Positions 1 through 64,000 of a DNA stretch of 64,000 nt are shown piece after piece (within the stretch, counting starts at the first letter, position 1; the number at the start of each line of letters is the position of its first letter). The stretch lies in the NCBI RefSeq assembly GCF_056746865.1, contig NZ_CM163382.1; one strand, written 5' to 3'. The position numbers and the translations under genes are program-made. The notes beneath the pieces were generated by a model, which worked only from the letters and a program-made list of their open reading frames with translations, made no database searches and had not been told where the DNA came from.

Positions 1-2292
1 TTGCCACGACCGAAACGTATCCGCGTGCCAACTCGTCGTGAATTGGCGTCTTACGGTATTAAGCTGCCCTCACAGCGTGCGGCGGAAGAAAAAGCCCGTG
101 AAGCCCAGCGCAATCAGTACGATTCTGGCGATCAGTACAACGATGATGAAATCGATGCGATGCAGCAGGATGAACTGGCACGTCAGTTCGCCCAGACACA
201 GCAGCAACGCTATGGCGAACAGTATCAACATGATGTGCCCGTAAACGCAGAAGATGCAGATGCTGCGGCAGAGGCTGAACTGGCTCGTCAGTTTGCGCAA
301 ACTCAACAACAACGTTATTCCGGCGAACAACCGGCTGGGGCGAATCCGTTCTCGCTGGATGATTTTGAATTTTCGCCAATGAAAGCGTTGCTGGATGATG
401 GTCCACACGAACCGTTGTTTACGCCAATTGTTGAACCTGTACAGCAGCCGCAACAACCGGTTGCACCGCAGCAGCAGTATCAGCAGCCACAACAGCCGGT
501 TGCGCCACAGCAGCAATATCAGCAGCCGCAACAGCCGGTTGCGCCGCAGCAGCAGTATCAGCAGCCACAACAGCAGGTTGCGCCGCAGCCACAATATCAG
601 CAGCCGCAACAACCGGTTGCGCCACAGCAGCAATATCAGCAGCCGCAACAGCCGGTTGCGCCGCAGCAGCAGTATCAACAGCTGCAACAACCGGTTGCAC
701 CGCAGCCGCAGTATCAGCAGCCACAACAGCCAGTTGCGCCACAGCCGCAGGATACCCTGCTTCATCCGCTGTTGATGCGCAATGGTGACAGCCGTCCGTT
801 GCATAAACCGACGACGCCGCTGCCTTCTCTGGATTTGCTGACGCCGCCGCCGAGCGAAGTGGAGCCGGTAGATACCTTTGCGCTTGAACAAATGGCGCGC
901 CTGGTGGAAGCGCGTCTGGCTGATTTCCGTATTAAAGCCGATGTCGTCAATTACTCTCCGGGGCCGGTTATCACTCGCTTTGAACTTAACCTGGCACCGG
1001 GCGTAAAAGCGGCGCGCATTTCTAACTTGTCACGGGACCTTGCCCGTTCACTTTCGACGGTGGCGGTGCGTGTCGTTGAAGTTATTCCTGGCAAACCCTA
1101 TGTAGGTCTGGAGTTACCGAATAAAAAACGACAAACCGTTTATCTGCGCGAAGTATTGGATAACGCCAAATTCCGCGATAATCCGTCGCCATTAACCGTG
1201 GTGCTGGGTAAAGATATCGCCGGTGAGCCGGTGGTTGCCGATCTGGCGAAAATGCCGCACTTGTTGGTTGCGGGGACTACCGGTTCCGGTAAGTCTGTCG
1301 GGGTGAACGCGATGATCCTGAGCATGCTTTATAAAGCACAGCCAGAAGATGTGCGTTTCATCATGATCGACCCGAAAATGCTGGAGCTTTCGGTTTATGA
1401 AGGCATTCCGCATCTGTTAACGGAAGTCGTTACCGACATGAAAGATGCTGCCAACGCTTTGCGCTGGTGCGTAAATGAAATGGAACGTCGTTATAAGCTG
1501 ATGTCCGCCCTAGGTGTGCGTAATCTGGCGGGTTATAACGAAAAAATTGCTGAAGCCGATCGCATGATGCGTCCGATTCCAGACCCGTACTGGAAGCCGG
1601 GTGACAGTATGGATGCCCAGCATCCGGTGCTGAAAAAAGAACCGTACATTGTGGTGTTGGTGGACGAATTTGCCGACCTGATGATGACGGTAGGTAAAAA
1701 AGTGGAAGAGCTTATAGCACGTCTGGCGCAAAAAGCCCGTGCCGCGGGTATCCACCTCGTACTGGCAACGCAGCGTCCATCGGTTGATGTTATTACTGGT
1801 CTGATTAAAGCGAATATTCCGACCCGTATCGCCTTTACCGTATCCAGTAAGATTGACTCACGTACCATTCTTGATCAGGCTGGCGCGGAATCACTGCTGG
1901 GTATGGGGGATATGCTTTACTCTGGGCCGAACTCCACGTTGCCGGTACGTGTTCATGGTGCTTTTGTTCGCGATCAGGAAGTTCATGCCGTGGTGCAGGA
2001 CTGGAAAGCGCGTGGTCGCCCACAGTATGTTGATGGCATCACCTCCGACAGTGAAAGCGAAGGTGGCGCGGGCGGTTTCGATGGCGCTGAAGAACTGGAT
2101 CCGTTGTTCGATCAGGCGGTGCAGTTTGTCACTGAAAAACGCAAAGCATCAATTTCTGGCGTACAGCGTCAGTTCCGCATTGGTTATAACCGTGCAGCGC
2201 GTATTATCGAACAGATGGAAGCGCAGGGGATTGTCAGCGAACAGGGGCACAACGGTAATCGTGAAGTGCTGGCCCCACCGCCGTTTGACTAA
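1..2292 (+). CDS. ftsK: DNA translocase FtsK, C-terminal ~763 codons (5' end lies upstream of the window)
   Basis: ORF open from base 1; PQ-rich linker repeats, Walker [10 protein letters not shown]-terminal gamma/winged-helix region; matches E. coli FtsK from memory. Confidence 0.95.
442..753 (+). repeat. In-frame tandem repeat, about 8 imperfect copies of a 39-bp unit encoding [13 protein letters not shown] (FtsK linker)
   Basis: Unit cagcagcc(a/g)caacagccggttgcgcc(a/g)cagcagcaatat recurs head-to-tail with point variants; this also generates the spurious overlapping ORFs 70..891(-), 395..775(+), 419..742(-). Confidence 0.9.
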
Positions 2293-2302
2293 TTAATGCA
2301 TC

Positions 2303-2339
2303 GTAGGCCGGATAAGGCGCGGTAGCGTTGCATCCGGCA
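2303..2339. repeat. REP / palindromic unit downstream of ftsK
   Basis: gtaggccggataaggcg...gcatccggcac resembles the E. coli PU consensus; sits between the ftsK stop and the lolA promoter. Confidence 0.6.
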
Positions 2340-2450
2340 CTCTATCAACTGAAAATTCAGTATTTTCTTCTTTCCTCAAGCTGATTATTAGCCTGGAATA
2401 GAGAGTAGAGGGAACTCCCGGTCGGGAGTGACGTAATTTGAGGAATAATG

Positions 2451-3062
2451 ATGAAAAAAATTGCCATCACCTGTGCATTACTCTCAAGCTTAGTAGCAAG
2501 CAGCGTTTGGGCTGATGCCGCAAGCGATCTGAAAAGCCGCCTGGATAAAGTCAGCAGCTTCCACGCCAGCTTCACACAAAAAGTGACTGACGGTAGCGGC
2601 GCGGCGGTGCAGGAAGGCCAGGGCGATCTGTGGGTGAAACGTCCAAACTTATTCAACTGGCATATGACTCAACCTGATGAAAGCATTCTGGTTTCTGACG
2701 GTAAAACACTGTGGTTCTATAACCCGTTCGTTGAGCAAGCTACGGCAACCTGGCTGAAAGATGCCACCGGTAATACGCCGTTTATGCTGATTGCCCGCAA
2801 CCAGTCCAGCGACTGGCAGCAGTACAATATCAAACAGAATGGCGATGACTTTGTCCTGACGCCGAAAGCCAGCAATGGCAATCTGAAGCAGTTCACCATT
2901 AACGTGGGACGTGATGGCACGATCCATCAGTTTAGCGCGGTGGAGCAGGACGATCAGCGCAGCAGTTATCAGCTGAAATCCCAGCAAAATGGGGCTGTGG
3001 ATGCAGCGAAATTTACCTTCACCCCGCCGCAAGGCGTCACGGTAGATGATCAACGTAAGTAG
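2451..3062 (+). CDS. lolA: Outer-membrane lipoprotein carrier protein LolA
   Basis: 203-aa product [21 protein letters not shown]... with signal peptide; start moved to the second ATG of the ORF-track ORF. Confidence 0.95.
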
Positions 3063-3072
3063 AGGCACCTGA

Positions 3073-4416
3073 GTGAGCAATCTGTCGCTCGATTTTTCGG
3101 ATAACACTTTTCAACCTCTGGCCGCGCGTATGCGGCCAGAAAATTTAGCACAGTATATCGGTCAGCAACATTTGCTGGCTGCGGGGAAGCCGTTGCCGCG
3201 TGCAATCGAAGCCGGGCATTTGCATTCGATGATCCTCTGGGGGCCACCGGGTACCGGCAAAACAACCCTCGCTGAAGTGATTGCCCGCTATGCGAACGCT
3301 GATGTGGAACGTATTTCTGCCGTTACTTCTGGCGTGAAAGAGATTCGCGAGGCGATCGAGCGCGCTCGGCAAAACCGCAATGCTGGTCGCCGCACTATTC
3401 TTTTTGTTGACGAAGTTCACCGTTTCAACAAAAGCCAGCAGGATGCGTTTCTGCCACATATTGAAGACGGCACCATCACTTTTATTGGTGCAACCACTGA
3501 AAACCCGTCATTTGAGCTTAATTCGGCACTGCTTTCCCGTGCCCGTGTCTATCTGCTGAAATCCCTGAGTACAGAGGATATTGAGCAAGTACTGACTCAG
3601 GCGATGGAAGACAAAACCCGTGGCTATGGTGGTCAGGATATTGTTCTGCCAGATGAAACACGACGCGCCATTGCTGAACTGGTGAATGGCGACGCGCGCC
3701 GGGCGTTAAATACGCTGGAAATGATGGCGGATATGGCCGAAGTCGATGATAGCGGTAAGCGGGTCCTGAAGCCTGAATTACTGACCGAAATCGCCGGTGA
3801 ACGTAGCGCCCGCTTTGATAACAAAGGCGATCGCTTTTACGATCTCATTTCCGCACTGCATAAGTCGGTACGTGGTAGCGCACCCGATGCGGCGCTGTAC
3901 TGGTATGCACGAATTATTACTGCCGGTGGCGATCCGTTATATGTCGCGCGTCGCTGTCTGGCGATAGCGTCGGAAGATGTGGGTAATGCTGATCCACGAG
4001 CGATGCAGGTGGCAATTGCGGCCTGGGATTGCTTTACCCGAGTTGGCCCGGCGGAAGGTGAACGCGCCATTGCTCAGGCGATTGTTTACCTGGCCTGCGC
4101 GCCAAAAAGCAACGCTGTCTACACTGCGTTTAAAGCCGCGCTGGCGGATGCTCGCGAACGTCCGGATTATGACGTGCCGGTTCATTTGCGTAATGCGCCG
4201 ACGAAATTAATGAAGGAAATGGGCTACGGGCAGGAATATCGTTACGCTCATGATGAAGCAAACGCTTATGCTGCCGGTGAGGTTTATTTCCCGCCGGAAA
4301 TAGCACAAACACGCTATTATTTCCCGACAAACAGGGGCCTTGAAGGCAAGATTGGCGAAAAGCTCGCCTGGCTGGCTGAACAGGATCAAAATAGCCCCAT
4401 AAAACGCTACCGTTAA
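3073..4416 (+). CDS. rarA: Replication-associated recombination protein A (AAA+ ATPase)
   Basis: 447 aa, GTG start, Walker [10 protein letters not shown]. Confidence 0.93.
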
Positions 4417-4485
4417 TGTTATCGTTGCGGTAATGTTGTTACTGTATCCCTGTGGTCGCAGGCTGTGGCCACATCTCCCATTTAA

Positions 4486-5799
<1,314 letters not shown>

Positions 5800-5820
5800 T
5801 ACCCAATTTTTCTGAATCTA

Positions 5821-5847
5821 AAAAGCGCCTGCGGGCGCTTTTTTTGT
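5821..5847 (+). terminator. Rho-independent terminator of serS
   Basis: GC hairpin gcgcc-tgcg-ggcgc followed by a T7 run. Confidence 0.7.
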
Positions 5848-5853
5848 CTCCCT

Positions 5854-5867
5854 TTGATACCGAACAA
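5854..5867 (+). promoter_or_regulatory. Candidate FNR site in the dmsA promoter
   Basis: TTGATaccgAACAA approximates the FNR consensus TTGAT-N4-ATCAA; lies about 170 bp upstream of the dmsA start codon; dmsABC is an anaerobically induced operon. Confidence 0.5.
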
Positions 5868-6037
5868 TAATTACTCCTCACTTACACGTAATACTACTTT
5901 CGAGTGAAAATCTACCTATCTCTTTGATTTTCAAATTATTCGATGTATACAAGCCTATATAGCGACCTGCTATAGAAATAATTACACAATACGGTTTGTT
6001 ACTGGAATCAATCGTGAGCAAGCTTGAGTGAGCCATT

Positions 6038-8482
6038 ATGAAAACGAAAATCCCTGATGCGGTATTGGCTGCTGAGGTGAGTCGCCGTGGTTTGGTAAAA
6101 ACGACAGCGATCGGCGGCCTGGCAATGGCCAGCAGCGCATTAACATTACCTTTTAGTCGGATTGCGCACGCTGTCGATAGCGCCATTCCAACAAAATCAG
6201 ACGAAAAGGTTATCTGGAGCGCCTGTACAGTTAACTGTGGTAGTCGCTGCCCGCTACGTATGCACGTCGTGGACGGTGAAATCAAATATGTTGAAACGGA
6301 TAATACTGGCGATGACAACTATGACGGCCTGCACCAGGTGCGCGCCTGTCTGCGTGGTCGTTCCATGCGTCGCCGTGTCTACAATCCGGACCGCCTGAAA
6401 TATCCGATGAAACGAGTCGGGGCGCGCGGTGAAGGCAAATTCGAGCGCATTAGCTGGGAAGAAGCCTACGACATCATCGCGACCAATATGCAGCGCCTGA
6501 TCAAAGAGTACGGCAACGAATCCATCTATCTGAACTATGGCACCGGTACGCTGGGTGGCACCATGACCCGCTCCTGGCCGCCGGGAAATACCCTGGTCGC
6601 TCGCCTGATGAACTGCTGCGGCGGTTATCTGAACCATTACGGTGACTACTCTTCCGCGCAAATTGCGGAAGGTTTGAACTATACCTACGGCGGCTGGGCA
6701 GATGGTAACAGCCCGTCGGATATCGAAAACAGTAAACTGGTAGTGCTGTTTGGTAATAACCCTGGCGAAACGCGAATGAGTGGCGGTGGGGTGACTTACT
6801 ATCTTGAACAGGCGCGTCAGAAATCTAATGCTCGCATGATCATCATCGATCCGCGCTATACCGACACCGGAGCCGGGCGCGAAGATGAGTGGATCCCTAT
6901 TCGTCCGGGAACAGATGCCGCACTGGTTAACGGTCTGGCGTATGTCATGATCACCGAAAACCTGGTGGATCAGGCATTCCTCGATAAATATTGCGTTGGC
7001 TACGACGAGAAAACACTGCCAGCCAGTGCGCCGAAAAATGGTCACTATAAAGCTTATATTCTGGGTGAAGGGCCAGATGGCGTGGCTAAAACGCCGGAAT
7101 GGGCCTCGCAAATCACCGGTGTTCCGGCAGACAAAATCATCAAACTGGCTCGTGAAATCGGTAGTACCAAACCGGCGTTTATCAGCCAGGGATGGGGCCC
7201 GCAGCGTCACGCTAACGGTGAAATCGCAACCCGTGCTATCTCGATGCTGGCGATTCTGACCGGTAACGTTGGTATTAACGGGGGGAACAGCGGCGCGCGT
7301 GAAGGTTCATACAGCTTACCGTTTGTCCGTATGCCGACCCTCGAAAACCCGATCCAGACCAGCATTTCGATGTTTATGTGGACCGATGCCATTGAACGTG
7401 GCCCGGAAATGACGGCGCTGCGTGATGGTGTGCGCGGGAAAGATAAGCTGGATGTGCCGATCAAAATGATCTGGAACTATGCTGGTAACTGCCTGATTAA
7501 CCAGCATTCTGAAATCAACCGTACCCATGAAATCCTTCAGGATGATAAGAAGTGCGAGCTGATTGTGGTTATCGACTGCCACATGACCTCATCGGCGAAA
7601 TATGCTGACATCCTGCTGCCTGACTGCACCGCTTCCGAACAGATGGACTTTGCACTGGATGCATCCTGCGGGAATATGTCTTACGTGATTTTCAACGATC
7701 AGGTGATTAAACCGCGCTTTGAATGTAAGACCATCTATGAAATGACCAGCGAACTGGCAAAACGTCTTGGCGTTGAGCAACAGTTTACTGAAGGCCGTAC
7801 CCAGGAAGAGTGGATGCAGCATCTGTATGCCCAGTCGCGGGAAGCGATTCCTGAACTGCCAACGTTTGAAGAGTTCCGCAAGCAGGGGATCTTTAAAAAG
7901 CGCGACCCACAAGGGCATCACGTTGCTTATAAAGCCTTCCGTGAAGATCCGCAGGCAAATCCACTGACCACGCCATCGGGTAAAATTGAGATTTATTCGC
8001 AGGCGCTGGCTGACATTGCCGCTACCTGGGAATTGCCAGAAGGCGATGTGATCGATCCACTGCCGATCTACACGCCGGGCTTTGAAAGTTATCAGGATCC
8101 GCTGAACAAACAGTATCCGCTGCAGCTTACGGGTTTCCACTATAAATCTCGCGTTCACTCAACTTACGGCAACGTTGATGTGCTGAAAGCGGCTTGCCGT
8201 CAGGAAATGTGGATCAACCCGCTTGATGCCCAAAAACGCGGTATCAACAACGGCGATAAAGTCAGGATCTTTAACGATCGTGGTGAGGTTCATATTGAGG
8301 CGAAAGTGACGCCACGAATGATGCCGGGTGTGGTCGCACTGGGTGAAGGTGCCTGGTATGACCCGGATGCAAAACGTGTCGATAAGGGCGGTTGTATCAA
8401 CGTACTGACCACTCAACGTCCGTCTCCTCTCGCTAAGGGGAATCCGTCACATACAAACCTTGTTCAGGTTGAAAAGGTGTAA
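6038..8482 (+). CDS. dmsA: DMSO reductase catalytic subunit DmsA (molybdopterin, Tat-exported)
   Basis: 814 aa; twin-arginine signal SRRGLVK...AHA; N-terminal cysteine cluster C-x2-C-x3-C. Confidence 0.96.
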   Translation: MKTKIPDAVLAAEVSRRGLVKTTAIGGLAMASSALTLPFSRIAHAVDSAIPTKSDEKVIWSACTVNCGSRCPLRMHVVDGEIKYVETDNTGDDNYDGLHQVRACLRGRSMRRRVYNPDRLKYPMKRVGARGEGKFERISWEEAYDIIATNMQRLIKEYGNESIYLNYGTGTLGGTMTRSWPPGNTLVARLMNCCGGYLNHYGDYSSAQIAEGLNYTYGGWADGNSPSDIENSKLVVLFGNNPGETRMSGGGVTYYLEQARQKSNARMIIIDPRYTDTGAGREDEWIPIRPGTDAALVNGLAYVMITENLVDQAFLDKYCVGYDEKTLPASAPKNGHYKAYILGEGPDGVAKTPEWASQITGVPADKIIKLAREIGSTKPAFISQGWGPQRHANGEIATRAISMLAILTGNVGINGGNSGAREGSYSLPFVRMPTLENPIQTSISMFMWTDAIERGPEMTALRDGVRGKDKLDVPIKMIWNYAGNCLINQHSEINRTHEILQDDKKCELIVVIDCHMTSSAKYADILLPDCTASEQMDFALDASCGNMSYVIFNDQVIKPRFECKTIYEMTSELAKRLGVEQQFTEGRTQEEWMQHLYAQSREAIPELPTFEEFRKQGIFKKRDPQGHHVAYKAFREDPQANPLTTPSGKIEIYSQALADIAATWELPEGDVIDPLPIYTPGFESYQDPLNKQYPLQLTGFHYKSRVHSTYGNVDVLKAACRQEMWINPLDAQKRGINNGDKVRIFNDRGEVHIEAKVTPRMMPGVVALGEGAWYDPDAKRVDKGGCINVLTTQRPSPLAKGNPSHTNLVQVEKV

Positions 8483-8492
8483 GGAGTAACCG

Positions 8493-9110
8493 ATGACAAC
8501 CCAGTATGGATTTTTTATTGATTCCAGCCGTTGCACCGGTTGCAAAACCTGCGAGCTGGCCTGTAAAGACTATAAAGATCTGACGCCGGAAGTCAGCTTC
8601 CGCCGCATTTATGAATATGCTGGCGGTGACTGGCAGGAAGATAACGGTGTCTGGCATCAGAACGTGTTTGCCTACTATCTGTCGATTTCATGTAACCACT
8701 GCGAAGATCCGGCTTGTACTAAAGTCTGCCCGAGTGGTGCGATGCATAAACGTGAAGATGGTTTTGTTGTAGTCGATGAAGATGTGTGCATTGGCTGCCG
8801 CTACTGCCATATGGCTTGCCCGTATGGCGCACCGCAATATAACGAAACGAAAGGCCATATGACCAAATGCGATGGTTGTTATGACCGTGTTGCGGAGGGG
8901 AAAAAGCCGATCTGTGTTGAATCTTGCCCGCTGCGGGCGCTGGATTTCGGCCCTATCGACGAGCTGCGTAAAAAACATGGCGATCTGGCGGCCGTTGCGC
9001 CGTTGCCGCGAGCTCACTTTACCAAACCGAATATTGTGATCAAACCCAATGCCAACAGCCGCCCGACCGGGGATACCACTGGCTATCTGGCAAACCCGAA
9101 GGAGGTGTGA
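8493..9110 (+). CDS. dmsB: DMSO reductase Fe-S subunit DmsB
   Basis: 205 aa with four ferredoxin-type Cys clusters. Confidence 0.96.
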   Translation: MTTQYGFFIDSSRCTGCKTCELACKDYKDLTPEVSFRRIYEYAGGDWQEDNGVWHQNVFAYYLSISCNHCEDPACTKVCPSGAMHKREDGFVVVDEDVCIGCRYCHMACPYGAPQYNETKGHMTKCDGCYDRVAEGKKPICVESCPLRALDFGPIDELRKKHGDLAAVAPLPRAHFTKPNIVIKPNANSRPTGDTTGYLANPKEV

Positions 9111-9111
9111 G

Positions 9112-9975
9112 ATGGGAAGTGGATGGCATGAATGGCCGCTGATGATCTTCACGGTCTTCGGGCAATGTGTAGCGGGTGGTTTTATCGTTCTGGCTTTGGC
9201 GCTGCTCAAAGGCGACCTGCGAGCAGAAGCCCAGCAGCGTGTTATTGCCTGCATGTTTGGTTTATGGGTGCTGATGGGCATTGGCTTTATCGCCTCTATG
9301 CTTCATCTTGGTTCACCGATGCGCGCCTTTAACTCGCTCAACCGGGTAGGGGCTTCAGCACTCAGTAACGAAATCGCCAGCGGTTCGATCTTTTTTGCTG
9401 TTGGTGGCATCGGCTGGTTGCTGGCAATGCTGAAAAAGCTGTCACCGGCATTGCGTACGCTGTGGCTGATAGTGACGATGGTTCTTGGCGTCATCTTTGT
9501 CTGGATGATGGTGCGTGTGTATAACAGCATTCATACCGTTCCGACCTGGTACAGCATCTGGACGCCGATGGGCTTCTTCCTGACGATGTTTATGGGCGGC
9601 CCGTTACTGGGTTACCTGTTGCTGAGTCTGGCTGGCGTCGATGGCTGGGCGATGCGTCTGCTGCCAGCCATTTCTGTACTGGCACTGGTAGTGAGTGGTG
9701 TGATGTCAGTGATGCAGGGCGCAGAGCTGGCGACTATTCATAGTTCTGTGCAGCAGGCCGCAGCGCTGGTGCCGGACTATGGTGCGCTGATGTCCTGGCG
9801 GATCGTGCTTTTGGCTGTTGCCCTGTGTTTGTGGATTGCACCACAGCTAAAAGGTTATCAGCCTGCGGTTCCGCTACTATCCGTCTCATTCATTCTGCTT
9901 CTGGCAGGAGAATTAATCGGCCGCGGCGTATTCTATGGTTTGCATATGACCGTGGGGATGGCCGTCGCAAGCTAA
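9112..9975 (+). CDS. dmsC: DMSO reductase membrane anchor subunit DmsC
   Basis: 287 aa MGSGWHEWPLMIFTVFGQ...; ATG at 9112 preceded by AGGAGG; the ORF-track start at 9049 is an upstream extension overlapping dmsB. Confidence 0.93.
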   Translation: MGSGWHEWPLMIFTVFGQCVAGGFIVLALALLKGDLRAEAQQRVIACMFGLWVLMGIGFIASMLHLGSPMRAFNSLNRVGASALSNEIASGSIFFAVGGIGWLLAMLKKLSPALRTLWLIVTMVLGVIFVWMMVRVYNSIHTVPTWYSIWTPMGFFLTMFMGGPLLGYLLLSLAGVDGWAMRLLPAISVLALVVSGVMSVMQGAELATIHSSVQQAAALVPDYGALMSWRIVLLAVALCLWIAPQLKGYQPAVPLLSVSFILLLAGELIGRGVFYGLHMTVGMAVAS

Positions 9976-9983
9976 TCAGTAAC

Positions 9984-10014
9984 AACCGGGGTTTCGACCC
10001 CGGTTCTCTTTTAT
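9984..10014. terminator. Putative bidirectional terminator between convergent dmsC and ycaC
   Basis: Hairpin aaccgggg-tttcga-ccccggtt followed by a T-rich run. Confidence 0.55.
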
Positions 10015-10637
10015 TTCTGCTTCGTTAATGTGTCATAACTGGTCATCAAATTACGATAATCAGGAATGTGGTTAGAGAACAACGTCGCCAGTCCTTCAAT
10101 ATCATTACGCCAGTCACGGTGCAGCTCGCAAGCCACGCCGAACCATGTCATCAATTGCGCACCAGCTTGCGACATGCGATCCCACGCCGAATGCCGGGTA
10201 ATTTCATTAAAGGTCCCTGATGCATCAGTCACGACAAATACATCAAACCCCTCTTCAATGGCTGAAAGCGCCGGGAATGCCACGCAAACTTCGGTTACCA
10301 CACCGGCAATAATTAACTGTTTTTTACCTGTCGCTTTGACAGCTTTTACAAAATCTTCGTTATCCCAGGCGTTAATATTGCCCGGGCGAGCAATGTAAGG
10401 TGCATCGGGGAACTGTGCTTTCAGTTCTGGAACTAATGGGCCGTTAGGACCGGTTTCAAAACTGGTGGTAAGAATAGTAGGTAAGTTGAAATACTTAGCC
10501 AGGTCGCCCAGCGCCAGCACGTTATTTTTAAACTTATCGGGTTCGATATCCCGTACAAGGGAAAGTAAACCAGCCTGGTGATCAACAAGCAAAACGGCAG
10601 CATCATTTTTATCAAGACGAACATACGGTTTGGTCAT
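10011..10637 (-). CDS. ycaC: Isochorismatase-family hydrolase YcaC
   Basis: 208 aa; matches YcaC from memory. Confidence 0.92.
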   Translation of the reverse strand: MTKPYVRLDKNDAAVLLVDHQAGLLSLVRDIEPDKFKNNVLALGDLAKYFNLPTILTTSFETGPNGPLVPELKAQFPDAPYIARPGNINAWDNEDFVKAVKATGKKQLIIAGVVTEVCVAFPALSAIEEGFDVFVVTDASGTFNEITRHSAWDRMSQAGAQLMTWFGVACELHRDWRNDIEGLATLFSNHIPDYRNLMTSYDTLTKQK

Positions 10638-10951
10638 CCTCTTCTCCTTTCGAGAGTCAGTGGTACGTCTGAAATCGGTCAGACGCGATGCATTGCTCTG
10701 AAAGCATAGACGGGAAATATGAGTTTGCTGTGACCATGAAATTTTTCGACTGAACGAAGCGTATGAAATTTGTGTTAGATCAATAAAAACAATCAGATGA
10801 GATTAATCGTCTCTCCAGCATTAGCGTTATGAATGAGTAATATAAATCGATAATACCTCAGCTGCGATATGCGCGTATTTTCACCCATTGACAATGTTTT
10901 TGGCGGTGGCATGATGCGCATGAAATTTGAACTTCCTCACGGTTTTAATTC

Positions 10952-12100
10952 ATGTCCACGTATACCCGGCCTGTCATGCTTTTGCTGTCTGGCCTGCTTT
11001 TGTTGACTCTGGCGATCGCAGTGTTAAATACACTCGTGCCGCTTTGGCTCGCCCAGGAACATATGTCCACATGGCAGGTAGGCGTTGTCAGCTCATCCTA
11101 TTTTACCGGCAACCTGGTCGGTACATTGCTGACAGGGTATGTCATTAAGCGCATTGGCTTTAACCGCAGCTATTATCTGGCCTCCTTCATTTTTGCCGCT
11201 GGCTGTGCCGGCCTTGGCCTGATGATTGGATTCTGGAGCTGGTTGACTTGGCGTTTTGTCGCCGGCGTCGGCTGTGCCATGATTTGGGTGGTTGTTGAGA
11301 GCGCGCTGATGTGCAGTGGGACGTCATGTAACCGTGGGCGTTTGCTTGCTGCGTATATGATGGTTTATTACGTGGGAACGTTTTTAGGCCAGTTACTGGT
11401 CAGCAAAGTTTCAACCGAGCTGATGTCCGTATTGCCGTGGGTTACAGGTTTGACGTTGGCAGGGATCTTACCGCTGTTGTTTACGCGTGTGCTGAATCAG
11501 CAGGCTGAAAACCATGATTCGACGTCAATTACGTCAATGCTAAAACTCCGTCAGGCGCGGCTTGGCGTGAATGGCTGCATTATCTCAGGAATCGTTCTGG
11601 GATCTCTATATGGCCTGATGCCGCTGTTCCTCAATCACAAAGGGGTGAGCAATGCCAGCATTGGTTTCTGGATGGCGGTACTGGTCAGTGCGGGTATCCT
11701 TGGACAATGGCCGATTGGACGTCTGGCGGATAAGTTTGGTCGACTGCTGGTGTTGCGTGTTCAGGTCTTTGTCGTCATTCTCGGCAGTATCGCGATGCTT
11801 AGCCAGGCGGCGATGGCCCCAGCGTTATTCATCCTCGGTGCCGCTGGCTTTACGCTATATCCGGTGGCGATGGCCTGGGCTTGCGAGAAAGTTGAACATC
11901 ATCAACTGGTGGCGATGAACCAGGCCTTACTGTTGAGCTATACCGTGGGAAGTCTGCTTGGCCCGTCATTTACCGCTATGCTAATGCAGAATTTCTCCGA
12001 TAATTTATTGTTTATCATGATCGCCAGCGTATCGTTTATCTATTTGCTGATGCTGCTTCGCAACGCCGGTCATACGCCGAAACCCGTTGCTCACGTGTAA
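10952..12100 (+). CDS. ycaD: MFS transporter YcaD
   Basis: 382 aa, about 12 predicted transmembrane helices. Confidence 0.92.
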
Positions 12101-12309
12101 ATGAATTCAAGCAGAGTGTGAACTTACTGTTTCACACTCTGCTTTTTTGTTTCTTCTATCTGACTTGCTTTATTCCAAATTTTATTCGTTTAAAAATAAA
12201 ATGTGCAGCAGGTTATAATTTTGCATTTCGCTATTTCCGCACTTCTTATTTGCCGCGCATAATCCCTCGTTTTACAGATGCCCCTTTAATTTTGGCGAAG
12301 GATTTGTCT

Positions 12310-13740
12310 ATGGCTGGGAATGTTCAGGAAAAACAGCTGCGATGGTACAACATTGCGCTGATGTCTTTTATCACTGTCTGGGGTTTTGGCAACGTTGTTA
12401 ATAACTACGCCAACCAGGGGCTGGTGGTTGTTTTTTCATGGGTGTTTATCTTTGCGCTCTATTTCACACCTTATGCGCTAATTGTTGGTCAGTTAGGCTC
12501 GACCTTCAAAGATGGGAAGGGCGGGGTCAGTACCTGGATTAAACACACGATGGGACCCGGACTGGCTTACCTCGCCGCGTGGACCTACTGGGTAGTGCAT
12601 ATTCCCTATCTGGCACAAAAACCCCAGGCAATACTGATTGCGCTCGGTTGGGCGATGAAAGGCGACGGTTCGTTAATCAAAGAATATTCAGTCGTAGCGT
12701 TACAGGGGTTAACGCTGGTGCTGTTTATCTTCTTTATGTGGGTTGCTTCACGCGGTATGAAATCGCTGAAAATCGTCGGTTCTGTGGCAGGGATTGCGAT
12801 GTTTGTTATGTCGCTCCTGTATGTGGCGATGGCGGTAACCGCGCCTGCAATTACTGAAGTGCATATTGCGACCACAAACATTACCTGGGAAACGTTCATT
12901 CCTCATATCGACTTTACCTACATTACCACTATTTCAATGCTGGTTTTCGCGGTTGGCGGAGCAGAGAAGATTTCTCCTTACGTTAATCAAACGCGCAACC
13001 CAGGAAAAGAATTTCCAAAAGGGATGTTATGCCTGGCGGTGATGGTTGCGGTTTGTGCCATTCTGGGCTCACTGGCGATGGGGATGATGTTTGACTCGCG
13101 TAATATCCCGGATGACTTAATGACTAACGGTCAGTATTACGCCTTTCAGAAGCTGGGCGAGTATTACAACATGGGTAATACTTTAATGGTGATTTATGCC
13201 ATTGCGAATACCCTGGGACAAGTAGCTGCGCTGGTATTCTCGATTGATGCGCCGCTTAAAGTGTTATTAGGCGATGCTGACAGCAAATATATTCCAGCCA
13301 GTTTATGTCGTACCAACGCTTCTGGTACGCCCGTTAATGGCTATTTTCTGACCCTGGTGCTGGTGGCGATCCTGATAATGCTACCGACTCTCGGCATTGG
13401 TGATATGAACAATCTCTATAAATGGCTGTTGAATCTTAACTCGGTAGTGATGCCGCTGCGTTATTTATGGGTATTTGTTGCATTTATTGCAGTCGTTCGC
13501 CTGGCGCAGAAATATAAACCAGAATATGTCTTTATTCGTAATAAGCCTCTGGCAATGACCGTCGGGATTTGGTGTTTTGCCTTTACCGCCTTTGCCTGTT
13601 TGACGGGGATCTTCCCGAAAATGGAAGCCTTCACTGCAGAGTGGACCTTCCAGTTGGCGCTGAATGTTGCAACGCCGTTTGTGTTGGTAGGATTAGGACT
13701 GATATTCCCGCTGCTGGCGCGTAAAGCGAATGATAAATAA
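12310..13740 (+). CDS. ycaM: APC-family amino acid transporter YcaM
   Basis: 476 aa from MAGNVQEKQLRWYNIALMSF...; the ORF-track start at 12118 is an in-frame upstream extension. Confidence 0.85.
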   Translation: MAGNVQEKQLRWYNIALMSFITVWGFGNVVNNYANQGLVVVFSWVFIFALYFTPYALIVGQLGSTFKDGKGGVSTWIKHTMGPGLAYLAAWTYWVVHIPYLAQKPQAILIALGWAMKGDGSLIKEYSVVALQGLTLVLFIFFMWVASRGMKSLKIVGSVAGIAMFVMSLLYVAMAVTAPAITEVHIATTNITWETFIPHIDFTYITTISMLVFAVGGAEKISPYVNQTRNPGKEFPKGMLCLAVMVAVCAILGSLAMGMMFDSRNIPDDLMTNGQYYAFQKLGEYYNMGNTLMVIYAIANTLGQVAALVFSIDAPLKVLLGDADSKYIPASLCRTNASGTPVNGYFLTLVLVAILIMLPTLGIGDMNNLYKWLLNLNSVVMPLRYLWVFVAFIAVVRLAQKYKPEYVFIRNKPLAMTVGIWCFAFTAFACLTGIFPKMEAFTAEWTFQLALNVATPFVLVGLGLIFPLLARKANDK

Positions 13741-13906
13741 TTATTGTGGTCGGTGACGCTGACTCTGGCAGATCTGACCCGTTTTTACATAATCGAGAAA
13801 TGCGCGTAAGCCGCAGGACATATACTGGCGGTTTGGGTAATACATTTGGAAGCTGTGCTGTAAGGGCGTTAGAAATAGAGCTCTGAATTATTTATGCAGA
13901 GCGGAA

Positions 13907-13940
13907 TAAAAAAGCGGCAACTCAAAAAAGTTGCCGCTTT
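13907..13940 (-). terminator. Rho-independent terminator downstream of pflA
   Basis: Hairpin gcggcaac-tcaaaaaa-gttgccgc; on the minus strand the stem is followed by TTTTTTATT. Confidence 0.7.
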
Positions 13941-13949
13941 ACGGGGAAA

Positions 13950-14690
13950 TTAGAACATTACCTTATGACCGTACTGCTCAAGAATGCCTTTCACGCGTTC
14001 CATGGTCTCTTTCTTCGGTGGTTTAACACCATCAAGTTTGTATTCTTCACCCATCGCCACCCATTTGTGTTTGCCAAGTTCGTGGTAGGGGAGAAGCTCG
14101 ATTTTCTCAACGTTGCCCATATCACGGGTAAATTCACCGAGGCGATGCGCTGAATCGTCATCGTCAGACCAGCCTGGGACAACAACGTAGCGGATCCACA
14201 CCTTCACATTTTTGTTCGCCAGATATTTGGCGAACTCCAGCGTGCGGTGGTTGGAAACTCCAACCAGATTTTGGTGGATCTCGTCGTTCATCTGTTTGAG
14301 ATCGAGCATTACCAGGTCGGTTACTTCCAGCAGTTCATCAATCACCGGATCGTAACGACGAACAAAACCGTTGGTATCCAGACAGGTATGAATGCCTTCT
14401 TTTTTGCAGGCGCGGAACCAGTCACGAACAAACTCAGCTTGCAGGATTGCTTCACCGCCGGATGCGGTAACGCCGCCGCCGGAAGCGTTCATAAAGTGGC
14501 GATAGGTCACCACTTCCTTCATCAAATCTTCAACGGTAACTTCTTTACCGCCATGCGTGTCCCAGGTGTCGCGGTTATGACAATACAGGCAGCGCATCAG
14601 GCAGCCCTGGAAAAAGGTGATAAAGCGAATACCCGGGCCGTCTACGGTTCCACAGGATTCAAAGGAGTGAATGCGACCAATAACTGACAT
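13950..14690 (-). CDS. pflA: Pyruvate formate-lyase activating enzyme (radical SAM)
   Basis: 246 aa [23 protein letters not shown]...; CxxxCxxC motif; the ORF-track start at 14717 is an upstream extension. Confidence 0.95.
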
Positions 14691-14811
14691 TGCGGTGTTT
14701 CTCCAGATGTGGCCCATCTGAGGCCGTGTTGGTGCGCAGCTCGAAGGCTACGTCGAGTCTGTTTTGGCAGTCACCTTAAAGTATAGATAGCTGACAAAAA
14801 AGGCTCTCGTG

Positions 14812-14840
14812 CTAAAAAAGGCCCCACTTTCGTGGAGCCT
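14812..14840 (-). terminator. Rho-independent terminator of pflB
   Basis: Hairpin aggccccac-tttc-gtggagcct flanked by an A-run on plus (T-run on minus) just 3' of the pflB stop. Confidence 0.6.
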
Positions 14841-14881
14841 TTATTGTACGCTTTTTACTGTACGATTTCAGTCAAATCTAA

Positions 14882-17164
14882 TTACATAGATTGAGTGAAG
14901 GTACGAGTAATAACGTCCTGCTGCTGTTCTTTAGTCAGCGAGTTGAAACGTACTGCGTAGCCAGATACACGGATGGTCAGCTGCGGATATTTTTCCGGGT
15001 TTTCCATCGCGTCGAGCAGCATTTCACGGTTCATCACGTTAACGTTCAGGTGCTGACCACCTTCGATGGATGCTTCGTGGTGGAAGTAACCATCCATCAG
15101 ACCAGCCAGGTTGGTCTTACGAACTTCGTCGTCTTTACCCAGTGCGTTCGGAACGATAGAGAAGGTGTAGGAGATACCATCTTTAGCGTAAGCAAACGGC
15201 AGTTTAGCAACGGAAGTCAGAGAGGCTACTGCACCTTTCTGGTCACGACCGTGCATCGGGTTAGCACCCGGTCCGAACGGCGCGCCAGCACGACGACCGT
15301 CTGGGGTGTTACCAGTTTTCTTACCATACACAACGTTAGAAGTGATGGTCAGAACAGACTGAGTCGGGATAGCGTCACGGTAGGTGTGCAGTTTCTGAAT
15401 TTTCTTCATGAAACGTTCTACCAGGTCAACAGCCAGGTCATCTACACGCGGATCGTTGTTACCAAACTGCGGGTATTCGCCTTCGATTTCGAAGTCGATA
15501 GCCAGACCGTCTTCGTCACGAATCGGTTTAACTTTCGCATATTTGATTGCAGACAGGGAGTCAGCAGCAACGGACAGACCAGCGATACCACACGCCATGG
15601 TGCGGATAACGTCACGGTCGTGCAGCGCCATCAGAGAGGCTTCGTAGCTGTACTTGTCGTGCATGTAGTGGATGATGTTCAGTGCAGTGATGTACTGTTT
15701 AGCCAGCCAGTCCATGAAGTGATCCATGCGCTCCATCACTTCATCGTAGTTCAGGAGATCGCCTTTGATCGGTTCAGACTTCGGACCAACCTGCATTTTC
15801 AGTTTTTCGTCAACGCCGCCGTTGATTGCGTACAGCATGGTTTTCGCCAGGTTTGCACGCGCACCGAAGAACTGCATTTGTTTACCAACGATCATCGGGC
15901 TTACGCAGCAAGCGATAGCGTAGTCATCGTTGTTGAAGTCCGGACGCATCAGGTCATCGTTCTCATACTGCAGAGAAGAGGTGTCGATGGACACTTTAGC
16001 AGCGAATTTCTTGAAGTTCAGCGGCAGTTTTTCGGACCACAGAATGGTCATGTTCGGTTCCGGAGACGGACCCATGGTGTACAGGGTGTTCAGGAAACGG
16101 AAGCTGTTTTTGGTAACCAGGGTACGACCGTCGAGGCCCATACCACCGATAGATTCGGTTGCCCAGATCGGGTCGCCAGAGAACAGTTCATCGTATTCCG
16201 GAGTACGCAGGAAGCGAACCATACGCAGTTTCATGACCAGGTGGTCAACCATTTCCTGCGCTTCTTGTTCGGTGATCTTGCCAGCTTTCAGGTCACGTTC
16301 GATGTACACATCCAGGAAGGTGGAGGTACGACCGAAGGACATTGCAGCACCGTTCTGAGACTTAACAGCAGCCAGGTAGCCGAAGTAAGTCCACTGGATA
16401 GCTTCCTGAGCGTTGGTAGCCGGACCAGAGATGTCGTAGCCGTATTTCGCAGCCATTTCTTTCATCTGACCCAGAGCGCGGTGCTGTTCAGCGATTTCTT
16501 CGCGCAGACGGATAGTCTGTTCCAGGTTTACGCCGTTTTCCAGATCAGCCTGCAGAGAGGTGAACTGTGCAAGTTTGTCTTTCATCAGGTAGTCGATACC
16601 GTACAGCGCAACGCGACGGTAGTCACCGATGATACGACCACGGCCATAAGCATCTGGCAGACCGGTCAGAACACCGGATTTACGGCAACGCAGGATGTCC
16701 GGAGTGTAAACGTCGAACACGCCCTGGTTGTGAGTTTTACGGTATTCAGTGAAGATTTTTTTGATCATCGGGTCCAGTTCGCGGTTGTACGCTTTGCAGG
16801 AACCTTCGATCATTTTGATACCACCGAACGGGATAAGAGCACGTTTCAGCGGAGCTTCAGTCTGCAGACCAACAACTTTTTCCAACGCTTTGTTGATGTA
16901 GCCAGCGTCGTGAGAGGTGATGGTGGAAGCAACAGCGGTGTCAAAGTCAACTGGCGCGTGAGTGCGGTTTTCCAGTTTAACGCCTTCCATTACTTTGTCC
17001 CACAGGGTGGTGGTCGCTTCAGTAGCGCCAGCCAGGAAGGACTCGTCACCCTCGTACGGAGTGTAGTTTTTCTGAATGAAGTCACGGACGTTTACTTCAT
17101 TCTGCCAGTCACCTTTGGTAAAACCTTCCCAGGCTGTGGCTAACTTTTCATTAAGCTCGGACAT
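14882..17164 (-). CDS. pflB: Pyruvate formate-lyase (formate C-acetyltransferase 1)
   Basis: 760 aa; C-terminal glycyl-radical motif RVSGYAV. Confidence 0.97.
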
Positions 17165-17218
17165 GTAACACCTACCTTCTTAAGTGGATTTTTTATTTAC
17201 TGCGTACTTCGACAACCA

Positions 17219-18076
17219 TTAATGGTGATCGTTTTCACGCAGGTAAATGACCCAGTATGTCAACCCAACCAACAAACCACCGCCGATAATATTACCGATC
17301 GTAACCGGAATCAGGTTATCAGTGATGAAGTTCATTACGGTCAGGTGAGAAAAATTTTCCGGTGCAGAACCGACAGCGGTCCAGAATTCCGGAGATGCGA
17401 AGTCGCGGATTACAATACCCATCGGGATCATAAACATGTTTGCGATACTGTGCTCAAAACCGCTGGCAACAAACATCGCGACCGGCAGCACCATAATGAA
17501 CGCTTTGTCCATCAGGCTGCGGCCAGAATAACTCATCCATACTGCCAGACATACCATCAGGTTTGCCAGGATACCAAGACAGACGGCCTCAATAAAAGTA
17601 TGGTGCACTTTGTGGTCGGCGGTTTGTAGGACGTTGAGTCCCCATTGACCATTCGCGGTCATATACTCGCCGGAAAGCCACATTAAAAGTACAAACAGCA
17701 GTGCGCCGACCAGGTTGCCAAAATAGACATTTAGCCAGTTTTTCGCCAACTGACCCCAGGTGATGCGCCCACTCGCCTTAGCAACAACAATCAACACTGT
17801 GGAAGTAAAGAGATCGGCTCCGCAGACAACACAAAGAATCAGCCCCAGAGAGAAGCAAATACCGCCAACCAGTTTTGCCATGCCGAAGGGCATTGTTCCT
17901 GTGCCAGTGGTTGCTGTGATATAGAAGACGAATGCGATTGAGATGAAAACACCGGCGGTAATCGCCAGATAGAAAGTCTTAAGCGGATGTTTCGTTGCTT
18001 TATAGACACCTGCCTCTTCGGCCACTTTGGCCATTGCTGCAGGAAGTAAAAGATCAAAAGGGTTGTCAGCTTTCAC
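17219..18076 (-). CDS. focA: Formate channel FocA
   Basis: 285 aa from (V)KADNPFDLLLPAAMAKVAEEAG...; start assigned to GTG at 18076-18074 to match the canonical FocA N-terminus. Confidence 0.9.
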   Translation of the reverse strand: MKADNPFDLLLPAAMAKVAEEAGVYKATKHPLKTFYLAITAGVFISIAFVFYITATTGTGTMPFGMAKLVGGICFSLGLILCVVCGADLFTSTVLIVVAKASGRITWGQLAKNWLNVYFGNLVGALLFVLLMWLSGEYMTANGQWGLNVLQTADHKVHHTFIEAVCLGILANLMVCLAVWMSYSGRSLMDKAFIMVLPVAMFVASGFEHSIANMFMIPMGIVIRDFASPEFWTAVGSAPENFSHLTVMNFITDNLIPVTIGNIIGGGLLVGLTYWVIYLRENDHH

Positions 18077-18136
18077 ACTAACTCTCTCTTTATTAAGTCG
18101 GCGACGAGATACTAACAAAGCATTATAGATGAGAAA

Positions 18137-18150
18137 TTGATATAGATCAT
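18137..18150 (-). promoter_or_regulatory. Candidate FNR site in the focA-pflB promoter region
   Basis: TTGATatagATCAT, near-perfect TTGAT-N4-ATCAA palindrome about 65 bp upstream of the focA start within the 400-bp AT-rich region 18077-18481. Confidence 0.45.
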
Positions 18151-18481
18151 ATCTCGCCTGGCTTATAGGCCCGTAACTCGCATGGTTTTTATGCAAATAC
18201 GGAGTAAATATTTGATTATCCAAATAAAAATAAATTTTAAAAATTAACAAATGAGTTGAATTTTTTCCGCATCCTCCGCTAAAACAGTTAATTAAAAGGG
18301 AGCATCAGGCGAATAAAGTAACAATATCGATCGTATTTATTAAATACAAATTACCGATATTTAACTTTATAATTACAATTATTTTATTAATGCAAATATA
18401 TGTAAAGCGGGGCATTAAAAAAACGCCCCGTAATATAACTCAGACGAATCATTAAGCCTACATTGCGTAGGCTATTTGATT

Positions 18482-20242
18482 TTATTTTGCCCAGAATGCT
18501 GCTTTGGCGCGCTGCAGCTTTTCGTAGGCCTTCAACAACGACTGATGTGCAGCAAACGCGTGCAGATCGCTATCTACTGGTTGCAAACCATAAAACGCCG
18601 CTTCGCCGCTCATTGCCGCACTGGCGGCTTCCACGGCATCTGCGCCGTACATGCGAACAAACGCATTCAGATATTGCAGCGGCTGGCGATCTTCTTCCTG
18701 CGCCAGTAATAACAACGTTTGCAGGCAGCGATAATAGTTGGCGCGTTCCGGGCTGAATACCGATGAGTTAAACTCCATCGTCCATTCGGTCCAGACCAGA
18801 GCCTGTTCCAGATCGCCACCAGCCAGCGCCAGCATGGCTTTTAATTCACCGATACGCAGGGTGTACCAACCGTTATCCGACCCGGTCGCCAGACCCAACA
18901 GCTCACGCACGCGGGTAAAGTCATCAAAACCTTCTTCATCCAGTTGCTCGATGAGGTTCAGGTAATCTTCTTTTTCCCACTCGCTGCCTGGTAACGAAAG
19001 AATCGTTTCACGTAAATGGCTGCCCATACTGTTATTCGCCAGCCACAGATCTTCAGCCGGATAAATATCGGACATGCCAGGTACGATAATTCTGCATGCA
19101 TAAACGCCCAGATGCTCGTAATCGGCAATATAAACTTCTTTATCTTCTTTGTTGAAGATAGCCATCAGCGTAGCAAACTCTTCTTCCGTAGTGCCGGAGA
19201 AATTCCAGTCCACAAACGGATAATCGGCATCCTGCTTGAACAGATCCCAGGAGATTAAACCGCTGGAATCGATAAAGTGCGTTTCGAGGTTGGTATGTTC
19301 AGCAACTTCTTCATCATCGAAGGTTGGCGGAGTAAACACATCCAAATCTTTCAGGCCACGACCTTGCAGCAGCTCGGTCACGGTACGTTCCAGTGCTACG
19401 CCAAAATCAGGATGTGCACCGAAAGAGGCAAAGCAGGTGCCGTTAGCAGGATTGAACAGTACCACGCAAATCACCGGATACTGGCCGCCAAGCGAACCAT
19501 CATAAGCAAAGATTGGGAAACCTTCTGCTTCCAGCGTTTCGATGGCTTCAACCACCGCTGGGTAACGCGCCAGCACGTCTGCCGGGATTTCCGGCAAGCT
19601 GATGCTTTCAGCAATAATGCGGTTTTTCACGTAGCGTTCGAAAACTTCGGACAACCCCTGAACGCGTGCTTCGTTGCGGGTATTGCCAGCGGACATACCG
19701 TTAGAAACGTACAGGTTACCAATGATATTCATCGGAATATAAACGGTCTGATTGTCGGACTGGCGCGTAAACGGCAGACCGCAAATACCACGATCTTCGT
19801 TACCGGATTGCAGGTCAATCAGCATACTGCCGGCCAGTTCATTCTCCGGATCGTAAAATGCGCGCAGACGGTCATCGAGCAGCCCTTCTGGCACATCGTC
19901 ATTTTCGCTCAGTGGGAACCATTTTTCGTTGGGATAATGCACGAACGGACCGTTGGCGATGGTTTCGCCCAGCCAGAAATCAGCAAAAAAGTAGTTGGTT
20001 GAGAGACGCTCGAAATATTCACCGAGTGCAGAAGCCAGCGCCGCTTTTTTGGTTGCGCCTTTACCGTTGGTAAAACACAGTGCGCACTCTTTGTCGCGAA
20101 TATGTACAGACCAGACGTTAGGCACCGGATTCAGCCAGGAGGCCTCTTCAATCTGAAAGCCGAGGTCTGAAAGTTTTTGCTGGAAGCGAGCGATGGAATC
20201 TTCCAGTGCGGCATCTTTGCCGGGGATAAATGTTTGCGTCAT
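18482..20242 (-). CDS. ycaO: YcaO-domain protein (ribosomal protein S12 methylthiolation accessory factor)
   Basis: 586 aa from MTQTFIPGKDAALEDSIARFQQKL...; the ORF-track start at 20275 is an upstream extension. Confidence 0.9.
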   Translation of the reverse strand: MTQTFIPGKDAALEDSIARFQQKLSDLGFQIEEASWLNPVPNVWSVHIRDKECALCFTNGKGATKKAALASALGEYFERLSTNYFFADFWLGETIANGPFVHYPNEKWFPLSENDDVPEGLLDDRLRAFYDPENELAGSMLIDLQSGNEDRGICGLPFTRQSDNQTVYIPMNIIGNLYVSNGMSAGNTRNEARVQGLSEVFERYVKNRIIAESISLPEIPADVLARYPAVVEAIETLEAEGFPIFAYDGSLGGQYPVICVVLFNPANGTCFASFGAHPDFGVALERTVTELLQGRGLKDLDVFTPPTFDDEEVAEHTNLETHFIDSSGLISWDLFKQDADYPFVDWNFSGTTEEEFATLMAIFNKEDKEVYIADYEHLGVYACRIIVPGMSDIYPAEDLWLANNSMGSHLRETILSLPGSEWEKEDYLNLIEQLDEEGFDDFTRVRELLGLATGSDNGWYTLRIGELKAMLALAGGDLEQALVWTEWTMEFNSSVFSPERANYYRCLQTLLLLAQEEDRQPLQYLNAFVRMYGADAVEAASAAMSGEAAFYGLQPVDSDLHAFAAHQSLLKAYEKLQRAKAAFWAK

Positions 20243-20371
20243 GAAAATCACTTTAGTCGTACGGAAAGCGCGCAATAATACGGGTTTTATCTCAAAGGCG
20301 CTATCACCGCCGCCATGCCGATGAACTGTTGACTATGCTTTTAGTGGATAAACCACGATAAGAGCATAAAA

Positions 20372-21064
20372 ATGAAGGCGTTTGATCTCCACCGTATGGC
20401 ATTTGATAAAGTGCCTTTTGATTTCCTTGGCGAAGTGGCACTACGTAGTCTTTATACCTTTGTACTGGTTTTTTTGTTCCTCAAAATGACCGGAAGACGC
20501 GGTGTGCGGCAGATGTCGCTTTTTGAAGTGTTAATCATTCTGACGCTGGGATCAGCGGCGGGAGATGTGGCGTTTTATGATGATGTGCCGATGGTCCCGG
20601 TACTTATCGTCTTTATTACTCTGGCGTTGTTATACCGCCTGGTAATGTGGTTGATGGCACACAGTGAAAAACTGGAAGATCTTCTGGAAGGTAAGCCGGT
20701 TGTCATTATTGAAGATGGCGAGCTGGCCTGGTCGAAACTCAATAACTCCAACATGACGGAATTTGAGTTCTTTATGGAGCTACGATTGCGCGGTGTAGAG
20801 CAGTTGGGGCAAGTACGTCTGGCGATTCTCGAAACCAACGGGCAAATCAGTGTCTATTTCTTTGAAGATGACAAGGTGAAACCGGGCTTACTTATTTTAC
20901 CCAGTGACTGTACTCAGCGTTACAAAGTGGTACCCGAGTCGGCGGACTATGCCTGCATTCGTTGCAGTGAAATCATTCATATGAACGCGGGGGAAAAACA
21001 ATTATGTCCGCGCTGTGCAAATCCAGAATGGACGAAGGCAAGTCGGGCAAAACGGGTGACGTGA
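20372..21064 (+). CDS. ycaP: Inner-membrane protein YcaP (DUF421 family)
   Basis: 230 aa; matches YcaP from memory. Confidence 0.85.
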   Translation: MKAFDLHRMAFDKVPFDFLGEVALRSLYTFVLVFLFLKMTGRRGVRQMSLFEVLIILTLGSAAGDVAFYDDVPMVPVLIVFITLALLYRLVMWLMAHSEKLEDLLEGKPVVIIEDGELAWSKLNNSNMTEFEFFMELRLRGVEQLGQVRLAILETNGQISVYFFEDDKVKPGLLILPSDCTQRYKVVPESADYACIRCSEIIHMNAGEKQLCPRCANPEWTKASRAKRVT

Positions 21065-21262
21065 CAGTAAAAACATCGGCTTTTTGCTAATAATCCGAGA
21101 GATTCTTTTGTGTGATGCAAGCCACATTTTTGCCCTCAACGGTTTTACTCATTGCGATGTGTGTCACTGAATGATAAAACCGATAGCCACAGGAATAATG
21201 TATTACCTGTGGTCGCAATCGATTGACCGCAGGTTAATAGCAACGCAACGTGGTGAGGGGAA

Positions 21263-22351
21263 ATGGCTCAAATCTTCAATTTTAGTTCTGGTCCGGCAAT
21301 GCTACCGGCAGAGGTGCTTAAACAGGCTCAACAGGAACTGCGCGACTGGAACGGTCTTGGTACGTCGGTGATGGAAGTGAGTCACCGTGGCAAAGAGTTC
21401 ATTCAGGTTGCAGAGGAAGCCGAGAAGGATTTTCGCGATCTTCTTAATGTCCCCTCCAACTACAAGGTATTGTTCTGCCATGGCGGCGGTCGCGGTCAGT
21501 TTGCTGCTGTTCCGCTGAATATTCTCGGTGATAAAACCACCGCAGATTATGTTGATGCCGGTTACTGGGCGGCAAGTGCCATTAAAGAAGCGAAAAAATA
21601 TTGCACGCCTAATGTCTTCGACGCCAAAGTGACTGTTGATGGTCTGCGCGCGGTTAAGCCAATGCGCGAATGGCAACTCTCTGATAATGCTGCTTATATG
21701 CATTACTGCCCGAATGAAACCATCGACGGTATCGCTATCGACGAAACGCCAGACTTCGGCAAAGATGTGGTGGTCGCCGCCGACTTCTCTTCAACCATTC
21801 TTTCCCGTCCGATTGACGTCAGCCGTTATGGCGTGATTTACGCTGGCGCGCAGAAAAATATCGGCCCGGCAGGCCTGACAATCGTCATCGTTCGTGAAGA
21901 TTTGCTGGGCAAAGCGAATATCGCGTGTCCGTCGATTCTGGATTATTCCATCCTCAACGATAACGGCTCCATGTTTAACACGCCGCCGACATTTGCCTGG
22001 TATCTGTCTGGTCTGGTCTTTAAATGGCTGAAAGCGAACGGCGGTGTAGCTGAAATGGATAAAATCAATCAGCAAAAAGCAGAACTGCTGTATGGGGTGA
22101 TTGATAACAGCGATTTCTACCGCAATGACGTGGCGAAAGCTAACCGTTCGCGGATGAACGTGCCGTTCCAGTTGGCGGACAGTGCGCTTGACAAATTGTT
22201 CCTTGAAGAGTCTTTTGCTGCTGGCCTTCATGCGCTGAAAGGTCACCGTGTGGTCGGCGGAATGCGCGCGTCTATTTATAACGCCATGCCGCTGGAAGGC
22301 GTTAAAGCGCTGACAGACTTCATGATTGAGTTCGAACGCCGTCACGGCTAA
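21263..22351 (+). CDS. serC: Phosphoserine aminotransferase
   Basis: 362 aa [26 protein letters not shown]... Confidence 0.96.
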
Positions 22352-22370
22352 TGCCGAAATTTTGCTTAAT

Positions 22371-22400
22371 CCCCACAGCCAGCCTGTGGGGTTTTTATTT
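22371..22400 (+). terminator. Hairpin plus T-run in the serC-aroA intercistronic region
   Basis: ccccacagcc-a-gcctgtgggg followed by TTTTTATTT, between two co-directional genes of the serC-aroA operon. Confidence 0.55.
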
Positions 22401-22421
22401 CTGTTGTAGAGAGTTGAGTTC

Positions 22422-23705
22422 ATGGAATCCCTGACGTTACAACCCATCGCTCGTGTCGATGGCACTATTAATCTGCCCGGTTCCAAGAGCGTTTCTAACC
22501 GCGCTTTATTGCTGGCGGCATTAGCACACGGCAAAACAGTATTAACCAATCTGCTGGATAGCGATGACGTGCGCCATATGCTGAATGCATTAGCAGCGTT
22601 AGGGGTAAGCTATACGCTTTCAGCTGATCGTACGCGTTGCGAAATCATCGGTAACGGCGGTCCATTACACGCAGAAGGTGCCCTGGAGTTGTTCCTCGGT
22701 AACGCCGGAACGGCAATGCGTCCGCTGGCGGCAGCTCTTTGTCTGGGTAGCAATGATATTGTGCTGACCGGTGAACCGCGTATGAAAGAACGCCCCATTG
22801 GTCATCTGGTGGATGCGCTGCGCCTGGGCGGGGCGAAGATCACTTACCTGGAACAAGAAAATTATCCACCATTGCGTTTACAGGGCGGCTTTACTGGCGG
22901 CAACGTTGAAGTTGATGGCTCCGTTTCCAGCCAGTTCCTCACCGCACTGTTAATGACTGCGCCTCTTGCGCCGGAAGATACGGTGATTCGTATTAAAGGC
23001 GATCTGGTTTCTAAACCTTACATCGACATCACACTCAATCTGATGAAGACGTTTGGTGTTGAAATTGAAAATCAGCACTATCAACAATTTGTCGTTAAAG
23101 GCGGGCAGTCTTATCAGTCTCCGGGTACTTATTTGGTCGAAGGCGATGCATCTTCCGCTTCTTACTTCCTGGCAGCAGCAGCAATCAAAGGCGGTACTGT
23201 AAAAGTGACCGGCATTGGACGCAACAGTATGCAGGGTGATATTCGCTTTGCTGATGTGCTGGAAAAAATGGGCGCGACCATTTGCTGGGGCGATGATTAT
23301 ATTTCCTGCACGCGGGGTGAACTGAACGCTATTGATATGGATATGAACCATATTCCTGATGCGGCGATGACCATTGCCACGGCGGCGTTATTTGCAAAAG
23401 GCACCACCACGCTGCGCAATATCTATAACTGGCGTGTTAAAGAGACCGATCGCCTGTTTGCGATGGCAACAGAACTGCGTAAAGTTGGTGCGGAAGTAGA
23501 AGAGGGGCACGATTACATTCGTATCACTCCACCGGAAAAACTGAACTTTGCCGAGATCGCAACATACAATGATCACCGGATGGCGATGTGTTTCTCGCTG
23601 GTCGCATTATCAGATACGGCTGTGACGATTCTTGATCCAAAATGTACCGCTAAAACTTTTCCAGACTATTTCGAGCAATTGGCGCGGATAAGTCAACCCG
23701 GCTGA
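22422..23705 (+). CDS. aroA: 3-phosphoshikimate 1-carboxyvinyltransferase (EPSP synthase)
   Basis: 427 aa [35 protein letters not shown]... Confidence 0.96.
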
Positions 23706-23748
23706 ATGAATAACGGGCGATAACATAGACAATCCTTTCTTTTCAAAG

Positions 23749-23777
23749 ACGTCGGCACATTGCCGGCGTTTTTTTTC
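23749..23777 (+). terminator. Rho-independent terminator of aroA
   Basis: Hairpin cggca-cat-tgccg followed by a T8 run. Confidence 0.65.
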
Positions 23778-23874
23778 GGACCTTGTGGGGTATTTTTATT
23801 AATGGTAGCGTTAATTATCAATGTAACTTGTTGATACATAATGTTTATATATAATTAATCAACGGATGATTCAC

Positions 23875-24639
23875 ATGAAGAATACTAAATTATTGCTGGC
23901 GATTGCGACCTCTGCAGCCTTACTGACAGGATGTCAGAATACGCACGGTATTAATACCGATTTGGCTATCAGCTCAGGTCTGAATGCTTATAAAGCCGCA
24001 ACATTAAGCGATGCTGATGCTAAAGCAATCGCCAATCAGGGCTGTGCCGAAATGGACAGCGGCAATCAAGTCGCAAGTAAATCCAGCAAGTACGGTAAAC
24101 GTCTGGCAAAAATCGCCAAAGCATTGGGTAACAATATTAATGGCACGCCGGTCAACTATAAGGTTTATATGACCAGCGACGTCAACGCATGGGCGATGGC
24201 GAACGGCTGTGTTCGTGTCTACAGTGGCCTGATGGACATGATGAACGACAACGAAATTGAAGGCGTTCTGGGTCATGAACTGGGCCACGTCGCGTTGGGT
24301 CACTCGCTGGCTGAAATGAAAGCTTCTTATGCGATCGTTGCCGCACGTGATGCGATTTCCGCTACCAGCGGTGTGGCTTCCCAGCTTTCTCGCTCACAAT
24401 TAGGTGATATCGCAGAAGGCGCGATCAATGCTAAATACTCCCGCGATAAAGAGTCCGAAGCAGATGATTTCTCCTTTGATCTGTTGAAGAAACGTGGCAT
24501 CAGCACCCAGGGGCTGGTTGGCAGCTTTGAAAAATTGGCCAGCCTGGATGGCGGTCGTACCCAGTCCATGTTTGACTCTCACCCACCATCAACAGAGCGT
24601 GCGCAACACATCCGTGATCGTATCGCCTCTGGTAAGTAA
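23875..24639 (+). CDS. ycaL: M48-family metalloprotease lipoprotein YcaL
   Basis: 254 aa; lipobox LLTGC; HExxH motif HELGHVALGH. Confidence 0.88.
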   Translation: MKNTKLLLAIATSAALLTGCQNTHGINTDLAISSGLNAYKAATLSDADAKAIANQGCAEMDSGNQVASKSSKYGKRLAKIAKALGNNINGTPVNYKVYMTSDVNAWAMANGCVRVYSGLMDMMNDNEIEGVLGHELGHVALGHSLAEMKASYAIVAARDAISATSGVASQLSRSQLGDIAEGAINAKYSRDKESEADDFSFDLLKKRGISTQGLVGSFEKLASLDGGRTQSMFDSHPPSTERAQHIRDRIASGK

Positions 24640-24811
24640 ATCATTGTCATCTTTCGGGCTGGTCTTCTGCCAGCCCGCTATAATTGCGCAATAAATCCCC
24701 ATCTGAATACAGACAAAACTGGTTTTTGCACACAACGTTAACGATTTGTGGCGTCGGCGCGTATAATGCGCGCGGTTATGTTAACGGTACGCCTGTTTTA
24801 AGGAGATAAAG

Positions 24812-25495
24812 ATGACGGCAATTGCCCCGGTTATTACCATTGATGGCCCAAGCGGTGCAGGGAAAGGCACCTTGTGTAAGGCTATGGCGGAAGCGTTGCA
24901 ATGGCATCTGCTGGACTCGGGTGCAATTTATCGCGTACTGGCACTGGCGGCATTACATCACCATGTTGATGTTGCATCGGAAGATGCGCTGGTGCCGCTG
25001 GCATCCCATCTGGATGTACGTTTTGTGTCGACCAATGGCAATCTGGAAGTGATCCTCGAAGGGGAAGATGTCAGCGGCGAAATTCGTACTCAGGAAGTGG
25101 CGAATGCTGCTTCACAAGTCGCGGCATTCCCACGCGTTCGTGAAGCATTATTGCGTCGCCAACGCGCGTTTCGCGAATTACCAGGCTTGATTGCCGATGG
25201 CCGCGATATGGGAACGGTGGTATTCCCTGATGCGCCAGTGAAAATTTTCCTTGACGCCTCCTCGGAAGAACGTGCGCATCGCCGCATGCTACAGTTGCAG
25301 GAGAAGGGCTTTAGTGTTAACTTTGAGCGCCTTTTGGCCGAGATCAAAGAACGCGACGACCGCGATCGTAACCGAGCGGTAGCGCCACTGGTTCCGGCAG
25401 CCGATGCTTTAGTGTTGGATTCCACCACCTTAAGCATTGAGCAAGTGATTGAAAAAGCGCTACAATACGCGCGCCAGAAATTGGCTCTCGCATAA
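24812..25495 (+). CDS. cmk: Cytidylate kinase
   Basis: 227 aa; P-loop GPSGAGKGT. Confidence 0.95.
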
Positions 25496-25605
25496 GCGAC
25501 CGAATTTGCAGTACCCCCGTTGCAATGGAATGACAGCGGGTATGTTAAACAACCCCATCCGGCATGGAGCCAGGTGGACGTTAAATATAAACCTGAAGAT
25601 TAAAC

Positions 25606-27279
25606 ATGACTGAATCTTTTGCTCAACTCTTTGAAGAGTCCTTAAAAGAAATCGAAACCCGCCCGGGTTCTATCGTTCGTGGCGTTGTTGTTGCTATCGA
25701 CAAAGACGTAGTACTGGTTGACGCTGGTCTGAAATCTGAGTCCGCCATCCCGGCTGAGCAGTTCAAAAACGCCCAGGGCGAGCTGGAAATCCAGGTAGGT
25801 GACGAAGTTGACGTTGCTCTGGACGCAGTAGAAGACGGCTTCGGTGAAACTCTGCTGTCCCGTGAAAAAGCTAAACGTCACGAAGCCTGGATCACGCTGG
25901 AAAAAGCTTACGAAGATGCTGAAACTGTTACCGGTGTTATCAACGGCAAAGTTAAGGGCGGCTTCACTGTTGAGCTGAACGGTATTCGTGCGTTCCTGCC
26001 AGGTTCTCTGGTAGACGTTCGTCCGGTGCGTGACACTCTGCACCTGGAAGGCAAAGAGCTTGAATTCAAAGTAATCAAGCTGGATCAGAAGCGCAACAAC
26101 GTTGTTGTTTCTCGTCGTGCCGTTATCGAATCCGAAAACAGCGCAGAGCGCGATCAGCTGCTGGAAAACCTGCAGGAAGGCATGGAAGTTAAAGGTATCG
26201 TTAAGAACCTCACTGACTACGGTGCATTCGTTGATCTGGGCGGCGTTGACGGCCTGCTGCACATCACTGACATGGCCTGGAAACGCGTTAAGCATCCGAG
26301 CGAAATCGTCAACGTTGGCGATGAAATCACTGTTAAAGTGCTGAAGTTCGACCGCGAACGTACCCGTGTATCCCTGGGCCTGAAACAGCTGGGCGAAGAT
26401 CCGTGGGTAGCTATCGCTAAACGTTATCCGGAAGGTACCAAACTGACTGGTCGCGTGACCAACCTGACCGACTACGGCTGCTTCGTTGAAATCGAAGAAG
26501 GCGTTGAAGGCCTGGTACACGTTTCCGAAATGGATTGGACCAACAAAAACATCCACCCGTCCAAAGTTGTTAACGTTGGCGATGTAGTGGAAGTTATGGT
26601 TCTGGATATCGACGAAGAACGTCGTCGTATCTCCCTGGGTCTGAAACAGTGCAAAGCTAACCCGTGGCAGCAGTTCGCGGAAACCCACAACAAGGGTGAC
26701 CGTGTTGAAGGTAAAATCAAGTCTATCACTGACTTCGGTATCTTCATCGGCCTGGACGGCGGCATCGACGGCCTGGTTCACCTGTCTGACATCTCCTGGA
26801 ACGTTGCAGGCGAAGAAGCAGTTCGTGAATACAAAAAAGGCGACGAAATCGCTGCAGTTGTTCTGCAGGTTGACGCAGAACGTGAACGTATCTCCCTGGG
26901 CGTTAAACAGCTCGCAGAAGATCCGTTCAACAACTGGGTTGCTCTGAACAAGAAAGGCGCTATCGTAACCGGTAAAGTAACTGCAGTTGACGCTAAAGGC
27001 GCAACCGTAGAACTGGCTGACGGCGTTGAAGGTTACCTGCGTGCTTCTGAAGCATCCCGTGACCGCGTTGAAGACGCTACCCTGGTTCTGAGCGTTGGCG
27101 ACGAAGTTGAAGCTAAATTCACCGGCGTTGATCGTAAAAACCGCGCAATCAGCCTGTCTGTTCGTGCGAAAGACGAAGCTGACGAGAAAGATGCAATCGC
27201 AACTGTTAACAAACAGGAAGATGCAAACTTCTCCAACAACGCAATGGCTGAAGCTTTCAAAGCAGCTAAAGGCGAGTAA
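25606..27279 (+). CDS. rpsA: 30S ribosomal protein S1
   Basis: 557 aa with six S1 domains. Confidence 0.97.
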
Positions 27280-27438
27280 TTCTCTGACTCTTCGGGATTT
27301 TTATTCCGAAGTTTGTTGAGTTTACTTGACAGATTGCAGGTTTCGTCCTGTAATCAAGCACTAAGGGCGGCTACGGCCGCCCTTAATCAATGCAGCAACA
27401 GCAGCCGCTTAATTTGCCTTTAAGGAACCGGAGGAATC

Positions 27439-27723
27439 ATGACCAAGTCAGAATTGATAGAAAGACTTGCCACCCAGCAATCGCACATTCCCGCCAAGAC
27501 GGTTGAAGATGCAGTAAAAGAGATGCTGGAGCATATGGCCTCGACTCTTGCGCAGGGCGAGCGTATTGAAATCCGCGGTTTCGGCAGTTTCTCTTTGCAC
27601 TACCGCGCACCACGTACCGGACGTAATCCGAAGACTGGCGATAAAGTAGAACTGGAAGGAAAATACGTTCCTCACTTTAAACCAGGTAAAGAACTGCGCG
27701 ATCGCGCCAATATTTACGGTTAA
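27439..27723 (+). CDS. ihfB: Integration host factor beta subunit
   Basis: 94 aa [34 protein letters not shown]... Confidence 0.96.
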
Positions 27724-27750
27724 GTTTTTACTCAAACTTGAACGCGAGAA

Positions 27751-27775
27751 AAGCACCTGTCGGGTGCTTTTTTCA
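27751..27775 (+). terminator. Rho-independent terminator of ihfB
   Basis: Hairpin aagcacc-tgtc-gggtgctt followed by a T-run. Confidence 0.7.
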
Positions 27776-27929
27776 TTTCTCTAATCTGGAACTGGAAGCT
27801 GCCTCGCAGAGTTTTGAGCAGTTTTCACCCTCTCGTTAAATTCTTCTGAACGTGCCTCGGGGAACGCAAAATTCCCACCAGACAACCGCTCAACAAAGTT
27901 GCACACTTTCCATAAACAGGGAGGGGTGC

Positions 27930-30194
27930 ATGAAAATAACGACAGTCGGCGTATGCATAATTTGCGGAATTTTTCCGTTGCTGATTTTGCCCCAATTGCC
28001 TGGGACATTAACCCTTGCGTCTCTGACCGTCTTCGCCTGCGTACTGGTATTTATCCCTTTTAAAACTGTCCGTTATATCGCGCTGACGTTGCTGTTTTTC
28101 GTTTGGGGCATATTAGCAGCAAAGCAAATTTTGTGGGCAGGAGAAACCTTAACTGGCGCGACGCAGGATGCAATTGTTGAGATCACTGCTACTGACGGTA
28201 TGACCACTCATTACGGTCAAATTACTCATCTACAAGGTCGACGTATATTCCCTGCGCCAGGCCTCGTGCTGTATGGCGAATATCTTCCGCAAGCGGTTTG
28301 TGCTGGACAACTGTGGTCAATGAAACTCAAAGTTCGTGCAGTTCATGGTCAACTTAATGATGGCGGCTTTGATAGCCAGCGTTATGCCATTGCCCAGCAT
28401 CAGCCGCTCACCGGCCGATTTCTGCAGGCAAGTGTCATTGAACCGAATTGTAGCCTGCGTGCACAGTATCTGGCGTCATTACAAACAACGCTGCAACCCT
28501 ATATGTGGAATGCGGTTATTCTTGGTTTAGGTATGGGGGAACGGTTATCCGTTCCCAAAGAAATCAAAAATATCATGCGCGATACTGGAACGGCGCATTT
28601 AATGGCGATATCGGGATTGCATATCGCTTTTGCGGCGTTGCTGGCTGCCGGACTCATTCGCGGTGGGCAAGTTTTTCTGCCCGGGCGCTGGATCCAATGG
28701 CAAATGCCATTAATTGGCGGAATCTGCTGTGCTGCTTTTTATGCCTGGCTGACTGGGATGCAACCTCCTGCATTGCGTACCGTGGTGGCGCTTGCCATGT
28801 GGGGAATGCTTAAGTTAAGTGGGCGACAATGGAGTGGCTGGGATGTATGGATATGTTGTCTGGCGGCAATTTTGTTGATGGATCCTGTTGCCATTCTCTC
28901 GCAAAGTTTATGGCTCTCTGCCGCTGCGGTCGCGGCACTGATTTTTTGGTATCAGTGGTTTCCCTGTCCGGAGTGGCAACTGCCGCCGGTATTGCGCGCG
29001 GTTGTTTCCCTCATCCATCTGCAGCTGGGAATCACCCTCCTGCTTATGCCCGTGCAAATCGTCATATTTCATGGCATTAGTCTGACCTCGTTTATTGCAA
29101 ATCTATTTGCAATTCCCCTGGTGACATTTATCACGGTTCCATTGATCCTCGCCGCGATGGTTGTGCATTTAAGCGGGCCGTTAATCCTGGAACAGGGGTT
29201 ATGGTTTCTTGCCGACCGGTCTTTGGCTTTACTTTTCTGGGGGTTAAAGAGTTTGCCGGAAGGGTGGATCAACATTGCTGAACGTTGGCAATGGCTAACA
29301 TTTTCCCCATGGTTCTTACTGGTGGTATGGCGATTAAACGCCTGGCGAACGTTGCCAGCAATGTGTGTGGCTGGAGGCTTGCTGATGTGCTGGCCGCTGT
29401 GGCAAAAACCTCGACCTGACGAGTGGCAAGTGTACATGCTTGATGTCGGGCAAGGGCTAGCAATGGTGATAGCCAGAAACGGCAAAGCGATTCTCTATGA
29501 CACGGGACTGGCCTGGCCCGAAGGGGATAGTGGGCAACAACTGATTATCCCCTGGCTCCACTGGCATAATCTTGAACCGGAAGGCGTTATTCTGAGTCAT
29601 GAACATCTGGATCACCGGGGAGGGCTGGACTCAATATTGCACACATGGCCGATGTTATGGATCAGAAGTCCGTTAAACTGGGAACATCATCAGCCCTGTG
29701 TGCGTGGCGAAGCGTGGCAATGGCAAGGATTGCGTTTCAGCGCGCACTGGCCTTTACAAGCTAGCAACGATAAAGGAAATAACCATTCCTGTGTGGTTAA
29801 GGTTGATGACGGGACGAATAGCATTCTTCTAACCGGTGATATTGAAGCCCCCGCTGAACAAAAGATGCTAAGCCGTTACTGGCAGCAAGTGCAGGCAACA
29901 TTGCTTCAGGTACCTCACCATGGCAGTAATACCTCATCATCGTTGCCATTAATTCAGCGAGTGAATGGAAAAGTGGCACTCGCATCGGCATCGCGCTATA
30001 ACGCATGGCGATTGCCCTCCAACAAAGTTAAGCATCGCTATCAACAACAAGGTTATAAGTGGCTTGATACTCCACATCAGGGTCAAGTGACGGTCAATTT
30101 TTCAGCGCAAGGCTGGCGGATTAGCAGCCTCAGAGAGCAAATTTTACCTCGTTGGTATCATCAGTGGTTTGGCGTGCCAGTGGATAACGGGTAG
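27930..30194 (+). CDS. ycaI: ComEC/Rec2-family inner-membrane protein YcaI (competence-like channel plus metallo-beta-lactamase domain)
   Basis: 754 aa from MKITTVGVCIICGIFPLL...; ATG at 27930 preceded by GGGAGGGG; C-terminal HEHLDH motif. Confidence 0.85.
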   Translation: MKITTVGVCIICGIFPLLILPQLPGTLTLASLTVFACVLVFIPFKTVRYIALTLLFFVWGILAAKQILWAGETLTGATQDAIVEITATDGMTTHYGQITHLQGRRIFPAPGLVLYGEYLPQAVCAGQLWSMKLKVRAVHGQLNDGGFDSQRYAIAQHQPLTGRFLQASVIEPNCSLRAQYLASLQTTLQPYMWNAVILGLGMGERLSVPKEIKNIMRDTGTAHLMAISGLHIAFAALLAAGLIRGGQVFLPGRWIQWQMPLIGGICCAAFYAWLTGMQPPALRTVVALAMWGMLKLSGRQWSGWDVWICCLAAILLMDPVAILSQSLWLSAAAVAALIFWYQWFPCPEWQLPPVLRAVVSLIHLQLGITLLLMPVQIVIFHGISLTSFIANLFAIPLVTFITVPLILAAMVVHLSGPLILEQGLWFLADRSLALLFWGLKSLPEGWINIAERWQWLTFSPWFLLVVWRLNAWRTLPAMCVAGGLLMCWPLWQKPRPDEWQVYMLDVGQGLAMVIARNGKAILYDTGLAWPEGDSGQQLIIPWLHWHNLEPEGVILSHEHLDHRGGLDSILHTWPMLWIRSPLNWEHHQPCVRGEAWQWQGLRFSAHWPLQASNDKGNNHSCVVKVDDGTNSILLTGDIEAPAEQKMLSRYWQQVQATLLQVPHHGSNTSSSLPLIQRVNGKVALASASRYNAWRLPSNKVKHRYQQQGYKWLDTPHQGQVTVNFSAQGWRISSLREQILPRWYHQWFGVPVDNG

Positions 30195-30230
30195 AATATG
30201 CGGCTATTTCAACAAATGCTGGTTTTTTGA

Positions 30231-31979
30231 ATGCATAACGACAAAGATCTCTCTACGTGGCAGACATTCCGCCGACTGTGGCCAACCATTGCGCCTTTTA
30301 AAGCGGGTCTGATCGTGGCGGGCGTAGCGTTAATCCTCAACGCAGCCAGCGATACCTTCATGTTATCGCTCCTTAAGCCACTTCTTGATGATGGCTTTGG
30401 TAAAACAGATCGCTCCGTGCTGGTGTGGATGCCGCTGGTGGTGATCGGGCTGATGATTTTACGTGGTATCACCAGCTATGTCTCCAGCTACTGTATCTCC
30501 TGGGTATCAGGAAAGGTGGTAATGACTATGCGTCGCCGCCTGTTTGGTCACATGATGGGAATGCCTGTTTCATTTTTTGACAAACAGTCAACGGGTACGC
30601 TGTTGTCACGTATCACCTACGATTCCGAACAGGTTGCTTCTTCTTCTTCCGGCGCACTGATTACTGTTGTGCGTGAAGGTGCGTCGATCATCGGCCTGTT
30701 CATCATGATGTTCTATTACAGCTGGCAACTGTCGATCATTTTGATTGTGCTGGCACCGATTGTTTCGATTGCGATTCGCGTTGTATCGAAGCGTTTTCGT
30801 AACATCAGTAAAAACATGCAGAACACCATGGGGCAGGTGACCACCAGCGCAGAACAAATGCTGAAGGGCCACAAAGAAGTATTGATTTTCGGTGGTCAGG
30901 AAGTGGAAACGAAACGCTTCGATAAAGTCAGTAACCGAATGCGTCTTCAGGGGATGAAAATGGTTTCAGCCTCTTCCATCTCTGATCCGATCATTCAGCT
31001 GATCGCCTCTTTGGCGCTGGCGTTTGTTCTGTATGCGGCGAGCTTCCCAAGTGTTATGGATAACCTGACTGCCGGTACGATTACCGTTGTTTTCTCTTCA
31101 ATGATTGCACTGATGCGTCCACTGAAATCGCTGACCAACGTTAACGCCCAGTTCCAGCGCGGTATGGCGGCTTGTCAGACGCTGTTTACCATTCTGGACA
31201 GTGAGCAGGAGAAAGACGAAGGTAAGCGCGTGATCGAGCGTGCGACTGGCGACGTGGAATTCCGCAATGTCACCTTTACTTATCCGGGACGTGACGTACC
31301 CGCATTGCGTAACATCAACCTGAAAATTCCGGCAGGGAAGACGGTTGCTCTGGTTGGACGCTCTGGTTCGGGTAAATCAACCATCGCCAGCCTGATCACG
31401 CGTTTTTACGATATTGATGAAGGCGAAATCCTGATGGATGGTCACGATCTGCGCGAGTATACCCTGGCGTCGTTACGTAACCAGGTTGCTCTGGTGTCGC
31501 AGAATGTCCATTTGTTTAACGATACTGTTGCTAACAACATTGCTTACGCACGGACTGAACAGTACAGCCGTGAGCAAATTGAAGAAGCGGCGCGTATGGC
31601 CTACGCCATGGACTTCATCAATAAGATGGATAACGGTCTCGATACAGTGATTGGTGAAAACGGCGTGCTGCTCTCTGGCGGTCAGCGTCAGCGTATTGCC
31701 ATCGCTCGAGCCTTGTTGCGTGATAGCCCGATTCTGATTCTGGACGAAGCTACCTCGGCGCTGGATACCGAATCTGAACGTGCGATTCAGGCGGCATTGG
31801 ATGAGTTGCAGAAAAACCGTACCTCTCTGGTGATTGCCCACCGCTTGTCTACCATTGAAAAGGCAGACGAAATCGTGGTCGTCGAGGATGGTGTCATTGT
31901 GGAACGCGGTACGCATAACGATTTGCTTGAGCACCGTGGCGTTTACGCGCAACTTCACAAAATGCAGTTTGGCCAATGA
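30231..31979 (+). CDS. msbA: Lipid A / lipopolysaccharide ABC flippase MsbA
   Basis: 582 aa; Walker [10 protein letters not shown]; ABC signature LSGGQRQR. Confidence 0.96.
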
Positions 31980-32962
31980 TCGAAAAAATCTGGTCTGGTG
32001 AATCCCCTTTGTGGCGGCTATTGCTGCCACTCTCCTGGTTGTATGGCCTGGTGAGTGGCGCGATCCGTCTTTGCTATAAACTAAAACTGAAGCGCGCCTG
32101 GCGTGCCCCCGTACCGGTTGTCGTGGTTGGTAATCTCACCGCAGGCGGCAATGGAAAAACCCCGGTCGTTGTCTGGCTGGTGGAACAGCTGCAACAGCGC
32201 GGTATTCGCGTGGGGGTAGTATCGCGGGGATATGGTGGTAAGGCTGAATCTTATCCGCTGTTATTGTCGGCAGATACCACCACAGCACAGGCGGGTGATG
32301 AACCTGTGTTGATTTATCAACGCACTGGCGCGCCCGTTGCGGTTTCTCCCGTGCGTTCTGATGCGGTAAAAGCCATTCTGGCGCAACACCCTGATGTGCA
32401 GATCATCGTAACCGACGACGGTTTACAGCATTACCGTCTGGCGCGTGATGTGGAAATTGTCGTTGTTGATGGTGTGCGTCGCTTTGGCAATGGCTGGTGG
32501 TTGCCGGCGGGGCCAATGCGTGAGCGAGCGGGGCGCTTAAAGTCGGTTGATGCGGTAATCGTCAACGGCGGTGTCCCACGCAGCGGTGAAATCCCCATGC
32601 ATCTGCTGCCGGGTCAGGCGGTGAATTTACGTACCGGTATGCGTTGTGACGTTGCTCAGCTTGAACATGTAGTGGCGATGGCGGGGATTGGACATCCGCC
32701 GCGCTTTTTTGCCACGCTGAAGATGTGCGGCGTACAACCGGAAAAATGTGTACCGCTGGCCGATCATCAGTCTTTGAATCATGCGGATGTCAGCGCGTTG
32801 GTAAGCGCCGGGCAAACGCTGGTAATGACTGAAAAAGATGCGGTGAAATGCCGGGCCTTTGCAGAAGAAAATTGGTGGTATTTGCCTGTAGACGCACAGC
32901 TTTCAGGTGATGAACCAGCGAAACTGCTTGCGCAACTAACCTCGCTGGCTTCTGGCAACTAG
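31976..32962 (+). CDS. lpxK: Tetraacyldisaccharide 4'-kinase
   Basis: 328 aa; ATGA start/stop overlap with msbA; P-loop [11 protein letters not shown]. Confidence 0.95.
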
Positions 32963-32998
32963 TTACGCCGCGGCAGCGTTCGATTGATGGAGTCATGA

Positions 32999-34231
32999 AT
33001 GTCGCTGCCGCACCTCTCTCTTGCTGATGCGCGTAATCTTCACCTCGCCGCGCAAGGCCTGTTAAACAAACCCCGCCGTCGAGCGTCGTTGGAGGATATT
33101 CCGGCAACGATCTCCCGAATGTCCTTGCTGCAAATCGATACCATTAATATTGTTGCCCGTAGTCCATATCTGGTGCTTTTCAGTCGTCTGGGAAATTATC
33201 CTGCCCAGTGGCTGGATGAGTCTCTGGCGCGTGGCGAATTAATGGAATACTGGGCGCATGAAGCCTGCTTTATGCCGCGTAGCGACTTTCGTCTTATTCG
33301 CCACCGCATGCTGGCACCTGAAAAAATGGGCTGGAAATACAAAGACGCCTGGATGCAGGAACATGAGGCGGAAATTGCACAGTTAATTCAGCATATTCAT
33401 GATAAGGGGCCGGTACGTTCAGCCGATTTTGAGCATCCTCGTAAAGGTGCAAGCGGCTGGTGGGAATGGAAGCCGCATAAACGGCATCTGGAAGGTTTAT
33501 TTACTGCCGGAAAGGTGATGGTGATTGAACGGCGCAACTTCCAGCGCGTTTATGATTTAACCCACCGAGTCATGCCTGACTGGGATGATGAGCGCGATCT
33601 CGTTTCGCAAACAGAAGCAGAAATCATCATGCTGGATAACAGTGCGCGTAGCCTGGGAATATTCCGCGAACAGTGGCTGGCAGATTACTATCGGCTGAAA
33701 CGTCCGGCACTGGCGGCGTGGCGCGAAGCGAGGGCTGAACAGCAGCAAATCATTGCTGTGCATGTTGAAAAATTGGGCAATCTTTGGCTGCATGCTGATT
33801 TGCTGCCGCTACTCGAGCGTGCGCTGGCCGGAAAGCTCACTGCAACGCACAGCGCGGTACTTTCGCCTTTTGATCCTGTTGTCTGGGATCGCAAACGCGC
33901 AGAGCAGCTTTTTGATTTTAGCTACCGGCTGGAGTGCTATACCCCAGCGCCGAAACGCCAGTATGGCTATTTTGTTCTGCCGTTATTACATCGTGGGCAA
34001 TTAGTTGGGCGAATGGATGCCAAAATGCATCGCCAGACAGGCATCCTTGAAGTTATCTCTCTGTGGTTACAGGAAGGCATTAAACCAACGACAACGCTGC
34101 AAAAAGGGTTACGTCAGGCGATTACTGATTTCGCTAACTGGCAGCAGGCAACGCGGGTGACATTAGGACGCTGCCCGCAAGGCCTCTTTACTGATTGCCG
34201 CACCGGCTGGGAAATAGACCCCGTCGCATAA
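32999..34231 (+). CDS. ycaQ: Winged-helix DNA glycosylase-like protein YcaQ
   Basis: 410 aa; matches YcaQ from memory. Confidence 0.8.
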   Translation: MSLPHLSLADARNLHLAAQGLLNKPRRRASLEDIPATISRMSLLQIDTINIVARSPYLVLFSRLGNYPAQWLDESLARGELMEYWAHEACFMPRSDFRLIRHRMLAPEKMGWKYKDAWMQEHEAEIAQLIQHIHDKGPVRSADFEHPRKGASGWWEWKPHKRHLEGLFTAGKVMVIERRNFQRVYDLTHRVMPDWDDERDLVSQTEAEIIMLDNSARSLGIFREQWLADYYRLKRPALAAWREARAEQQQIIAVHVEKLGNLWLHADLLPLLERALAGKLTATHSAVLSPFDPVVWDRKRAEQLFDFSYRLECYTPAPKRQYGYFVLPLLHRGQLVGRMDAKMHRQTGILEVISLWLQEGIKPTTTLQKGLRQAITDFANWQQATRVTLGRCPQGLFTDCRTGWEIDPVA

Positions 34232-34282
34232 ATGATTATGATAAGATTTATGCATTCATAACCCGATCCATCTGGAGGAACT

Positions 34283-35208
<926 letters not shown>

Positions 35209-35361
35209 TTTCACTTCACGACACTCCAGCCAATTTTGGGAGGAGTGTCGTACCGTTACGATTTTCCTCAATTTTTCTTTTCAACAATTGATCTCATTCA
35301 GGTGACATCTTTTATATTGGCGCTCATTATGAAAGCAGTAGCTTTTATGAGGGTAATCTGA

Positions 35362-36255
35362 ATGGAACAGCTGCGTGCCGAATTAAGCCATTTACTGGGC
35401 GAAAAACTCAGTCGTATTGAGTGCGTCAATGAAAAAGCGGATACGGCGTTGTGGGCTTTGTATGACAGCCAGGGAAACCCAATGCCGTTAATGGCAAGAA
35501 GCTTTAGTACGCCCGGAAAAGCCCGACAACTGGCATGGAAAACCACCATGCTGGCAAGAAGTGGGACTGTCCGTATGCCGATTATTTATGGTGTGATGAC
35601 GCATGAAGAACACCCTGGCCCCGATGTCCTGCTACTGGAGCGGATGCGTGGTGTTTCGGTGGAGGCACCAGCCCGAACACCAGAACGCTGGGAACAGCTT
35701 AAAGATCAAATCGTTGAAGCCTTACTGGCCTGGCACCGTCAGGACAGTCGCGGTTGCGTCGGCGCGGTCGACAATACTCAGGAAAATTTCTGGCCCTCAT
35801 GGTACCGGCAACATGTTGAAGTGCTATGGACCACGCTCAATCAGTTCAATAACACCGGTCTAACGATGCAGGATAAGCGGATCCTGTTTCGTACTCGCGA
35901 ATGTCTCCCGGCATTATTTGAAGGCTTTAACGACAATTGTGTGCTGATTCACGGTAACTTCTGTTTACGCAGCATGCTGAAAGATTCGCGCAGCGATCAG
36001 TTACTGGCGATGGTCGGGCCGGGACTAATGCTTTGGGCACCGCGAGAATATGAACTGTTCCGACTAATGGATAATTCTCTGGCGGAAGATTTGCTCTGGA
36101 GTTACCTGCAACGCGCGCCAGTGGCGGAGTCGTTCATCTGGCGGCGTTGGTTGTATGTGTTATGGGATGAAGTTGCGCAACTGGTTAATACCGGACGATT
36201 TAGTCGGCGCAACTTCGATCTGGCATCAAAATCACTCTTGCCGTGGCTCGCCTGA
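35362..36255 (+). CDS. ycbJ: Putative phosphotransferase/kinase-like protein YcbJ
   Basis: 297 aa; 3' end overlaps the 3' end of convergent elyC by 24 nt. Confidence 0.8.
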   Translation: MEQLRAELSHLLGEKLSRIECVNEKADTALWALYDSQGNPMPLMARSFSTPGKARQLAWKTTMLARSGTVRMPIIYGVMTHEEHPGPDVLLLERMRGVSVEAPARTPERWEQLKDQIVEALLAWHRQDSRGCVGAVDNTQENFWPSWYRQHVEVLWTTLNQFNNTGLTMQDKRILFRTRECLPALFEGFNDNCVLIHGNFCLRSMLKDSRSDQLLAMVGPGLMLWAPREYELFRLMDNSLAEDLLWSYLQRAPVAESFIWRRWLYVLWDEVAQLVNTGRFSRRNFDLASKSLLPWLA

Positions 36256-37011
36256 CGAACCTTTTAGCCACTGCCAGATGCGGCCAAGCGTTTCATAGCC
36301 AACACGATCGCTATGCATCAACCAAACCGGAGAAGGGATTGCCCGTTCCCACGGATTAAGCGGCGAGTCGATGGCCAACTGATTCGCCGGGGCTGGCAGC
36401 GGATTTAGCCCTTCCTGCTGAAAAAAGATCATCGCCCGCGGCAGATGTGATGCGGAGGTCACCAGCAGGAAAGGGGCGTCACCAATCGCCTGTTTCACTG
36501 CCGCAGCTTCTTCTTCGGTATCTTTTGGCAAATCCAGGGTGATAATTTGCTCGCGCGGCACGCCCAGCGATTGCGCAACTCGGGCACCTACTTCCGCTGT
36601 ACTCACCGTATTGGTTTTTGCTACGCCTCCCGTGAAGATCAGTTTTGATCCCGGATTTTCGCGCCATAAGCGAATACCTTCATTCAGGCGGGGCAGACTG
36701 TTATTGATTAAATTCGAGCTTGGTGCCCACTGCGGGTTCCAGGTATAACCACCTCCGAGCACCACGATATAGTCCACTTTTTGCGAATTATTCCATGTCG
36801 GATAGGTGCTTTCGATGGGACGCAGCAGGCGGTCGGCTACCGGTTGCAAACTCAATAACAAGAGCGCCAGCCACCCAATGCTAATAAAAATCTTCCCGGT
36901 TTTTTGAAAACGGCTAAACCACAGCAGCGCCAGGCCAGCGCCAATAATCAACAACATCAGCGGAAGTGGCAGCAACATATTGCCAATCACTTTTTTCAGT
37001 GTAAAAAGCAT
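36232..37011 (-). CDS. elyC: Envelope biogenesis factor ElyC (YcbC, DUF218)
   Basis: 259 aa; N-terminal transmembrane segments. Confidence 0.85.
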   Translation of the reverse strand: MLFTLKKVIGNMLLPLPLMLLIIGAGLALLWFSRFQKTGKIFISIGWLALLLLSLQPVADRLLRPIESTYPTWNNSQKVDYIVVLGGGYTWNPQWAPSSNLINNSLPRLNEGIRLWRENPGSKLIFTGGVAKTNTVSTAEVGARVAQSLGVPREQIITLDLPKDTEEEAAAVKQAIGDAPFLLVTSASHLPRAMIFFQQEGLNPLPAPANQLAIDSPLNPWERAIPSPVWLMHSDRVGYETLGRIWQWLKGSSGEPRQE

Positions 37012-37146
37012 CCTTTCTGGTTCCTTTTTTAACCATATAGCAAGGGATCGCCAGCGATATTACACCAGACGGGTTCATTCTCGCCGTGGCTGTGACAAAA
37101 TAGCGTCTTTATCAGAAAACGTCTTAGCCAACCGGTGGAGAAAGCA

Positions 37147-37932
37147 ATGCAGGATCGCAATTTTGATGATATTGCGGAAAAGTTTTCCCGTAACATTTAC
37201 GGCACCACCAAAGGGCAGCTTCGACAGGCTATTCTGTGGCAGGATCTCGATCGCGTGCTGGCGGAAATGGGCCCGCAAAAACTGCGTGTGCTGGATGCTG
37301 GCGGTGGAGAAGGGCAGACCGCAATCAAAATGGCTGAGCGCGGGCATCAGGTCATTTTATGCGATCTTTCTGCGCAGATGATCGACCGCGCAAAACAGGC
37401 GGCAGAAGCAAAAGGTGTGAGCGACAACATGCAATTTATACATTGCGCCGCTCAGGATGTTGCTTCGCATTTGGAAACGCCCGTTGATCTGATATTGTTC
37501 CATGCGGTGCTCGAGTGGGTGGCCGATCCCCGCAGCGTATTACAGACCCTGTGGTCAGTGTTGCGTCCAGGCGGTGTGTTGTCGTTAATGTTCTACAATG
37601 CGCACGGCTTGCTGATGCATAACATGGTCGCCGGGAATTTTGATTACGTGCAGGCGGGAATGCCGAAAAAGAAAAAACGGACGCTTTCGCCAGATTATCC
37701 ACGCGACCCGGCGCAGGTTTATCTGTGGCTGGAAGAAGCTGGTTGGCAAATTATGGGTAAGACAGGCGTTCGCGTGTTTCATGATTATCTGCGCGAGAAG
37801 CACCAGCAGCGCGACTGCTATGAAGCATTACTTGAATTAGAAACGCGTTATTGCCGTCAGGAACCGTATATTACCCTGGGGCGTTATATTCATGTCACCG
37901 CGCGCAAACCGCAGAGCAAGGATAAAGTATGA
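37147..37932 (+). CDS. cmoM: SAM-dependent methyltransferase CmoM (SmtA)
   Basis: 261 aa from [19 protein letters not shown]...; SAM motif VLDAGGGEG; ATGA overlap with mukF. Confidence 0.85.
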
Positions 37933-39251
37933 GTGAATTTTCCCAGACAGTCCCCGAACTGGTTGCCTGGGCCAGAAAAAATGACTTCTCCATCTCGCTG
38001 CCGGTAGACCGACTCTCTTTTCTGCTGGCGGTTGCCACGCTGAACGGCGAGCGTCTGGATGGTGAGATGAGTGAAGGCGAGCTGGTGGATGCATTCCGCC
38101 ATGTGAGTGATGCGTTTGAGCAAACCAGCGAAACCATCGGCGTGCGCGCCAACAACGCGATCAACGACATGGTGCGTCAACGTCTGCTGAACCGCTTTAC
38201 CAGCGAGCAGGCGGAAGGGAACGCAATTTACCGTCTGACGCCGCTCGGCATTGGCATCACTGACTATTACATTCGTCAGCGCGAGTTTTCTACGCTGCGC
38301 CTTTCTATGCAATTGTCGATTGTGGCGGGTGAGCTCAAACGCGCAGCAGATGCCGCCGAAGAGGGCGGTGATGAATTTCACTGGCACCGTAATGTTTATG
38401 CGCCACTGAAATATTCGGTAGCAGAAATTTTCGACAGTATCGACCTGACGCAACGTCTGATGGATGAACAGCAGCAGCAGGTGAAGGATGATATCGCCCA
38501 GTTGTTGAACAAAGACTGGCGGGCGGCGATTTCCAGCTGTGAATTGTTGCTTTCAGAAACTTCCGGCACGCTGCGTGAATTGCAGGATACGCTGGAAGCG
38601 GCAGGCGATAAATTGCAGGCCAACCTGTTACGCATTCAGGATGCGACGATGACCCATGACGATCTGCATTTTGTCGATCGTCTGGTATTCGATCTGCAGA
38701 GCAAACTTGACCGTATTATCAGCTGGGGCCAGCAATCCATCGATTTGTGGATTGGCTACGACCGCCACGTACACAAATTTATTCGTACTGCGATCGATAT
38801 GGATAAAAACCGCGTCTTTGCTCAGCGGTTACGTCAGTCGGTACAAACCTATTTTGATGAGCCGTGGGCGCTAACTTATGCCAATGCCGATCGTCTGCTG
38901 GATATGCGTGACGAAGAGATGGCTCTGCGCGATGAAGAAGTGACAGGAGAACTTCCTGAGGATCTGGAGTACGAAGAGTTTAACGAGATCCGCGAACAGC
39001 TGGCGGCGATCATTGAAGAACAACTTGCCGTGTACAAAACCAGACAAGTGCCGCTGGATCTTGGTCTGGTGGTACGCGAATATCTGTCACAGTATCCGCG
39101 TGCACGTCACTTTGACGTTGCGCGCATTGTTATTGATCAGGCGGTACGTCTTGGCGTAGCGCAAGCAGATTTCACCGGACTGCCAGCGAAATGGCAGCCG
39201 ATTAATGATTACGGAGCCAAGGTACAGGCGCATGTCATCGACAAATATTGA
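37929..39251 (+). CDS. mukF: Chromosome partition protein MukF (kleisin)
   Basis: 440 aa [25 protein letters not shown]... Confidence 0.96.
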
Positions 39252-39936
39252 ACAAGTGATGCCGGTTAAGCTGGCGCAGGCGCTGGCGAATCCGTTATTT
39301 CCGGCGCTGGACAGCGCCTTACGTTCAGGCCGCCATATTGGCCTCGACGAACTGGATAATCATGCATTCCTGATGGATTTTCAGGAATATCTGGAAGAGT
39401 TTTACGCGCGTTATAACGTTGAGCTTATTCGTGCACCGGAAGGGTTCTTCTATTTACGCCCACGTTCCACCACTCTTATCCCGCGTTCCGTCTTGTCGGA
39501 ACTGGATATGATGGTCGGGAAAATCCTCTGTTATCTCTATCTCAGCCCGGAACGGCTGGCGAACGAGGGGATTTTCACCCAGCAGGAACTGTACGACGAA
39601 CTGCTCACCCTGGCCGATGAAGCGAAACTGCTGAAACTGGTGAACAACCGTTCAACCGGTTCAGACGTTGACCGCCAGAAGTTGCAGGAAAAAGTACGTT
39701 CTTCGCTCAACCGTCTGCGTCGTTTGGGTATGGTGTGGTTTATGGGCCACGACAGCAGCAAGTTCCGCATTACCGAATCGGTGTTCCGCTTCGGAGCCGA
39801 TGTGCGTGCTGGCGACGATCCCCGTGAAGCACAGCGTCGCCTGATTCGTGATGGCGAAGCAATGCCGATTGAAAATCATCTGCAACTCAACGATGAAACC
39901 GAAGAGAGTCAGCCAGATAGCGGAGAGGAAGAATAA
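39232..39936 (+). CDS. mukE: Chromosome partition protein MukE
   Basis: 234 aa from [27 protein letters not shown]...; overlaps the mukF 3' end by 20 nt. Confidence 0.9.
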
Positions 39937-42900
39937 TGATTGAACGCGGTAAATTTCGCTCACTGACGCTGATTAACTGGAACGGCTTTTTTGCCCGAAC
40001 TTTTGACCTCGATGAGCTGGTTACGACGCTCTCCGGCGGTAACGGGGCGGGTAAATCCACCACAATGGCGGCGTTCGTTACGGCGCTGATCCCCGACCTG
40101 ACCCTGCTGCATTTCCGTAACACCACGGAAGCCGGGGCCACCAGCGGTTCGCGCGATAAAGGTCTGCACGGTAAGCTGAAAGCGGGTGTCTGTTATTCGA
40201 TGCTCGACACCATTAACTCGCGCCACCAGCGTGTGGTGGTCGGTGTGCGTCTGCAACAGGTTGCCGGACGCGATCGTAAAGTCGATATCAAACCGTTTGC
40301 CATTCAGGGCCTGCCGATGTCGGTGCTGCCGACGCAGCTGGTGACCGAAACCCTCAACGAACGCCAGGCGCGTGTACTGCCGCTGAACGAGCTGAAAGAC
40401 AAGCTCGAGGCGATGGAAGGCGTGCAGTTTAAGCAGTTCAACTCCATTACCGATTACCACTCGCTGATGTTCGATCTGGGCATCATCGCGCGTCGTCTGC
40501 GCTCAGCGTCTGACCGTAGCAAATTCTATCGTCTGATCGAAGCTTCGCTGTACGGCGGGATCTCCAGCGCCATTACGCGCTCTCTGCGCGACTACCTGTT
40601 GCCGGAAAACAGCGGCGTGCGGAAAGCGTTCCAGGACATGGAAGCGGCGCTGCGCGAAAACCGCATGACGCTGGAAGCGATTCGTGTCACCCAGTCGGAC
40701 CGTGACCTGTTTAAGCATCTGATCAGCGAAGCCACCAACTACGTGGCGGCGGACTACATGCGTCACGCCAACGAGCGCCGTGTCCATCTCGACAAAGCCC
40801 TGGAATTTCGTCGCGAGCTACACACTTCGCGTCAGCAACTGGCGGCTGAGCAGTACAAACACGTCGATATGGCGCGTGAGCTGGCAGAGCACAACGGTGC
40901 CGAAGGCGATCTGGAAGCAGATTATCAGGCGGCCAGCGATCACCTGAACCTGGTGCAAACCGCACTGCGTCAGCAGGAGAAGATCGAACGTTACGAAGCG
41001 GATCTCGATGAGCTGCAGATCCGTCTGGAAGAGCAAAACGAAGTGGTGGCAGAAGCCATCGAACGCCAGGAAGAGAACGAGGCTCGTGCGGAAGCTGCCG
41101 AACTGGAAGTGGACGAGCTGAAAAGCCAGCTTGCTGACTATCAGCAGGCGCTGGACGTCCAGCAAACGCGCGCGATCCAGTATAACCAGGCGGTTGCTGC
41201 GCTTAATCGTGCCAAAGAACTGTGCCATCTGCCGGACTTAACCGCCGACAGCGCCGCCGAATGGCTGGAAACCTTCCAGGCGAAAGAGCTGGAAGCGACT
41301 GAAAAAATGCTCTCTCTTGAGCAGAAAATGAGCATGGCGCAAACCGCGCACAGCCAGTTTGAGCAGGCTTATCAGCTGGTGGTGGCAATCAACGGCCCGC
41401 TGGCGCGTAACGAGGCGTGGGATGTCGCTCGCGAACTGCTGCGCGAAGGGGTCGATCAGCGTCACCTGGCAGAGCAGGTTCAACCGTTGCGGATGCGCTT
41501 AAGCGAACTGGAACAGCGTCTGCGCGAGCAGCAAGAAGCCGAACGCCTGCTGGCAGATTTCTGCAAACGTCAGGGCAAGAATTTTGATATTGATGAACTG
41601 GAAGCTCTGCATCAGGAGCTGGAAGCGCGCATTGCCTCTCTTTCCGATAGCGTGTCTAACGCCCGCGAAGAGCGTATGGCACTGCGTCAGGAGCAGGAAC
41701 AGCTGCAGTCTCGCATTCAGAGTTTGATGCAGCGTGCGCCGGTTTGGCTGGCTGCGCAAAACAGTCTCAACCAGTTGAGCGAACAGTGCGGCGAAGAGTT
41801 CTCCTCCAGCCAGGACGTCACCGAATATCTGCAACAGTTGCTGGAGCGTGAGCGCGAGGCGATTGTTGAACGCGATGAAGTAGGCGCGCGCAAAAACGCC
41901 GTCGATGAAGAGATCGAACGTTTAAGCCAGCCAGGTGGTTCTGAAGACCAGCGTTTGAATGCGCTGGCGGAGCGTTTTGGCGGCGTGCTGCTGTCAGAAA
42001 TTTATGACGACGTTAGCCTGGAAGATGCGCCGTACTTCTCGGCGCTGTATGGCCCGTCACGCCACGCCATTGTGGTGCCAGATCTGTCACAGGTAACCGA
42101 ACACCTGGAAGGCTTGACCGATTGCCCGGAAGATCTCTATCTGATCGAAGGGGATCCGCAGTCATTCGATGACAGCGTGTTCAGCGTTGATGAGCTGGAA
42201 AAAGCGGTAGTGGTGAAAATCGCCGATCGTCAGTGGCGTTATTCACGTTTCCCGGAAGTGCCGCTGTTTGGACGCGCGGCGCGCGAAAGCCGCATCGAAA
42301 GCCTCCATGCCGAGCGTGAAGTGCTTTCCGAACGCTTCGCCACGCTCTCCTTTGATGTACAGAAAACCCAGCGTCTGCATCAGGCGTTCAGCCGCTTTAT
42401 CGGTAGTCATCTGGCGGTGGCGTTTGAGTCTGACCCGGAAGCAGAAATCCGTCAACTGAACAGCCGTCGCGTCGAACTGGAGCGGGCGCTGAGTAATCAT
42501 GAAAATGATAACCAGCAGCAGCGTATTCAATTTGAGCAGGCGAAAGAGGGCGTTACGGCGCTGAACCGCATTCTGCCGCGTCTCAACCTGTTGGCTGATG
42601 ACAGCCTGGCAGATCGCGTCGATGAAATCCGCGAACGTCTGGATGAAGCCCAGGAAGCCGCGCGTTTTGTTCAGCAGTTCGGTAATCAACTGGCGAAACT
42701 GGAACCGATCGTTTCGGTATTGCAGAGTGACCCGGAACAGTTCGAACAGTTAAAAGAAGATTACGCGTACTCTCAGCAGATGCAGCGCGATGCCCGTCAG
42801 CAGGCGTTTGCCCTGACGGAAGTGGTGCAGCGTCGTGCGCACTTTAGCTACTCTGACTCTGCAGAAATGCTTAGCGGTAACAGCGATCTCAACGAAAAAC

Positions 42901-44396
42901 TGCGTGAACGTCTGGAACAGGCGGAAGCGGAGCGTACCCGCGCGCGTGAAGCGTTGCGCGGACACGCAGCGCAGTTGAGTCAGTACAACCAGGTGCTGGC
43001 TTCGCTGAAAAGTTCTTACGACACCAAAAAAGAGCTACTCAATGATCTGCAACGTGAATTGCAGGATATCGGCGTGCGAGCTGATAGCGGGGCAGAAGAG
43101 CGGGCGCGTATTCGCCGTGACGAGCTGCACGCGCAACTGAGCAATAACCGTTCACGCCGCAATCAACTGGAAAAAGCGCTTACCTTCTGCGAAGCAGAGA
43201 TGGACAACCTGACCCGCAAACTGCGCAAGCTGGAGCGGGATTACTTTGAGATGCGCGAGCAGGTAGTGACCGCGAAAGCGGGCTGGTGTGCAGTCATGCG
43301 CATGGTGAAAGATAACGGCGTTGAGCGCCGCTTACACCGTCGTGAGCTGGCTTATCTCTCCGCTGATGATTTGCGTTCCATGTCGGATAAGGCGTTAGGT
43401 GCGCTGCGTCTGGCAGTGGCAGATAACGAACATCTGCGCGATGTGCTGCGCATGTCGGAAGATCCAAAACGTCCGGAACGTAAAATTCAGTTCTTCGTGG
43501 CGGTTTATCAGCATCTGCGTGAACGTATTCGTCAGGATATTATTCGTACCGATGATCCGGTGGAAGCTATCGAACAGATGGAGATCGAACTTAGCCGTCT
43601 GACCGAAGAGTTAACCTCCCGTGAACAGAAACTGGCGATCAGTTCCCGCAGCGTGGCGAACATTATTCGCAAAACCATTCAGCGCGAACAGAACCGTATC
43701 CGTATGCTCAACCAGGGTTTGCAGAACGTATCGTTTGGTCAGGTGAACAGCGTACGTCTGAACGTGAACGTGCGTGAAACGCACGCCATGCTGCTGGATG
43801 TGCTCTCTGAACAGCACGAGCAGCATCAGGATCTGTTTAACAGCAACCGTCTGACCTTCTCGGAAGCGCTGGCGAAATTGTATCAACGTCTTAATCCGCA
43901 GATTGATATGGGGCAGCGCACGCCGCAGACCATTGGCGAAGAACTGCTGGATTACCGCAACTATCTGGAAATGGAAGTTGAGGTTAACCGTGGTTCTGAT
44001 GGTTGGCTGCGCGCAGAGTCTGGTGCATTGTCGACCGGTGAGGCGATTGGTACCGGTATGTCGATTCTGGTGATGGTGGTACAAAGCTGGGAAGATGAAT
44101 CTCGCCGCCTGCGCGGTAAAGATATCTCTCCTTGCCGCCTGCTGTTCCTCGATGAAGCCGCGCGACTGGACGCCCGTTCTATCGCCACGCTGTTTGAATT
44201 GTGTGAACGTTTGCAAATGCAGCTCATCATCGCAGCGCCGGAAAATATCAGTCCGGAAAAAGGCACCACCTATAAACTGGTACGTAAAGTCTTCCAGAAT
44301 ACCGAACACGTTCACGTCGTCGGCCTGCGAGGATTTGCGCCGCAACTCCCTGAAACGCTTCCAGGAAGTGACGAAGCGCCTTCCCAGGCGAGTTAA
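39936..44396 (+). CDS. mukB: Chromosome partition protein MukB (SMC-like condensin)
   Basis: 1486 aa; Walker [10 protein letters not shown]; long coiled coils; TAATG overlap with mukE. Confidence 0.97.
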
Positions 44397-44397
44397 A

Positions 44398-44431
44398 ATG
44401 AAGGCGGCAGCAATGCCGCCTTTTCTTTTTC
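44398..44431 (+). terminator. Rho-independent terminator of the mukFEB operon
   Basis: Hairpin aaggcggca-gcaa-tgccgcctt followed by a T-rich run. Confidence 0.7.
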
Positions 44432-44656
44432 CGAAAACTCCGTTTCTGCACTAAAAAAGTGGCACATTACGGCGCGCTTTTCTTTAAACTTCTTTACATT
44501 AGGTTATGTAAAAACGTATCGGCGTTTATATACTGAAGATAAGCCTGATGAGTAACAGGCTTGCTCGTCATACTTTCGTGAGTATTGGCGTTGTACAGGC
44601 AAGTCGTAAAATAACAGCCTGGCTATTCAGAGTATGATAAAAACAGGGGGCAAGGG

Positions 44657-46504
44657 ATGTTGCTTAATATGATGTGTGGTCGTCGGCTGTCGGCAATCAG
44701 TTTGTGCCTGGCCGTAACATTCGCTCCACTGTTCAATGCGCAGGCCGATGAGCCTGAAGTAATCCCTGGCGACAGCCCGGTGGCTGTCAGTGAACAGGGC
44801 GAGGCACTGCCGCAGGCGCAAGCCACGGCAATAATGGCGGGGATCCAGCCATTGCCTGAAGGTGCGGCAGAAAAAGCCCGCACGCAAATCGAATCTCAAT
44901 TACCCGCAGGTTACAAGCCGGTTTATCTTAACCAGCTTCAACTGTTGTATGCCGCACGCGATATGCAACCCATGTGGGAAAACCGTGATGCTGTTAAAGC
45001 CTTCCAGCAACAGCTGGCAGAGGTGGCGATTGCCGGTTTCCAGCCGCAGTTTAATAAATGGGTAGAGTTACTGACCGATCCTGGTGTTAACGGGATGGCA
45101 CGCGACGTCGTGCTCTCTGATGCGATGATGGGCTATCTCCATTTCATTGCAAATATTCCGGTCAAAGGCACTCGCTGGCTATATAGCAGTAAACCTTATG
45201 CGCTTGCAACGCCGCCGCTTTCGGTGATTAACCAATGGCAGCTGGCGCTGGATAAAGGTCAATTGCCGACGTTTGTTGCAGGACTGGCACCGCAGCATCC
45301 GCAATATGCGGCGATGCATGAATCGTTACTGGCCTTACTCAGTGACACCAAACCGTGGCCTCAACTGACCGGTAAAGCAACGTTGCGCCCAGGGCAGTGG
45401 AGTAACGACGTAGCGGCGTTGCGCGAAATATTGCAACGCACAGGCATGTTGGACGGGGGGCCGAAAATTACTCTACCTGGCGATGACACGCCAACTGACA
45501 CGGTAGTCAGCCCATCCGCTGTTACTGTTGAAACAGCAGAAACTAAGCCGATGGACAAGCAAACGACGTCTCGTAGTAAACCTGCGCCTGCCGTTCGTGC
45601 CGCCTACGATAATGAACTGGTGGAAGCCGTTAAACGTTTTCAGGCATGGCAAGGATTGGGAGCAGATGGCGCTATTGGCCCGGCAACGCGTGACTGGTTA
45701 AACGTAACGCCCGCCCAGCGTGCTGGCGTGTTGGCACTCAACATCCAGCGATTGCGCTTGCTGCCAACAGAGCTTTCTACCGGGATCATGGTTAACATTC
45801 CAGCCTATTCGCTGGTCTACTATCAGAACGGCAATCAGGTACTGGATTCGCGAGTCATTGTCGGTCGCCCCGATCGCAAAACGCCGATGATGAGCAGTGC
45901 ACTTAACAACGTAGTGGTAAACCCGCCGTGGAACGTACCACCAACTCTGGCACGCAAAGATATTCTGCCGAAAGTGCGCAACGATCCGGGATACCTCGAA
46001 AGCCATGGCTATACGGTGATGCGCGGCTGGAACAGCAGAGAAGCGATTGACCCATGGCAGGTTGACTGGTCTACAATCACGGCCTCGAATTTACCGTTCC
46101 GCTTCCAGCAGGCTCCAGGCCCACGGAACTCGCTGGGGCGCTATAAATTCAATATGCCGAGTTCAGAGGCCATTTATTTGCATGACACGCCGAACCACAA
46201 TCTGTTCAAGCGTGATACACGCGCATTGAGCTCAGGCTGTGTACGAGTGAATAAAGCTTCCGATCTGGCGAATATGCTGTTGCAGGATGCAGGATGGAAT
46301 GACAAACGTATTTCTGATGCGCTGAAGCAAGGCGATACGCGTTACGTCAATATTCGGCAGTCGATTCCGGTGAATCTCTACTACCTGACGGCCTTTGTTG
46401 GTGCAGATGGTCGTACCCAGTATCGTACAGATATTTACAATTATGATCTACCTGCGCGATCCAGCTCGCAAATCGTATCGAAAGCGGAACAATTAATCAG
46501 GTAA
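44657..46504 (+). CDS. ldtD: L,D-transpeptidase LdtD (YcbB)
   Basis: 615 aa; signal peptide; YkuD catalytic region with SSGCVRV. Confidence 0.9.
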
Positions 46505-46684
46505 ATGAAGCAGTTCGGGGAAATCAGTTGTCGTAATAATTAGCATGATCGGGGGCGATTCTCTGCAGCCCCCGTCACTGCTGGGGTTGAGTCATCTTGA
46601 CGTCTGCTTTACGGGCGGTTAAGGTGCCTCTTGTGCGCCAGAAGTGCATATAAACGATAACATTGACCTGTAGACTTGATTATC

Positions 46685-47233
46685 ATGGACAAATTCGACG
46701 CTAATCGCCGCAAACTGCTGGCGCTTGGTGGCGTTGCACTCGGTGCCGCCATCCTGCCGACTCCTGCGTTTGCAACACTCTCTACCCCACGCCCGCGCAT
46801 TTTGACACTCAATAATCTTCATACCGGAGAGTCAATCAAAGCGGAGTTTTTCGATGGCAGAGGCTATATTCAGGAAGAATTGGCAAAACTTAACCATTTT
46901 TTCCGCGATTACCGCGCGAACAAAATAAAGTCCATCGACCCAGGATTATTCGATCAGTTGTATCGCCTGCAAGGGTTATTAGGTACCCGCAAACCGGTGC
47001 AACTCATTTCCGGTTATCGTTCCATTGATACCAACAATGAACTACGCGCCCGCAGCCGTGGAGTAGCGAAGAAAAGCTATCACACGAAAGGGCAGGCGAT
47101 GGATTTCCATATTGAAGGTATCGCGTTAAGCAATATTCGCAAAGCCGCGTTATCTATGCGCGCAGGTGGTGTAGGATATTACCCACGTAGTAACTTTGTG
47201 CATATTGATACCGGGCCAGCACGGCACTGGTAG
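46685..47233 (+). CDS. mepK: Peptidoglycan endopeptidase MepK (YcbK), Tat-exported
   Basis: 182 aa from MDKFDANRRKLLALGG...AFA (twin-arginine signal); the ORF-track start at 46676 is 3 codons upstream. Confidence 0.85.
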   Translation: MDKFDANRRKLLALGGVALGAAILPTPAFATLSTPRPRILTLNNLHTGESIKAEFFDGRGYIQEELAKLNHFFRDYRANKIKSIDPGLFDQLYRLQGLLGTRKPVQLISGYRSIDTNNELRARSRGVAKKSYHTKGQAMDFHIEGIALSNIRKAALSMRAGGVGYYPRSNFVHIDTGPARHW

Positions 47234-47259
47234 CAATTGCTTAACGAAACAGGGGCAGT

Positions 47260-47907
47260 ATGAACTATCGTATTATTCCGGTCACCGCATTCTCCCAGAA
47301 CTGTTCATTGATCTGGTGTGAACAAACCCGCTTGGCCGCACTGGTCGATCCTGGCGGCGATGCGGAAAAAATCAAACAGGAAGTTGACGCCAGCGGCCTG
47401 ACACTGATGCAGATCCTGCTGACGCATGGTCATCTGGACCACGTTGGTGCAGCGGCGGAACTGGCGCAACATTACGGCGTGCCGGTTTTTGGCCCGGAAA
47501 AAGAAGATGAGTTCTGGCTGCAAGGCTTGCCTGCGCAAAGTCGTATGTTTGGTCTGGAAGAGTGCCAGCCGCTGACGCCGGATCGTTGGCTGAACGAAGG
47601 CGATACCATCAGCATAGGGAATGTGGCTTTACAGGTGTTACATTGCCCTGGGCATACGCCGGGTCATGTCGTGTTTTTTGATGATCGGGCAAAGCTGCTG
47701 ATTTCTGGCGACGTTATTTTCAAAGGCGGAGTAGGGCGCAGTGACTTCCCGCGTGGCGATCATAATCAACTGATTTCTTCAATCAAAGATAAGTTGCTGC
47801 CACTGGGGGATGACGTGACATTTATTCCGGGTCACGGACCATTATCCACACTTGGTTATGAGCGTCTGCATAATCCCTTCCTGCAAGACGAAATGCCCGT
47901 CTGGTAA
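47260..47907 (+). CDS. gloC: Metallo-beta-lactamase-fold hydroxyacylglutathione hydrolase GloC (YcbL)
   Basis: 215 aa; THGHLDH metal-binding motif. Confidence 0.88.
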
Positions 47908-47914
47908 AGGCGCA

Positions 47915-47952
47915 TAAAAAAGCCCGCTTTTTAAGCGGGCTTCATTGTTTTT
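47915..47952. terminator. Bidirectional Rho-independent terminator between convergent gloC and aspC
   Basis: Hairpin agcccgc-tttttaa-gcgggct with T-runs on both strands. Confidence 0.65.
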
Positions 47953-47957
47953 AACGC

Positions 47958-49148
47958 TTACAGCACTGCCACAATCGCTTCGCACAGCGGAGCCATGTTA
48001 TCTGGTGTCATCCCGGCTACGTTCACACGACCAGAAGCAACAGCATACACGCCAAACTCTTCGCGCAGACGCAGCACTTGTTCTTTTGTCAGACCACTGA
48101 AGGAGAACATGCCGTTCTGTTTGATGATAAAGCTGAAGTCGCGGTTTGCGCCTTTTTCCTGCAGCGTATTGACGAACAACTGACGCATACGCTGAATACG
48201 CTGGCGCATATCAGTCAGCTCTTGTTCCCAAATCGCACGTAACGCATCGTTGCTCAGGATGGTGGCAACAACAGAAGCGCCGTGTGCTGGTGGGTTAGAG
48301 TAGTTAGCGCGAATCGCCGCTTTCATTTGGCTGAATGCGCGATCAACGGTTTCACTGTCAGCAGCAACCAGAGTACAAGCGCCAACACGCTCGTTGTACA
48401 GGCCAAAGTTTTTAGAGTAGGAACTGGCAACAATCAGCTCTTTATGCATAGCCGCGAAAGCGCGCAGTCCTTCAGCATCTTCTTCCAGACCACGGGCAAA
48501 CCCCTGGTAAGCGAAGTCAAACAGCGGTAACCAGCCTTTCTCAACGGAAAGTTGTGCCAGTGTCTGCCATTGTTCCAGCGTAGGGTCGATACCGGTTGGG
48601 TTATGGCAGCAGCCATGGAACAGCACTACGTCGCCAGCCTGAGCTTCGTTCAGGCTGTTAATCAGTGCATCGAAGTCAAGGGTGTGATTTTCCGCATCAT
48701 AATAAGCGTATTCACGAACTTCCAGACCTGCAGAGTTAAAGACGCTCTTATGGTTCGGCCAGCTTGGGTTGCTCACCCACACACGCTTAACGCTGGTATT
48801 TTTTGCCAGGAAATCGGCAGCCACGCGTAGTGCGCCAGTGCCACCCGGAGTCTGTGCCGTGCGAGCACGTTTGTCATTGATCAGGGCGCTACCTTTACCA
48901 AACAGCAGTTCCTGAGTGCAGCGACCAAATTCAGGGATGCCGTCAATGCCGAGGTAATTTTTGGTGGTTTCATTTTCGAGCAGATACTGTTCAGCTTTTT
49001 TCACGCTGGTCAGTACCGGGGTTTTGCCCGTCTCATCTTTATAGACACCAATCCCGAGGTTAATTTTGCCGGGACGTTCATCGGCACGAAACAGATCGGC
49101 CAGGCCCAGAATCGGGTCGGCAGGAGCGGCGGTAATGTTCTCAAACAT
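47958..49148 (-). CDS. aspC: Aspartate aminotransferase
   Basis: 396 aa [36 protein letters not shown]... Confidence 0.97.
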
Positions 49149-49276
49149 GACGAGGTTCCATTATGGTTACAGAAGGGAAGTCCGCTATCAGGGTAACGGG
49201 AGATTTACAAAATTCCAACTATTACTGATGAAAACGCAGGCTGTTTTTGCAAGACGTGAGATTGCTCTGGAAGGCA

Positions 49277-49308
49277 TAAAAAAAACAGGACCAAAGTCCT
49301 GTTTTTTC
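49277..49308 (-). terminator. Rho-independent terminator of ompF
   Basis: Hairpin acaggac-caaa-gtcctgt; on the minus strand followed by a T8 run. Confidence 0.7.
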
Positions 49309-49332
49309 GGCATTTAACAAAGAGGTGTGCTA

Positions 49333-50421
49333 TTAGAACTGGTAAACGATACCCACAGCTACGGTGTCGTCAGAACCTACGCCCAGTTTGTTGTCAGAAT
49401 CGATCTGGTTGATGATGTAGTCAACATAGGTGGACATGTTTTTGTTGAAGTAGTAGGTTGCGCCCACTTCAAAGTAGTTCACCAGATCAACATCACCGAT
49501 ACCTTCTACGTCTTTCGCTTTAGATTTGGTGTAAGCGATGGACGGACGCAGACCGAAATCGAACTGGTATTGCGCAACTAACAGAACGTCTTGCGTTTTG
49601 TTGGCGAAGCCGCTGATGTTTGTAAATTTATTAGTGATCGGCGTAGCGTTACGGGTTTCACCGTAGTTCGCTGCCAGGTAGATGTTGTTCGCGTCATACT
49701 TCAGACCAGTAGCCCACTGTTCAGCTTTTTTACCGTTGCCAAGAGGTTGAGCTTCTTGCAGGTTGGTACGGTCAGCGGCGCCATAAGCACCAACGATACC
49801 AAAGCCTTCGTATTCGTAGCTGATAGAACCGCCAACACCGTCGCCGTTAGAGCGGCGTGCAGTGTCACGCTCGTTTTTACCCAGGTACTGAACAGCGAAG
49901 TTCAGGCCATCAACCAGACCAAAGAAGTTGGAGTTACGATAGGTAGCAACGCCGCCAACACGACCAACGAAGAAGTCATCGCTGTATGCAGTATCACCAC
50001 CAAATTCTGGCAGCATATCGGTGTAACCCAGTGCGTCATAAACCACACCGTAGTTACGGCCGTAATCGAAAGAACCAACGTCAGCGTATTTAAGACCCGC
50101 GAATGCCAGACGCGTTTTGTTACCAGTTTGAGCGTCAGCGCCTTCAGAGTTGTTACCCTGGAAGTTATATTCCCACTGACCATAACCGGTCAGATCGGAA
50201 TTGATTTGAGTTTCCCCTTTAAAACCAAGACGGGCATAGGTCATGTCGCCATTGCCACCGTAACTGTTTTCACCGTTACCCTTGGAGAAATAATGCAGAC
50301 CGACAGCTTTACCGTACAGATCTACTTTGTTGCCATCTTTGTTATAGATTTCTGCAGCGTTTGCAGTACCTGCTACTAACAGAGCAGGGACGATCACTGC
50401 CAGAATATTGCGCTTCATCAT
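49333..50421 (-). CDS. ompF: Outer membrane porin OmpF
   Basis: 362 aa [38 protein letters not shown]...; C-terminal ...VGIVYQF. Confidence 0.97.
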
Positions 50422-50544
50422 TATTTATTACCCTCATGGTTTTTTTTATGACACCTGCCACTGCCGTCAATAAGTTCTGTCAATAAAAATTTACGGAACT
50501 ATTGATGAGAGTTTGGTGTCTTTATGTGTCTGCAGGCATCTTTC

Positions 50545-50640
50545 CATTCAAACTAACGTTTCGCTACCGTGAAAGTGCTACATAGATAAAGATTTGGTTT
50601 CAAAAAGAAAAAATATGTAACTAAAAGTAAAAATTAAGGA
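50545..50640 (-). promoter_or_regulatory. ompF promoter-proximal OmpR-binding region (F1-F3 boxes)
   Basis: Minus-strand reading gives TTTACTTTTaGTTACATATTTTTTC...GAAACCAAATCTTTATCT..., matching the ompF OmpR-box region as I recall it. Confidence 0.55.
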
Positions 50641-50981
50641 ACTTTGTGAACACCGTCATATTTCCATAGAGGCGTGATGATATTTACAGCAATTTTTATC
50701 TATTTATATGATTTCCTTATATTTAAATTAACTAAACGGAAATTTTGTTTCTGATGGAAACTTTATCGACCTGGCACAAAATCCTCTTTCAGACATCCAG
50801 AATGCCAAAAAATAGTATGAAAATTGTGCTATCAGCTAAGAAAAAACTAATCCGCAATAAGAATGCGGGTTATTTTTTGTGCGTAAATGTTGCAATGTAA
50901 TATTCCGTAACAGGATGATCGTTATGGCGGGGTTGCAAATAGATTGCTTGACTTAACAAACAGATAACTTGACAGAAAGGA

Positions 50982-51010
50982 TAAAAAAAGAGCCAGCGGG
51001 TGCTGGCTCT
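50982..51010 (-). terminator. Rho-independent terminator of asnS
   Basis: Hairpin agccagc-gggtgc-tggct with an A-run on plus (T-run on minus) immediately 3' of asnS. Confidence 0.7.
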
Positions 51011-51023
51011 TGAAGACGCTAAA

Positions 51024-52424
51024 TTAGAAGCTGGCGTTACGCGGAGTACGTGGGAACGGAATCACATCACGCACGTTTTGCACACCAGTTACGTAAGCAA
51101 TCAGGCGTTCAAAACCAAGACCGAAACCGGAATGCGGAACAGTACCGTAGCGACGCAGATCGCGATACCACCAGTAATCTTCTTTATTCAGGCCCATTTC
51201 CAGCATACGCTCGTCCAGCACGTCCAGACGTTCTTCACGCTGGGAGCCACCAATGATCTCACCGATGCCCGGAGCCAGAACGTCCATAGCCGCAACGGTT
51301 TTACCGTCTTCGTTAAGGCGCATATAGAACGCTTTAATATCTTTCGGATAGTTTTTAACCACTACCGGTGCTTTAAAGTGTTCTTCCGCCAGATAACGCT
51401 CATGCTCAGAAGAGAGATCAACGCCCCAGTAAACTGGGTTTTCAAACTTCCTGCCGCAGTTTTCGAGAATAGTCACTGCGTCGGTGTAATCCACCTGCGC
51501 AAAATCGGCTTCAATGAAGCGTTCCAGACGTGAAACGGCATCTTTATCTACGCGTTCAGCGAAGAATTTCATGTCGTCAGCGCGTTCTTCGAGAACCGCT
51601 TTGAAGACATATTTCAGCATGGCTTCAGCCAGACCCGCGATATCGTTCAGGTTAGCAAACGCCACTTCCGGCTCCAGCATCCAGAATTCCGCCAGGTGAC
51701 GGCTGGTGTTGGAGTTTTCAGCACGGAAAGTCGGGCCGAAGGTATAAATTTTGGACAATGCGCAAGCGTAGGTTTCGCCGTTCAACTGGCCAGATACGGT
51801 CAGGAAAGACTCTTTACCAAAGAAGTCTTTGTCGAAATCCACTTTGCCCTGATCGTTACGCGGCAGGTTTTCCAGATCCAGCGTAGAAACGCGGAACATT
51901 TCGCCAGCCCCTTCGGTATCAGACGCAGTAATCAGTGGCGTTGAAACCCAGAAGAATCCCTGCTCGTTAAAGAAGCGATGCAGCGCCTGCGCCAGCGTAT
52001 GGCGAACGCGCGCGACGGCACCAATCAGGTTTGTGCGCGGACGCAGGTGAGCGACTTCACGCAGATACTCAATGCTGTGGCGTTTTGCCGCCATCGGGTA
52101 AGTGTCTGGATCTTCAACCCAACCAGCAACTTCAACCTTGCTGGCCTGAATTTCAAATTGTTGCCCCTGGCCCGGCGATGCCACGACTTTACCCGTCACA
52201 ATGACCGAGCAACCGGTGGTCAGACGCAGGACGTCTTCATTGTAATTGGGCAGAGAATTATTGATGACAGCCTGTACAGGATCAAAGCAGGAACCGTCAT
52301 AAACGGCGAGGAAGGAGATGCCAGCTTTTGAATCTCGGCGGGTACGTACCCATCCGCGCACGGTGACTTCGCTGTCAACGGCTACGCGGCCCTGGAGTAC
52401 GTCGGCTACAGGCACAACGCTCAT
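51024..52424 (-). CDS. asnS: Asparaginyl-tRNA synthetase
   Basis: 466 aa from [26 protein letters not shown]...; the ORF-track start at 52469 is an upstream extension. Confidence 0.95.
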
Positions 52425-52559
52425 AATATTCTCTCTGTTAATAGTCGGAAAAAATAAACACTTGTCCACCCGTAAATGGGGGGATACCTATGTTACCTGG
52501 CATCTGCAATCAGACAAGCAGAATTCGCAAATGCAGCGAAAGATTTCGGAATTAAAGGT

Positions 52560-52585
52560 AAAAAAAGGGAGCCGATTAGCTCCCT
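52560..52585 (-). terminator. Rho-independent terminator of pncB
   Basis: Hairpin gggagc-cgatta-gctccc preceded on plus by an A-run (T-run on minus). Confidence 0.6.
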
Positions 52586-52592
52586 GATGATA

Positions 52593-53795
52593 TTAACTGG
52601 CTTTTTTAATATGCGGAAGGTCGAACGCTTTGCGCAGCGCCCGAACAAACGCTTTATCGTGGCAGATAGTTTTGCCAGGGCTGTCAGAAAGTTTCGCCAC
52701 CGGTTTACCGTTACACTCTACCAACTTAATGACAATATTCAGGGGTTTTACCTGGGGGATATCGCAGGTCAGGCGAGTCCCAATACCAAAACTTAATTGC
52801 ACGCGGGAAGAGAAGTGGCGGTATAGCTCAACCGCTTTGCGTAAATCCAGATTGTCAGAGAAAACCAGCGTTTTACTCTGTGGATCAATTCCCAGCTTCT
52901 CATAATGTGCAATGGCTTTTTCACCCCATTCAACCGGGTCGCCGGAGTCATGACGCAGGCCCTGATAGCGACTGGCGAACTCGACACCGAAATCACGCAG
53001 GAAAGCATCCATAGTGATGCAGTCGGTTAATGCAATGCCAAGTTGGTCGGGATATTCTTCCAGCCAGGCAGCAAGTGCAGCTCGCTGGCTGTTGGCAAGA
53101 TCCGGACTGATTTGCTGATGCGCCTGGAACCATTCGTGTGCTTGTGTTCCCATTGGCGTGAGGGAAAGCCGACGCGCCAGATCGTAGTTGCTGGTGCCCA
53201 CGAACCAGGATTCCTGTTGCAGACGTTTCACGATGGTTTCTTGTACTTCACGAGAAAAACGTCGGCGGGTGCCAAAATCCATCAGATGGAAGCGCGACAT
53301 ATCAAGACCGGCGGTTAATGCCGAGAAATCGGCTAATTTGCTTTCCAGCGTGTCGAGGGCTTGCGCAACGTCGGCCTGCGGTGAGCGATAGCGATGTACC
53401 ATTTCACTGATAACCGCCAGCAAAGGAACTTCCCAGAGGATGACTTCACGCCACGGGCCGCTTAAACGAATATCCAGCTTGCCATTATCGTTGGACACGG
53501 TGACTTGTTCCGGGTTAAAGCGGAACTCGCGTAGCCAGTTAAGATAGTCGGCCTTAAAGAAAGGCAGGGCTGAGAGCCATTGATATTCATCATCCTGCAG
53601 GCGCAGGTGCTGCATCGCCTGAACCTGTTCACGAATAGCATCGGCATAAATACCCAGCAGATCGTCACCTCGGCAACGAAACTCCGCCGCGACATGCACA
53701 TCGTAATAGTGATGAAACACGGCTTGCTGCATATGCAACTTATAAGCATCTGTATCCAGCAACGAGTGCAGAACAGGAGAAGCGAATTGTGTCAT
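52593..53795 (-). CDS. pncB: Nicotinate phosphoribosyltransferase
   Basis: 400 aa from [31 protein letters not shown]...; the ORF-track start at 53843 is an upstream extension. Confidence 0.95.
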
Positions 53796-53825
53796 AGGTG
53801 CGCAGTAGCGTCCTCGTACAGGAGC

Positions 53826-53842
53826 GTTTAGTACAATAAACA
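53826..53842 (-). promoter_or_regulatory. Candidate NadR operator (inverted repeat) upstream of pncB
   Basis: GTTTA-gtacaa-TAAAC inverted repeat 30-47 bp upstream of the pncB start; NadR boxes are TGTTTA-type inverted repeats. Confidence 0.35.
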
Positions 53843-54060
53843 TCTTCAGGAACTGCTGGAGTATACCTTGTTTCGCAATTTATTGAACCCCGATCACACC
53901 ATATGCCACCTTTCTGGTCGATGGCATTACGCGGTGTATGTTATAAAAATGTAGCAATAAAGGCGTTTGTACCTGAAAAGATGAAGATTCTGCATAGCGC
54001 GATTTACGCAACAGGAATAGACTGAACACCAGACTCTATCAAAGATGCTAAAGGTTATTT

Positions 54061-56673
54061 ATGACTCAACAGCCACAAGCCAAATACCGTCACGATTATC
54101 GTGCGCCGGATTACCAGATTACTGATATTGACTTGACCTTTGACCTGGACGCGCAAAAGACGGTCGTTACCGCGGTCAGCCAGGCTGTCCGTCATGGTGC
54201 ATCAGATGCTCCGCTTCGTCTTGATGGCGAAGATCTTAAACTGGTTTCTGTTCATATTAATGATGAGCCGTGGACCGCCTGGAAAGAAGAAGAGGGCGCA
54301 CTGGTCATCAGTAATTTGCCGGAGCGTTTTACGCTTAAGATCGTTAATGAAATTAGCCCGGCGACGAATACCGCGCTGGAAGGGCTTTATCAGTCAGGCG
54401 ATGCGCTTTGCACTCAGTGTGAAGCCGAAGGTTTCCGCCATATTACGTATTATCTTGACCGCCCGGACGTACTGGCGCGTTTTACCACCAAAATTATTGC
54501 CGATAAAACCAAATATCCCTTCCTGCTTTCCAACGGTAACCGCGTTGCGCAAGGCGAACTGGAAAACGGACGTCACTGGGTACAGTGGCAGGACCCGTTC
54601 CCGAAACCGTGCTACCTGTTTGCGCTGGTTGCAGGCGACTTCGACGTGCTGCGCGACACCTTCACCACGCGTTCTGGTCGCGAAGTGGCGCTGGAGCTGT
54701 ACGTCGATCGCGGCAACCTCGACCGCGCGCCGTGGGCGATGACCTCGCTGAAAAACTCCATGAAATGGGATGAAGAACGCTTCGGCCTGGAGTATGACCT
54801 CGACATCTATATGATCGTCGCGGTGGATTTCTTCAATATGGGCGCAATGGAGAATAAAGGTCTGAATATCTTTAACTCCAAATATGTGCTGGCCCGTACC
54901 GACACCGCCACCGATAAAGATTACCTCGATATTGAGCGTGTTATCGGCCATGAATATTTCCATAACTGGACCGGTAACCGAGTGACCTGCCGCGACTGGT
55001 TCCAGCTCAGCCTGAAAGAAGGTTTAACCGTGTTCCGCGATCAGGAATTCAGCTCTGACCTTGGTTCCCGCGCGGTAAACCGTATCAACAACGTGCGCAC
55101 CATGCGCGGATTGCAGTTTGCGGAAGACGCCAGCCCGATGGCGCACCCGATCCGCCCGGATATGGTCATTGAGATGAACAACTTCTACACCCTGACCGTT
55201 TACGAGAAGGGCGCGGAAGTGATTCGCATGATCCACACCCTGCTGGGCGAAGAAAACTTCCAGAAAGGGATGCAGCTCTATTTCGAGCGCCATGATGGCA
55301 GCGCGGCAACCTGCGACGACTTTGTGCAGGCGATGGAAGATGCGTCGAATGTCGATCTCTCTCATTTCCGCCGTTGGTACAGCCAGTCCGGTACGCCGGT
55401 TGTGACCGTCAAAGACGACTATAATCCGGAAACTGAGCAGTACACCCTGACCATCAGCCAGCGTACGCCTGCTACGCCGGATCAGGCAGAAAAACAGCCG
55501 CTGCATATTCCGTTTGCCATCGAACTGTATGACAACGAAGGCAAAGTGATCCCGTTGCAAAAAGGCGGTCATCCGGTGAATTCGGTGCTGAACGTCACCC
55601 AGGCGGAACAGACCTTTGTCTTTGATAATGTCTACTTTCAGCCGGTGCCTGCGCTGCTGTGCGAATTCTCTGCGCCAGTGAAACTGGAATATAAGTGGAG
55701 CGATCAGCAACTGACCTTCCTGATGCGTCATGCGCGTAATGATTTCTCCCGCTGGGATGCGGCGCAAAGCCTGCTGGCAACCTACATCAAGCTGAACGTC
55801 GCGCGTCATCAGCAAGGTCAGCCGCTGTCTCTGCCGGTGCATGTGGCTGATGCTTTCCGCGCGGTACTGCTTGATGAGAAGATTGATCCGGCACTGGCGG
55901 CAGAAATCCTGACGCTGCCTTCCGTCAATGAAATGGCAGAACTGTTCGATATCATCGACCCGATTGCTATTGCTGAAGTACGCGAAGCACTCACTCGTAC
56001 TCTGGCGACTGAACTGGCGGATGAGCTACTGGCTATTTACAACGCGAATTACCAGAGCGAGTACCGTGTTGAGCATGAAGATATTGCAAAACGCACTCTG
56101 CGTAATGCCTGCCTGCGCTTCCTTGCTTTTGGTGAAACGCATCTGGCTGACGTGCTGGTGAGCAAGCAATACCATGAAGCAAACAATATGACCGATGCGC
56201 TGGCAGCGCTTTCTGCAGCGGTTGCTGCACAGCTGCCTTGCCGTGACGCGCTGATGCAGGAGTACGACGACAAGTGGCATCAGGATGGTCTGGTGATGGA
56301 TAAATGGTTTATCCTGCAAGCCACCAGCCCGGCGGCGAATGTGCTGGAGACGGTGCGTGGCCTGTTGCAGCATCGCTCATTTACCATGAGCAACCCGAAC
56401 CGTATTCGTTCGTTGATTGGTGCGTTTGCGGGCAGCAACCCGGCAGCGTTCCATGCCGAAGATGGCAGCGGTTACCAGTTCCTGGTGGAAATGCTTACCG
56501 ACCTCAACAGCCGTAACCCGCAGGTGGCTTCACGCCTGATTGAGCCGCTGATTCGCCTGAAACGTTACGATGCTAAACGTCAGGAGAAAATGCGCGCGGC
56601 GCTGGAGCAGTTGAAAGGGCTGGAAAATCTCTCTGGCGATCTGTACGAGAAGATAACTAAAGCACTGGCTTGA
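54061..56673 (+). CDS. pepN: Aminopeptidase N
   Basis: 870 aa; GAMEN and HEYFHNWTGN zinc motifs. Confidence 0.97.
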   Translation: MTQQPQAKYRHDYRAPDYQITDIDLTFDLDAQKTVVTAVSQAVRHGASDAPLRLDGEDLKLVSVHINDEPWTAWKEEEGALVISNLPERFTLKIVNEISPATNTALEGLYQSGDALCTQCEAEGFRHITYYLDRPDVLARFTTKIIADKTKYPFLLSNGNRVAQGELENGRHWVQWQDPFPKPCYLFALVAGDFDVLRDTFTTRSGREVALELYVDRGNLDRAPWAMTSLKNSMKWDEERFGLEYDLDIYMIVAVDFFNMGAMENKGLNIFNSKYVLARTDTATDKDYLDIERVIGHEYFHNWTGNRVTCRDWFQLSLKEGLTVFRDQEFSSDLGSRAVNRINNVRTMRGLQFAEDASPMAHPIRPDMVIEMNNFYTLTVYEKGAEVIRMIHTLLGEENFQKGMQLYFERHDGSAATCDDFVQAMEDASNVDLSHFRRWYSQSGTPVVTVKDDYNPETEQYTLTISQRTPATPDQAEKQPLHIPFAIELYDNEGKVIPLQKGGHPVNSVLNVTQAEQTFVFDNVYFQPVPALLCEFSAPVKLEYKWSDQQLTFLMRHARNDFSRWDAAQSLLATYIKLNVARHQQGQPLSLPVHVADAFRAVLLDEKIDPALAAEILTLPSVNEMAELFDIIDPIAIAEVREALTRTLATELADELLAIYNANYQSEYRVEHEDIAKRTLRNACLRFLAFGETHLADVLVSKQYHEANNMTDALAALSAAVAAQLPCRDALMQEYDDKWHQDGLVMDKWFILQATSPAANVLETVRGLLQHRSFTMSNPNRIRSLIGAFAGSNPAAFHAEDGSGYQFLVEMLTDLNSRNPQVASRLIEPLIRLKRYDAKRQEKMRAALEQLKGLENLSGDLYEKITKALA

Positions 56674-56690
56674 TACTTTTGAGCCAAAAT

Positions 56691-56709
56691 GCCTGATGCG
56701 ACGCTTGAC
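56691..56709. repeat. Left half of a palindromic unit (REP/PU) split by the IS insertion
   Basis: gcctgatgcgacgcttgac; joins with 58146..58163 to rebuild a full PU that differs at one base from the intact PU at 58236..58272. Confidence 0.8.
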
Positions 56710-57236
56710 TGAACTGCACCCCAAATGTTGGACATAATCTGACATCTGAAGGTGCAGTTTATGAAACATTCATTTGAAGTAAAACTTGCCGCTGTAAATC
56801 ATTACCTGGCTGGTCATGCAGGCATCATTTCTACGGCAAAACTCTTTCAACTTTCTCACACCAGCCTCTCACACTGGATTAATCTTTTTCTTCTTCACGG
56901 TCCTCGGGCACTGGATTGCAGACACAAGCGTAGCTATTCTCCTGAAGATAAACTTTGCGTGGTTCTTTATGCTCTCGGGCATTCTGAGTCTCTACCCCGG
57001 GTAGCTGCCCGGTTTAACATTCCCAGCCACAACACGGTTAAAAACTGGATAAAAGGCTACCGCAAATCTGGTAATGAGGCCTTTATCAGGCGCAGGAAGG
57101 AGAAAAGCATGACCCGTTCTGATGATACCCATGAAAACGAGGCAAACATGACGCCGGAAGAGATGAAGAATGAGCTGCGTTATCTTCGCGCAGAAAATGC
57201 ATATCTGAAAGCCATGCAGGAGCATCTCCTGGAAAA

Positions 57237-58312
<1,076 letters not shown>

Positions 58313-58314
58313 TA

Positions 58315-59082
58315 TTAACCATGACGCCGAATCGGTTGTTCAGAGTGCCCACGCTGCATCACCCGTTGCAACACTTCCGCTTCCAGCTCCGCTAATCGCA
58401 CCGACCCTAACCGGCGCGGACGGGGGATATCCACCGTCAAATCCAGACCAATTTTTCCCTCTTCAATTAATAACACCCGGTCCGCCATTGCTACCGCTTC
58501 GCTCACATCATGCGTCACCAACAGTACGGTAAAGCCGTGCTCCTGCCAAAGTGACACAATCAAATCCTGCATCTCGAGCCGAGTCAGGGCGTCCAGCGCC
58601 CCGAGCGGTTCATCAAGCAATAATAAACCTGGTCGATGAATCAACGCTCTTGCCAGCGCCACACGCTGTTTCTGCCCGCCAGAAAGTGCGGCAGGCCATT
58701 CCCGCGCGCGATTCTCCAGCCCTACCGCAGCCAGCGCCCGACGCGCGGCATCGCGCCACTGACCTTGAAGGCCTAGCCCAACGTTATCAATCACCGATTT
58801 CCACGGCAGCAGACGCGCATCCTGAAACATCATTCGCGTGTCTTCCTGAATCTGAGCCAGCGGTGTGGAACCCGCTAACACATCGCCAGCGGTTGGCGTT
58901 TCCAGACCTGCCAGCAGGCGCAGCAAGGTACTTTTGCCACCACCGCTGCGGCCCACCACCGCCACAAACTGACCTGCCGGAATATGTAAATCCAGTTGGT
59001 TCAGGACGATATTTTCTGCGTAATGTTTGCTTACTGCATTGAGCAACAATGGTGTGCCCTGGTTCAGACGAGCAGTATTCAT
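58315..59082 (-). CDS. ssuB: Aliphatic sulfonate ABC transporter ATP-binding protein
   Basis: 255 aa; Walker [10 protein letters not shown]; signature LSGGQKQR. Confidence 0.95.
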
Positions 59083-59870
59083 ACCGTGGCCTCCTTCAAA
59101 TGATAAGCCGGGTTCCAGCGCAACCAGAGGCGCTCTAACAGCTGCGCGCTGACGTCAGCAAGTTTGCCGAGCAGGGCGTAAAGAATAATAGCGACAACCA
59201 CCACGTCCGTTTGCAGAAACTCCCGCGCATTCATCGCCAGATAACCAATGCCGGAATTGGCAGAAATAGTTTCGGCAACGATCAGTGTCAGCCACATCAG
59301 GCCCAACGCAAAACGCACGCCGACCATAATTGAGGGCAGGGCGCCAGGCAGGATCACATGGATAAACAGCGGTATGCCGGATAATCCATAGCTACGCGCC
59401 ATCTCCACCAGCCCGCGATCGATATTACGGATGCCATGCCAGGTGTTGATATAAATGGGGAATAGCGTGCCAAGCGCCACCAGAAAGATTTTTGCGGATT
59501 CATCAATGCCAAACCACAAAATCACCAGCGGGATCAGCGCCAGATGCGGCACGTTGCGCAACATCTGAATTGAGGTATCCAGCAGCCGTTCTCCCCAGCG
59601 CGACAGCCCGCTAATCAGTCCCAGAATCAAGCCCAGCGATCCGCCAATTGAAAAGCCAATGAGCGCCCGCCAGGAGCTGATCGCCAGATGCTGCCACAAT
59701 TCGCCGCTGGCGGAGAGCGTCCAGAACGCCATCACTACCCCTTCCGGTGAGGGCAAAATACGCGTCGACAGCCAGCCAACTGAGGAGGCCAGTTGCCACA
59801 CCGCCACGATGCCCACCGGTAAAAACCAGGGGGCAACGCGCAATAACCACTTTTTCACTGGCGTTGCCAT
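59079..59870 (-). CDS. ssuC: Aliphatic sulfonate ABC transporter permease
   Basis: 263 aa from [16 protein letters not shown]...; 4-nt overlap with ssuB. Confidence 0.93.
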
Positions 59871-59881
59871 CATTTTGTTCC

Positions 59882-61027
59882 TTAGCTTTGCGCGACTTTA
59901 CGGGGGATAAATTCATTTGCCACCGCTTCGCCTTGCGGATTCAGCGGCTGCGGCTGGGGAATTTCCGGGATGGCGACATCCAGATGCGGGAACAGCAACT
60001 CGCCAACCCGATACGCTTCTTCCAGATGCGGGTAGCCCGAAAGCACAAAACTGTCGATGCCAAGTGCAGCGTATTCGTTGATTCGCGCGGCGACCGTCGG
60101 ACCATCGCCCACCAGCGCCGTCCCGGCACCGCCGCGGACTAAGCCAACGCCCGCCCATAAATTGGGGCTGATCTCCAGATTGTCGCGCTTGCCGTTATGT
60201 AACGCCGCCATCCGCTGTTGTCCTACGGAATCCGTCCGGGCGAATGCGGCCTGTGCTTTGGCGATAGTCTCATCATCAAGATGCGAGATTAACCGCTCGG
60301 CGGCCTGCCACGCTTCGTCGCTGGTTTCACGAACAATCACATGCAGACGAATACCGAAACGAATTTTGCGTCCATGCGCGGCAGCTTTCGCCCGCACTTG
60401 TTCGATTTTCTCTTTAACCAGTTCCGGCGGTTCGCCCCAGGTAAGGTAGAAATCTACTTGTTCTGCCGCCAGCTCCTGCGCGACATCTGACGATCCGCCA
60501 AAGTAAAGCGGAGGATACGGCTGTTGAATCGGCGGGAAGAGTAGTTTGGCTCCGCGCACATGAATATGTTTACCGTTGAAATTGACGGTTTCCCCCAGCA
60601 ATAAGCGCCGCCAGACCTGGGTAAATTCCGCCGAGGCTTCGTAGCGCTCGCGATGATCAAGGAACACGCCGTCGCCTGCCAGCTCTTGTGGATCGCTGCC
60701 TGTGACCAGATTAAACAACGCACGACCATTCGAGAGACGGTCAAGCGTGGCGGCCTGGCGGGCGGCAACGGTAGGAGAGGTTACGCTGGGACGCAGGGCG
60801 ACAAGAAACTTCAGCCGTTGCGTCACCGGGATCATCGACGCGGCAACCAGCCACGCATCTTCGCAGGAGCGCCCCGTTGGGATCAGCACGCCGGTATAGC
60901 CCAGACGATCCGCTGCTTGCGCAATTTGTTGCAGATAACCGTGATCAACCGGGCGTGAACCTTCTTCCGTTCCCAGATAATGCCCGTCACCGTGGGTTGG
61001 TAAAAACCAGAACATATTCAGACTCAT
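59882..61027 (-). CDS. ssuD: FMNH2-dependent alkanesulfonate monooxygenase
   Basis: 381 aa [40 protein letters not shown]... Confidence 0.96.
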
Positions 61028-61983
61028 AATTGTTTTCCTTCCAGTTGAGTGGGCTGCCAGATACGCTGGCGAATATCGACTTTTTTCGGCATCAGACGGT
61101 TTTCATAAAACAGATCTGCCGTTTGCTGCTGTAAGGCGGCAACCTCGGCGTTAACCGGTTTGATGGTGGTAGGGGGGCGATGATCTAAATAAGAGGCAAT
61201 CACCGGCGTTGGTAAGCCCATCGTTTTTGCCAGTAAAGCGATGCTTTGCTCGCGCTGGCTGCGGGTTAACGCATCGGCCTCACTAAAGGTTGCCAGTACG
61301 CCCTGAATAAAAGCGCCGTTTTTTTCTGCATACGGACGGGCAGCCAGATAAAACGATCCGGTTTGATTGAGATCGGTACCGTCTTTTAGCACCCGCACGC
61401 CGCCCTGTAATAATGCAGCGGAGTAGTAGGGATCCCAGATAGCCCATGCGTCGACGTTACCTTGCTGGAACGCGGCGCGGGCATCGGCAGGCGTCAGGTA
61501 AGTGGGCTGGATATCCGTGAATTTAAGCCCGGCCTGGCGTAGTGCGCGTAGTAAAAGATTGTGCGAGCTGGAACCTTTCTGAAAGGCAACTTTGTGACCT
61601 TTAAGATCGGCTACGGTTTTGATCGGGCTGTTTTCTGGCACCAGAATCACTTCGGCTTTGGGCTTCGGCGGCTCGACGCCCACGTACACCAAATCAGCCC
61701 CGGCAGCCTGGGCAAAGATTGGCGGAATATCTCCGGTACTGCCGAGATCAATACTGCCAACGTTTAACGCCTCCAGCATCTGTGGGCCAGCGGGGAACTC
61801 CACCCAGGAGATTTTGGTTTGCGGATAGCGTTTTTCCAGTAACTGGTGGCTTTTTGCCAGCACCATACCAATACTGCCTTTCTGATAGCCTATACGTAAC
61901 GCTTCAGGAGAGGATTCTGCAGCAACCGCAATCGTAGAGACGCTAAGTAATCCCGCCAGCGCCAGTTGAATGATGTTACGCAT
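61024..61983 (-). CDS. ssuA: Aliphatic sulfonate ABC transporter periplasmic binding protein
   Basis: 319 aa from [21 protein letters not shown]...; the ORF-track start at 62118 is an upstream extension into ssuE. Confidence 0.93.
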
Positions 61984-62551
61984 GGGCATTACCTCGCAGA
62001 GACAGAAGATCGGGAACCTGAATATCGCGGCGGTGCAGCGCCTGCCAGAAAGTTTCCAGCGCGGTATCAAGACGGGTTTGCAGATTTGGCGTGAACTGCG
62101 GCTTGTGGTGGTAATCAATCACCTGTGAGTCATCGGCAAACACGCCGTGCAGGATCTCCTGGGCTTTCAGCGCACTTAAAACTGGCTTAAGGGCATAATC
62201 GACCGCCAGCAGATGGGCCACCGTACCGCCCGTCGCCAGCGGTAGCACCACTTTGCCTTGCAACGCACGTTCTGGCAGTAGGTCGAGCAGGGTTTTCAGC
62301 GCACCGGAATAGGCGGCTTTATACACAGGCGTGGCGACAATCAGCCCATCGGCCTGTTGCAGCTGTTCGGTGAAGGTTTTGAGTGCCGGACTATCGAAAC
62401 GAGCATAAAGTAGATCTTCCGGGGCGAAGTTTTGCAGATTCCAGTGATAAACCTCTACATCCAGGCCATTTAGTTTTTCCCGCGCATATTCCAGCAAGGA
62501 GCTGGAACGAGAAGGAAAGCGAGGACTACCCGCCAGGGTGATGACACGCAT
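61976..62551 (-). CDS. ssuE: NADPH-dependent FMN reductase
   Basis: 191 aa MRVITLAGSPRFPSRSSSLLEYAREKLNGL... Confidence 0.95.
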   Translation of the reverse strand: MRVITLAGSPRFPSRSSSLLEYAREKLNGLDVEVYHWNLQNFAPEDLLYARFDSPALKTFTEQLQQADGLIVATPVYKAAYSGALKTLLDLLPERALQGKVVLPLATGGTVAHLLAVDYALKPVLSALKAQEILHGVFADDSQVIDYHHKPQFTPNLQTRLDTALETFWQALHRRDIQVPDLLSLRGNAHA

Positions 62552-62686
62552 ACTCTCTCCTTATAACCAATTGTTCTTGTTTTGTTAACATTGATAACAA
62601 TTCGGTCAGTCTGACAGAGGGCGTCCGCGAGTCGAAATGATTTATCTGAGGAAGAAAAGCCAAAAAAAGCATAAAAAAAGCGCAAT

Positions 62687-62702
62687 AAGAAAACGTTTGC
62701 TA
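62687..62702 (+). promoter_or_regulatory. Candidate PurR box in the pyrD promoter
   Basis: AAGAAAACGTTTGCTA matches the reverse complement of the PurR operator ACGCAAACGTTTTCTT at 14 of 16 positions; about 90 bp upstream of the pyrD ATG. Confidence 0.5.
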
Positions 62703-62787
62703 TTTATTGCCACAGGTCAATTCCCTTTTGGTCCGAACTCGCACATAATACGCCCCCGGTTTGCACACCGGGAATCCAGGAGAGTTC

Positions 62788-63798
62788 ATGTACTACCCCT
62801 TCGTTCGTAAAGCCCTTTTCCAGCTCGATCCAGAGCGCGCTCATGAGTTTACTTTTCAGCAATTACGCCGTATTACAGGAACGCCGTTTGAAGCACTGGT
62901 GCGGCAGAAAGTGCCTGCGAAACCTGTTAACTGCATGGGCCTGACGTTTAAAAATCCGCTTGGTCTGGCAGCCGGTCTTGATAAAGACGGGGAGTGCATT
63001 GACGCGTTAGGCGCGATGGGATTTGGATCGATCGAGATCGGTACCGTCACGCCACGTCCACAGCCAGGTAATGACAAGCCGCGTCTCTTTCGTCTGGTAG
63101 ATGCCGAAGGTTTGATCAACCGTATGGGCTTTAATAATCTTGGCGTTGATAACCTCGTAGAGAACGTAAAAAAAGCCCATTATGATGGCGTCCTGGGTAT
63201 TAACATCGGCAAAAATAAAGATACGCCGGTGGAGCAGGGTAAAGATGACTATCTGATTTGTATGGAAAAAATCTATGCTTATGCGGGATATATCGCCATC
63301 AATATTTCATCGCCGAATACACCGGGATTACGTACTCTGCAATATGGCGAAGCGCTGGATGATCTCTTAACCGCGATTAAAAATAAGCAAAATGATTTGC
63401 AAGCGATGCACCATAAATATGTGCCGATCGCAGTGAAGATCGCGCCGGATCTTTCTGAAGAAGAATTGATCCAGGTTGCCGATAGTTTAGTTCGCCATAA
63501 TATTGATGGCGTTATTGCAACCAATACCACGCTCGATCGTTCTCTGGTTCAGGGAATGAAAAATTGTGATCAAACCGGTGGCTTAAGTGGTCGTCCGCTT
63601 CAGTTAAAAAGCACCGAAATTATTCGCCGTTTATCACAGGAATTAAATGGTCGCTTACCGATCATCGGTGTTGGCGGCATCGACTCGGTTATCGCTGCGC
63701 GTGAAAAGATTGCTGCGGGGGCCTCACTGGTGCAAATTTATTCTGGTTTTATTTTTAAAGGTCCGCCGCTGATTAAAGAAATCGTTACCCATATCTAA
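62788..63798 (+). CDS. pyrD: Dihydroorotate dehydrogenase (quinone)
   Basis: 336 aa from [29 protein letters not shown]...; the ORF-track start at 62761 is an upstream extension. Confidence 0.96.
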
Positions 63799-63961
63799 TT
63801 ATTTCTTCGAATTCCTCTTTATAAGATAATCAGGGCTTTATTTTAAGCCCTGGTTGTTTTATATTCATCGCTGTTGCTTATTTAGACATGTTGTACTTTT
63901 ATTGTTGAGGTTATTAAGCGAAGCGACAATGGATTGTGTTGCTGCGGTTTTATAGGGTAGG

Positions 63962-63990
63962 GGAGAGGCAAATGCGAATTAAACCAGATG
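63962..63990 (+). CDS. zapC: Cell division protein ZapC, first 9 codons only (runs off the window end)
   Basis: ATG at 63962 after GAGAGG; MRIKPDDNW matches the ZapC N-terminus from memory; the printed sequence ends at 63990. Confidence 0.7.
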
Positions 63991-64000
63991 ATAACTGGCG

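Follow-up and report, generated by a model that had tools for sequence, protein, structure and literature searches.

A 39-bp coding minisatellite in the linker of Escherichia coli FtsK and its identity with the typing marker CVN001

The ftsK gene carried on the window (the whole 64,000-nt stretch of DNA analyzed here) contains, just upstream of the sequence for its DNA-translocase motor, a run of short tandem repeats. We asked whether such a repeat, lying entirely within coding sequence, varies in copy number between strains of E. coli, how rapidly it does so, and what the variation might mean for the protein.

Structure of the array and its place in FtsK

The features needed to follow the argument are these:

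1..2292, + strand: 3' part of ftsK, comprising codons 606-1368 and the stop codon of a 1368-aa FtsK; the gene start is outside the window
167..318, + strand: older two-copy duplication in the linker, with 47-nt copies at 167-213 and 272-318 that are 81% identical
442..753, + strand: array of eight in-frame 39-bp units (13 aa each), from TRF and unit-by-unit cutting in the ftsK frame
496..560, + strand: first copy of a 65-bp exact repeat (units 2-3), matching 613..677
613..677, + strand: second copy of the 65-bp exact repeat (units 5-6), at a 117-bp offset
754..2289, + strand: C-terminal motor of FtsK (alpha, beta, gamma), beginning directly 3' of the array

The C-terminal Pfam matches of this reading frame, to FtsK_alpha (9.9e-30), FtsK_SpoIIIE (8.9e-88) and FtsK_gamma (2.6e-28), place it in ftsK; the Pfam domains of the motor occupy residues 879-979, 987-1200 and 1303-1363. 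The N-terminus is encoded upstream of the window, and in the full gene of an identical record (L001) it matches FtsK_4TM at 5.4e-42. RefSeq annotates the identical record with a CDS 'DNA translocase FtsK' between lrp and lolA, in the gene order lrp-ftsK-lolA-rarA, and the window itself contains the lolA (2448..3062) and rarA (3073..4416) ORFs, so that the 4TM domain and the gene neighborhood expected of E. coli ftsK are both present.

When this region was examined with TRF, we observed a single array at 442..750 (period 39, 7.9 copies, 87% matches, 0% indels, score 464), with a second period of 117 bp, or 3 units, at 89% matches. Together with cutting of the sequence in the ftsK frame, this confirmed the roughly eight head-to-tail units that an initial annotation had proposed for 442-753. 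Tyr closes seven of the units and Asp the eighth, and the flanking sequence on both sides is unrelated. The same annotation had described the repeats as long and perfect, which they are not: units 3 and 6 are the only identical pair, every other pairing shows 2-8 mismatches over 39 nt, and exact repetition extends to no more than 20 bp at the 39-bp offset and 65 bp at the 117-bp offset. The amino-acid variants are P to Q at position 6 of unit 4, P to L (CCG to CTG) at position 3 of unit 7, Q to P at position 11 of units 4, 7 and 8, and Y to D in the last unit. The units do differ by synonymous or single-codon changes, as had been claimed, but the change listed as Q/L is in fact P to L.

In the protein, the array is residues 753-856, the last 104 residues of the linker. 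The crystal construct of the E. coli FtsK motor (PDB 2IUS) aligns to residues 857-1368, residue 857 being the first one past the array, and residues 192-878 are covered by no Pfam domain. Proline and glutamine make up 76% of the array versus 31% of the whole FtsK linker; the other residues are V, A, Y, a single L and the final D, which alone is charged. This is the low-complexity composition, without hydrophobic core residues, of a P/Q-rich disordered linker, and the linker has been described as unstructured, PQ-rich and different in length between species (PMC5357621). The Pfam matches, the 2IUS alignment and the composition thus bear out the earlier assignment of the array to the PQ-rich linker of FtsK. 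Elsewhere in the linker, the duplication at 167..318 encodes a 14-residue peptide twice and is conserved in the FtsK proteins of Citrobacter and Salmonella. A second variable 13-aa array is located upstream of the window.

Three other open reading frames overlap the array:

395..775, + strand: ORF of 126 aa in frame +2, with a low-complexity SSRNSRLRR translation and no Pfam match
419..742, - strand: antisense ORF of 107 aa, with no Pfam match
70..891, - strand: antisense ORF of 273 aa, running 372 bp and 138 bp past the array, with no Pfam match

They are long (107-273 aa) and open, as a real gene would be, but their openness is due solely to the absence of stop codons from the repeat unit in 5 of the 6 frames. 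Moreover, their translations are low-complexity, none of the three has a Pfam match, their lengths would shift with each copy-number allele, and the ftsK reading frame is fixed by homology and by solved structures. We give next to no credence to the idea that one of them is a gene, and rejected all of them on the evidence of the Pfam searches and the stop-free repeat. The array had been named as their sole cause. This holds almost completely for 395..775 and 419..742, but not for 70..891, to which the array supplies 312 of 822 bp.

Copy number among E. coli genomes

Our search set consisted of 5,426 complete E. coli genomes, for which allele counts came from two systematic spread samples rather than from a full census. 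The samples provided 94 resolved rows, 9-17 rows per sample having been left out because their BLAST pieces were unjoined. Six units were found in 37 of the 94 rows, seven in 38, eight in 9 and other numbers in 10; by this measure, six and seven units are the commonest alleles and the eight-unit form of the window accounts for approximately 10% of sampled complete genomes. The range seen in complete genomes was 1-9 units, in 11 array lengths (39, 78, 117, 195, 234, 249, 258, 273, 288, 312 and 351 bp), all of which are multiples of 3. The classes of 5, 6, 7, 8 and 9 units, and the non-integer sizes of 249, 258 and 288 bp, were checked unit by unit in complete genomes.

The gene was annotated as intact in every record retrieved. 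Alleles of 1, 2 and 3 units are widespread and carry an intact annotated ftsK CDS; 2013C-4830, AMSCJX03, RM12761 and 873.10 are among the carriers of 1- or 2-unit alleles. Since a single-unit FtsK occurs on 313 contigs, complete chromosomes among them, and the 2-unit allele on 97 contigs, most of the array appears to be dispensable in nature; the natural single-unit alleles indicate that nearly all of this segment can go without loss of ftsK. Among the very short alleles in public assemblies, some may reflect collapse of the array during assembly and not real deletions. The earlier expectation that linker length would vary between strains was thus upheld when ftsK was compared across complete genomes, where a copy number identical in all strains would have spoken against it. 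The risk attached to a repeat in an essential gene was overstated, as none of the length changes disrupts the reading frame. Within FtsK, essentiality is known for the N-terminal membrane domain alone.

Array sizes obtained by PCR, from complete genomes and from drafts may disagree, because breaks within the repeats are frequent in drafts. We considered whether the eight units of the window might be an artefact of assembly, expanded or collapsed. Many draft assemblies do end a contig inside the array, and 'partial FtsK' fragments from the N-terminus, 759-791 aa long, break off in units 1-3, from which it follows that the array is hard for short reads, as had been cautioned. For the window allele, however, an artefact is extremely unlikely. 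Positions 1..1300 are 100% identical to the complete genomes of E. coli 118UI and DG343-1, which are independent and differ in host and country of origin; identity reaches 99% or more in 208 records; the exact 1368-aa FtsK protein is present on at least 1000 contigs; the differences between units make the array resolvable; and PCR has found eight units (allele 7 of the typing marker CVN001, discussed below) in 13% of isolates (PMC5217547). The two identical complete genomes and the recurrence of the exact protein led us to reject this explanation.

The array could also be imagined as a contingency locus, hypermutable and quick to switch inside a clone, as it is an intragenic tandem repeat with many length alleles and can change by several units between near-identical backgrounds. 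Thus, the whole ftsK genes of O145 RM9873 (8 units) and O145:H28 RM12761 (2 units) differ by 2 nt and one 234-bp deletion, the junction of which falls within 25 bp of identity, a recent event; contraction inside ST131, from CVN001 allele 6 to 2 and from 6 to 5, was seen by PCR (PMC3407997). Against such switching, a unit of 13 codons makes frameshifting or on/off control impossible, every allele seen is in frame (11 of 11 lengths, where phase variation would require a shift of frame or promoter spacing that switches expression), and the units are only 87% identical, with exact matches of no more than 20 bp in the 39-bp register. Clones are, in addition, nearly monomorphic: 13 rows from K-12 and laboratory strains (MG1655, DH5alpha, BW25113, C600 and others) are consistent with a 6-unit allele, the array in each of three O157:H7 records comprises 7 units, and ST131 was monomorphic or nearly so at CVN001 in two MLVA studies (PMC5217547, PMC3407997). 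With all alleles in frame and clones uniform, we rejected the contingency reading, which we regard as very improbable. For the same reason, the label of copy-number-prone fits the variation between strains but overstates the behavior within clones such as the K-12 derivatives and ST131.

Constraint on the repeated peptide

Sixteen of the 23 nt differences from the unit consensus (70%) are synonymous, versus approximately 20% expected for random changes. Because synonymous differences dominate between units, the array peptide is under purifying selection. Citrobacter, Salmonella arizonae and another Escherichia species have orthologous 13-aa arrays at the corresponding place in FtsK; that of S. 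enterica subsp. arizonae (record L028), for example, has 5 units at 39-bp spacing between the same flanks (upstream HEPLFTP...). The unit variants in these arrays are species-specific, a sign of concerted evolution. In Serratia, only a degenerate Q-rich stretch occupies this position.

Strong conservation of the peptide hints that it may have some function, and a purely passive spacer would not readily account for strong purifying selection, for an invariant Tyr recurring at 13-residue intervals or for conservation between genera. The repeated peptide might then be a functional multivalent motif, for example with Tyr 'stickers' in a P/Q spacer or with repeated docking sites for a divisome partner, whose copy number would tune FtsK clustering or the timing of the translocase. 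In its favor are the excess of synonymous change just described, a Tyr that never varies at the end of the units preceding the last, across the E. coli alleles examined, retention of the same 13-aa unit in Escherichia, Citrobacter and Salmonella, and reports that parts of the linker contact FtsZ, FtsQ, FtsL and FtsI (PMC5357621, citing Dubarry 2010). Nevertheless, the existence of 1- and 2-unit alleles on so many contigs, the degenerate stretch in Serratia and a Salmonella 2-unit indel swap that had no phenotype in the single assay tried (PMC6137255) make this motif unlikely, although it is the alternative that we take most seriously. That swap is the sole one we found, and we found no phenotype data for E. 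coli alleles. A more specific version, which we consider decidedly doubtful, is that unit copy number is non-neutral, the evenly spaced tyrosines in their P/Q background making weak, multivalent contacts, or the array serving as a length ruler, to set the reach and cooperativity of the motor hexamer from the closing septum. If this were true, the 1-9-unit alleles would tune the timing of chromosome-dimer resolution or of division between lineages.

In our judgment, the array is very probably a coding minisatellite in the FtsK tether, a slow lineage marker that corresponds to CVN001 and to the Salmonella locus STTR7/SENTR2. Its eight imperfect in-frame 39-bp units supply the 13-residue P/Q-rich peptides of the last ~100 residues of the linker, a flexible tether that joins the membrane and divisome anchor to the DNA-translocase motor, and would serve there as a disordered spacer that is largely tolerant of length. 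Whole units are likely to be gained and lost via slipped-strand mispairing or unequal recombination between units, with occasional loss of 24 bp within a unit. As 39 bp is 13 codons, the frame is kept and tether length shifts in steps of 13 residues; as the locus changes slowly, the array behaves as a lineage marker.

Comparison with known repeat loci

CVN001 is reportedly a locus of the 2007 generic E. coli MLVA scheme of Lindstedt et al. (GECM-7/GECM-10). Its primers, taken from Table 1 of PMC8143711, map around the array as follows:

329..347, + strand: CVN001-F primer site (AACCGGCTGGGGCGAATCC), exact match, unique in 64 kb
832..851, - strand: CVN001-R primer site (GGCGGCGGTGTCAGCAAATC), 1 mismatch, unique in 64 kb

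The in-silico amplicon from the window is 523 bp. Published sizing takes the allele as (product-250)/39, which implies a 39-bp unit (PMC8143711), and by this formula the window gives (523-250)/39 = 7.0, or allele 7, and K-12 gives 5.0; the CVN001 allele number is therefore the unit count used here minus 1. PCR-based typing shows the same length polymorphism (PMC5217547, PMC3407997), and the spectrum from sampled complete genomes agrees with the published frequencies of 40/40/13/5/1% for alleles 5/6/7/8/4 (PMC5217547, Table 3). The array is thus a long-known strain-typing marker, and its variation is real but already known. The CVN001 MLVA literature that we found gives no gene name, a literature search on ftsK with repeat-size terms returned nothing relevant, and the link to ftsK is drawn here by primer mapping. 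Its practical value is modest, in that a routine E. coli typing marker is now placed in the FtsK tether; the finding opens no long-standing question. For users of the marker, size alone hides variation (homoplasy), because alleles of the same size can differ in sequence.

In the aggregate, the array resembles several known systems to different degrees. It shares with the FtsK linkers (FtsKL) of Proteobacteria a P/Q-rich unstructured region between 4TM and motor that varies in length between species (PMC5357621, PMC2800217), but that literature treats the linker whole (~650 aa in K-12), whereas the array contributes just 13-117 aa. As in the contingency loci of Neisseria and Haemophilus, a tandem repeat lies in a coding region, where in those loci copy number changes by slippage; in contrast to them, the E. 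coli units are 39 bp and imperfect, copy-number changes leave the frame intact, clones show almost no length variation and expression is not switched on and off. The correspondence with CVN001 extends to primer positions, 39-bp unit, copy-number polymorphism and allele spectrum, and to the published alleles 4-8 (PMC5217547) and a 2 (PMC3407997) the complete genomes add arrays of 1 and 2 units and non-integer sizes. Finally, the 39-bp VNTR of Salmonella ftsK is STTR7/SENTR2 (PMC2430564, PMC8627665), and the E. coli array, as another 39-bp repeat at the linker-motor junction, is its likely orthologue. The two have in common a PQ repeat that is in frame and identically placed within ftsK, use in MLVA and in-frame indels between strains (PMC2430564, PMC8627665, PMC6137255), but the Salmonella locus belongs to another species and has its own unit variants and copy numbers.

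Position and structure of the array

In a search of complete E. coli genomes, window positions 1..1300 matched the chromosome of 118UI, from human urine in Mexico, and that of DG343-1, from chicken, at 100% identity. RefSeq gives the 118UI gene order as lrp, ftsK (4107 bp, 1368 aa), lolA and rarA, and ftsK is already under way at window position 1. The annotated ftsK start codon, outside the window at 686..688 of the 118UI record (L001), was TTG in 5 of 5 strains examined. By coincidence the first codon of the window is also TTG, and because the window opens on TTG, the truncated ftsK is listed as a complete 763-aa ORF at 1..2292.

Features of the ftsK region
window 2448..3062: lolA ORF
window 3073..4416: rarA ORF
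FtsK residues 20-191: 4TM domain (Pfam)
FtsK residues 753-856 of 1368: the array (unit listing and RefSeq annotation)
FtsK residue 857: start of crystal construct 2IUS, the E. coli FtsK motor (structure alignment)
FtsK residues 879-979: alpha domain (Pfam)
FtsK residues 987-1200: P-loop domain (Pfam)
FtsK residues 1303-1363: gamma domain (Pfam)

Since 2IUS aligns from the first residue after the array, the array forms the extreme end of the linker, abutting the motor. Reviews describe this linker as unstructured, PQ-rich and of a length that differs between species, with parts reported to contact FtsZ, FtsQ, FtsL and FtsI (PMC5357621, PMC2800217). The P+Q content is 31% for the whole linker and 76% for the array, in which no residue but the last, an Asp, is charged.

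The initial annotation had placed about eight head-to-tail 39-bp units at 442-753, and both methods applied here agree with it. Tandem Repeats Finder returned a single array (442..750, period 39, 7.9 copies, 87% matches, no indels), and cutting from 442 in the ftsK frame gave eight 13-codon units, the last ending at 753, with flanking sequence unrelated to the units, so that the coordinates are exact. Five unit peptides are alike, and unit 4, unit 7 and the terminal unit are each variant. The units are not, as had been proposed, perfect repeats: a single pair, units 3 and 6, is identical, and mismatches number 2-8 of 39 positions in other pairs. The longest exact repeat is 20 bp at the 39-bp register and 65 bp overall, at the 117-bp register (496..560 = 613..677), in agreement with an alternative Tandem Repeats Finder period of 3 units (89%). 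With regard to the Q/P and Q/L variants named earlier, Q to P is present, but "Q/L" is really Pro to Leu (CCG to CTG); P to Q also occurs, as does Y to D in the terminal unit.

Three listed ORFs overlap the array:

395..775, + strand
419..742, - strand
70..891, - strand, 273 aa

As genes these were rejected: their translations are low-complexity and matched no Pfam family, and the repeat unit is without a stop codon in 5 of 6 frames, so that we regard them as shadows of the repeat. All three exist as first described, but the repeat is not the sole cause of the longest, the 273-aa antisense ORF, which runs 372 and 138 bp past the array.

Two other repeats lie in the linker. A 47-nt direct repeat (window 167..213 and 272..318, 81% identical, 105 bp apart) encodes one 14-aa peptide twice; FtsK of Citrobacter and of Salmonella retains the two copies, which marks an old fixed duplication and not a variable array. 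A second 39-bp (13-aa) tandem array, with unit QQPYYAPA[A/P]EQP[A/V], lies upstream of the window start (L001 1895..2005, ftsK codons ~404-440) and has 2 copies in K-12, 3 in REL606 and 118UI, and 4 in O145 RM9873. It accounts for the ftsK length differences left over by the main array, as in REL606 (4029 bp) and K-12 (3990 bp), although both carry 6 main-array units.

Copy number among E. coli genomes

Window 1..1300 served as the query against a set of 5,426 complete E. coli genomes, from whose ranked matches we took 60 evenly spaced records.

Span of the matched region and number of units
1339 bp: 9 units (STEC384)
1300 bp: 8 units (window allele)
1261 bp: 7 units (O157:H7)
1222 bp: 6 units (K-12 MG1655, REL606)
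1183 bp: 5 units (strain 5132)
1276, 1246 and 1237 bp: non-integer (82.0311, GPEC1186 and AH19E045)

Cutting fetched arrays between common flanks confirmed 5, 6, 7, 8 and 9 whole units. The non-integer arrays, of 288, 258 and 249 bp in 82.0311 (L005), GPEC1186 (L006) and AH19E045 (L007), hold either a 15-bp mini-unit (QQPQY, the unit minus 24 bp) or a Tyr-less fused unit. Typing by fragment size would assign such arrays, present in about 7% of sampled genomes, an incorrect whole-number allele after rounding. With a short allele as query we found 13 records of 1 unit, several of 2 (including 873.10, O145:H28 RM12761 and RM13516, and THO-008) and some of 3 (including RCAD0514). In all fetched 1-, 2- and 3-unit records (L039/L048, 2013C-4830; L040/L049, AMSCJX03; L038, 873.10; L041/L050, RM12761; L044, THO-008; L042, RCAD0514) the ftsK CDS is annotated intact, at 1277-1303 aa. 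Linker length thus varies between strains as had been predicted, from a single unit to 9 units and always in frame, all array lengths being multiples of three and annotated ftsK ranging from 3834 to 4146 bp (1277-1381 aa).

Unit frequencies in two systematic samples of complete genomes (94 resolved rows)
6 units: 37
7 units: 38
8 units: 9
all other sizes: 10

The window allele therefore belongs to a minority class of about 10%. Identity to the window of at least 99% over 1300 bp was seen in 208 records; the K-12 counterpart, over a 1422-bp query, gave 1476. Equal-length alleles can differ in sequence, as do the 8-unit arrays of CE10, ECE313 and SC455 from that of the window.

Are the short alleles real? 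Exact FtsK sequences looked up in a public collection occurred in 313 contigs (longest 5.23 Mb) for a 1-unit protein of 1277 aa, 13 for a second 1-unit allele, 97 for the 2-unit O145:H28 allele and at least 1000 for the window allele. The two 1-unit sequences are distinct (…CCGCAGGAT and …CAGCAGGAT), which argues for independent contractions. Given these counts and the PCR evidence described below, wholesale artefact is an unlikely source of the short alleles; individual records may be assembly collapses. Draft assemblies often break inside the array: N-terminal FtsK fragments of 759-791 aa, labelled partial and found in 64 contigs among the members listed (P0020-P0032), stop within units 1-3 (window 442..560). 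The earlier caution about short reads was thus justified in that the locus is troublesome, but drafts tend to break there rather than collapse.

Conservation and putative role of the repeat peptide

Relative to the consensus unit there are 23 nucleotide differences, 16 of them synonymous, where only about 20% would be expected for random single-base changes; the 47 distinct units of 19 alleles give a synonymous to non-synonymous split of 114 against 58. This excess points to purifying selection on the peptide while the DNA drifts. We also looked, in a single genome of each species, for DNA that encodes QYQQPQQPV. Arrays with 39-bp spacing, lying between the shared flanks …HEPLFTP… and …L[L/I] + 12 further residues…, were found in E. 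coli, in one other Escherichia species, in several Citrobacter (with roughly 2-9 units that can be recognised) and, with 5 units, in Salmonella enterica subsp. arizonae; in Serratia the corresponding place holds no more than a degenerate Q-rich stretch. The array is older than the split of Escherichia, Citrobacter and Salmonella. Units resemble each other more within than between species, a signature of continuing unit turnover (concerted evolution); one 13-aa variant makes up 6 of 8 units in Escherichia sp. MOD1-EC7003, and Citrobacter sp. R56 has QPPQYQQPHQPVV-type units.

Strong conservation of the peptide, a Tyr that recurs without exception every 13 residues, and persistence of the array in several genera leave room for a role sensitive to copy number. 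We consider such a role unlikely, and its specific version, a tunable multivalent tether, distinctly improbable; one unit is enough in many natural strains, which argues that the greater part of the array can be dispensed with. Our literature search found no experiments on E. coli array alleles. The array is best read as a disordered, length-tolerant tether extension between septal anchor and motor, which each unit change lengthens or shortens by 13 residues.

Turnover of the array and relation to MLVA loci

CVN001 is a locus of the generic E. coli MLVA scheme of Lindstedt et al., with a 39-bp unit and alleles calculated as (product-250)/39; its primers, printed in PMC8143711, each match once only within the 64-kb window:

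329..347: forward primer site, exact match
832..851, - strand: reverse primer site, one mismatch

The predicted product is 523 bp, allele 7, and K-12 is allele 5, so that the allele number is the unit count minus one. Published frequencies of alleles 4, 5, 6, 7 and 8 (1, 40, 40, 13 and 5%; PMC5217547) have the same distribution as our genome-derived unit frequencies.

The array changes slowly. In the 60-record sample, 13 K-12 and laboratory-strain rows were consistent with the 6-unit allele, and three O157:H7 records had 7 units. ST131 was monomorphic for CVN001 in one study (PMC5217547) and nearly so in another, with allele 2 or allele 5 in single isolates in place of 6 (PMC3407997); the typing of this clone is assembly-independent PCR evidence of large within-clone contractions. 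The array is thus not especially unstable, contrary to its description as copy-number-prone. Across the entire ftsK, O145 RM9873 (L047, 8 units) and O145:H28 RM12761 (L050, 2 units) differ by two substitutions and one 234-bp deletion, which takes out units 2-7 and has its junction inside a 25-bp identity stretch, the outcome expected from slippage or unequal recombination. We read this as the recent loss of six units, or perhaps as a collapse in the assembly. Gain and loss of units would proceed by slipped-strand mispairing or by unequal recombination among the units. In the aggregate, the observation made in the initial annotation is confirmed and its interpretation supported, with three overstatements (perfect repeats, instability and sole cause of the longest ORF).

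As CVN001 the array has been described before, as has its orthologue in the FtsK linker of Salmonella, the MLVA locus STTR7/SENTR2. Most 1-3-unit sizes fall below the allele ranges given in the cited MLVA papers, one ST131 isolate with allele 2 being the exception. The Salmonella 39-bp ftsK repeat is STTR7 = SENTR2 (PMC2430564) and has been termed the "variable PQ repeat region" of an essential gene (PMC8627665); in S. Enteritidis, an allele swap involving an 84-bp indel in the FtsK linker repeats left egg-white survival unchanged (PMC6137255).

Follow-up and report, generated by a model that had tools for sequence, protein, structure and literature searches.

The 64,000-nucleotide stretch of contig NZ_CM163382.1 (NCBI RefSeq assembly GCF_056746865.1) analysed in this work, hereafter the window, very probably carries a deletion allele of a small accessory cassette, ycaN-ycaK, in an ST69-like E. 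coli, the two genes having been lost through a 1,476-bp deletion that left stubs behind. The gene order in the window is ycaC(-), ycaD(+), ycaM(+), pflA(-), pflB(-) and focA(-), and a spacer of only 209 bp (13741-13949) separates the stop codons of ycaM (which ends at 13740) and pflA (on the minus strand, ending at 13950). The initial annotation of this DNA, made from the sequence alone, had pointed to this adjacency and spacing and to the lack of ycaN and ycaK relative to K-12; we confirm the coordinates, and alignment and tblastn agree that the two genes are missing. The features of the locus are listed in Table 1.

Table 1. Features of the ycaM-pflA slot in the window (positions in the 64,000-nucleotide stretch).
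Feature	Position	Strand	Description	Evidence
ycaM	12310..13740	+	APC-family permease, intact; left anchor of the variable slot	99.8% amino acid identity to K-12 YcaM over 476 aa
ycaN 3' relic	13741..13853	-	Pseudogene stub (stop, last 36 codons and 2 nt)	Aligns to L001 3142-3254
28-codon ORF	13800..13886	+	Open by chance, on the strand opposite the ycaN relic	No match of its translation to YcaN or YcaK
Direct repeat, retained copy	13843..13852	.	CATTTGGAAG, one copy of a 10-bp imperfect direct repeat, followed by post-repeat ycaK sequence	
Deletion junction, variant J1	13853..13854	.	ycaN 3' similarity ends at 13853; ycaK end from 13854 onward	
ycaK remnant	13854..13893	+	Diverged remnant: last ~2 codons and stop of ycaK with its 3' spacer	Multi-species alignment
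pflA terminator	13911..13940	-	Intrinsic terminator hairpin; marks the right boundary of the slot, conserved across the three E. coli forms	Terminator scan and fold
pflA	13950..14690	-	Pyruvate formate-lyase 1 activating enzyme, intact; right anchor	NCBIfam NF008356, 524.5 bits

Gene identities were assigned with NCBIfam models and tblastn. PflA scores 524 bits against an equivalog cutoff of 375 and is 100% identical in amino acid sequence to its K-12 counterpart, and the YcaD and YcaC of the window also match those of K-12. The profile matches of YcaM are weak and of the GadC/YjeM family; the gene is annotated by RefSeq at the same coordinates in O157:H7 and ST69. Over 5,651 bp the window is 99.98% identical to the chromosome of an O15:H18 ST69 strain, and its source, judged by this similarity, is an ST69-like E. 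coli lineage.

In the K-12-type chromosome (O16:H48, locus L001) the annotated order is ycaM(+), ycaN(-), ycaK(+), pflA(-), with the stop of ycaN abutting that of ycaM. The cassette between ycaM and pflA consists of ycaN, coding for a LysR-type regulator on the minus strand, and the divergent ycaK, coding for a predicted flavodoxin-fold NAD(P)H oxidoreductase. K-12 YcaN has an HTH_1 domain at residues 7-63 and a LysR substrate-binding domain at 91-290, a Flavodoxin_2 domain is found in YcaK, and the divergent genes are separated by a 99-bp spacer. Window positions 13600-13853 align with L001 3001-3254 and positions 13894-14000 with L001 4766-4872, both at 97% identity, and between these two blocks 40 bp of the window stand in place of 1,511 bp of K-12. 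The ycaM-pflA interval of the K-12 type is therefore ~1.68 kb and not 209 bp, which leaves intact the contrast with MG1655 drawn in the initial annotation. The ~2-kb deletion proposed there holds as a deletion, given the stubs, but not in its size: the deletion measures 1,476 bp and the net length difference is 1,471 bp, the remaining 5 bp being a spacer indel.

When YcaN was searched by tblastn against the 64-kb window, only its residues 267-302 were recovered, and YcaK gave no match anywhere in the window (E <= 1e-3). The HTH_1 DNA-binding domain of YcaN is gone, its substrate-binding domain is incomplete with only the last ~24 residues left, and the flavodoxin-like fold domain of YcaK is absent, the stop-proximal bases alone being recognisable through multi-species alignment. 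Removed with the deletion were codons 1 to ~266 of ycaN, all but the very end of ycaK, and the 99-bp promoter region between the divergent genes.

What remains of ycaN lies at the orthologous position and abuts the ycaM stop as it does in K-12, with 113 bp of homology at ~96.5% DNA identity. Its translation, FQMYYPNRQYMSCGLRAFLDYVKTGQICQSQRHRPQ*, corresponds to YcaN residues 267-302 with 35 of 36 positions identical and one substitution. In O157:H7 and ST69, RefSeq/PGAP already marks 111 bp of this stub as a pseudogene 'missing N-terminus'; some genomes have it labelled as a LysR or LysR-family fragment.

The end of ycaK was recognised indirectly, since neither megablast nor blastn found a match between window positions 13854-13893 and the K-12 segment. 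A search of species-representative genomes with YcaM yielded four non-K-12-type Escherichia (Escherichia sp. MOD1-EC7003, 'E. coli' SCPM-O-B-8794, Escherichia sp. E1V33 and E. albertii NBRC 107761), with whose spacers we aligned that of the window. The 40-bp segment has homologous sequence in all four, among them E. albertii (31/41 identical) and the loci L008 and L009, and through these other Escherichia it aligns to K-12 TGCACTATAAGATGTGTTAAAAACG..., that is, the last two ycaK codons, the stop and the 3' spacer. A reading of these 40 bp as novel 'filler' DNA was dropped in view of this multi-species alignment.

Because stubs of both genes are left, the event in this lineage was a deletion. 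It is extremely improbable that the window represents the ancestral state and that K-12 gained ycaN-ycaK by a two-gene insertion. Such an insertion would agree with the direct adjacency of ycaM and pflA, with neither ycaN nor ycaK, in Citrobacter, Salmonella arizonae and diarizonae, Kluyvera, Yokenella and Pluralibacter, and with the patchy occurrence of YcaN relatives outside E. coli (Pseudocitrobacter, Budviciaceae, Hafnia, Shimwellia and Serratia), but the in-frame remnants of both genes in the window cannot stem from insertion into an empty site, and in Pseudocitrobacter the pair occupies this slot in the same order and orientation. An artefact of assembly or sequencing can be dismissed, as 1,023 independent complete genomes share the identical junction.

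These genomes come from a survey of 5,426 complete E. coli genomes, which found the locus to be polymorphic, the distribution across phylogroups having been a question raised by the initial annotation. The full ycaN-ycaK segment (form A) is present in 3,318 genomes, including K-12, O104:H4 and O121; the exact junction of the window (form B) in 1,023, including several O157:H7 genomes and ST69; and a third arrangement (form C), with ycaD directly beside pflA and neither ycaM nor stubs, in 1,047, including the type strain ATCC 11775. The ~38 remaining genomes include IS-disrupted variants. Any match to the ycaN-ycaK segment at the megablast level was obtained in just 3,341 genomes, and therefore the genomes with deletion forms hold no copy elsewhere; the 2,085 genomes without a megablast match anywhere are consistent in number with the two deletion forms summed, and the loss first proposed is upheld on this point too. 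The junction of the window is ordinary strain-to-strain variation, found in about one fifth of sequenced E. coli.

No intact allele fell below 98.4% identity to K-12, and none was found from a D or E background. A divergent E. coli background (ECOD1) keeps the intact pair, which fits an intact form that would be ancestral within E. coli. A direct comparison of the K-12-type chromosome with O157:H7 MB41-1 shows the segment present in the former and absent at the same backbone site in the latter. Form C resembles the allele of the window in its slot, in its right boundary at the pflA terminator and in being equally common, but differs in that ycaM is lost too and the stubs are absent; since ycaM is present in Citrobacter, Salmonella and Kluyvera, form C is a deletion and not an ancestral absence. 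At its junction (L003 4002-4097) an 8-bp joint, CTGTGCAC, connects the hairpin of the ycaD terminator with the pflA terminator.

The slot has also been struck repeatedly by IS elements, as seen in L005 (strain CUPS04), H71 (strain EC96) and H1 (strain B1.H1.18). The cases comprise an IS1-associated deletion that truncates ycaM and leaves a ycaK 3' fragment only, two IS1 copies inside ycaN, and an IS5 in the form-B spacer of the closest relative of the window. In another genome (L006, strain 1094-like, NZ_LT883142.1) the flanks equal those of K-12, with 0 mismatches in 887 bp of ycaM and 741 bp of pflA, while the ycaN-ycaK segment is only 98.7% identical, a local recombination mosaic. In E. coli strain E69 (L024, CP089930.1, 7429-13428) the context of ycaM differs: the gene, whose 3' end reaches only 82% identity, precedes a hairpin and then CHASE9-EAL and GAPES2-GGDEF genes, with no pflA within 6 kb.

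On the K-12 coordinate scale, ycaN is retained in the window up to L001 3254, and the sequence picks up again at ~4731. Both breakpoints lie at a direct repeat in K-12, GATCTGGAAG at L001 3244-3253 and GATATGGTAG at 4720-4729, whose copies are identical at 8 of 10 positions and lie 1,476 bp apart; a targeted scan, confined to the two breakpoint regions, reported no other repeat. One copy is retained at the junction, and the repeat spacing equals the length of the deletion. Deletions between short direct repeats are attributed to replication slippage or illegitimate recombination, classical examples being the lacI deletions studied in E. coli. The ycaN-ycaK loss resembles them in having a 10-bp repeat at both K-12 breakpoints, a single retained copy and a length that matches the spacing, but differs in that the repeat is imperfect and is read from the present-day K-12 allele, not from the true parent allele. 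Misalignment between the two repeats, by slippage during replication or by illegitimate recombination, with one copy kept, would be the most likely mechanism, for which the position and spacing of the repeats are suggestive but not proof.

Three junction variants occur across Escherichia within 15-50 bp of each other. Variant J1 is shared by the window, O157:H7, ST69 and E. albertii; J2 is found in L008 and L009; and J3, in L007, keeps ~40 bp more of ycaN and is joined at a TAA microhomology. Such clustering could reflect one older event followed by erosion, instead of a repeat-mediated event.

The sequence immediately around the junction bears on the age of the deletion. The junction-proximal 57 bp (13837-13893) are only ~60% identical to K-12, as opposed to 97-99% in the flanks, and are closest to E. 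albertii; taken at face value, this divergence does not fit a recent deletion from a K-12-like allele. The relic core is 88% and the 40-bp remnant 76% identical to E. albertii, where the four-fold-site divergence of the flanking genes is 0.30-0.53, and this similarity, over very little sequence (~57 bp), hints at an allele that may be old or exchanged. The deletion allele could predate E. coli or have moved between Escherichia species through homologous recombination, with form B in phylogroups D and E being introgressed or trans-species; we regard this as a possible but rather unlikely history. It would account for the J1 junction that E. albertii has in common with the window, for the identity of relic core and remnant to that species above neutral expectation, for a K-12 ycaK end and spacer that are closer to L008, another species, than to the window, and for the presence of stubs only in all four non-K-12-type Escherichia retrieved. 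However, a repeat-guided deletion can recur at the same junction, and its sharing may therefore reflect homoplasy; the relic tail (13741-13785) matches K-12 exactly and E. albertii at only 55%; and the informative segment spans only ~57 bp.

Tests for constraint on the ycaN stub beyond neutral expectation gave mixed results. Its identity is 0.78 to L008 and 0.65 to L009, where ~0.80 and ~0.70 were expected, which is approximately neutral; it is anomalously similar to E. albertii, and this excess similarity was not counted as evidence of function. The plus-strand 28-codon ORF, regarded in the initial annotation as a possible relic, does exist as an open frame, but it runs antisense to the ycaN stub. 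As a remnant of YcaN or YcaK it was rejected, being on the wrong strand, in the wrong frame and not conserved, and its translation matched neither protein. Its start codon is missing in L008, L009 and E. albertii (L010), and premature stops interrupt it in L007, L008 and L009.

We consider it very improbable that the stub has been kept for a function, be it as an element of the ycaM 3'UTR, a small RNA or a small protein such as the one that the 28-codon ORF would encode. Every Escherichia deletion variant does keep at least 94 bp of the ycaN 3' end beside ycaM, the block around TTTTACATAATCGAGAAA...GGACATATACTGGCGGTTTGGGTAATA is fairly well conserved, and ycaM-ycaN is listed in K-12 as a convergent pair with overlapping transcripts (PMC12288877). 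Against this stand the approximately neutral divergence from L008 and L009, the lack of any Rfam match below E = 0.1, the lack of conservation of the plus-strand ORF and the 1,047 form-C genomes that do without the stub.

The strong hairpin terminator noted earlier in the spacer is borne out, its U-run lying on the minus strand and hence serving pflA. On this strand a 13-bp stem is followed by the U-run UUUUUUAUU, with a folding energy of -20.3 kcal/mol (z = -5.5 versus shuffles). The same hairpin on the plus strand reaches -19 kcal/mol with no U-run after it, and was not called as a ycaM terminator. The hairpin is 97% conserved in four of the five other aligned sequences and 80% in L009, and it is present both in the K-12 form and in the form without ycaM. 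A search of the spacer for structured RNA gave only sub-threshold chance matches in Rfam (E >= 0.12), far under the gathering scores.

A wider comparison bears on the deeper history of the slot. Pseudocitrobacter corydidari carries an intact pair, with a YcaN 79% identical to that of E. coli, and lacks ycaM. The genera without the cassette and the patchy occurrence of the other close YcaN relatives make an insertion of the cassette at a deeper level quite plausible. The initial annotation had offered a deletion or an ancestral insertion in K-12 as alternatives; the first stands for this lineage, but the choice itself is a false one, because the cassette is absent in Citrobacter, Salmonella and Kluyvera, sits in the same slot in Pseudocitrobacter and was lost several times within Escherichia. 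The simplest reading is that ycaN-ycaK would be an old accessory cassette at a variable slot, lost repeatedly.

The ycaM-pflA slot is a recurrent insertion site across genera. In Citrobacter and Kluyvera some slots (L012, L014, L034 and L043, ~7400-12500) contain a ~5-kb operon with PTS EIIC-GAT, split-transketolase and RpiR genes, in which short ORFs beside EIIC-GAT are putative EIIB and EIIA genes; others (L017, L022 and L035, ~7420-8360) encode a ~264-aa protein with a signal peptide, presumably secreted, that has no Pfam match. The Pseudocitrobacter corydidari locus (L049, CP087880.1) reads ycaD, ycaN-like, ycaK-like, a choloylglycine-hydrolase-family gene, a second LysR gene and pflA, without ycaM or ycaC, and its ycaN-like CDS overlaps the 3' end of ycaD.

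A more far-reaching idea is that the slot is a long-lived polymorphism whose alleles coexist across, or are exchanged between, Escherichia species, and that, given the influence of YcaN on its neighbours ycaC, ycaD and focA and on formate use in K-12 (PMC9068703), ycaN-null alleles (in phylogroups D and E and in ATCC 11775-like strains) could be a selected rewiring around the focA-pflB fermentation locus and not the product of neutral decay; we hold this to be improbable.

Strains with the deletion allele, the window and other form-B strains alike, are by inference from their sequence natural ycaN/ycaK double nulls. What is left over would be inert, namely a promoterless 36-codon ycaN stub, a few diverged bases of the ycaK end and an untouched pflA terminator. 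In K-12 BW25113, deletion of ycaN lowers ycaC, raises ycaD and focA and gives a negative formate-utilisation phenotype, and YcaN ChIP-exo sites were reported at ycaC and ycaD, the role of YcaN still being listed as unknown (PMC9068703). The deleted unit has the same architecture of a LysR gene with a divergent neighbour as K-12 ycaN-ycaK, for which YcaN was studied (PMC9068703), and the pairing recurs in Pseudocitrobacter; unlike the K-12 pair, what survives in the window is 36 codons of the regulator with a few bases of its target gene, too little for any function. Results obtained in K-12 for YcaN and YcaK (ycaC, ycaD, focA and formate; PMC9068703) are not transferable to the ~39% of sequenced E. 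coli that, like O157:H7, ST69 and the type strain, are natural nulls. The convergent overlapping-transcript arrangement of ycaM-ycaN described in K-12 (PMC12288877) is likewise gone in the window, where transcription of ycaM would no longer converge on ycaN but continue across the stub in the direction of the pflA hairpin.

Within the library covered, our literature search found the YcaN regulon study and the excludon list only, and no paper on a ycaN-ycaK polymorphism. The allele is a common one, already annotated as a pseudogene fragment, and thus of low novelty, its cassette being in decay. The 2001 genome comparisons of EDL933 and Sakai reportedly describe K-12-specific segments relative to O157:H7 as 'K-islands', and the absence of ycaN-ycaK from O157:H7 belongs to this class of segments known since then. 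Like K-islands, the cassette is small, consists of y-genes of unknown role, and is present in K-12 and absent at the same position of the O157:H7 backbone; unlike a K-island understood as a gain in K-12, its absence here is a secondary deletion with stubs. The locus makes a clean teaching case of a dispensable two-gene cassette that was lost repeatedly, through three junctions, a larger deletion and events mediated by IS1. Forms A, B and C could be used as a simple marker of lineage, and current understanding is not overturned.

Elsewhere, the window differs from K-12 at several other places. Some 1.66 kb at 56676-58338, between pepN (54061-56673) and ssuB (58315-59082), are absent from K-12; they contain two ORFs (56752-57282 and 57387-58109), the second of which matches an IS3-family transposase model at 300 bits (cutoff 160), and correspond to an IS3-family insertion sequence with the usual orfA/orfB split. 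Further along, ssuE (61976-62551, minus strand) is followed directly by pyrD (62761-63798). In the K-12-type record elfA, elfD and elfC stand beside ssuE, and similarity to the window ends at 62613, ~60 bp past the ssuE start. In K-12 the ssuE-pyrD interval is occupied by the elf/ycb fimbrial operon, which appears to be absent from the window; this would be a larger presence/absence difference of the same kind as that of ycaN-ycaK. At ~47921-47931, K-12 has ~160 bp extra between aspC and gloC, which may be a repetitive extragenic element. Finally, the ftsK portion at window positions 1-746 has ~78 bp more of repetitive linker than K-12, judging from overlapping blast pieces, a difference in tandem-repeat length.

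Follow-up and report, generated by a model that had tools for sequence, protein, structure and literature searches.

Regulatory architecture and cross-species conservation of the focA-pflB control region in Escherichia coli

The interval between ycaO and focA is, with high confidence, the control region of the Escherichia coli genes for the formate channel and pyruvate formate-lyase, focA-pflB, for which a mechanism involving FNR, ArcA and IHF is proposed here. The region is well studied: it is one of the classic E. coli regions in which several promoters and regulators govern the response to lack of oxygen, and it hardly differs here from K-12. As a discovery this matters little, since a known control region has been found essentially unchanged. 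The main use of the case is calibration, because a sequence-only reading of the DNA had placed the main FNR site, the limits of the spacer and the GUG start of focA to the base. Cross-species comparison adds a map of the bases that are under constraint, and these include an initiation region in which even synonymous positions are kept.

Throughout, the window denotes the whole 64,000-nucleotide stretch of DNA that was analysed, and published positions were transferred by the relation window = U00096.2 coordinate - 935613. The open reading frames of pflA, pflB, focA and ycaO lie on the minus strand, and ycaP and serC come next after ycaO on the plus strand (Table 1). The limits of the spacer are exact: its first base follows the focA start and its last precedes the ycaO stop. 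Likewise, 405 bp separate focA (b0904) from ycaO (b0905) in K-12 MG1655, and 403 of these 405 bases are identical in the window. The two differences are an A instead of G at 18366 and a C instead of A at 18446; the latter falls between the two ycaO-proximal hairpins, and no functional difference is expected from either. When a 561-bp query across the interval was compared with complete E. coli genomes, 5425 of 5426 gave matches, always in the context of ycaO on one side and focA on the other. Position between ycaO and focA, the pflB-pflA pair downstream and near-identity to K-12 all identify the orthologue of the K-12 region, just as the sequence-only reading had it. That reading had also named checks, namely the alignment with K-12 and matrix scans for FNR, ArcA and IHF sites; the alignment, the FNR and ArcA matrix scans and a consensus scan for IHF were run. 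As a side observation, strain 118UI carries a prophage beside pflB that is absent from the window, and this strain was rejected as a proxy for the window's surroundings.

Table 1 Features of the focA-pflB control region and its flanking genes, in window coordinates
Feature	Position	Strand	Remark
pflA	13950-14717	-	ORF reading
pflB	14882-17164	-	ORF reading
focA	17219-18076	-	ORF reading
First 26 nt of focA	18076-18051	-	identity 1.00
Near-invariant 86-nt block	18051..18136	-	core promoters, whole short 5'UTR, weak SD, focA nt 1-26
focA GTG (GUG) start	18074..18076	-	within GUGUG (18078..18074)
ycaO-focA intergenic spacer	18077..18481	-	focA-pflB promoter-regulatory region; 405 bp, 30.9% G+C
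Core promoters and short 5'UTR	18136-18077	-	mean identity 0.96
Purine-rich weak SD AAAGAGAGAG	18091..18082	-	inside the 86-nt block
TAGTAT, -10-like	18109..18114	-	candidate class II FNR promoter (P6); invariant in 77 sequences
TATAAT, perfect -10	18122..18127	-	FNR-independent overlapping promoter; mapped start A18113, 5'UTR 37 nt
FNR site 1, TTGATATAGATCAT	18137..18150	.	top matrix match, published ChIP, conservation
Block GGGCCTATAAGCCAGGCGAGAT	18151..18172	-	mean identity 0.93; between FNR-1 and the upstream half-site
Exact IHF consensus WATCAANNNNTTR, sequence AATCAAATATTTA	18205..18217	-	candidate; the TTGAT half is part of its core
Weaker FNR-like motif TTGATTATCCAAAT	18212..18225	.	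one perfect half-site only
Upstream SD GGAGG	18273..18277	-	-201..-197; candidate uSD
AGTTAATTAA	18286..18295	+	nearly invariant, ArcA-like
ArcA multi-direct-repeat site	18336..18389	-	published site, matrix, conservation
ArcA core box TTGTAATTATAAAGTTAA	18378..18361	-	repeats TGTAA / GTTAA / GGTAA, 11 bp apart
Far-upstream sigma-70 promoter TTTACA-17-AATAAT	18406..18378	-	predicted start ~18371 (-295)
ycaO intrinsic terminator hairpin CGGGGC...GCCCCG	18408..18430	-	read from sequence
Second hairpin AGCCTAC-N5-GTAGGCT	18455..18473	.	just past the ycaO stop; terminator-like call on + strand; conservation 0.54
ycaO	18482-20275	-	ORF reading

Which bases of this spacer are constrained? A FocA-based scan with one genome per species yielded 80 Enterobacteriaceae loci, with Salmonella, Citrobacter, Klebsiella, Enterobacter, Kosakonia, Kluyvera, Atlantibacter, Pluralibacter and Mangrovibacter among the genera. 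From these, 480 nt upstream and 60 nt of coding sequence were aligned for 77 sequences including the window itself, and identity to E. coli was computed per position, with the third codon positions of focA (0.60) as a neutral yardstick. The resulting footprint is an independent map of the constrained spacer bases derived from sequence alone, and all conservation values given here come from it. It includes a near-invariant block of 86 nt that joins the core promoters to the start of the coding sequence.

Directly upstream of this block lies FNR site 1 (FNR-1), a palindrome that the sequence-only reading had placed at its exact coordinates. It agrees with TTGAT-N4-ATCAA at 9 of 10 positions, a level reached by only five positions in the window and expected by chance with a frequency of 0.036 in a simulated 405-bp region of the same composition. 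We compiled the 62 ChIP-bound sites of PMC3688515 Table S6 other than that of focA into a weight matrix, under which the palindrome scores 16.8 bits and ranks first of 63,987 positions in the 64-kb window. Its half-sites (18150-18146 and 18141-18137) show identities of 1.00 and 0.99 across the 77 sequences, and two positions of the intervening spacer (18145-18142) fall to about 0.7. Occupancy is documented in the literature: Myers et al. (PMC3688515 Table S6) list one matrix-level FNR site at focA, at 953750 or window position 18137, with the identical 14-mer, a PatSer value of 14.37 and a positive ChIP signal; the entry reads 'None' where ChIP enrichment of IHF, H-NS or Fis known from other work would be noted. 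A gene table of the same study gives 0.145 for focA and 0.21 for pflB, values that we take to be fnr-mutant/wild-type expression ratios. A second data set places an Fnr ChIP region at 953406-954037 and labels it 'Activation, Known' (PMC3974632).

A promoter with a mapped start and a predicted one overlap between FNR-1 and the gene. Kim et al. (PMC3415461) mapped a focA start at 953726 (U00096.2), which is window position 18113, with the upstream sequence ...CATCTATAATGCTTTGTTA, and report further starts upstream of focA as well as inside focA, upstream of pflB. Their table, from cultures taken as aerobic, holds no start near 18102; at this promoter pair it has 18113 only. For the TAGTAT element (18114..18109), the sequence predicts a start at about G18102. 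From this predicted start, the centre of FNR-1 would be located at -41.5, the distance of a class II promoter, whereas the mapped start belongs to the overlapping TATAAT promoter. We take the latter, with its start at A18113, to be the FNR-independent P6A and the TAGTAT promoter to be the FNR-dependent P6 in the nomenclature of Kaiser and Sawers from 1997.

At the other end of the spacer, a scan of 17900-18700 returned TTTACA-17-AATAAT as the only sigma-70-like match. Its -10 element lies inside the ArcA site, and outside E. coli its hexamers are poorly conserved (0.58 and 0.46). The identical hexamers are listed as a constitutive RpoD promoter of focA-pflB on the basis of genomic SELEX (PMC3946193), and Myers et al. 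(PMC3688515) report two anaerobic sigma-70 ChIP peaks, at 954032 (window 18419) and 953695. Close by is the intrinsic terminator hairpin of ycaO, which in other genera has the classical form with a T-run behind it, for example GGGGCAA..TTGCCCCTTTTTT in Enterobacter; the 5' arm together with the preceding GAGTTATATTA has a mean identity of 0.84. The far-upstream promoter, the terminator and the upstream GGAGG discussed below had gone unmentioned in the sequence-only reading. Its broader picture of a multi-promoter region under FNR, ArcA and IHF control fits the published ChIP data for FNR and ArcA and the several published starts; for IHF the support comes from sequence and conservation.

For ArcA, Park et al. 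(PMC3798270) described a ChIP peak and a site of four direct repeats at 953949-954002, corresponding to window positions 18336-18389, with an 18-bp box ttgtaattataaggttaa of 16.7 bits. In our scan with a leave-one-out matrix, the core box reached 17.4 bits and ranked second of about 128,000 positions in the window. With at least two TGTTA-like repeats at a spacing of 11 bp and a high matrix score, the element has the make-up of an ArcA operator, and conservation follows the repeats: the cores TGTAA, GTTAA and GGTAA (within 18377-18351) have identities of 0.94, 0.99 and 0.82, and the bases between them vary. One of the two differences from K-12, at 18366, affects the first position of the third repeat: the K-12 base gives a score of 16.96 bits and the base found here 17.38 bits. 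The A found here is the commoner base in other genera, and the window thus restores it relative to K-12. A further ArcA-like element, AGTTAATTAA, overlaps the block TTTTAATTAAC (18297-18287), which has a mean identity of 0.95. It fits what we take to be the classical ArcA consensus, WGTTAATTAW. It is also included in an ArcA motif call AAACAGTTAATTAAA at 953895-953909, window positions 18282-18296 (PMC3974632), and in the same work Federowicz et al. found ArcA and Fnr ChIP regions that cover the spacer.

How should the second, weaker FNR-like motif be understood? The sequence-only reading had reported it at the correct coordinates, 75 bp from FNR-1, but neither matrix score nor conservation supports it as a second FNR palindrome. 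As a dimer site it matches at 6 of 10 positions, scores -2.6 bits and ranks 554th in the 64-kb window; the spacer has 24 further positions that match equally well, and 73% of the simulated regions contain a perfect half-site. One half, TTGAT, is conserved at 0.93 and the other, CAAAT, at 0.62, so that two recognisable and conserved halves are not found, and the motif has no entry among the published FNR matrix sites (PMC3688515 Table S6). A dimer site of this quality is no better than chance, so that a picture of two FNR palindromes is unsupported by the sequence alone. The same bases overlap an exact match to the IHF consensus, one of only four on both strands of the 64 kb, in which the WATCAANNNNTTR core is accompanied by an A/T-rich tract on its 5' side. 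Identity is 0.93 for WATCAA, 0.44 for N4, 1.00 for TTR and 0.96 for the AT tract (18224-18240). Since the conserved bases follow WATCAA-N4-TTR and the AT tract, the weaker motif is most likely part of a putative IHF site. Two observations speak against IHF: the same bases have elsewhere been called an ArcA motif, GTAAATATTTGATTA, at 953817-953831 or 18204-18218 in the window (PMC3974632), and the neighbouring FNR-1 has no recorded overlap with IHF ChIP signal (PMC3688515 Table S6).

The strongest competing account is that the weaker motif is a genuine FNR-2, placed about 41.5 bp upstream of promoter P7 (-10 TAAAAA at ~18191-18186, start at ~18178). If so, the region would carry a pair of class II FNR promoters separated by 75 bp. 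A lower-affinity FNR-2 is said to have been footprinted upstream of P7, by Sawers in 1993 and by Kaiser and Sawers in 1995, and the position of the weaker motif is presumably that of this low-affinity site; in the arrangement that we attribute to the Sawers laboratory, IHF lies between FNR-2 and ArcA. The perfect and conserved TTGAT half speaks for this account, as do the 75 bp between the two centres and the A-rich -10-like sequence at the right distance, and the Fnr ChIP region 953406-954037 covers the motif (PMC3974632). The matrix score and rank, the crowd of equally good 6/10 positions and the less conserved CAAAT half argue against it, and Myers et al. (PMC3688515) list just one matrix site and one FNR peak summit for focA. 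Moreover, conservation is low (0.67) across the proposed -10 and start of P7, and the pattern of conserved positions is closer to WATCAA-N4-TTR than to a palindrome. We regard a genuine FNR-2 as a real possibility, though one we lean against; the IHF and FNR-2 readings are not mutually exclusive. On the favoured IHF reading, the motif would be a single TTGAT half-site within an IHF-like element and could at most serve the promoter next upstream as an FNR site of low affinity. It then serves as an example of a chance match in AT-rich DNA, of which the one conserved half is probably the site of another protein.

We now turn to the start of focA itself. Translation from the GTG at 18076, which the sequence-only reading had called for to obtain the canonical FocA N-terminus, gives MKADNPFDLLL... 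and a product identical to the E. coli FocA crystal structure (PDB 3KCU) over 285 of 285 residues. All 79 Enterobacteriaceae loci with a recognisable N-terminus have this GTG, always as GTGTG, and the K-12 annotation uses the GUG start as well; the codon is thus in frame, yields the canonical N-terminus and is conserved across relatives. A scan of the focA strand found no Shine-Dalgarno (SD) match of at least 4 nt near the start, and focA is among the E. coli genes with a gtGTG start and no SD of at least 4 nt (PMC9841429). According to a 2025 preprint (bioRxiv 10.1101/2025.04.04.647229), focA starts at GUG, the start region gives a toeprint of the 30S subunit that depends on initiator tRNA (tRNAi), and mutating the weak SD near the start abolishes expression. 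The coding sequence itself is constrained here: none of the first eight third-codon positions falls below 0.96, focA has no longer run of this kind, and only 15% of its third positions reach 0.95. The 86-nt block runs through the first eight codons without synonymous change in more than 70 species.

That focA instead begins at the in-frame ATG of codon 15 (MAKVAEEAG, 18034), the start given to an annotated K. pneumoniae focA of 816 nt, is very improbable. The proposal has in its favour that ATG is the commoner start codon, that the GTG is preceded by no SD of at least 4 nt and that Klebsiella focA is annotated 42 nt shorter. Yet the GTG and the 14 codons that follow it are kept in 79 of 79 species, residue 3 of the Vibrio FocA (3KLY) aligns to residue 4 of the query, and the first 26 nt show no variation even at third positions, which is the pattern that an initiation region should have. 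An SD-like sequence upstream of codon 15 is absent, and both the tRNAi-dependent toeprint and the loss of expression on weak-SD mutation, reported in the preprint cited above, point to the GTG. The two starts are distinguished by their N-termini, (M)KADNPF for GTG and (M/fM)KADNPFDLLLPAAM for Met15.

Could RNA structure explain the unusual start? A structured or sequestered initiation region as the reason for the GUG was considered and rejected, as the 84-nt leader and initiation region of the short transcript are less structured than shuffled sequences (z = +1.6). No Rfam family was found in the spacer or focA at E values up to 1.

A second ribosome-related signal lies far upstream. GGAGG at -201 is the only SD-like match of at least 5 nt on the focA strand of the spacer, and its conservation of 0.76 stands out from flanks of 0.36-0.44. 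The preprint (bioRxiv 10.1101/2025.04.04.647229) describes a tRNAi-independent upstream 30S site at focA that begins at -213 on its 5' side and depends on a "strong, conserved" SD, and an upstream-SD mutation that lowers focA-lacZ about 10-fold. Judging from its position, GGAGG is probably the upstream SD (uSD) of this published site. The constraint that our footprint highlights at the nucleotide level, on focA codons 1-8 and on the GGAGG at -201, is in line with that 30S-seq work. The upstream SD is present only on transcripts that start upstream of 18289 and absent from the short FNR-dependent ones; long transcripts would be made when RNA polymerase starts at the far-upstream promoter or reads through the ycaO terminator. 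An upstream ORF at this SD (ATGCGG..., 11 codons) was discarded, because no gap separates its ATG from GGAGG and the ATG lacks conservation, with column identities of about 0.1-0.2. In the minimum-energy fold of the long E. coli 5'UTR (z = -2.7), the segment 18310-18281, immediately 5' of the upstream SD, pairs with the initiation region. That a 30S subunit at the upstream SD opens this helix was likewise rejected: the pairing probability is 0.37 in the window and 0.0 in a second E. coli, and its median over 77 species is 0.

The marked AT-richness of the region, noted in the sequence-only reading, is real: G+C is 30.9% in the spacer and 51.1% in the 64-kb window, only 0.05% of all 405-bp segments are equally AT-rich, and the minimum of the window (30.4%) starts at 18083. 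Hardly credible at all is the idea that the spacer is odd-composition DNA, H-NS-silenced or horizontally acquired, and that its FNR-like palindrome is a chance product of this composition: the most AT-rich 405 bp of the window would indeed be expected to hold TTGAT-like words more often, as the 73% of simulated regions with a half-site illustrate, but a 9/10 palindrome is rare even there (0.036), FNR binds the site in vivo in K-12 and no H-NS overlap is recorded for it (PMC3688515), the spacer occurs in 5425 of 5426 complete E. coli genomes, and it is syntenic across about 77 Enterobacteriaceae species with conservation shaped like motifs.

Taken as the focA-pflB control region, the interval probably works as follows. 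In the absence of oxygen, dimeric FNR binds the near-perfect palindrome at 18137-18150 and, centred 41.5 bp upstream of the predicted start at ~18102, would activate RNA polymerase at TAGTAT in class II fashion. The bound protein would at the same time cover the -35 region of the overlapping FNR-independent promoter (TATAAT, start 18113), which may supply the aerobic basal level. Phosphorylated ArcA binds the 11-bp-spaced repeats at 18336-18389, AGTTAATTAA at 18286-18295 is a probable further target, and an IHF-type bend in the AT-rich stretch, for which 18205-18240 is the best candidate, may bring the ArcA complex to the downstream promoters. A long 5'UTR would arise from the constitutive far-upstream promoter or from ycaO read-through, and its GGAGG at -201 may capture 30S subunits and boost initiation. 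Finally, the SD-poor GUG (18076) within GUGUG may keep FocA low relative to PflB.

A bolder combination is also conceivable: the weaker motif might be an IHF core, or a composite in which IHF competes with a low-affinity FNR half-site, and at the same time the 86-nt block (18051-18136) might be a post-transcriptional element that acts with the SD at -201 to drive initiation at GUGUG. We consider this combination unlikely; if true, it would add a translational layer to the textbook transcriptional switch.

Comparison with known systems helps to place these observations. The closest relative is the K-12 focA-pflB region upstream of b0904, which shares with the window the flanking genes, the 405-bp length and 403 of 405 bases, and is identical in the FNR 14-mer, the IHF-like core, TATAAT and TAGTAT, the upstream GGAGG and the GTG start. 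The promoter of yfiD (grcA), a gene related to pyruvate formate-lyase, has two FNR sites plus ArcA, and co-regulation by FNR and ArcA is a trait it shares with focA. Its two matrix-level FNR sites lie 53 bp apart, at 2714579 and 2714632 (PMC3688515 Table S6), and both are strong (17.25 and 13.87), whereas focA has one strong site and a second that is a half-site. Unlike at yfiD, ArcA binds at focA far upstream, via a multi-repeat site. On the translational side, focA resembles the ribosome standby sites known from tisB, with a strong GGAGG about 200 nt upstream of an SD-poor GUG and without a conserved start codon next to it.

The first codons of focA stand out within the gene. Across the 73–77 species compared, synonymous variation is nil in the first 26 nt (18051–18076, codons 1–9). 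Every third position of codons 1–8 shows an identity to E. coli of at least 0.96 in the Enterobacteriaceae alignment, compared with a gene-wide mean of 0.60, and these codons form the longest run of third positions in focA that is conserved to this degree. Because the third positions are near-invariant here, the comparison indicates that the initiation region is under constraint at the nucleotide level.

The focA start codon also bears on how the gene has been annotated elsewhere. In Klebsiella, focA is listed with a length of 816 nt (K. pneumoniae KPN_00932; PMC3415461, supplementary file 6), a length that fits initiation at Met15 (window position 18034). The GTG and the 14 upstream codons are nevertheless kept in the four Klebsiella loci L017, L018, L020 and L026, and the 816-nt annotation is, judged from these sequences, likely a start-site misannotation.

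The ycaO–focA spacer itself appears to be seldom interrupted. In 5423 of the 5426 complete E. coli genomes, a single location accounts for 80% or more of a query covering 18077–18481, so insertions in the spacer appear to be rare among sequenced isolates. Besides this spacer, 50303–51041 is the sole stretch of the 64-kb window in which 405-bp windows fall under 36% G+C. Just past the ycaO stop lies a hairpin whose + strand tail is ATTTGATTTT, while its tail on the ycaO strand is poor. From its sequence, it may act as a bidirectional terminator, or it may halt antisense transcripts that come out of the focA control region.

Weight-matrix scores over the whole window also place high-ranking FNR and ArcA matches outside the spacer, which are collected below together with the other features. 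The best ArcA box lies 350 bp from the second-best FNR match and maps to K-12 position 989551, on the border of an ArcA ChIP region that PMC3974632 attributes to pepN/pncB.

Features located in the window outside the focA coding region
Feature	Coordinates	Strand	Description
ycaM–pflA junction	13741–13949		between the ycaM-like ORF (ends 13740) and the pflA stop (13950)
Hairpin just past the ycaO stop	18455–18473	+	reads as an intrinsic terminator, antisense to ycaO
Top ArcA-box match	53938–53955	+	ATGTTATAAAAATGTAGC, 17.7 bits
Second-best FNR match	53580–53593		TTGATATTCATCAT, 14.3 bits
Third-best FNR match	10770–10783		TTGTGTTAGATCAA, 14.2 bits

The surroundings of the operon vary between strains. 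In strain 118UI (NZ_CP032515.1, 1094500–1102500), one end of a P2-like prophage with genes for tail sheath, tube, tape measure, gpD and ogrK lies about 320 bp from pflB, and the distance between pflA and pflB in that genome is about 32 kb; the window lacks this prophage. On the pflA side, ycaM directly adjoins pflA in the window, whereas in K-12 ycaN and ycaK sit between them. Since a junction-spanning query is at least 80% covered in 4356 of the 5426 complete genomes, the arrangement seen here, rather than that of K-12, may be the common one.

Follow-up and report, generated by a model that had tools for sequence, protein, structure and literature searches.

Coding sequences of convergent genes can share their last nucleotides, and Escherichia coli has about 75 convergent overlapping CDS pairs (Huvet & Stumpf 2014, PMC4161906). 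Such tail-to-tail overlaps are short and conserved, arise through a stop-codon shift and leave the functional cores of the two proteins outside the shared segment. The transcripts of convergent operons overlap as well: 276 of 370 convergent E. coli operons do so at their 3' ends, over 286 nt on average (Conway et al. 2014, PMC4161252). Convergent excludons, of which ExcludonFinder lists 165 in E. coli MG1655 (Sanmartin et al., NAR 2025, PMC12288877), are adjacent genes on opposite strands with overlapping RNA-seq-defined boundaries. Under the excludon concept, such genes are expected to be expressed in a mutually exclusive way and to be processed by RNase III. In most of the listed pairs the genes are separated by intergenic DNA, 95 nt on average, in which terminators are embedded. 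Synteny is reported to be higher for excludon pairs than for other neighbouring genes, and p19 dsRNA capture is not feasible for validating the convergent ones (PMC12288877). Bidirectional terminators, which are symmetric stem-loops between genes, have been described together with RNA polymerase collisions that can end convergent transcription (Wang et al. 2022, bioRxiv 10.1101/2022.10.23.513370), and untranslated or antisense RNA is subject to Rho termination (Adams et al. 2021, eLife, PMC7815308).

The ycbJ-elyC pair analysed here lies in a window of 64,000 nucleotides (NCBI RefSeq assembly GCF_056746865.1, contig NZ_CM163382.1). Its overlap is already known: it is annotated in RefSeq, listed as a convergent excludon and stated in a 2025 study. 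To this we add its phylogenetic extent, its derived origin, the asymmetry between a driving and a passenger reading frame, the fixed position of the elyC stop and the REP-mediated uncoupling of the two genes in Citrobacter. The reading that we prefer, with a probability of roughly 0.75, is that of an ordinary compacted tail-to-tail overlap that arose by a shift of the elyC stop; each transcript would terminate within the partner gene, chiefly through Rho, and the unavoidable 3' complementarity would serve no dedicated regulatory role.

Geometry and annotation of the shared segment

The coordinates of all features are given in Table 1. The sequence-only reading had described a 24-nt convergent overlap with the ycbJ stop inside the last eight codons of elyC, and the ORF list, the sequence and the RefSeq annotation agree with it; the codon that faces the ycbJ stop is elyC Ser253. 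On the plus strand ycbJ reads TCA CTC TTG CCG TGG CTC GCC TGA (S L L P W L A stop) across the overlap, and on the minus strand elyC reads TCA GGC GAG CCA CGG CAA GAG TGA (S G E P R Q E stop). Since the codons of the two genes are exactly antiparallel, each TGA stop is at the same time a TCA serine codon of the partner. Pfam recognizes APH in YcbJ and DUF218 in ElyC, the latter over residues 80-231. Both proteins match their NCBIfam equivalog models from end to end (NF007890, 1-297 of 297, for YcbJ; NF007794, 1-259 of 259, for ElyC), so that an error or a frameshift artefact is excluded for both stops. The two genes adjoin the LPS genes msbA-lpxK-kdsB.

Table 1. Positions of the features discussed in the text (window numbering)
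Feature	Position	Strand	Description	Source
ycbJ CDS	35362..36255	+	297 aa; YcbJ family putative phosphotransferase, APH fold	ORF list, RefSeq, Pfam APH, NCBIfam NF007890
elyC (ycbC) CDS	36232..37011	-	259 aa; envelope biogenesis factor, DUF218	ORF list, RefSeq, Pfam, NCBIfam NF007794
Dual-coding overlap ycbJ/elyC	36232..36255	both	24 nt, codons in exact antiparallel register	sequence
TCA, ycbJ Ser291 codon	36232..36234		complement is the elyC TGA stop (36234..36232, -)	sequence
TGA, ycbJ stop	36253..36255		complement is the elyC Ser253 TCA codon	sequence
End of conserved ElyC core	36256..36279	-	…I-W-Q-W-L-K-G plus one variable codon	alignment of 79 loci
Rho termination region, peak	35730	+	K-12 972120; resolution about ±800 nt, spanning the ycbJ 3' half and the overlap	Adams et al. 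2021
10-bp perfect inverted repeat	36169..36216	-	GAAGTTGCGC … GCGCAACTTC; inside ycbJ, begins 16 nt downstream of the elyC stop; fold z=-3.0	
Imperfect palindrome across the overlap	36218..36279		ATCTGGCA/TGCCAGAT (36218-25 / 36272-79) plus GTGGCT/AGCCAC (36243-48 / 36266-71)	

RefSeq shows the same geometry for strain 118UI and for K-12 MG1655, in the latter with the genes at 971752..972645 (b0919) and 972622..973401 (b0920); K-12 position 971752 corresponds to window position 35362. Of 5426 complete E. coli genomes, 5425 carry the 81-nt segment that surrounds the overlap, annotated under both genes, and 5422 carry the 1.8-kb ycbJ-elyC region. Tested as a tail-to-tail overlapping CDS pair, ycbJ and elyC have genuine full-length ORFs, shared 3' nucleotides and conservation in relatives. 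An artefact of annotation or sequencing, with one of the true stops lying upstream, was named by the sequence-only reading as what could remove the overlap. No evidence for such an artefact was found. Both stop codons are unambiguous, and the geometry recurs in K-12, in nearly all complete E. coli genomes and in 67 other species. Given this presence across genomes and the equivalog matches, we reject a frameshift or other artefact, the probability of which is negligible.

The length of the overlap calls for no special explanation. In the antiparallel register, antisense stops arise solely from the sense codons TTA, CTA and TCA, and with the codon content of ycbJ and elyC the probability that an antisense frame runs for 7 codons or more without a stop is 0.68-0.80. 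Thus, the length is not beyond chance; the persistence of the arrangement across species is not random.

Species distribution and codon-level constraint

We scanned one genome per species. Among the closest 80 Enterobacteriaceae loci listed, 78 include both gene ends; the sample is drawn from Enterobacteriaceae other than Klebsiella and, among the other families of Enterobacterales, from Plesiomonas only. The protein homologue search gave close relatives only, and distant ones were reached through 50%-identity cluster representatives. A 24-nt overlap is present in 67 of the 78 loci, one of which is a Leclercia assembly with elyC frameshifted upstream and the same 3' geometry as the other 66. 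The overlap measures 21 nt in five further loci and 36 nt in two, the latter from species in which the ycbJ stop is lost and ycbJ is 12 nt longer. Of 75 species, 72 have a stop codon at the position of the ycbJ stop. Conservation in other Enterobacteriaceae, by which the sequence-only reading had proposed to check the overlap, is thus seen in 74 of the 78 loci, with lengths of 21-36 nt.

The overlap is missing from four Citrobacter species (Citrobacter freundii group), which carry 35-117 nt of inserted sequence directly after the ycbJ stop and have an ElyC of 254 aa ending in …KG[SAR]EH*. The longest insert matches a repeat with at least 40 unannotated copies per E. coli genome, which supports its assignment as a REP-like, REP/BIME-type element. 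An Rfam search of the inserts returned no family, and an exact REP consensus search within the window gave no match at up to 3 mismatches. Judged by the cluster representatives, YcbJ is a narrow family. In a locus of the Dryocola/Cedecea/Buttiauxella type (73% identity) the overlap measures 21 nt. In Plesiomonas shigelloides (42%) a 30-nt spacer separates the two genes, which are still convergent, and ElyC ends in …LKGKH*; a 33%-identical relative has convergent ycbJ and elyC with a 107-nt spacer, and in a 44%-identical relative elyC is absent from the locus. The spacers in Plesiomonas and the distant relative, taken with the Citrobacter inserts, therefore indicate that the convergent adjacency is old and that the overlap is derived in Enterobacteriaceae. 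The overlap appears to have been lost again at least once, in Citrobacter, where neither gene was lost.

These distributions bear on the possibility that ycbJ and elyC form a functional convergent excludon, in which their transcription is antagonistic through RNA polymerase collision and/or RNase III cleavage, so that a putative kinase and an envelope factor would be expressed reciprocally. The arrangement is kept in nearly all species, as would be expected of a functional pair, and higher synteny is a property of excludon pairs as a class (PMC12288877). However, the REP-like insert splits the genes in four Citrobacter species with both of them kept, and the outgroups with spacers of 30-107 nt also keep both genes convergent. 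The same two observations weaken the coupling of expression through transcriptional interference or RNase III that the sequence-only reading had raised. We regard a functional excludon as an unlikely explanation. Under the preferred reading, that of an ordinary compacted overlap, the spacer between convergent ycbJ and elyC would have been lost in the ancestor of Enterobacteriaceae. The elyC frame would then have been extended past …WQWLKG into the complement of the last ycbJ codons, and the extension would have halted at the first in-frame stop, the complement of the ycbJ serine codon TCA. The outcome would be a short hydrophilic ElyC tail, xSGEPxQE, which is probably for the most part a passenger of the YcbJ sequence.

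Codon-level comparison of 75 species and an alignment of ElyC from 79 loci show which of the two frames drives the shared segment. The YcbJ tail, K-S-L-L-P-W-L-A, is almost invariant across the 75 species, with its Leu and Pro codons varying synonymously, and is under purifying selection. Residues of the ElyC tail track these synonymous changes: E/Q/K, then Q/E/K/D/H/N, G/R, P and E/K/Q/D. The Pro among them is forced, because the YcbJ Trp codon TGG is invariant and its complement is CCA. Conservation of ElyC stops at …WQWLKG, just outside the overlap. Together with the way in which the residues follow ycbJ synonymous sites, this suggests that the ElyC tail is mostly a passenger.

The ycbJ frame is nevertheless less free in the overlap than elsewhere. 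The mean entropy of its fourfold sites is 0.75 bits in the overlap versus 1.45 bits at 95 sites elsewhere (permutation P=0.0006). This test takes related species as its sample, but shared ancestry is controlled for in that the columns compared come from the same sequences. The most constrained site is the third base of Ser291: 72 of 75 species have A there, and among 99 conserved fourfold ycbJ columns none has an entropy as low as its 0.18 bits. In the three species without TCA at Ser291, a neighbouring TTA or CTA provides the elyC stop and the overlap becomes 21 nt. This invariance and the nearby substitutes therefore point to purifying selection on the position of the elyC stop. Two further sites are restricted. 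The ycbJ Pro294 codon is limited to CCC or CCG, which give Gly or Arg in ElyC, and ycbJ codon 296 has C at its third position in 74 of 75 species, which gives Gly or Asp. Position 254 of ElyC is Gly in 66 of 75 species. One or two positions of the ElyC tail, occupied by Gly, may also be under purifying selection.

The same constraints could be read as the mark of a functional ElyC C-terminal tail (S-G-x-P-G-x-x), for example a periplasmic interaction or stability motif, with the transcript overlap as its side effect. The lowered fourfold variation, the restricted codons 294 and 296 and the strongly fixed elyC stop all fit such a motif. On the other hand, substitutions at the other tail positions are non-conservative (E, Q, K, D, H, N), the Pro of the motif is the one imposed by the YcbJ Trp codon, the whole tail lies outside the Pfam DUF218 match, and it is swapped for 'EH' in the four Citrobacter species and for 'KH' in Plesiomonas. 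A functional tail is accordingly improbable. Retention of the overlap in 74 of 78 loci and the lowered synonymous variation could alternatively mean that the arrangement as such, or the ElyC tail, is selected.

Transcription and termination at the junction

None of the searches for a dedicated terminator or RNA element at the junction was positive. An intrinsic terminator scan of 34200..38200 found 5 sites, with 5.7 expected from shuffled sequences, and none of them flanks the junction. No family was returned by an Rfam search of 35000..37500, and the plus-strand fold around the overlap is no better than that of shuffles (z=+0.3). The inverted repeat at 36169..36216 is followed by no U-tract on either strand. 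It was rejected as a conserved element: all 10 pairs are formed only in the window and in one other locus (L003), mostly 6-7 of the 10 are formed elsewhere, and the hairpin depends on an E. coli-specific Arg codon. The intact repeat is confined to E. coli-type sequences.

The imperfect palindrome spanning the overlap is a different case, since its 14 pairs are found in 80% of cells over 75 species. Most of these pairs are invariant and only 5 cells are compensatory, and RNAalifold on the species alignment gives 0 consensus pairs. The palindrome follows from Trp-Leu codons that are conserved in both proteins, and we rejected it as a structured RNA. A bidirectional intrinsic terminator, which would be a G+C-rich stem-loop with an A-tract before it and a U-tract after it and so work on both strands, was also rejected on account of the lack of A-/U-tracts at the palindrome, the unremarkable fold and the absence of a predicted terminator at the junction, as was a conserved structured RNA element in general, which has neither covariation support nor an Rfam family.

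Since neither intergenic DNA nor an intrinsic terminator separates the two genes, each transcript is expected to end inside the other gene. The sequence-only reading had concluded that there is no room for terminators. There is indeed no intergenic DNA between the two genes, but termination is possible inside the opposite gene, and a Rho-dependent termination region has been published for the ycbJ strand (Adams et al. 2021, PMC7815308, supplementary file 2). In that study's DirectRNA-seq data, reads in the 800 nt upstream and downstream of its peak number 135 and 18 in untreated cells and 192 and 140 with bicyclomycin, corresponding to a Rho score of 5.47 (p=5e-12). The downstream interval takes in the 3' half of ycbJ and reaches ~275 nt into the region antisense to elyC. 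It therefore spans the overlap, and Rho limits plus-strand RNA there; in exponential LB this RNA is scarce across the overlap, at the 18 reads per 800 nt of untreated cells. The same study gives no curated Term-seq 3' end at K-12 972400-972999 and no Rho region for the elyC strand, and the SMRT-Cappable-seq supplements name neither ycbJ nor elyC.

Base composition is in line with Rho loading on both strands. The GC skew of the plus strand is -0.15 downstream of 36255, and -0.15 to -0.16 over 36200..36350; upstream of 36232 it is +0.13 to +0.26 (36000..36250), so that the minus-strand RNA there is C-rich. Both 3' extensions are thus C-rich and G-poor, a weak feature that is typical of any antisense-of-coding RNA, and this excess of C over G is compatible with Rho loading. 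Under the preferred reading, termination on either strand would most likely be Rho-dependent and act on untranslated, C-rich antisense RNA after ribosomes exit at the stop codon, and polymerase collisions may contribute to it. Ending in the partner gene would make the ycbJ and elyC mRNAs complementary at their 3' ends, like those of most convergent E. coli operons. The antisense 3' ends suggested by the sequence-only reading hold for full-length mRNAs, which are complementary over at least 24 nt.

Published transcript data also bear on an excludon. The ycbJ-elyC pair belongs to the E. coli 'excludome', being called in half or more of the 58 E. coli RNA-seq samples analysed (PMC12288877), no intrinsic terminator insulates one gene from the other, and collisions offer a mechanism for antagonism (bioRxiv 10.1101/2022.10.23.513370). 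However, overlap of coding sequences together with expression meets the ExcludonFinder criterion almost automatically, and the listing therefore does not speak independently for regulation; the dsRNA assay is one that convergent pairs do not allow. Plus-strand RNA at the overlap is sparse in exponential LB and held down by Rho. The collision model, moreover, needs a defined stem-loop terminator, and none is conserved at the overlap. Antisense overlap at 3' ends is the norm for convergent E. coli operons, and therefore the overlap of the coding sequences adds little to it. The papers searched report neither mutually exclusive expression nor RNase III processing for ycbJ-elyC.

In the most far-reaching form of this idea, the overlap would be a selected coupling device: neither gene having a terminator of its own, ycbJ and elyC would limit each other by polymerase collision and/or RNase III cleavage of the duplex formed by their 3' ends. 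They would form a reciprocal envelope-homeostasis switch beside msbA-lpxK-kdsB, with the fixed elyC stop reflecting selection on the geometry of the switch. We consider such a device improbable. Regulatory coupling is not needed to explain the data, and a compacted overlap without a dedicated regulatory role would suffice.

Consequences and comparison with known systems

The shared segment matters for genetics at this locus. A clean deletion of ycbJ or of elyC alters the partner, because the last 24 bases are common to both. Keio deletions reportedly retain the last six codons and the stop (21 nt) of the deleted gene. Presumably, then, the Keio ΔycbJ allele would lack exactly the elyC stop codon, and the ΔelyC allele would in turn lack exactly that of ycbJ. 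According to the 2025 phenotyping study, ycbJ overlaps the oppositely oriented elyC, so that deletion of ycbJ inactivates elyC. Given such damage to elyC, phenotypes assigned to the uncharacterised kinase YcbJ need alleles that spare the overlap, and the Citrobacter REP insertion is a natural control in which ycbJ is uncoupled from elyC. More generally, the locus is a compact case of a stop-codon shift that makes a dual-coding segment in which one frame drives and the other rides. If reciprocal regulation were true, ycbJ-elyC would be a single validated example out of some 165 candidates and would establish no new principle.

Compared with the systems described at the outset, ycbJ-elyC shares with convergent excludons (PMC12288877) the adjacency, the opposite strands and the overlapping RNA-seq-defined boundaries. 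As regards the mutually exclusive expression and RNase III processing that the concept implies, it is a candidate, and it differs from most listed pairs in that its coding sequences overlap and no terminator is predicted, in place of an intergenic region with embedded terminators. It is unlike the bidirectional terminators (bioRxiv 10.1101/2022.10.23.513370), since its sole symmetric repeat is a coding by-product with no A-/U-tract and no covariation. With Rho termination of untranslated or antisense RNA (PMC7815308) the pair has in common the bicyclomycin sensitivity of the ycbJ strand and the C-rich, G-poor composition of both 3' extensions, whereas its Rho peak falls inside ycbJ at coarse resolution rather than at a discrete mapped 3' end. 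Complementary 3' ends are what it shares with the overlapping convergent operons (PMC4161252). The pair falls among the short tail-to-tail CDS overlaps (PMC4161906): the ycbJ-elyC overlap is likewise short, conserved and attributable to a stop-codon shift, with the functional cores of both proteins outside it, and it shows no difference in kind from them.

Transcription into ycbJ

Immediately downstream of kdsB, a stem-loop (Table) bears on the question of readthrough from kdsB into ycbJ. Its fold is strong (MFE -23.7 kcal/mol, z=-4.9, for a folded 96-nt stretch, window 35205-35300) and a U-rich stretch lies 3' of it. A simple terminator scan did not call this structure, which is probably the kdsB terminator or a 3' stabiliser. 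Further downstream, a plus-strand region of Rho-dependent termination peaks within the ycbJ ORF at window ~35730, corresponding to K-12 position 972120, with a Rho score of 5.47 (Adams et al. 2021, PMC7815308). The location of this peak suggests that, in exponential LB culture, much of the plus-strand transcription entering ycbJ ends before or around the 3' end of the gene.

The elyC end in other lineages

In four species of the Citrobacter freundii group (L007, L019, L026 and L015 in the Table), a multi-copy REP/BIME-like repeat, or what remains of one, has abolished the CDS overlap between ycbJ and elyC and changed the ElyC tail to 'EH'; it fills exactly the space from the ycbJ stop to a new elyC stop. 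The 117-nt version of this repeat has at least 40 unannotated matches per E. coli genome. In E. coli, a second in-frame TCA codon, that of ycbJ Ser289 (window 36226-36228), lies two codons past the elyC stop and would serve elyC as a back-up stop; only 5 of the 75 species have a stop at this position in the elyC frame.

At one homologous locus (L085:3001-4787), a YcbJ relative with 44% identity has cmoM and mukFEB as its immediate downstream neighbours, and elyC is missing from the space between. At least one lineage has therefore lost elyC from this conserved neighbourhood or moved it elsewhere. In the assembly of Leclercia adecarboxylata NCTC13032 (L073:3371-4066), elyC is broken into two frames, with ORFs of 124 and 95 aa, which reflects either a pseudogene created by a frameshift or an error in long-read assembly; the geometry of the 3' overlap is unaffected.

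Other features and overlaps of the neighbourhood

Table. Features of the window and of homologous ycbJ loci (L-numbers)
Feature	Position	Strand	Remark
10-bp stem-loop (ACGACACTCC … GGAGTGTCGT)	window 35218-35251	+	10 nt 3' of kdsB stop
REP/BIME-like insert or remnant	L007:1364-1480		
REP/BIME-like insert or remnant	L019:3395-3487		
REP/BIME-like insert or remnant	L026:3395-3452		
REP/BIME-like insert or remnant	L015:3395-3429		
sRNA STnc130	window 5813-5947	-	Rfam, above gathering score
naRNA4, nucleoid-associated REP-derived RNA	window 58191-58269	+	Rfam, above gathering score
PyrD leader	window 62720-62793	+	Rfam, above gathering score

Two 4-nt ATGA-type overlaps, a common translational-coupling geometry, are found in the neighbourhood, namely, ycaR/kdsB (window 34462-34465) and cmoM/mukF (window 37929-37932). 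Both are co-directional, whereas the 24-nt ycbJ/elyC overlap is convergent.

Follow-up and report, generated by a model that had tools for sequence, protein, structure and literature searches.

NadR control of pncB is already known and belongs to the textbook physiology of E. coli and Salmonella, and the site considered here carries the K-12 sequence. Vinitsky et al. reportedly described the pncB promoter as containing an inverted repeat of TAAACAA that nadA also has. The NadR site of pncB has reportedly been described for both K-12 and Salmonella (Wubbolts 1990; Vinitsky 1991; Penfound & Foster 1999; Gerasimova & Gelfand 2005). Enterobacterial NadR uses its N-terminal helix-turn-helix domain to recognize a palindromic 18-bp operator, TGTTTA-N6-TAAACA (PMC2330245, PMC2330246), and one of these two papers reports that a NadR dimer, together with NAD as the co-repressor, binds this operator in promoters of NAD synthesis and salvage genes. 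While pncB is listed as a NadR-repressed target, the 2025 gel shifts with NadR cover the nadB and nadA-pnuC promoters only (PMC12421817). In the long-term evolution experiment, nadR was mutated in all clones, and nadA, pnuC, nadB, and pncB were significantly upregulated in all of them, with NAD genes outside the regulon largely unchanged in the same clones (PMC9645810).

For comparison, the nadB box of K-12 (TGTTTAGTAAATTAAACA) displays no mismatch to the consensus and ends 7 nt before the ATG, and the nadA box (TGTTTAGCATATAAAACA) displays one mismatch. In the K-12 nadR region (3.5 kb, serB to ettA), no site with two or fewer mismatches was seen. The nadR gene itself lies outside the window, by which we mean the whole stretch of 64,000 nt analyzed here, and its K-12 counterpart (b4390) is annotated as a DNA-binding repressor/NMN adenylyltransferase.

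Given this background, we assign the palindrome at 53825..53842 of the window as the NadR operator (NAD box) of pncB, mediating NAD-dependent repression from positions +12..+29, with a probability of about 0.93. The sequence, the consensus match, the position relative to the published transcription start, and the conservation are our own observations, and NadR recognition and the repression of pncB are drawn from the literature. Direct binding of NadR to 53825..53842 would be expected from the consensus match together with that literature.

The pncB-pepN locus and its NAD box

The palindrome lies between two divergently transcribed genes:

52593..53795, minus strand: pncB coding sequence, nicotinate phosphoribosyltransferase, 400 a.a. 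(RefSeq annotation of identical genomes and of K-12)
54061..56673, plus strand: pepN coding sequence, aminopeptidase N, 870 a.a., divergent from pncB

The two ATG codons, at 53795 (minus) and 54061 (plus), enclose a spacer of 265 bp (53796..54060), in agreement with the divergent arrangement across a region of this length proposed in the initial annotation. The same gene order is kept in most Enterobacterales, and also in Orbaceae and Photobacterium. The window is a piece of the E. coli chromosome. Using an 1101-bp query around the site (window 53400..54500), we identified the locus in 5425 of 5426 complete E. coli genomes, several of which were 100% identical to it, with pncB and pepN as the genes annotated there. 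One complete genome was without a match, and four of the 5431 matching places of the pncB-pepN region fell in records labelled as plasmid. In an alignment around the spacer, 295 of 296 bases are equal to those of K-12 MG1655 and the NAD box is identical. The sole difference is a C at 54040 in place of the K-12 A, 21 nt ahead of the pepN ATG and far from the box.

Relatives were curated by searching one genome per species with a degenerate pattern for a 12-residue PncB peptide, which yielded 120 loci from Enterobacterales, Aeromonas, Vibrio, Photobacterium, and Orbaceae. These loci bear on the choice of the pncB start codon, as the longest open frame of pncB begins further upstream, at ATG 53843, and would encode 416 a.a. 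This in-frame ATG (53841..53843, minus strand) is located inside the NAD box. We rejected it as the pncB start, given it reads TTG in other genera and its frame is broken by a 1-nt indel in many relatives, with the annotated start conserved. In those Enterobacterales loci with an assignable start, pncB begins 13 codons before the query peptide (14 in one Plesiomonas assembly), and this conserved position confirms the annotated ATG at 53795. Within the pncB coding sequence, we also noted an inverted repeat of 10 nt (53724..53733 and 53753..53762; 90% complementary, 19 nt apart), which is probably due to chance.

The palindrome in the spacer can be described at two levels:

53825..53842: NAD box (very probable NadR operator), 18 bp, CGTTTAGTACAATAAACA on the plus strand and TGTTTATTGTACTAAACG in the pncB orientation, 11/12 consensus match
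53826..53841: perfect inverted-repeat core GTTTA-N6-TAAAC, read directly as GTTTA (53826..53830), gtacaa (53831..53836), and TAAAC (53837..53841)

The initial annotation had placed the repeat GTTTA-gtacaa-TAAAC at 53826..53842. Its sequence was read correctly and its end was not: the 16-nt repeat stops at 53841, and 53842 is the last base of the full 18-bp NAD box. The accompanying proposal of a NadR-type operator is borne out by the agreement of CGTTTAGTACAATAAACA with the published consensus at 11 of the 12 half-site positions, the one mismatch being an end base (TAAACG in place of TAAACA). An extended half-site, GTTTAGTA, is common to the pncB box and the K-12 nadB box, and also occurs in the Proteus niaP site quoted in PMC2330245.

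A scan with the NadR motif (TGTTTA-N6-TAAACA) returned this box as the single site with one or fewer mismatches in the 64-kb window, compared to 0.16 expected; scaled simply to the 265-bp spacer, the expectation is roughly 7e-4. The exact 10-base core likewise occurs once in the window, with 0.05 occurrences expected. Matches with two mismatches (5 in the window, 2.3 expected) are background. A generic inverted-repeat scan of the spacer did not report the NAD-box repeat, which was missed due to arms of only 5 nt; the inverted repeat is confirmed as real, strongly conserved, and ordinary. A full-text literature search with the box sequence gave no match, and no NadR ChIP-type data were found in our literature search.

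Promoter geometry and the pncB leader

The transcription start of pncB is listed in the supplementary table of Mendoza-Vargas et al. 2009 (PMC2760140) at 58 nt before the ATG, classed as 'Known' and at a distance of 0 from the RegulonDB start. The same source gives GGTATACT as the sigma-70 -10 element and GGGGTTCAA as the -35 window. Converted to window coordinates, the promoter and leader comprise the following features:

53853, minus strand: pncB transcription start (+1), from PMC2760140
53860..53865, minus strand: -10 hexamer TATACT (-12..-7), sigma-70, from PMC2760140
53882..53887, minus strand: -35-like TTCAAT (-34..-29), within the conserved block GTGTGATCGGGGTTCAATAAAT (53878..53899)
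53796..53853, minus strand: pncB 5′ untranslated leader, 58 nt, containing the NAD box and the Shine-Dalgarno-like GAGGA (53811..53815)

With transcription starting at 53853, the NAD box therefore occupies +12..+29, inside the 58-nt leader, on the downstream rather than the upstream side of the promoter. The earlier description of the box as lying just upstream of the pncB start thus applies to the start codon (30–47 nt before the ATG) and fails for the mapped transcription start. The geometry is now fixed, with the operator following the promoter without overlapping it. The hexamer TATACT is invariant in all 24 aligned Enterobacteriaceae, box-lacking ones included. A consensus promoter/terminator scan of the spacer reported no promoter, the pncB promoter having been missed because its -35 element is weak.

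Given that the box is transcribed at +12..+29 within the leader, the repeat could in principle act as an RNA hairpin controlling stability or translation rather than as a DNA operator, and GUUUA does pair with UAAAC in the minimum-energy fold of the leader. However, this fold (-10.7 kcal/mol) is no more stable than those of shuffled sequences (mean -11.5 kcal/mol, z = +0.34), for which we rejected a hairpin of the box as its main role. The stem comprises just five A/U-rich pairs and is weak, the 6-nt 'loop' is almost as conserved as the arms, and compensatory changes are absent. In addition, the same 18-bp motif recurs at nadA and nadB and, in other genera, at different distances from pncB, which fits recognition as DNA. 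We consider an RNA role for the repeat very improbable, and retain the NadR operator as our reading of the palindrome.

The distal part of the leader (53796..53824) holds an element of its own, GCUCC-N4-8-GAGGAYGC-N4-6-CGC-N2-3-AUG, which is conserved in most Enterobacterales. Its GAGGA is the leader's sole Shine-Dalgarno-like sequence, positioned 15 nt from the AUG, with nothing purine-rich closer. A GCUCC/GGA(U)GC hairpin, which would sequester GAGGA, appears in the minimum-energy fold of about 77% of genera, with leader energies no better than those of shuffles (mean z about -0.5). The alignment-based fold of the leader instead displays a different 5-pair hairpin without two-sided covariation; one arm of the leader hairpin is invariant, and covariation therefore cannot show there. 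Both of these alternative weak hairpins can use GGAUGC.

Conservation of the operator and its surroundings

The box was found in 23 Enterobacteriaceae loci at -47..-30 or -46..-29 from the ATG, spanning nine genera (Escherichia, Citrobacter, Enterobacter, Leclercia, Kluyvera, Pluralibacter, Phytobacter, Kosakonia, and Pseudocitrobacter). Across these 23 loci, the half-sites are unchanged, with the non-consensus final G kept throughout, and the two or fewer changes per locus all fall in the 6-bp spacer of the box. Between the -10 and the box, both sequence and length are variable, including a 10-nt deletion in the Enterobacter cloacae group. In an alignment of 15 box-bearing sequences, 16 of the 18 box columns are invariant, compared to 49% over the full spacer. 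Of 248 windows of 18 nt, that of the box ranks fourth, the other top ones belonging to the -35 and -10 blocks, which places the box among the top three blocks of the spacer in conservation between genera. At the species level, 5412 of 5425 E. coli genomes share an identical 44-mer around the box, compared to 4064 for a control 44-mer taken from elsewhere in the spacer.

These observations bear on the simplest alternative, namely that the palindrome is a chance A/T-rich repeat without function. The arms are indeed short (5 nt), and 13 of 100 shuffles of the window give at least one site with one or fewer mismatches. Yet the site precedes a known NadR-regulated gene, is near-invariant in nine genera despite variable flanks, and is ~100-fold less polymorphic within E. 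coli than the control segment; chance is thus scarcely credible as an explanation. Outside the order, the 300 nt preceding pncB contained no site with two or fewer mismatches in any of the Aeromonas, Vibrio, Photobacterium, and Orbaceae loci. This fits with the DNA-binding form of NadR, which is reported as confined to Enterobacterales and lacking from these four outgroup lineages.

Nine aligned Enterobacteriaceae lack the box: Pseudescherichia vulneris, Escherichia sp. ESNIH1, Mangrovibacter, Shimwellia, Cedecea sulfonylureivorans, Siccibacter, Enterobacter spp. R1 and BIGb0383, and one metagenome-assembled genome. In these species, the promoter and the distal leader are kept, TTGATGGAAACGCTCC replaces TTGTACTAAACGCTCC, and TGTTTA is absent. 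As the box-lacking species read TTGATGGAAACGCTCC, the AAACG of the right half-site probably predates the box, which suggests that the operator may have been built in place from this existing sequence. The final G of the right half-site belongs to the leader element GCUCC, which is conserved well beyond the box-bearing clade; its place within this older element would explain why the operator retains a non-consensus base.

Elsewhere in Enterobacterales, NAD boxes upstream of pncB occupy other positions, ranging from -66 to -250 over the genera concerned. They lie at about -250 in Serratia (L087, L028) and at -220 in Dickeya (L115, L054), with TATAAT directly after each, and from the sequence this combination looks like a second, distal NadR-controlled promoter. 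Perfect boxes occur at about -197 in Cedecea neteri (L105) and Enterobacter sp. Ag1 (L013), a one-mismatch box follows TATACT by 9 nt in Tatumella ptyseos (L065), and Proteus penneri (L050) also carries a NAD box upstream of pncB. NadR control of pncB seems to have been established on more than one occasion or to have moved, and the varied box positions suggest operator turnover, on a small scale, inside a single regulon. The work of Gerasimova and Gelfand (2005) on NadR regulon evolution is believed to address the origin or movement of pncB control.

The pncB promoter contains further conserved elements besides the box. One of these resembles a NadR half-site:

53869..53874, minus strand: GAAACA (-21..-16), a hexamer between the -35 and the -10, just upstream of the -10

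This hexamer reads TAAACA in the aligned box-bearing genera except Escherichia (GAAACA), and TAATCA in all nine box-lacking Enterobacteriaceae. Two box-lacking species are nested within the box-bearing clade in a single-gene PncB tree, and the hexamer pattern may therefore reflect more than one event or an error in the tree. Helical phasing of this extra half-site with the box was rejected, given the spacing varies (7, 15, 17, and 18 nt after the -10). Conservation in the spacer is highest in the block GTGTGATCGGGGTTCAATAAAT (about -46..-25), which holds the top-ranked 18-nt windows and is kept in the box-lacking species and in Serratia. At about -46..-39, the block GTGTGATC is invariant and contains a CRP-like half-site and GATC. 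The corresponding CRP-type site, TGTGATCGGGGTTCAA, displays a perfect left half (TGTGA) and a poor right half, and is centered near -37.5, an unusual position for activation by CRP. It is possible, if rather unlikely, that the NadR box is not the sole control of pncB and that the half-site hexamer, GTGTGATC, and/or the leader element act too; these could represent an undescribed second NadR contact, the site of another regulator, or a translational control element.

The remaining alternative concerns pepN, which could be coupled to pncB through the shared spacer, either by NadR at the box also controlling pepN or by interference between the divergent promoters. On the pepN side, we noted one candidate promoter element:

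53939..53947, plus strand: candidate pepN extended -10, TGtTATAAA, predicted from the sequence, with conserved flanks TGTTAT and ATGTAGC

A pepN start predicted from this element would lie ~100 bp from the pncB start. No pepN start-site data were found in three published supplements, and a promoter scan of the region was also empty. The 265-bp spacer is common to both genes and the arrangement is old; the pncB -35 (53882..53887) and the candidate pepN -10 are only ~50 bp apart, for which coupling via supercoiling is conceivable. However, the promoters stand back to back, with transcription from the pncB start at 53853 running to the left and that of pepN to the right; as they fire apart, the polymerases never meet. 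Relative to the pncB promoter, the box is on the transcribed side, at least about 100 bp away from every plausible pepN start. Furthermore, pepN is absent from the listed effects of nadR mutations, which comprise nadA, pnuC, nadB, and pncB (PMC9645810), and box-lacking species share the same spacer layout and length. We therefore found no support for the promoter interference raised in the initial annotation, and consider coupling of the two genes in either form very unlikely.

With regard to the pepN leader, a search for the PepN 5′ UTR thermometer (Rfam RF02779) gave a match at 53963..54090 (plus strand) of 20 bits (E = 0.36), below the gathering threshold of 83 bits and partly composed of pepN coding sequence. 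The same family scores 110–130 bits in the Yersinia loci L005, L015, and L108, and the thermometer has been experimentally validated in Y. pseudotuberculosis (PMC7337928). A separate Rfam match, to the PyrD leader, was noted at positions 1..50 of the Citrobacter werkmanii locus L007 (minus strand), scoring 53.7 bits, above threshold, and cut by the contig end.

Proposed repression of pncB and comparison with known operators

When NAD is plentiful, NadR with NAD as co-repressor would bind the half-sites TGTTTA and TAAACG via its N-terminal helix-turn-helix domain. The site follows immediately after the sigma-70 promoter, such that the bound repressor would overlap the downstream edge of the RNA polymerase footprint and may block open-complex formation or promoter escape. 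Judged from its position, repression most likely takes the form of a steric block or roadblock. When NAD falls, NadR would leave the site and pncB would be transcribed, raising niacin salvage.

The closest counterparts are the NAD boxes of nadB and nadA-pnuC in E. coli and Salmonella, which share the 18-bp palindrome, the regulator, the co-repressor, and the pathway with pncB. The pncB copy differs in its non-consensus end base (TAAACG). Relative to the predicted promoters, the nadB box follows a -10-like hexamer, as that of pncB does, and a -10-like TATAAA is overlapped by the nadA box. Compared to the pncB site described for K-12 and Salmonella, the gene is the same and the spacer sequence is that of K-12, with no known difference.

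In its placement, the pncB box resembles the lac O1 operator, which is centered at +11, just downstream of the start site: in both, the repressor site reaches into the downstream part of the polymerase footprint rather than in the -35/-10 region. The protein and motif are unrelated, and the pncB site, centered at +20.5, is located further downstream. The NiaR, NrtR, and NadQ operators of other bacteria likewise mediate repression of genes for NAD synthesis and salvage, pncB among them, in response to metabolites of the pathway. These systems differ from NadR in protein family, motif, effector, and taxa, and are thus analogues of the pncB NAD box rather than its relatives.

Follow-up and report, generated by a model that had tools for sequence, protein, structure and literature searches.

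The 64-kb stretch of DNA analysed here (the window) carries ssuE and pyrD as divergent neighbours without the fimbrial genes that separate them in Escherichia coli K-12, and we favour the reading that this is the ancestral, uninterrupted ssuE–pyrD promoter region and that the elf operon is the derived state of other lineages. What is absent between the two genes is the gamma-1 chaperone-usher operon ELF/Ycb, which comprises an usher (elfC), two chaperones (elfD and ycbF) and four subunits (elfA, elfG, ycbU and ycbV). In K-12 and in most A, B1, C, E and F strains, a chaperone-usher operon of ~7.1 kb, AT-richer than its surroundings, lies between the block next to ssuE and the PurR operator of pyrD, in place of ~75–95 bp of the old spacer; on the favoured reading it would have come into Escherichia through homologous recombination in the flanking sequences. 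The window lineage, like all B2 strains, has the allele without the insertion, its ssuE and pyrD promoters back to back in 236 bp and its PurR box and PyrD leader intact; the strain would consequently be unable to make ELF fimbriae.

The presence/absence polymorphism of ELF is already published, and the finding in the window is a correct rediscovery of it, real but ordinary. The present analysis adds the polarity of the change (the empty allele being, on the favoured reading, ancestral for the family), the exact breakpoints and a junction common to E. coli, Pseudocitrobacter and Escherichia sp. E1V33. If the polarity is right, the K-12 arrangement, which serves as the model for ssu and pyrD regulation, would be the derived one. 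Annotation should treat the absence of elf at this site as neither a deletion nor a fault of the assembly.

Organization of the ssuE–pyrD locus

The genes preceding pyrD in the window are, in order, pepN, ssuB, ssuC, ssuD, ssuA and ssuE (Table 1); ssuE is also annotated in the identical record NZ_CP030768.1. An earlier note on this DNA had described ssuE and pyrD as adjacent, 236 bp apart and with no fimbrial open reading frame or fragment between them, and its coordinates proved exact, with the ssuE start codon ending at 62551 and the pyrD ATG occupying 62788..62790. The seven K-12 Elf/Ycb proteins gave no tblastn match at E ≤ 1e-5 anywhere in the 64-kb window. The gene order that the note had given for MG1655 was also right, and the two genes are not natively adjacent in K-12: in NC_000913.3 a 7,255-bp interval containing elfA, elfD, elfC, elfG, ycbU, ycbV and ycbF separates ssuE (b0937) from pyrD (b0945).

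Table 1 Features of the ssuE–pyrD locus, in window coordinates
Feature	Position	Strand	Evidence or remark
ssuE (NADPH-dependent FMN reductase; first gene of ssuEADCB)	61976..62551	-	Open reading frame; tblastn, 98% identity to K-12 SsuE
ssuE–pyrD intergenic region, divergent, 'empty' allele without elf	62552..62787	.	236 bp
ssuE-proximal block, present in both alleles	62552..62613	-	98–100% identical to K-12, ST405 and CFT073; conserved across genera
Segment specific to the empty allele	62614..62688	.	75 bp; K-12 counterpart is 7,093 bp (L001 7576..14668)
Predicted PurR operator of pyrD, AAGAAAACGTTTGCTA	62687..62702	+	Match to PurR motifs
Allele-diagnostic differences beside the PurR box	62700..62714	+	GC-TATTTATTG in the window versus GCGTTTTTTTTG in K-12 and Pseudocitrobacter
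PyrD leader	62720..62793	+	Rfam RF02373, 97.9 bits versus a gathering score of 47, E = 1.6e-17
-10-like CATAAT in PyrD leader	62744..62749	+	
Hairpin CCCGG-N8-CCGGG in PyrD leader	62755..62772	+	Next to Shine–Dalgarno sequence
Shine–Dalgarno sequence AGGAGAG in PyrD leader	62778..62784	+	
pyrD (quinone-dependent dihydroorotate dehydrogenase)	62788..63798	+	Open reading frame; 98.2% nucleotide identity to K-12

Breakpoints relative to K-12

BLAST alignment of window positions 61900..63400 with the K-12 locus (L001) returned two blocks, which together locate the breakpoints. The ssuE-side block (96% identity) ends at window position 62613, equivalent to L001 7575, and the pyrD-side block (98% identity) starts at 62689, equivalent to L001 14669, which is 10 bp past the ycbF stop codon. 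Where the window has 75 bp, K-12 has seven fimbrial genes and a promoter region of 27% GC. No part of the K-12 insert showed meaningful nucleotide similarity to the 75-bp segment in either orientation, and when all complete E. coli genomes were searched at high sensitivity with a 261-bp query, elf-positive genomes matched only the outer parts of the query and never its middle. Within one species, the drop in identity is abrupt, from 98–100% across the 62 bp beside ssuE to no detectable similarity beyond.

Outside this segment the two alleles are much alike, with 96–100% identity between the window and K-12 in both flanking genes, in the 62 bp nearest to ssuE, in the PyrD leader and in the PurR box core. 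The sequences bordering the PurR box differ, however, reading CGG...GCGT with a T8 run in K-12 and AAG...GCTA with TTTATTG in the window.

Conservation of the spacer across Enterobacteriaceae outgroups

One genome per bacterial species was scanned with PyrD, which gave 80 loci with 10-kb flanks that were sorted by tblastn with K-12 proteins. In 69 of these 80 enterobacterial species loci ssuE directly adjoins pyrD, with a gap of 227–356 bp (median 247 bp). The adjacent loci include E. whittamii, Escherichia sp. MOD1-EC7003 and a divergent genome labelled E. coli SCPM-O-B-8794, together with many from Citrobacter, Enterobacter, Kosakonia, Kluyvera, Klebsiella, Leclercia, Cedecea and Buttiauxella. 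Five loci, among them those of E. albertii and Salmonella enterica subsp. arizonae, have pepN next to pyrD and no ssu operon, and two have other cargo in the interval. An elf operon between ssuE and pyrD was present in three loci and one incomplete contig, from Escherichia sp. E1V33 and Pseudocitrobacter.

In a MAFFT alignment with 13 outgroup spacers, the window spacer is colinear and homologous over its full length, and the order of the conserved motifs is kept from end to end. The 75 bp missing from K-12 align, motif by motif, with the spacers of E. whittamii, two further Escherichia species-level genomes, Citrobacter, Enterobacter, Kosakonia, Kluyvera, Klebsiella and Leclercia; from Escherichia through Klebsiella, CAGTCTGACAGAG, AAATGATTTAT, AAAAA-GCATAA and the pur box recur in that order. 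Even in E. albertii, where ssu has been lost, the right half of the 75-bp sequence persists upstream of the pur box. In gene order, spacer length and motif order the window thus resembles the enterobacterial spacer that we take as ancestral, from which it differs only by ordinary sequence divergence between motifs.

The earlier note had offered two explanations for the adjacency, an ancestral empty site and a clean lineage-specific deletion; the first agrees with the outgroup alignment of the 75 bp, and the second fares poorly. A clean de novo deletion of the 7-kb operon in the window lineage would fit the lack of any visible remnant, which a precise deletion could also produce. A deletion cannot, however, regenerate sequence that is absent from elf-positive chromosomes, and the 75 bp are missing from elf-positive genomes and orthologous to outgroup spacers. 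The flank of the PurR box is likewise of the empty-allele type (GC-TATTTATTG) and not of the elf-allele type. At the ssuE–pyrD junction of the window there is no fimbrial remnant, IS element, repeat or truncated gene, whereas genuinely damaged elf operons look different and keep remnants, as in H80, which retains only bases 1–488 of elfC, and H41, which has an IS1 in elfC. We therefore regard a clean deletion as highly improbable.

Candidate origin of the elf operon

Across the 80 species loci and E. coli, elf occupies the ssuE–pyrD site only in E. coli, Escherichia sp. E1V33 and Pseudocitrobacter. The K-12 insert has a GC content of 46.5%, compared with 54.5% on the ssu side and 50.6% on the pyrD side, and the ssuE–elfA spacer falls to 27%. 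The right junction is common to K-12, the elf-positive O102:H6 genome, E1V33 and three Pseudocitrobacter genomes, the ycbF stop codon lying ~10 bp before the pur box in each. K-12 and Pseudocitrobacter share an identical 22-nucleotide sequence there, GAAAACGTTTGCGTTTTTTTTG, in place of which GC-TATTTATTG occurs in all empty-site Escherichia, in Citrobacter amalonaticus and in S. arizonae. Genera further away, for example Kluyvera, carry a GCG and T-run type beside the pur box (GCGT followed by the T-run), as in the elf allele and unlike the window. Between E1V33 and K-12, nucleotide identity is 74–84% for the elf genes and 87–94% for the flanks.

The recurrence of one right junction and one type of pur-box flank, together with the abrupt loss of identity, suggests that elf spread as a ready-made haplotype through recombination in conserved flanks. 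A stronger version holds that no de novo insertion of elf took place in E. coli and that a complete ssuE–elf–pyrD haplotype, donated by a distant enterobacterium, was taken up through homologous recombination in its flanking parts. The ycbF-stop/PurR-box junction common to Pseudocitrobacter, E1V33 and E. coli supports this version, as does the elf-side pur-box/T-run variant, which is the type found outside the Escherichia, Citrobacter and Salmonella group; we put it forward tentatively, as a possibility somewhat short of even. Were it correct, the activator region upstream of ssuE and the PurR operator of pyrD, both as studied in K-12, would be imported sequence, and about a quarter of E. coli, including the B2 and ST69 ExPEC lineages, would keep the ancestral regulatory region, which might then regulate sulfonate use and pyrimidine synthesis differently.

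A separate candidate, a degenerate copy of the old spacer with a duplicated PurR box in the K-12 ssuE–elfA spacer (that is, a long target duplication), was rejected: semi-global alignments evaluated with 500 shuffles gave z = 0.3–2.1, which is not significant.

Lineage of the window and the route to the empty allele

Over its final 10 kb the window matches dozens of genomes at 100% identity. Records with the titles 'O15:H18 strain ST69' and 'UPEC69' are among these, and going by the record titles the window lineage is apparently ST69, which we take to belong to phylogroup D. In its flanks the window is closest to an O102:H6 genome, presumably ST405 and also of phylogroup D (97–99% identity, compared with 94–98% for CFT073 of phylogroup B2 and 95–98% for K-12). 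The O102:H6 genome is elf-positive, and for PepN and PyrD it encodes the same proteins as the window lineage. Because this relative carries elf and the window lineage does not, the presence or absence of elf has changed within phylogroup D, a point against the favoured reading.

CFT073 (NC_004431.1) has the empty site. Like the window, it carries divergent ssuE and pyrD across 236 bp, with a spacer at least 99.2% identical and an equal PurR box and leader; the flanking genes, in contrast, diverge by 2–6%, the background of the window is nearer to phylogroup D, and the window, unlike CFT073, has an IS1397 between pepN and ssuB. The spacers of the two genomes differ at one position in 236 bp (99.6% identity), a degree of conservation that leaves too little signal for dating the allele.

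Two routes to the empty allele in the window lineage have to be weighed. One is secondary loss, in which homologous recombination, crossing over inside ssuE and inside pyrD, exchanged the operon of an elf-bearing phylogroup D ancestor for a spacer of ancestral type donated by a B2 or similar elf-negative strain. The elf-positive ST405 genome with its identical PepN and PyrD is in line with such a replacement, as are a spacer 99.6% identical to that of CFT073 between flanking genes that differ by 2.4–4.3%, and the multiple gains or losses inferred in the literature (Clark and Maresso 2021). When ST69 was compared with ST405, CFT073, K-12 and MOD1-EC7003 in 150-bp SNP windows, however, the pattern was mosaic with no discrete B2-like tract, although this comparison has little power. 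Right up to the spacer, the flanks also resemble ST405 and K-12 at least as much as they do CFT073, and constraint can explain the low divergence of the spacer, given that E. whittamii is ~96% identical to the window across the spacer and only ~88% across the flanking genes. We thus consider replacement unlikely. The other route, vertical retention of the ancestral allele in the window lineage, appears moderately likely to us.

Frequency of the empty site among E. coli genomes

A contiguous empty site with a spacer at least 99.2% identical to that of the window occurs in 1,351–1,352 of 5,426 complete E. coli genomes. The usher gene elfC is present in 4,036 of the same genomes, at 4,050 places (median one per genome), and ssuE and pyrD are split in ~4,073, near the elfC-positive count. 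The empty-site and elfC-positive sets look complementary, summing to 5,388 of the 5,426 genomes.

These counts bear on whether the source genome might carry elf at a location outside ssuE–pyrD. Relocation would be compatible with the window itself, in that only 64 kb of the source genome were read. A relocated copy in empty-site genomes is unlikely, however, because the two sets (1,352 and 4,036 genomes) account for nearly all genomes, with 4,050 elfC places, and the number of genomes with a split ssuE–pyrD pair is close to the elfC count. No Elf homologue lies within the window, and published surveys report ELF in no B2 strains and its absence from many D strains. For the source genome, we judge relocation to have very little probability.

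In the published surveys, Ycb fimbriae are linked to phylogroups A, B1, D and E, whose counterpart in B2 strains is the related Auf fimbriae (Wurpel et al. 2013). ELF was found in 0 of 39 and 0 of 195 B2 strains, is lacking in many D strains and is present in >97% of A, B1, C, E and F strains; it was concluded to have been gained or lost several times, as its presence in >97% of phylogroup F strains implies (Clark and Maresso 2021).

Regulatory elements of the spacer

The ssuE-proximal block contains the Shine–Dalgarno region, a conserved TAACATTGATAACA and the start of CAGTCTGACAGAG (62607..62619). Judging from position and conservation, the core promoter of ssuE probably sits in these 62 bp, which are common with K-12; a scan of the spacer for consensus sigma-70 promoters returned no site. 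The adjoining 75-bp segment holds two further conserved motifs, AAATGATTTAT (62635..62645) and AAAAAGCATAA, the former of which lies upstream of the ssuE-side shared block and is missing from the K-12 allele. The conserved spacer motifs may have regulatory roles.

On the pyrD side, the PurR-like box that the earlier note had called intact is indeed present as AAGAAAACGTTTGCTA. This putative 16-bp pur box is an imperfect palindrome near ACGCAAACGTTTGCGT with a central CG, and it matches the purF motif AAGAAAACGTTTGCGT at 14 of 16 positions; its central 12 bp, GAAAACGTTTGC, are identical in the purF motif and in the ChIP-defined K-12 pyrD motif, CGGAAAACGTTTGCGT (Cho et al. 2011, PMC3159470). 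Binding of PurR at pyrD and the resulting repression are established for the K-12 allele only (PMC3159470). Downstream of the box, the PyrD leader matches the full Rfam model (positions 1–74) and is identical in sequence to K-12.

Variation in the pepN–pyrD interval

Further differences were observed between pepN and ssuB. The window has a copy of the IS3-family element IS1397, so annotated in the identical record, at 56701..58141 inside a REP/BIME array; the sequences flanking this copy, GCCTGATGCGACGCTTGAC and GCGTCTTATCAGGCCTAC, are continuous in CFT073. All 60 genomes among the matches listed at 100% identity over 10 kb carry this copy, which therefore marks the clone of the window. The pepN–ssuB spacer is also dimorphic in E. 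coli (window 56674..58314; L001 3236..3277; L084 24023..24216): a short form of 42 bp with a simple hairpin occurs in K-12, ST405 and 3,166 genomes, and a long form with ~200 bp or more of REP/BIME units occurs in CFT073, the window, E. whittamii and the remaining genomes. Strict linkage of elf with the short form was rejected on the counts, with 3,166 short-form genomes compared with 4,036 that have elfC.

Within the block, one patch of ssuA in ST405 (L083 ~8515..8665) is hyperdivergent, with 25 to 30 mismatches per 150 bp to ST69 and K-12 and 18 to CFT073; elsewhere in the block ST405 and ST69 differ by 0–10 mismatches per 150-bp interval. The pattern of mismatches suggests a short imported tract.

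Among the 80 species loci, the content of the pepN–pyrD interval varies widely. The ssuEADCB operon is wholly missing and pepN adjoins pyrD in L006 (E. albertii), L014 (S. enterica arizonae), L041, L060 and L077, and only ssuE remains between pepN and pyrD, without ssuADCB, in Kluyvera, Phytobacter and others (L040, L045, L049, L055–L059, L061, L065 and L078). Klebsiella oxytoca and K. spallanzanii (L070 and L079) keep ssuE, ssuC and ssuB and are missing ssuD and ssuA. In Superficieibacter electus (L047 4950..9990) a sodium/solute symporter and nagB-, nagA- and ROK/NagC-like genes replace ssu, and in Enterobacter sp. BIGb0383 (L048 6450..9990) a cluster of xapA, a nucleoside permease and a LysR regulator does so. 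The interval appears to be a replacement hotspot.

Two of the record names also merit comment. The locus titled Chryseobacterium sp. 18061 (L038) has the full enterobacterial pepN–ssuBCDAE–pyrD–zapC synteny, 91% PyrD identity and coordinates nearly equal to those of Citrobacter sp. 18056 (L054), and this assembly is probably mislabelled or contaminated. The flanking genes of the locus titled Escherichia coli SCPM-O-B-8794 (L004) are only 88–94% identical to those of the window and other E. coli, a level that would fit a cryptic Escherichia clade or a separate species, so that the name of the record is probably too narrow.
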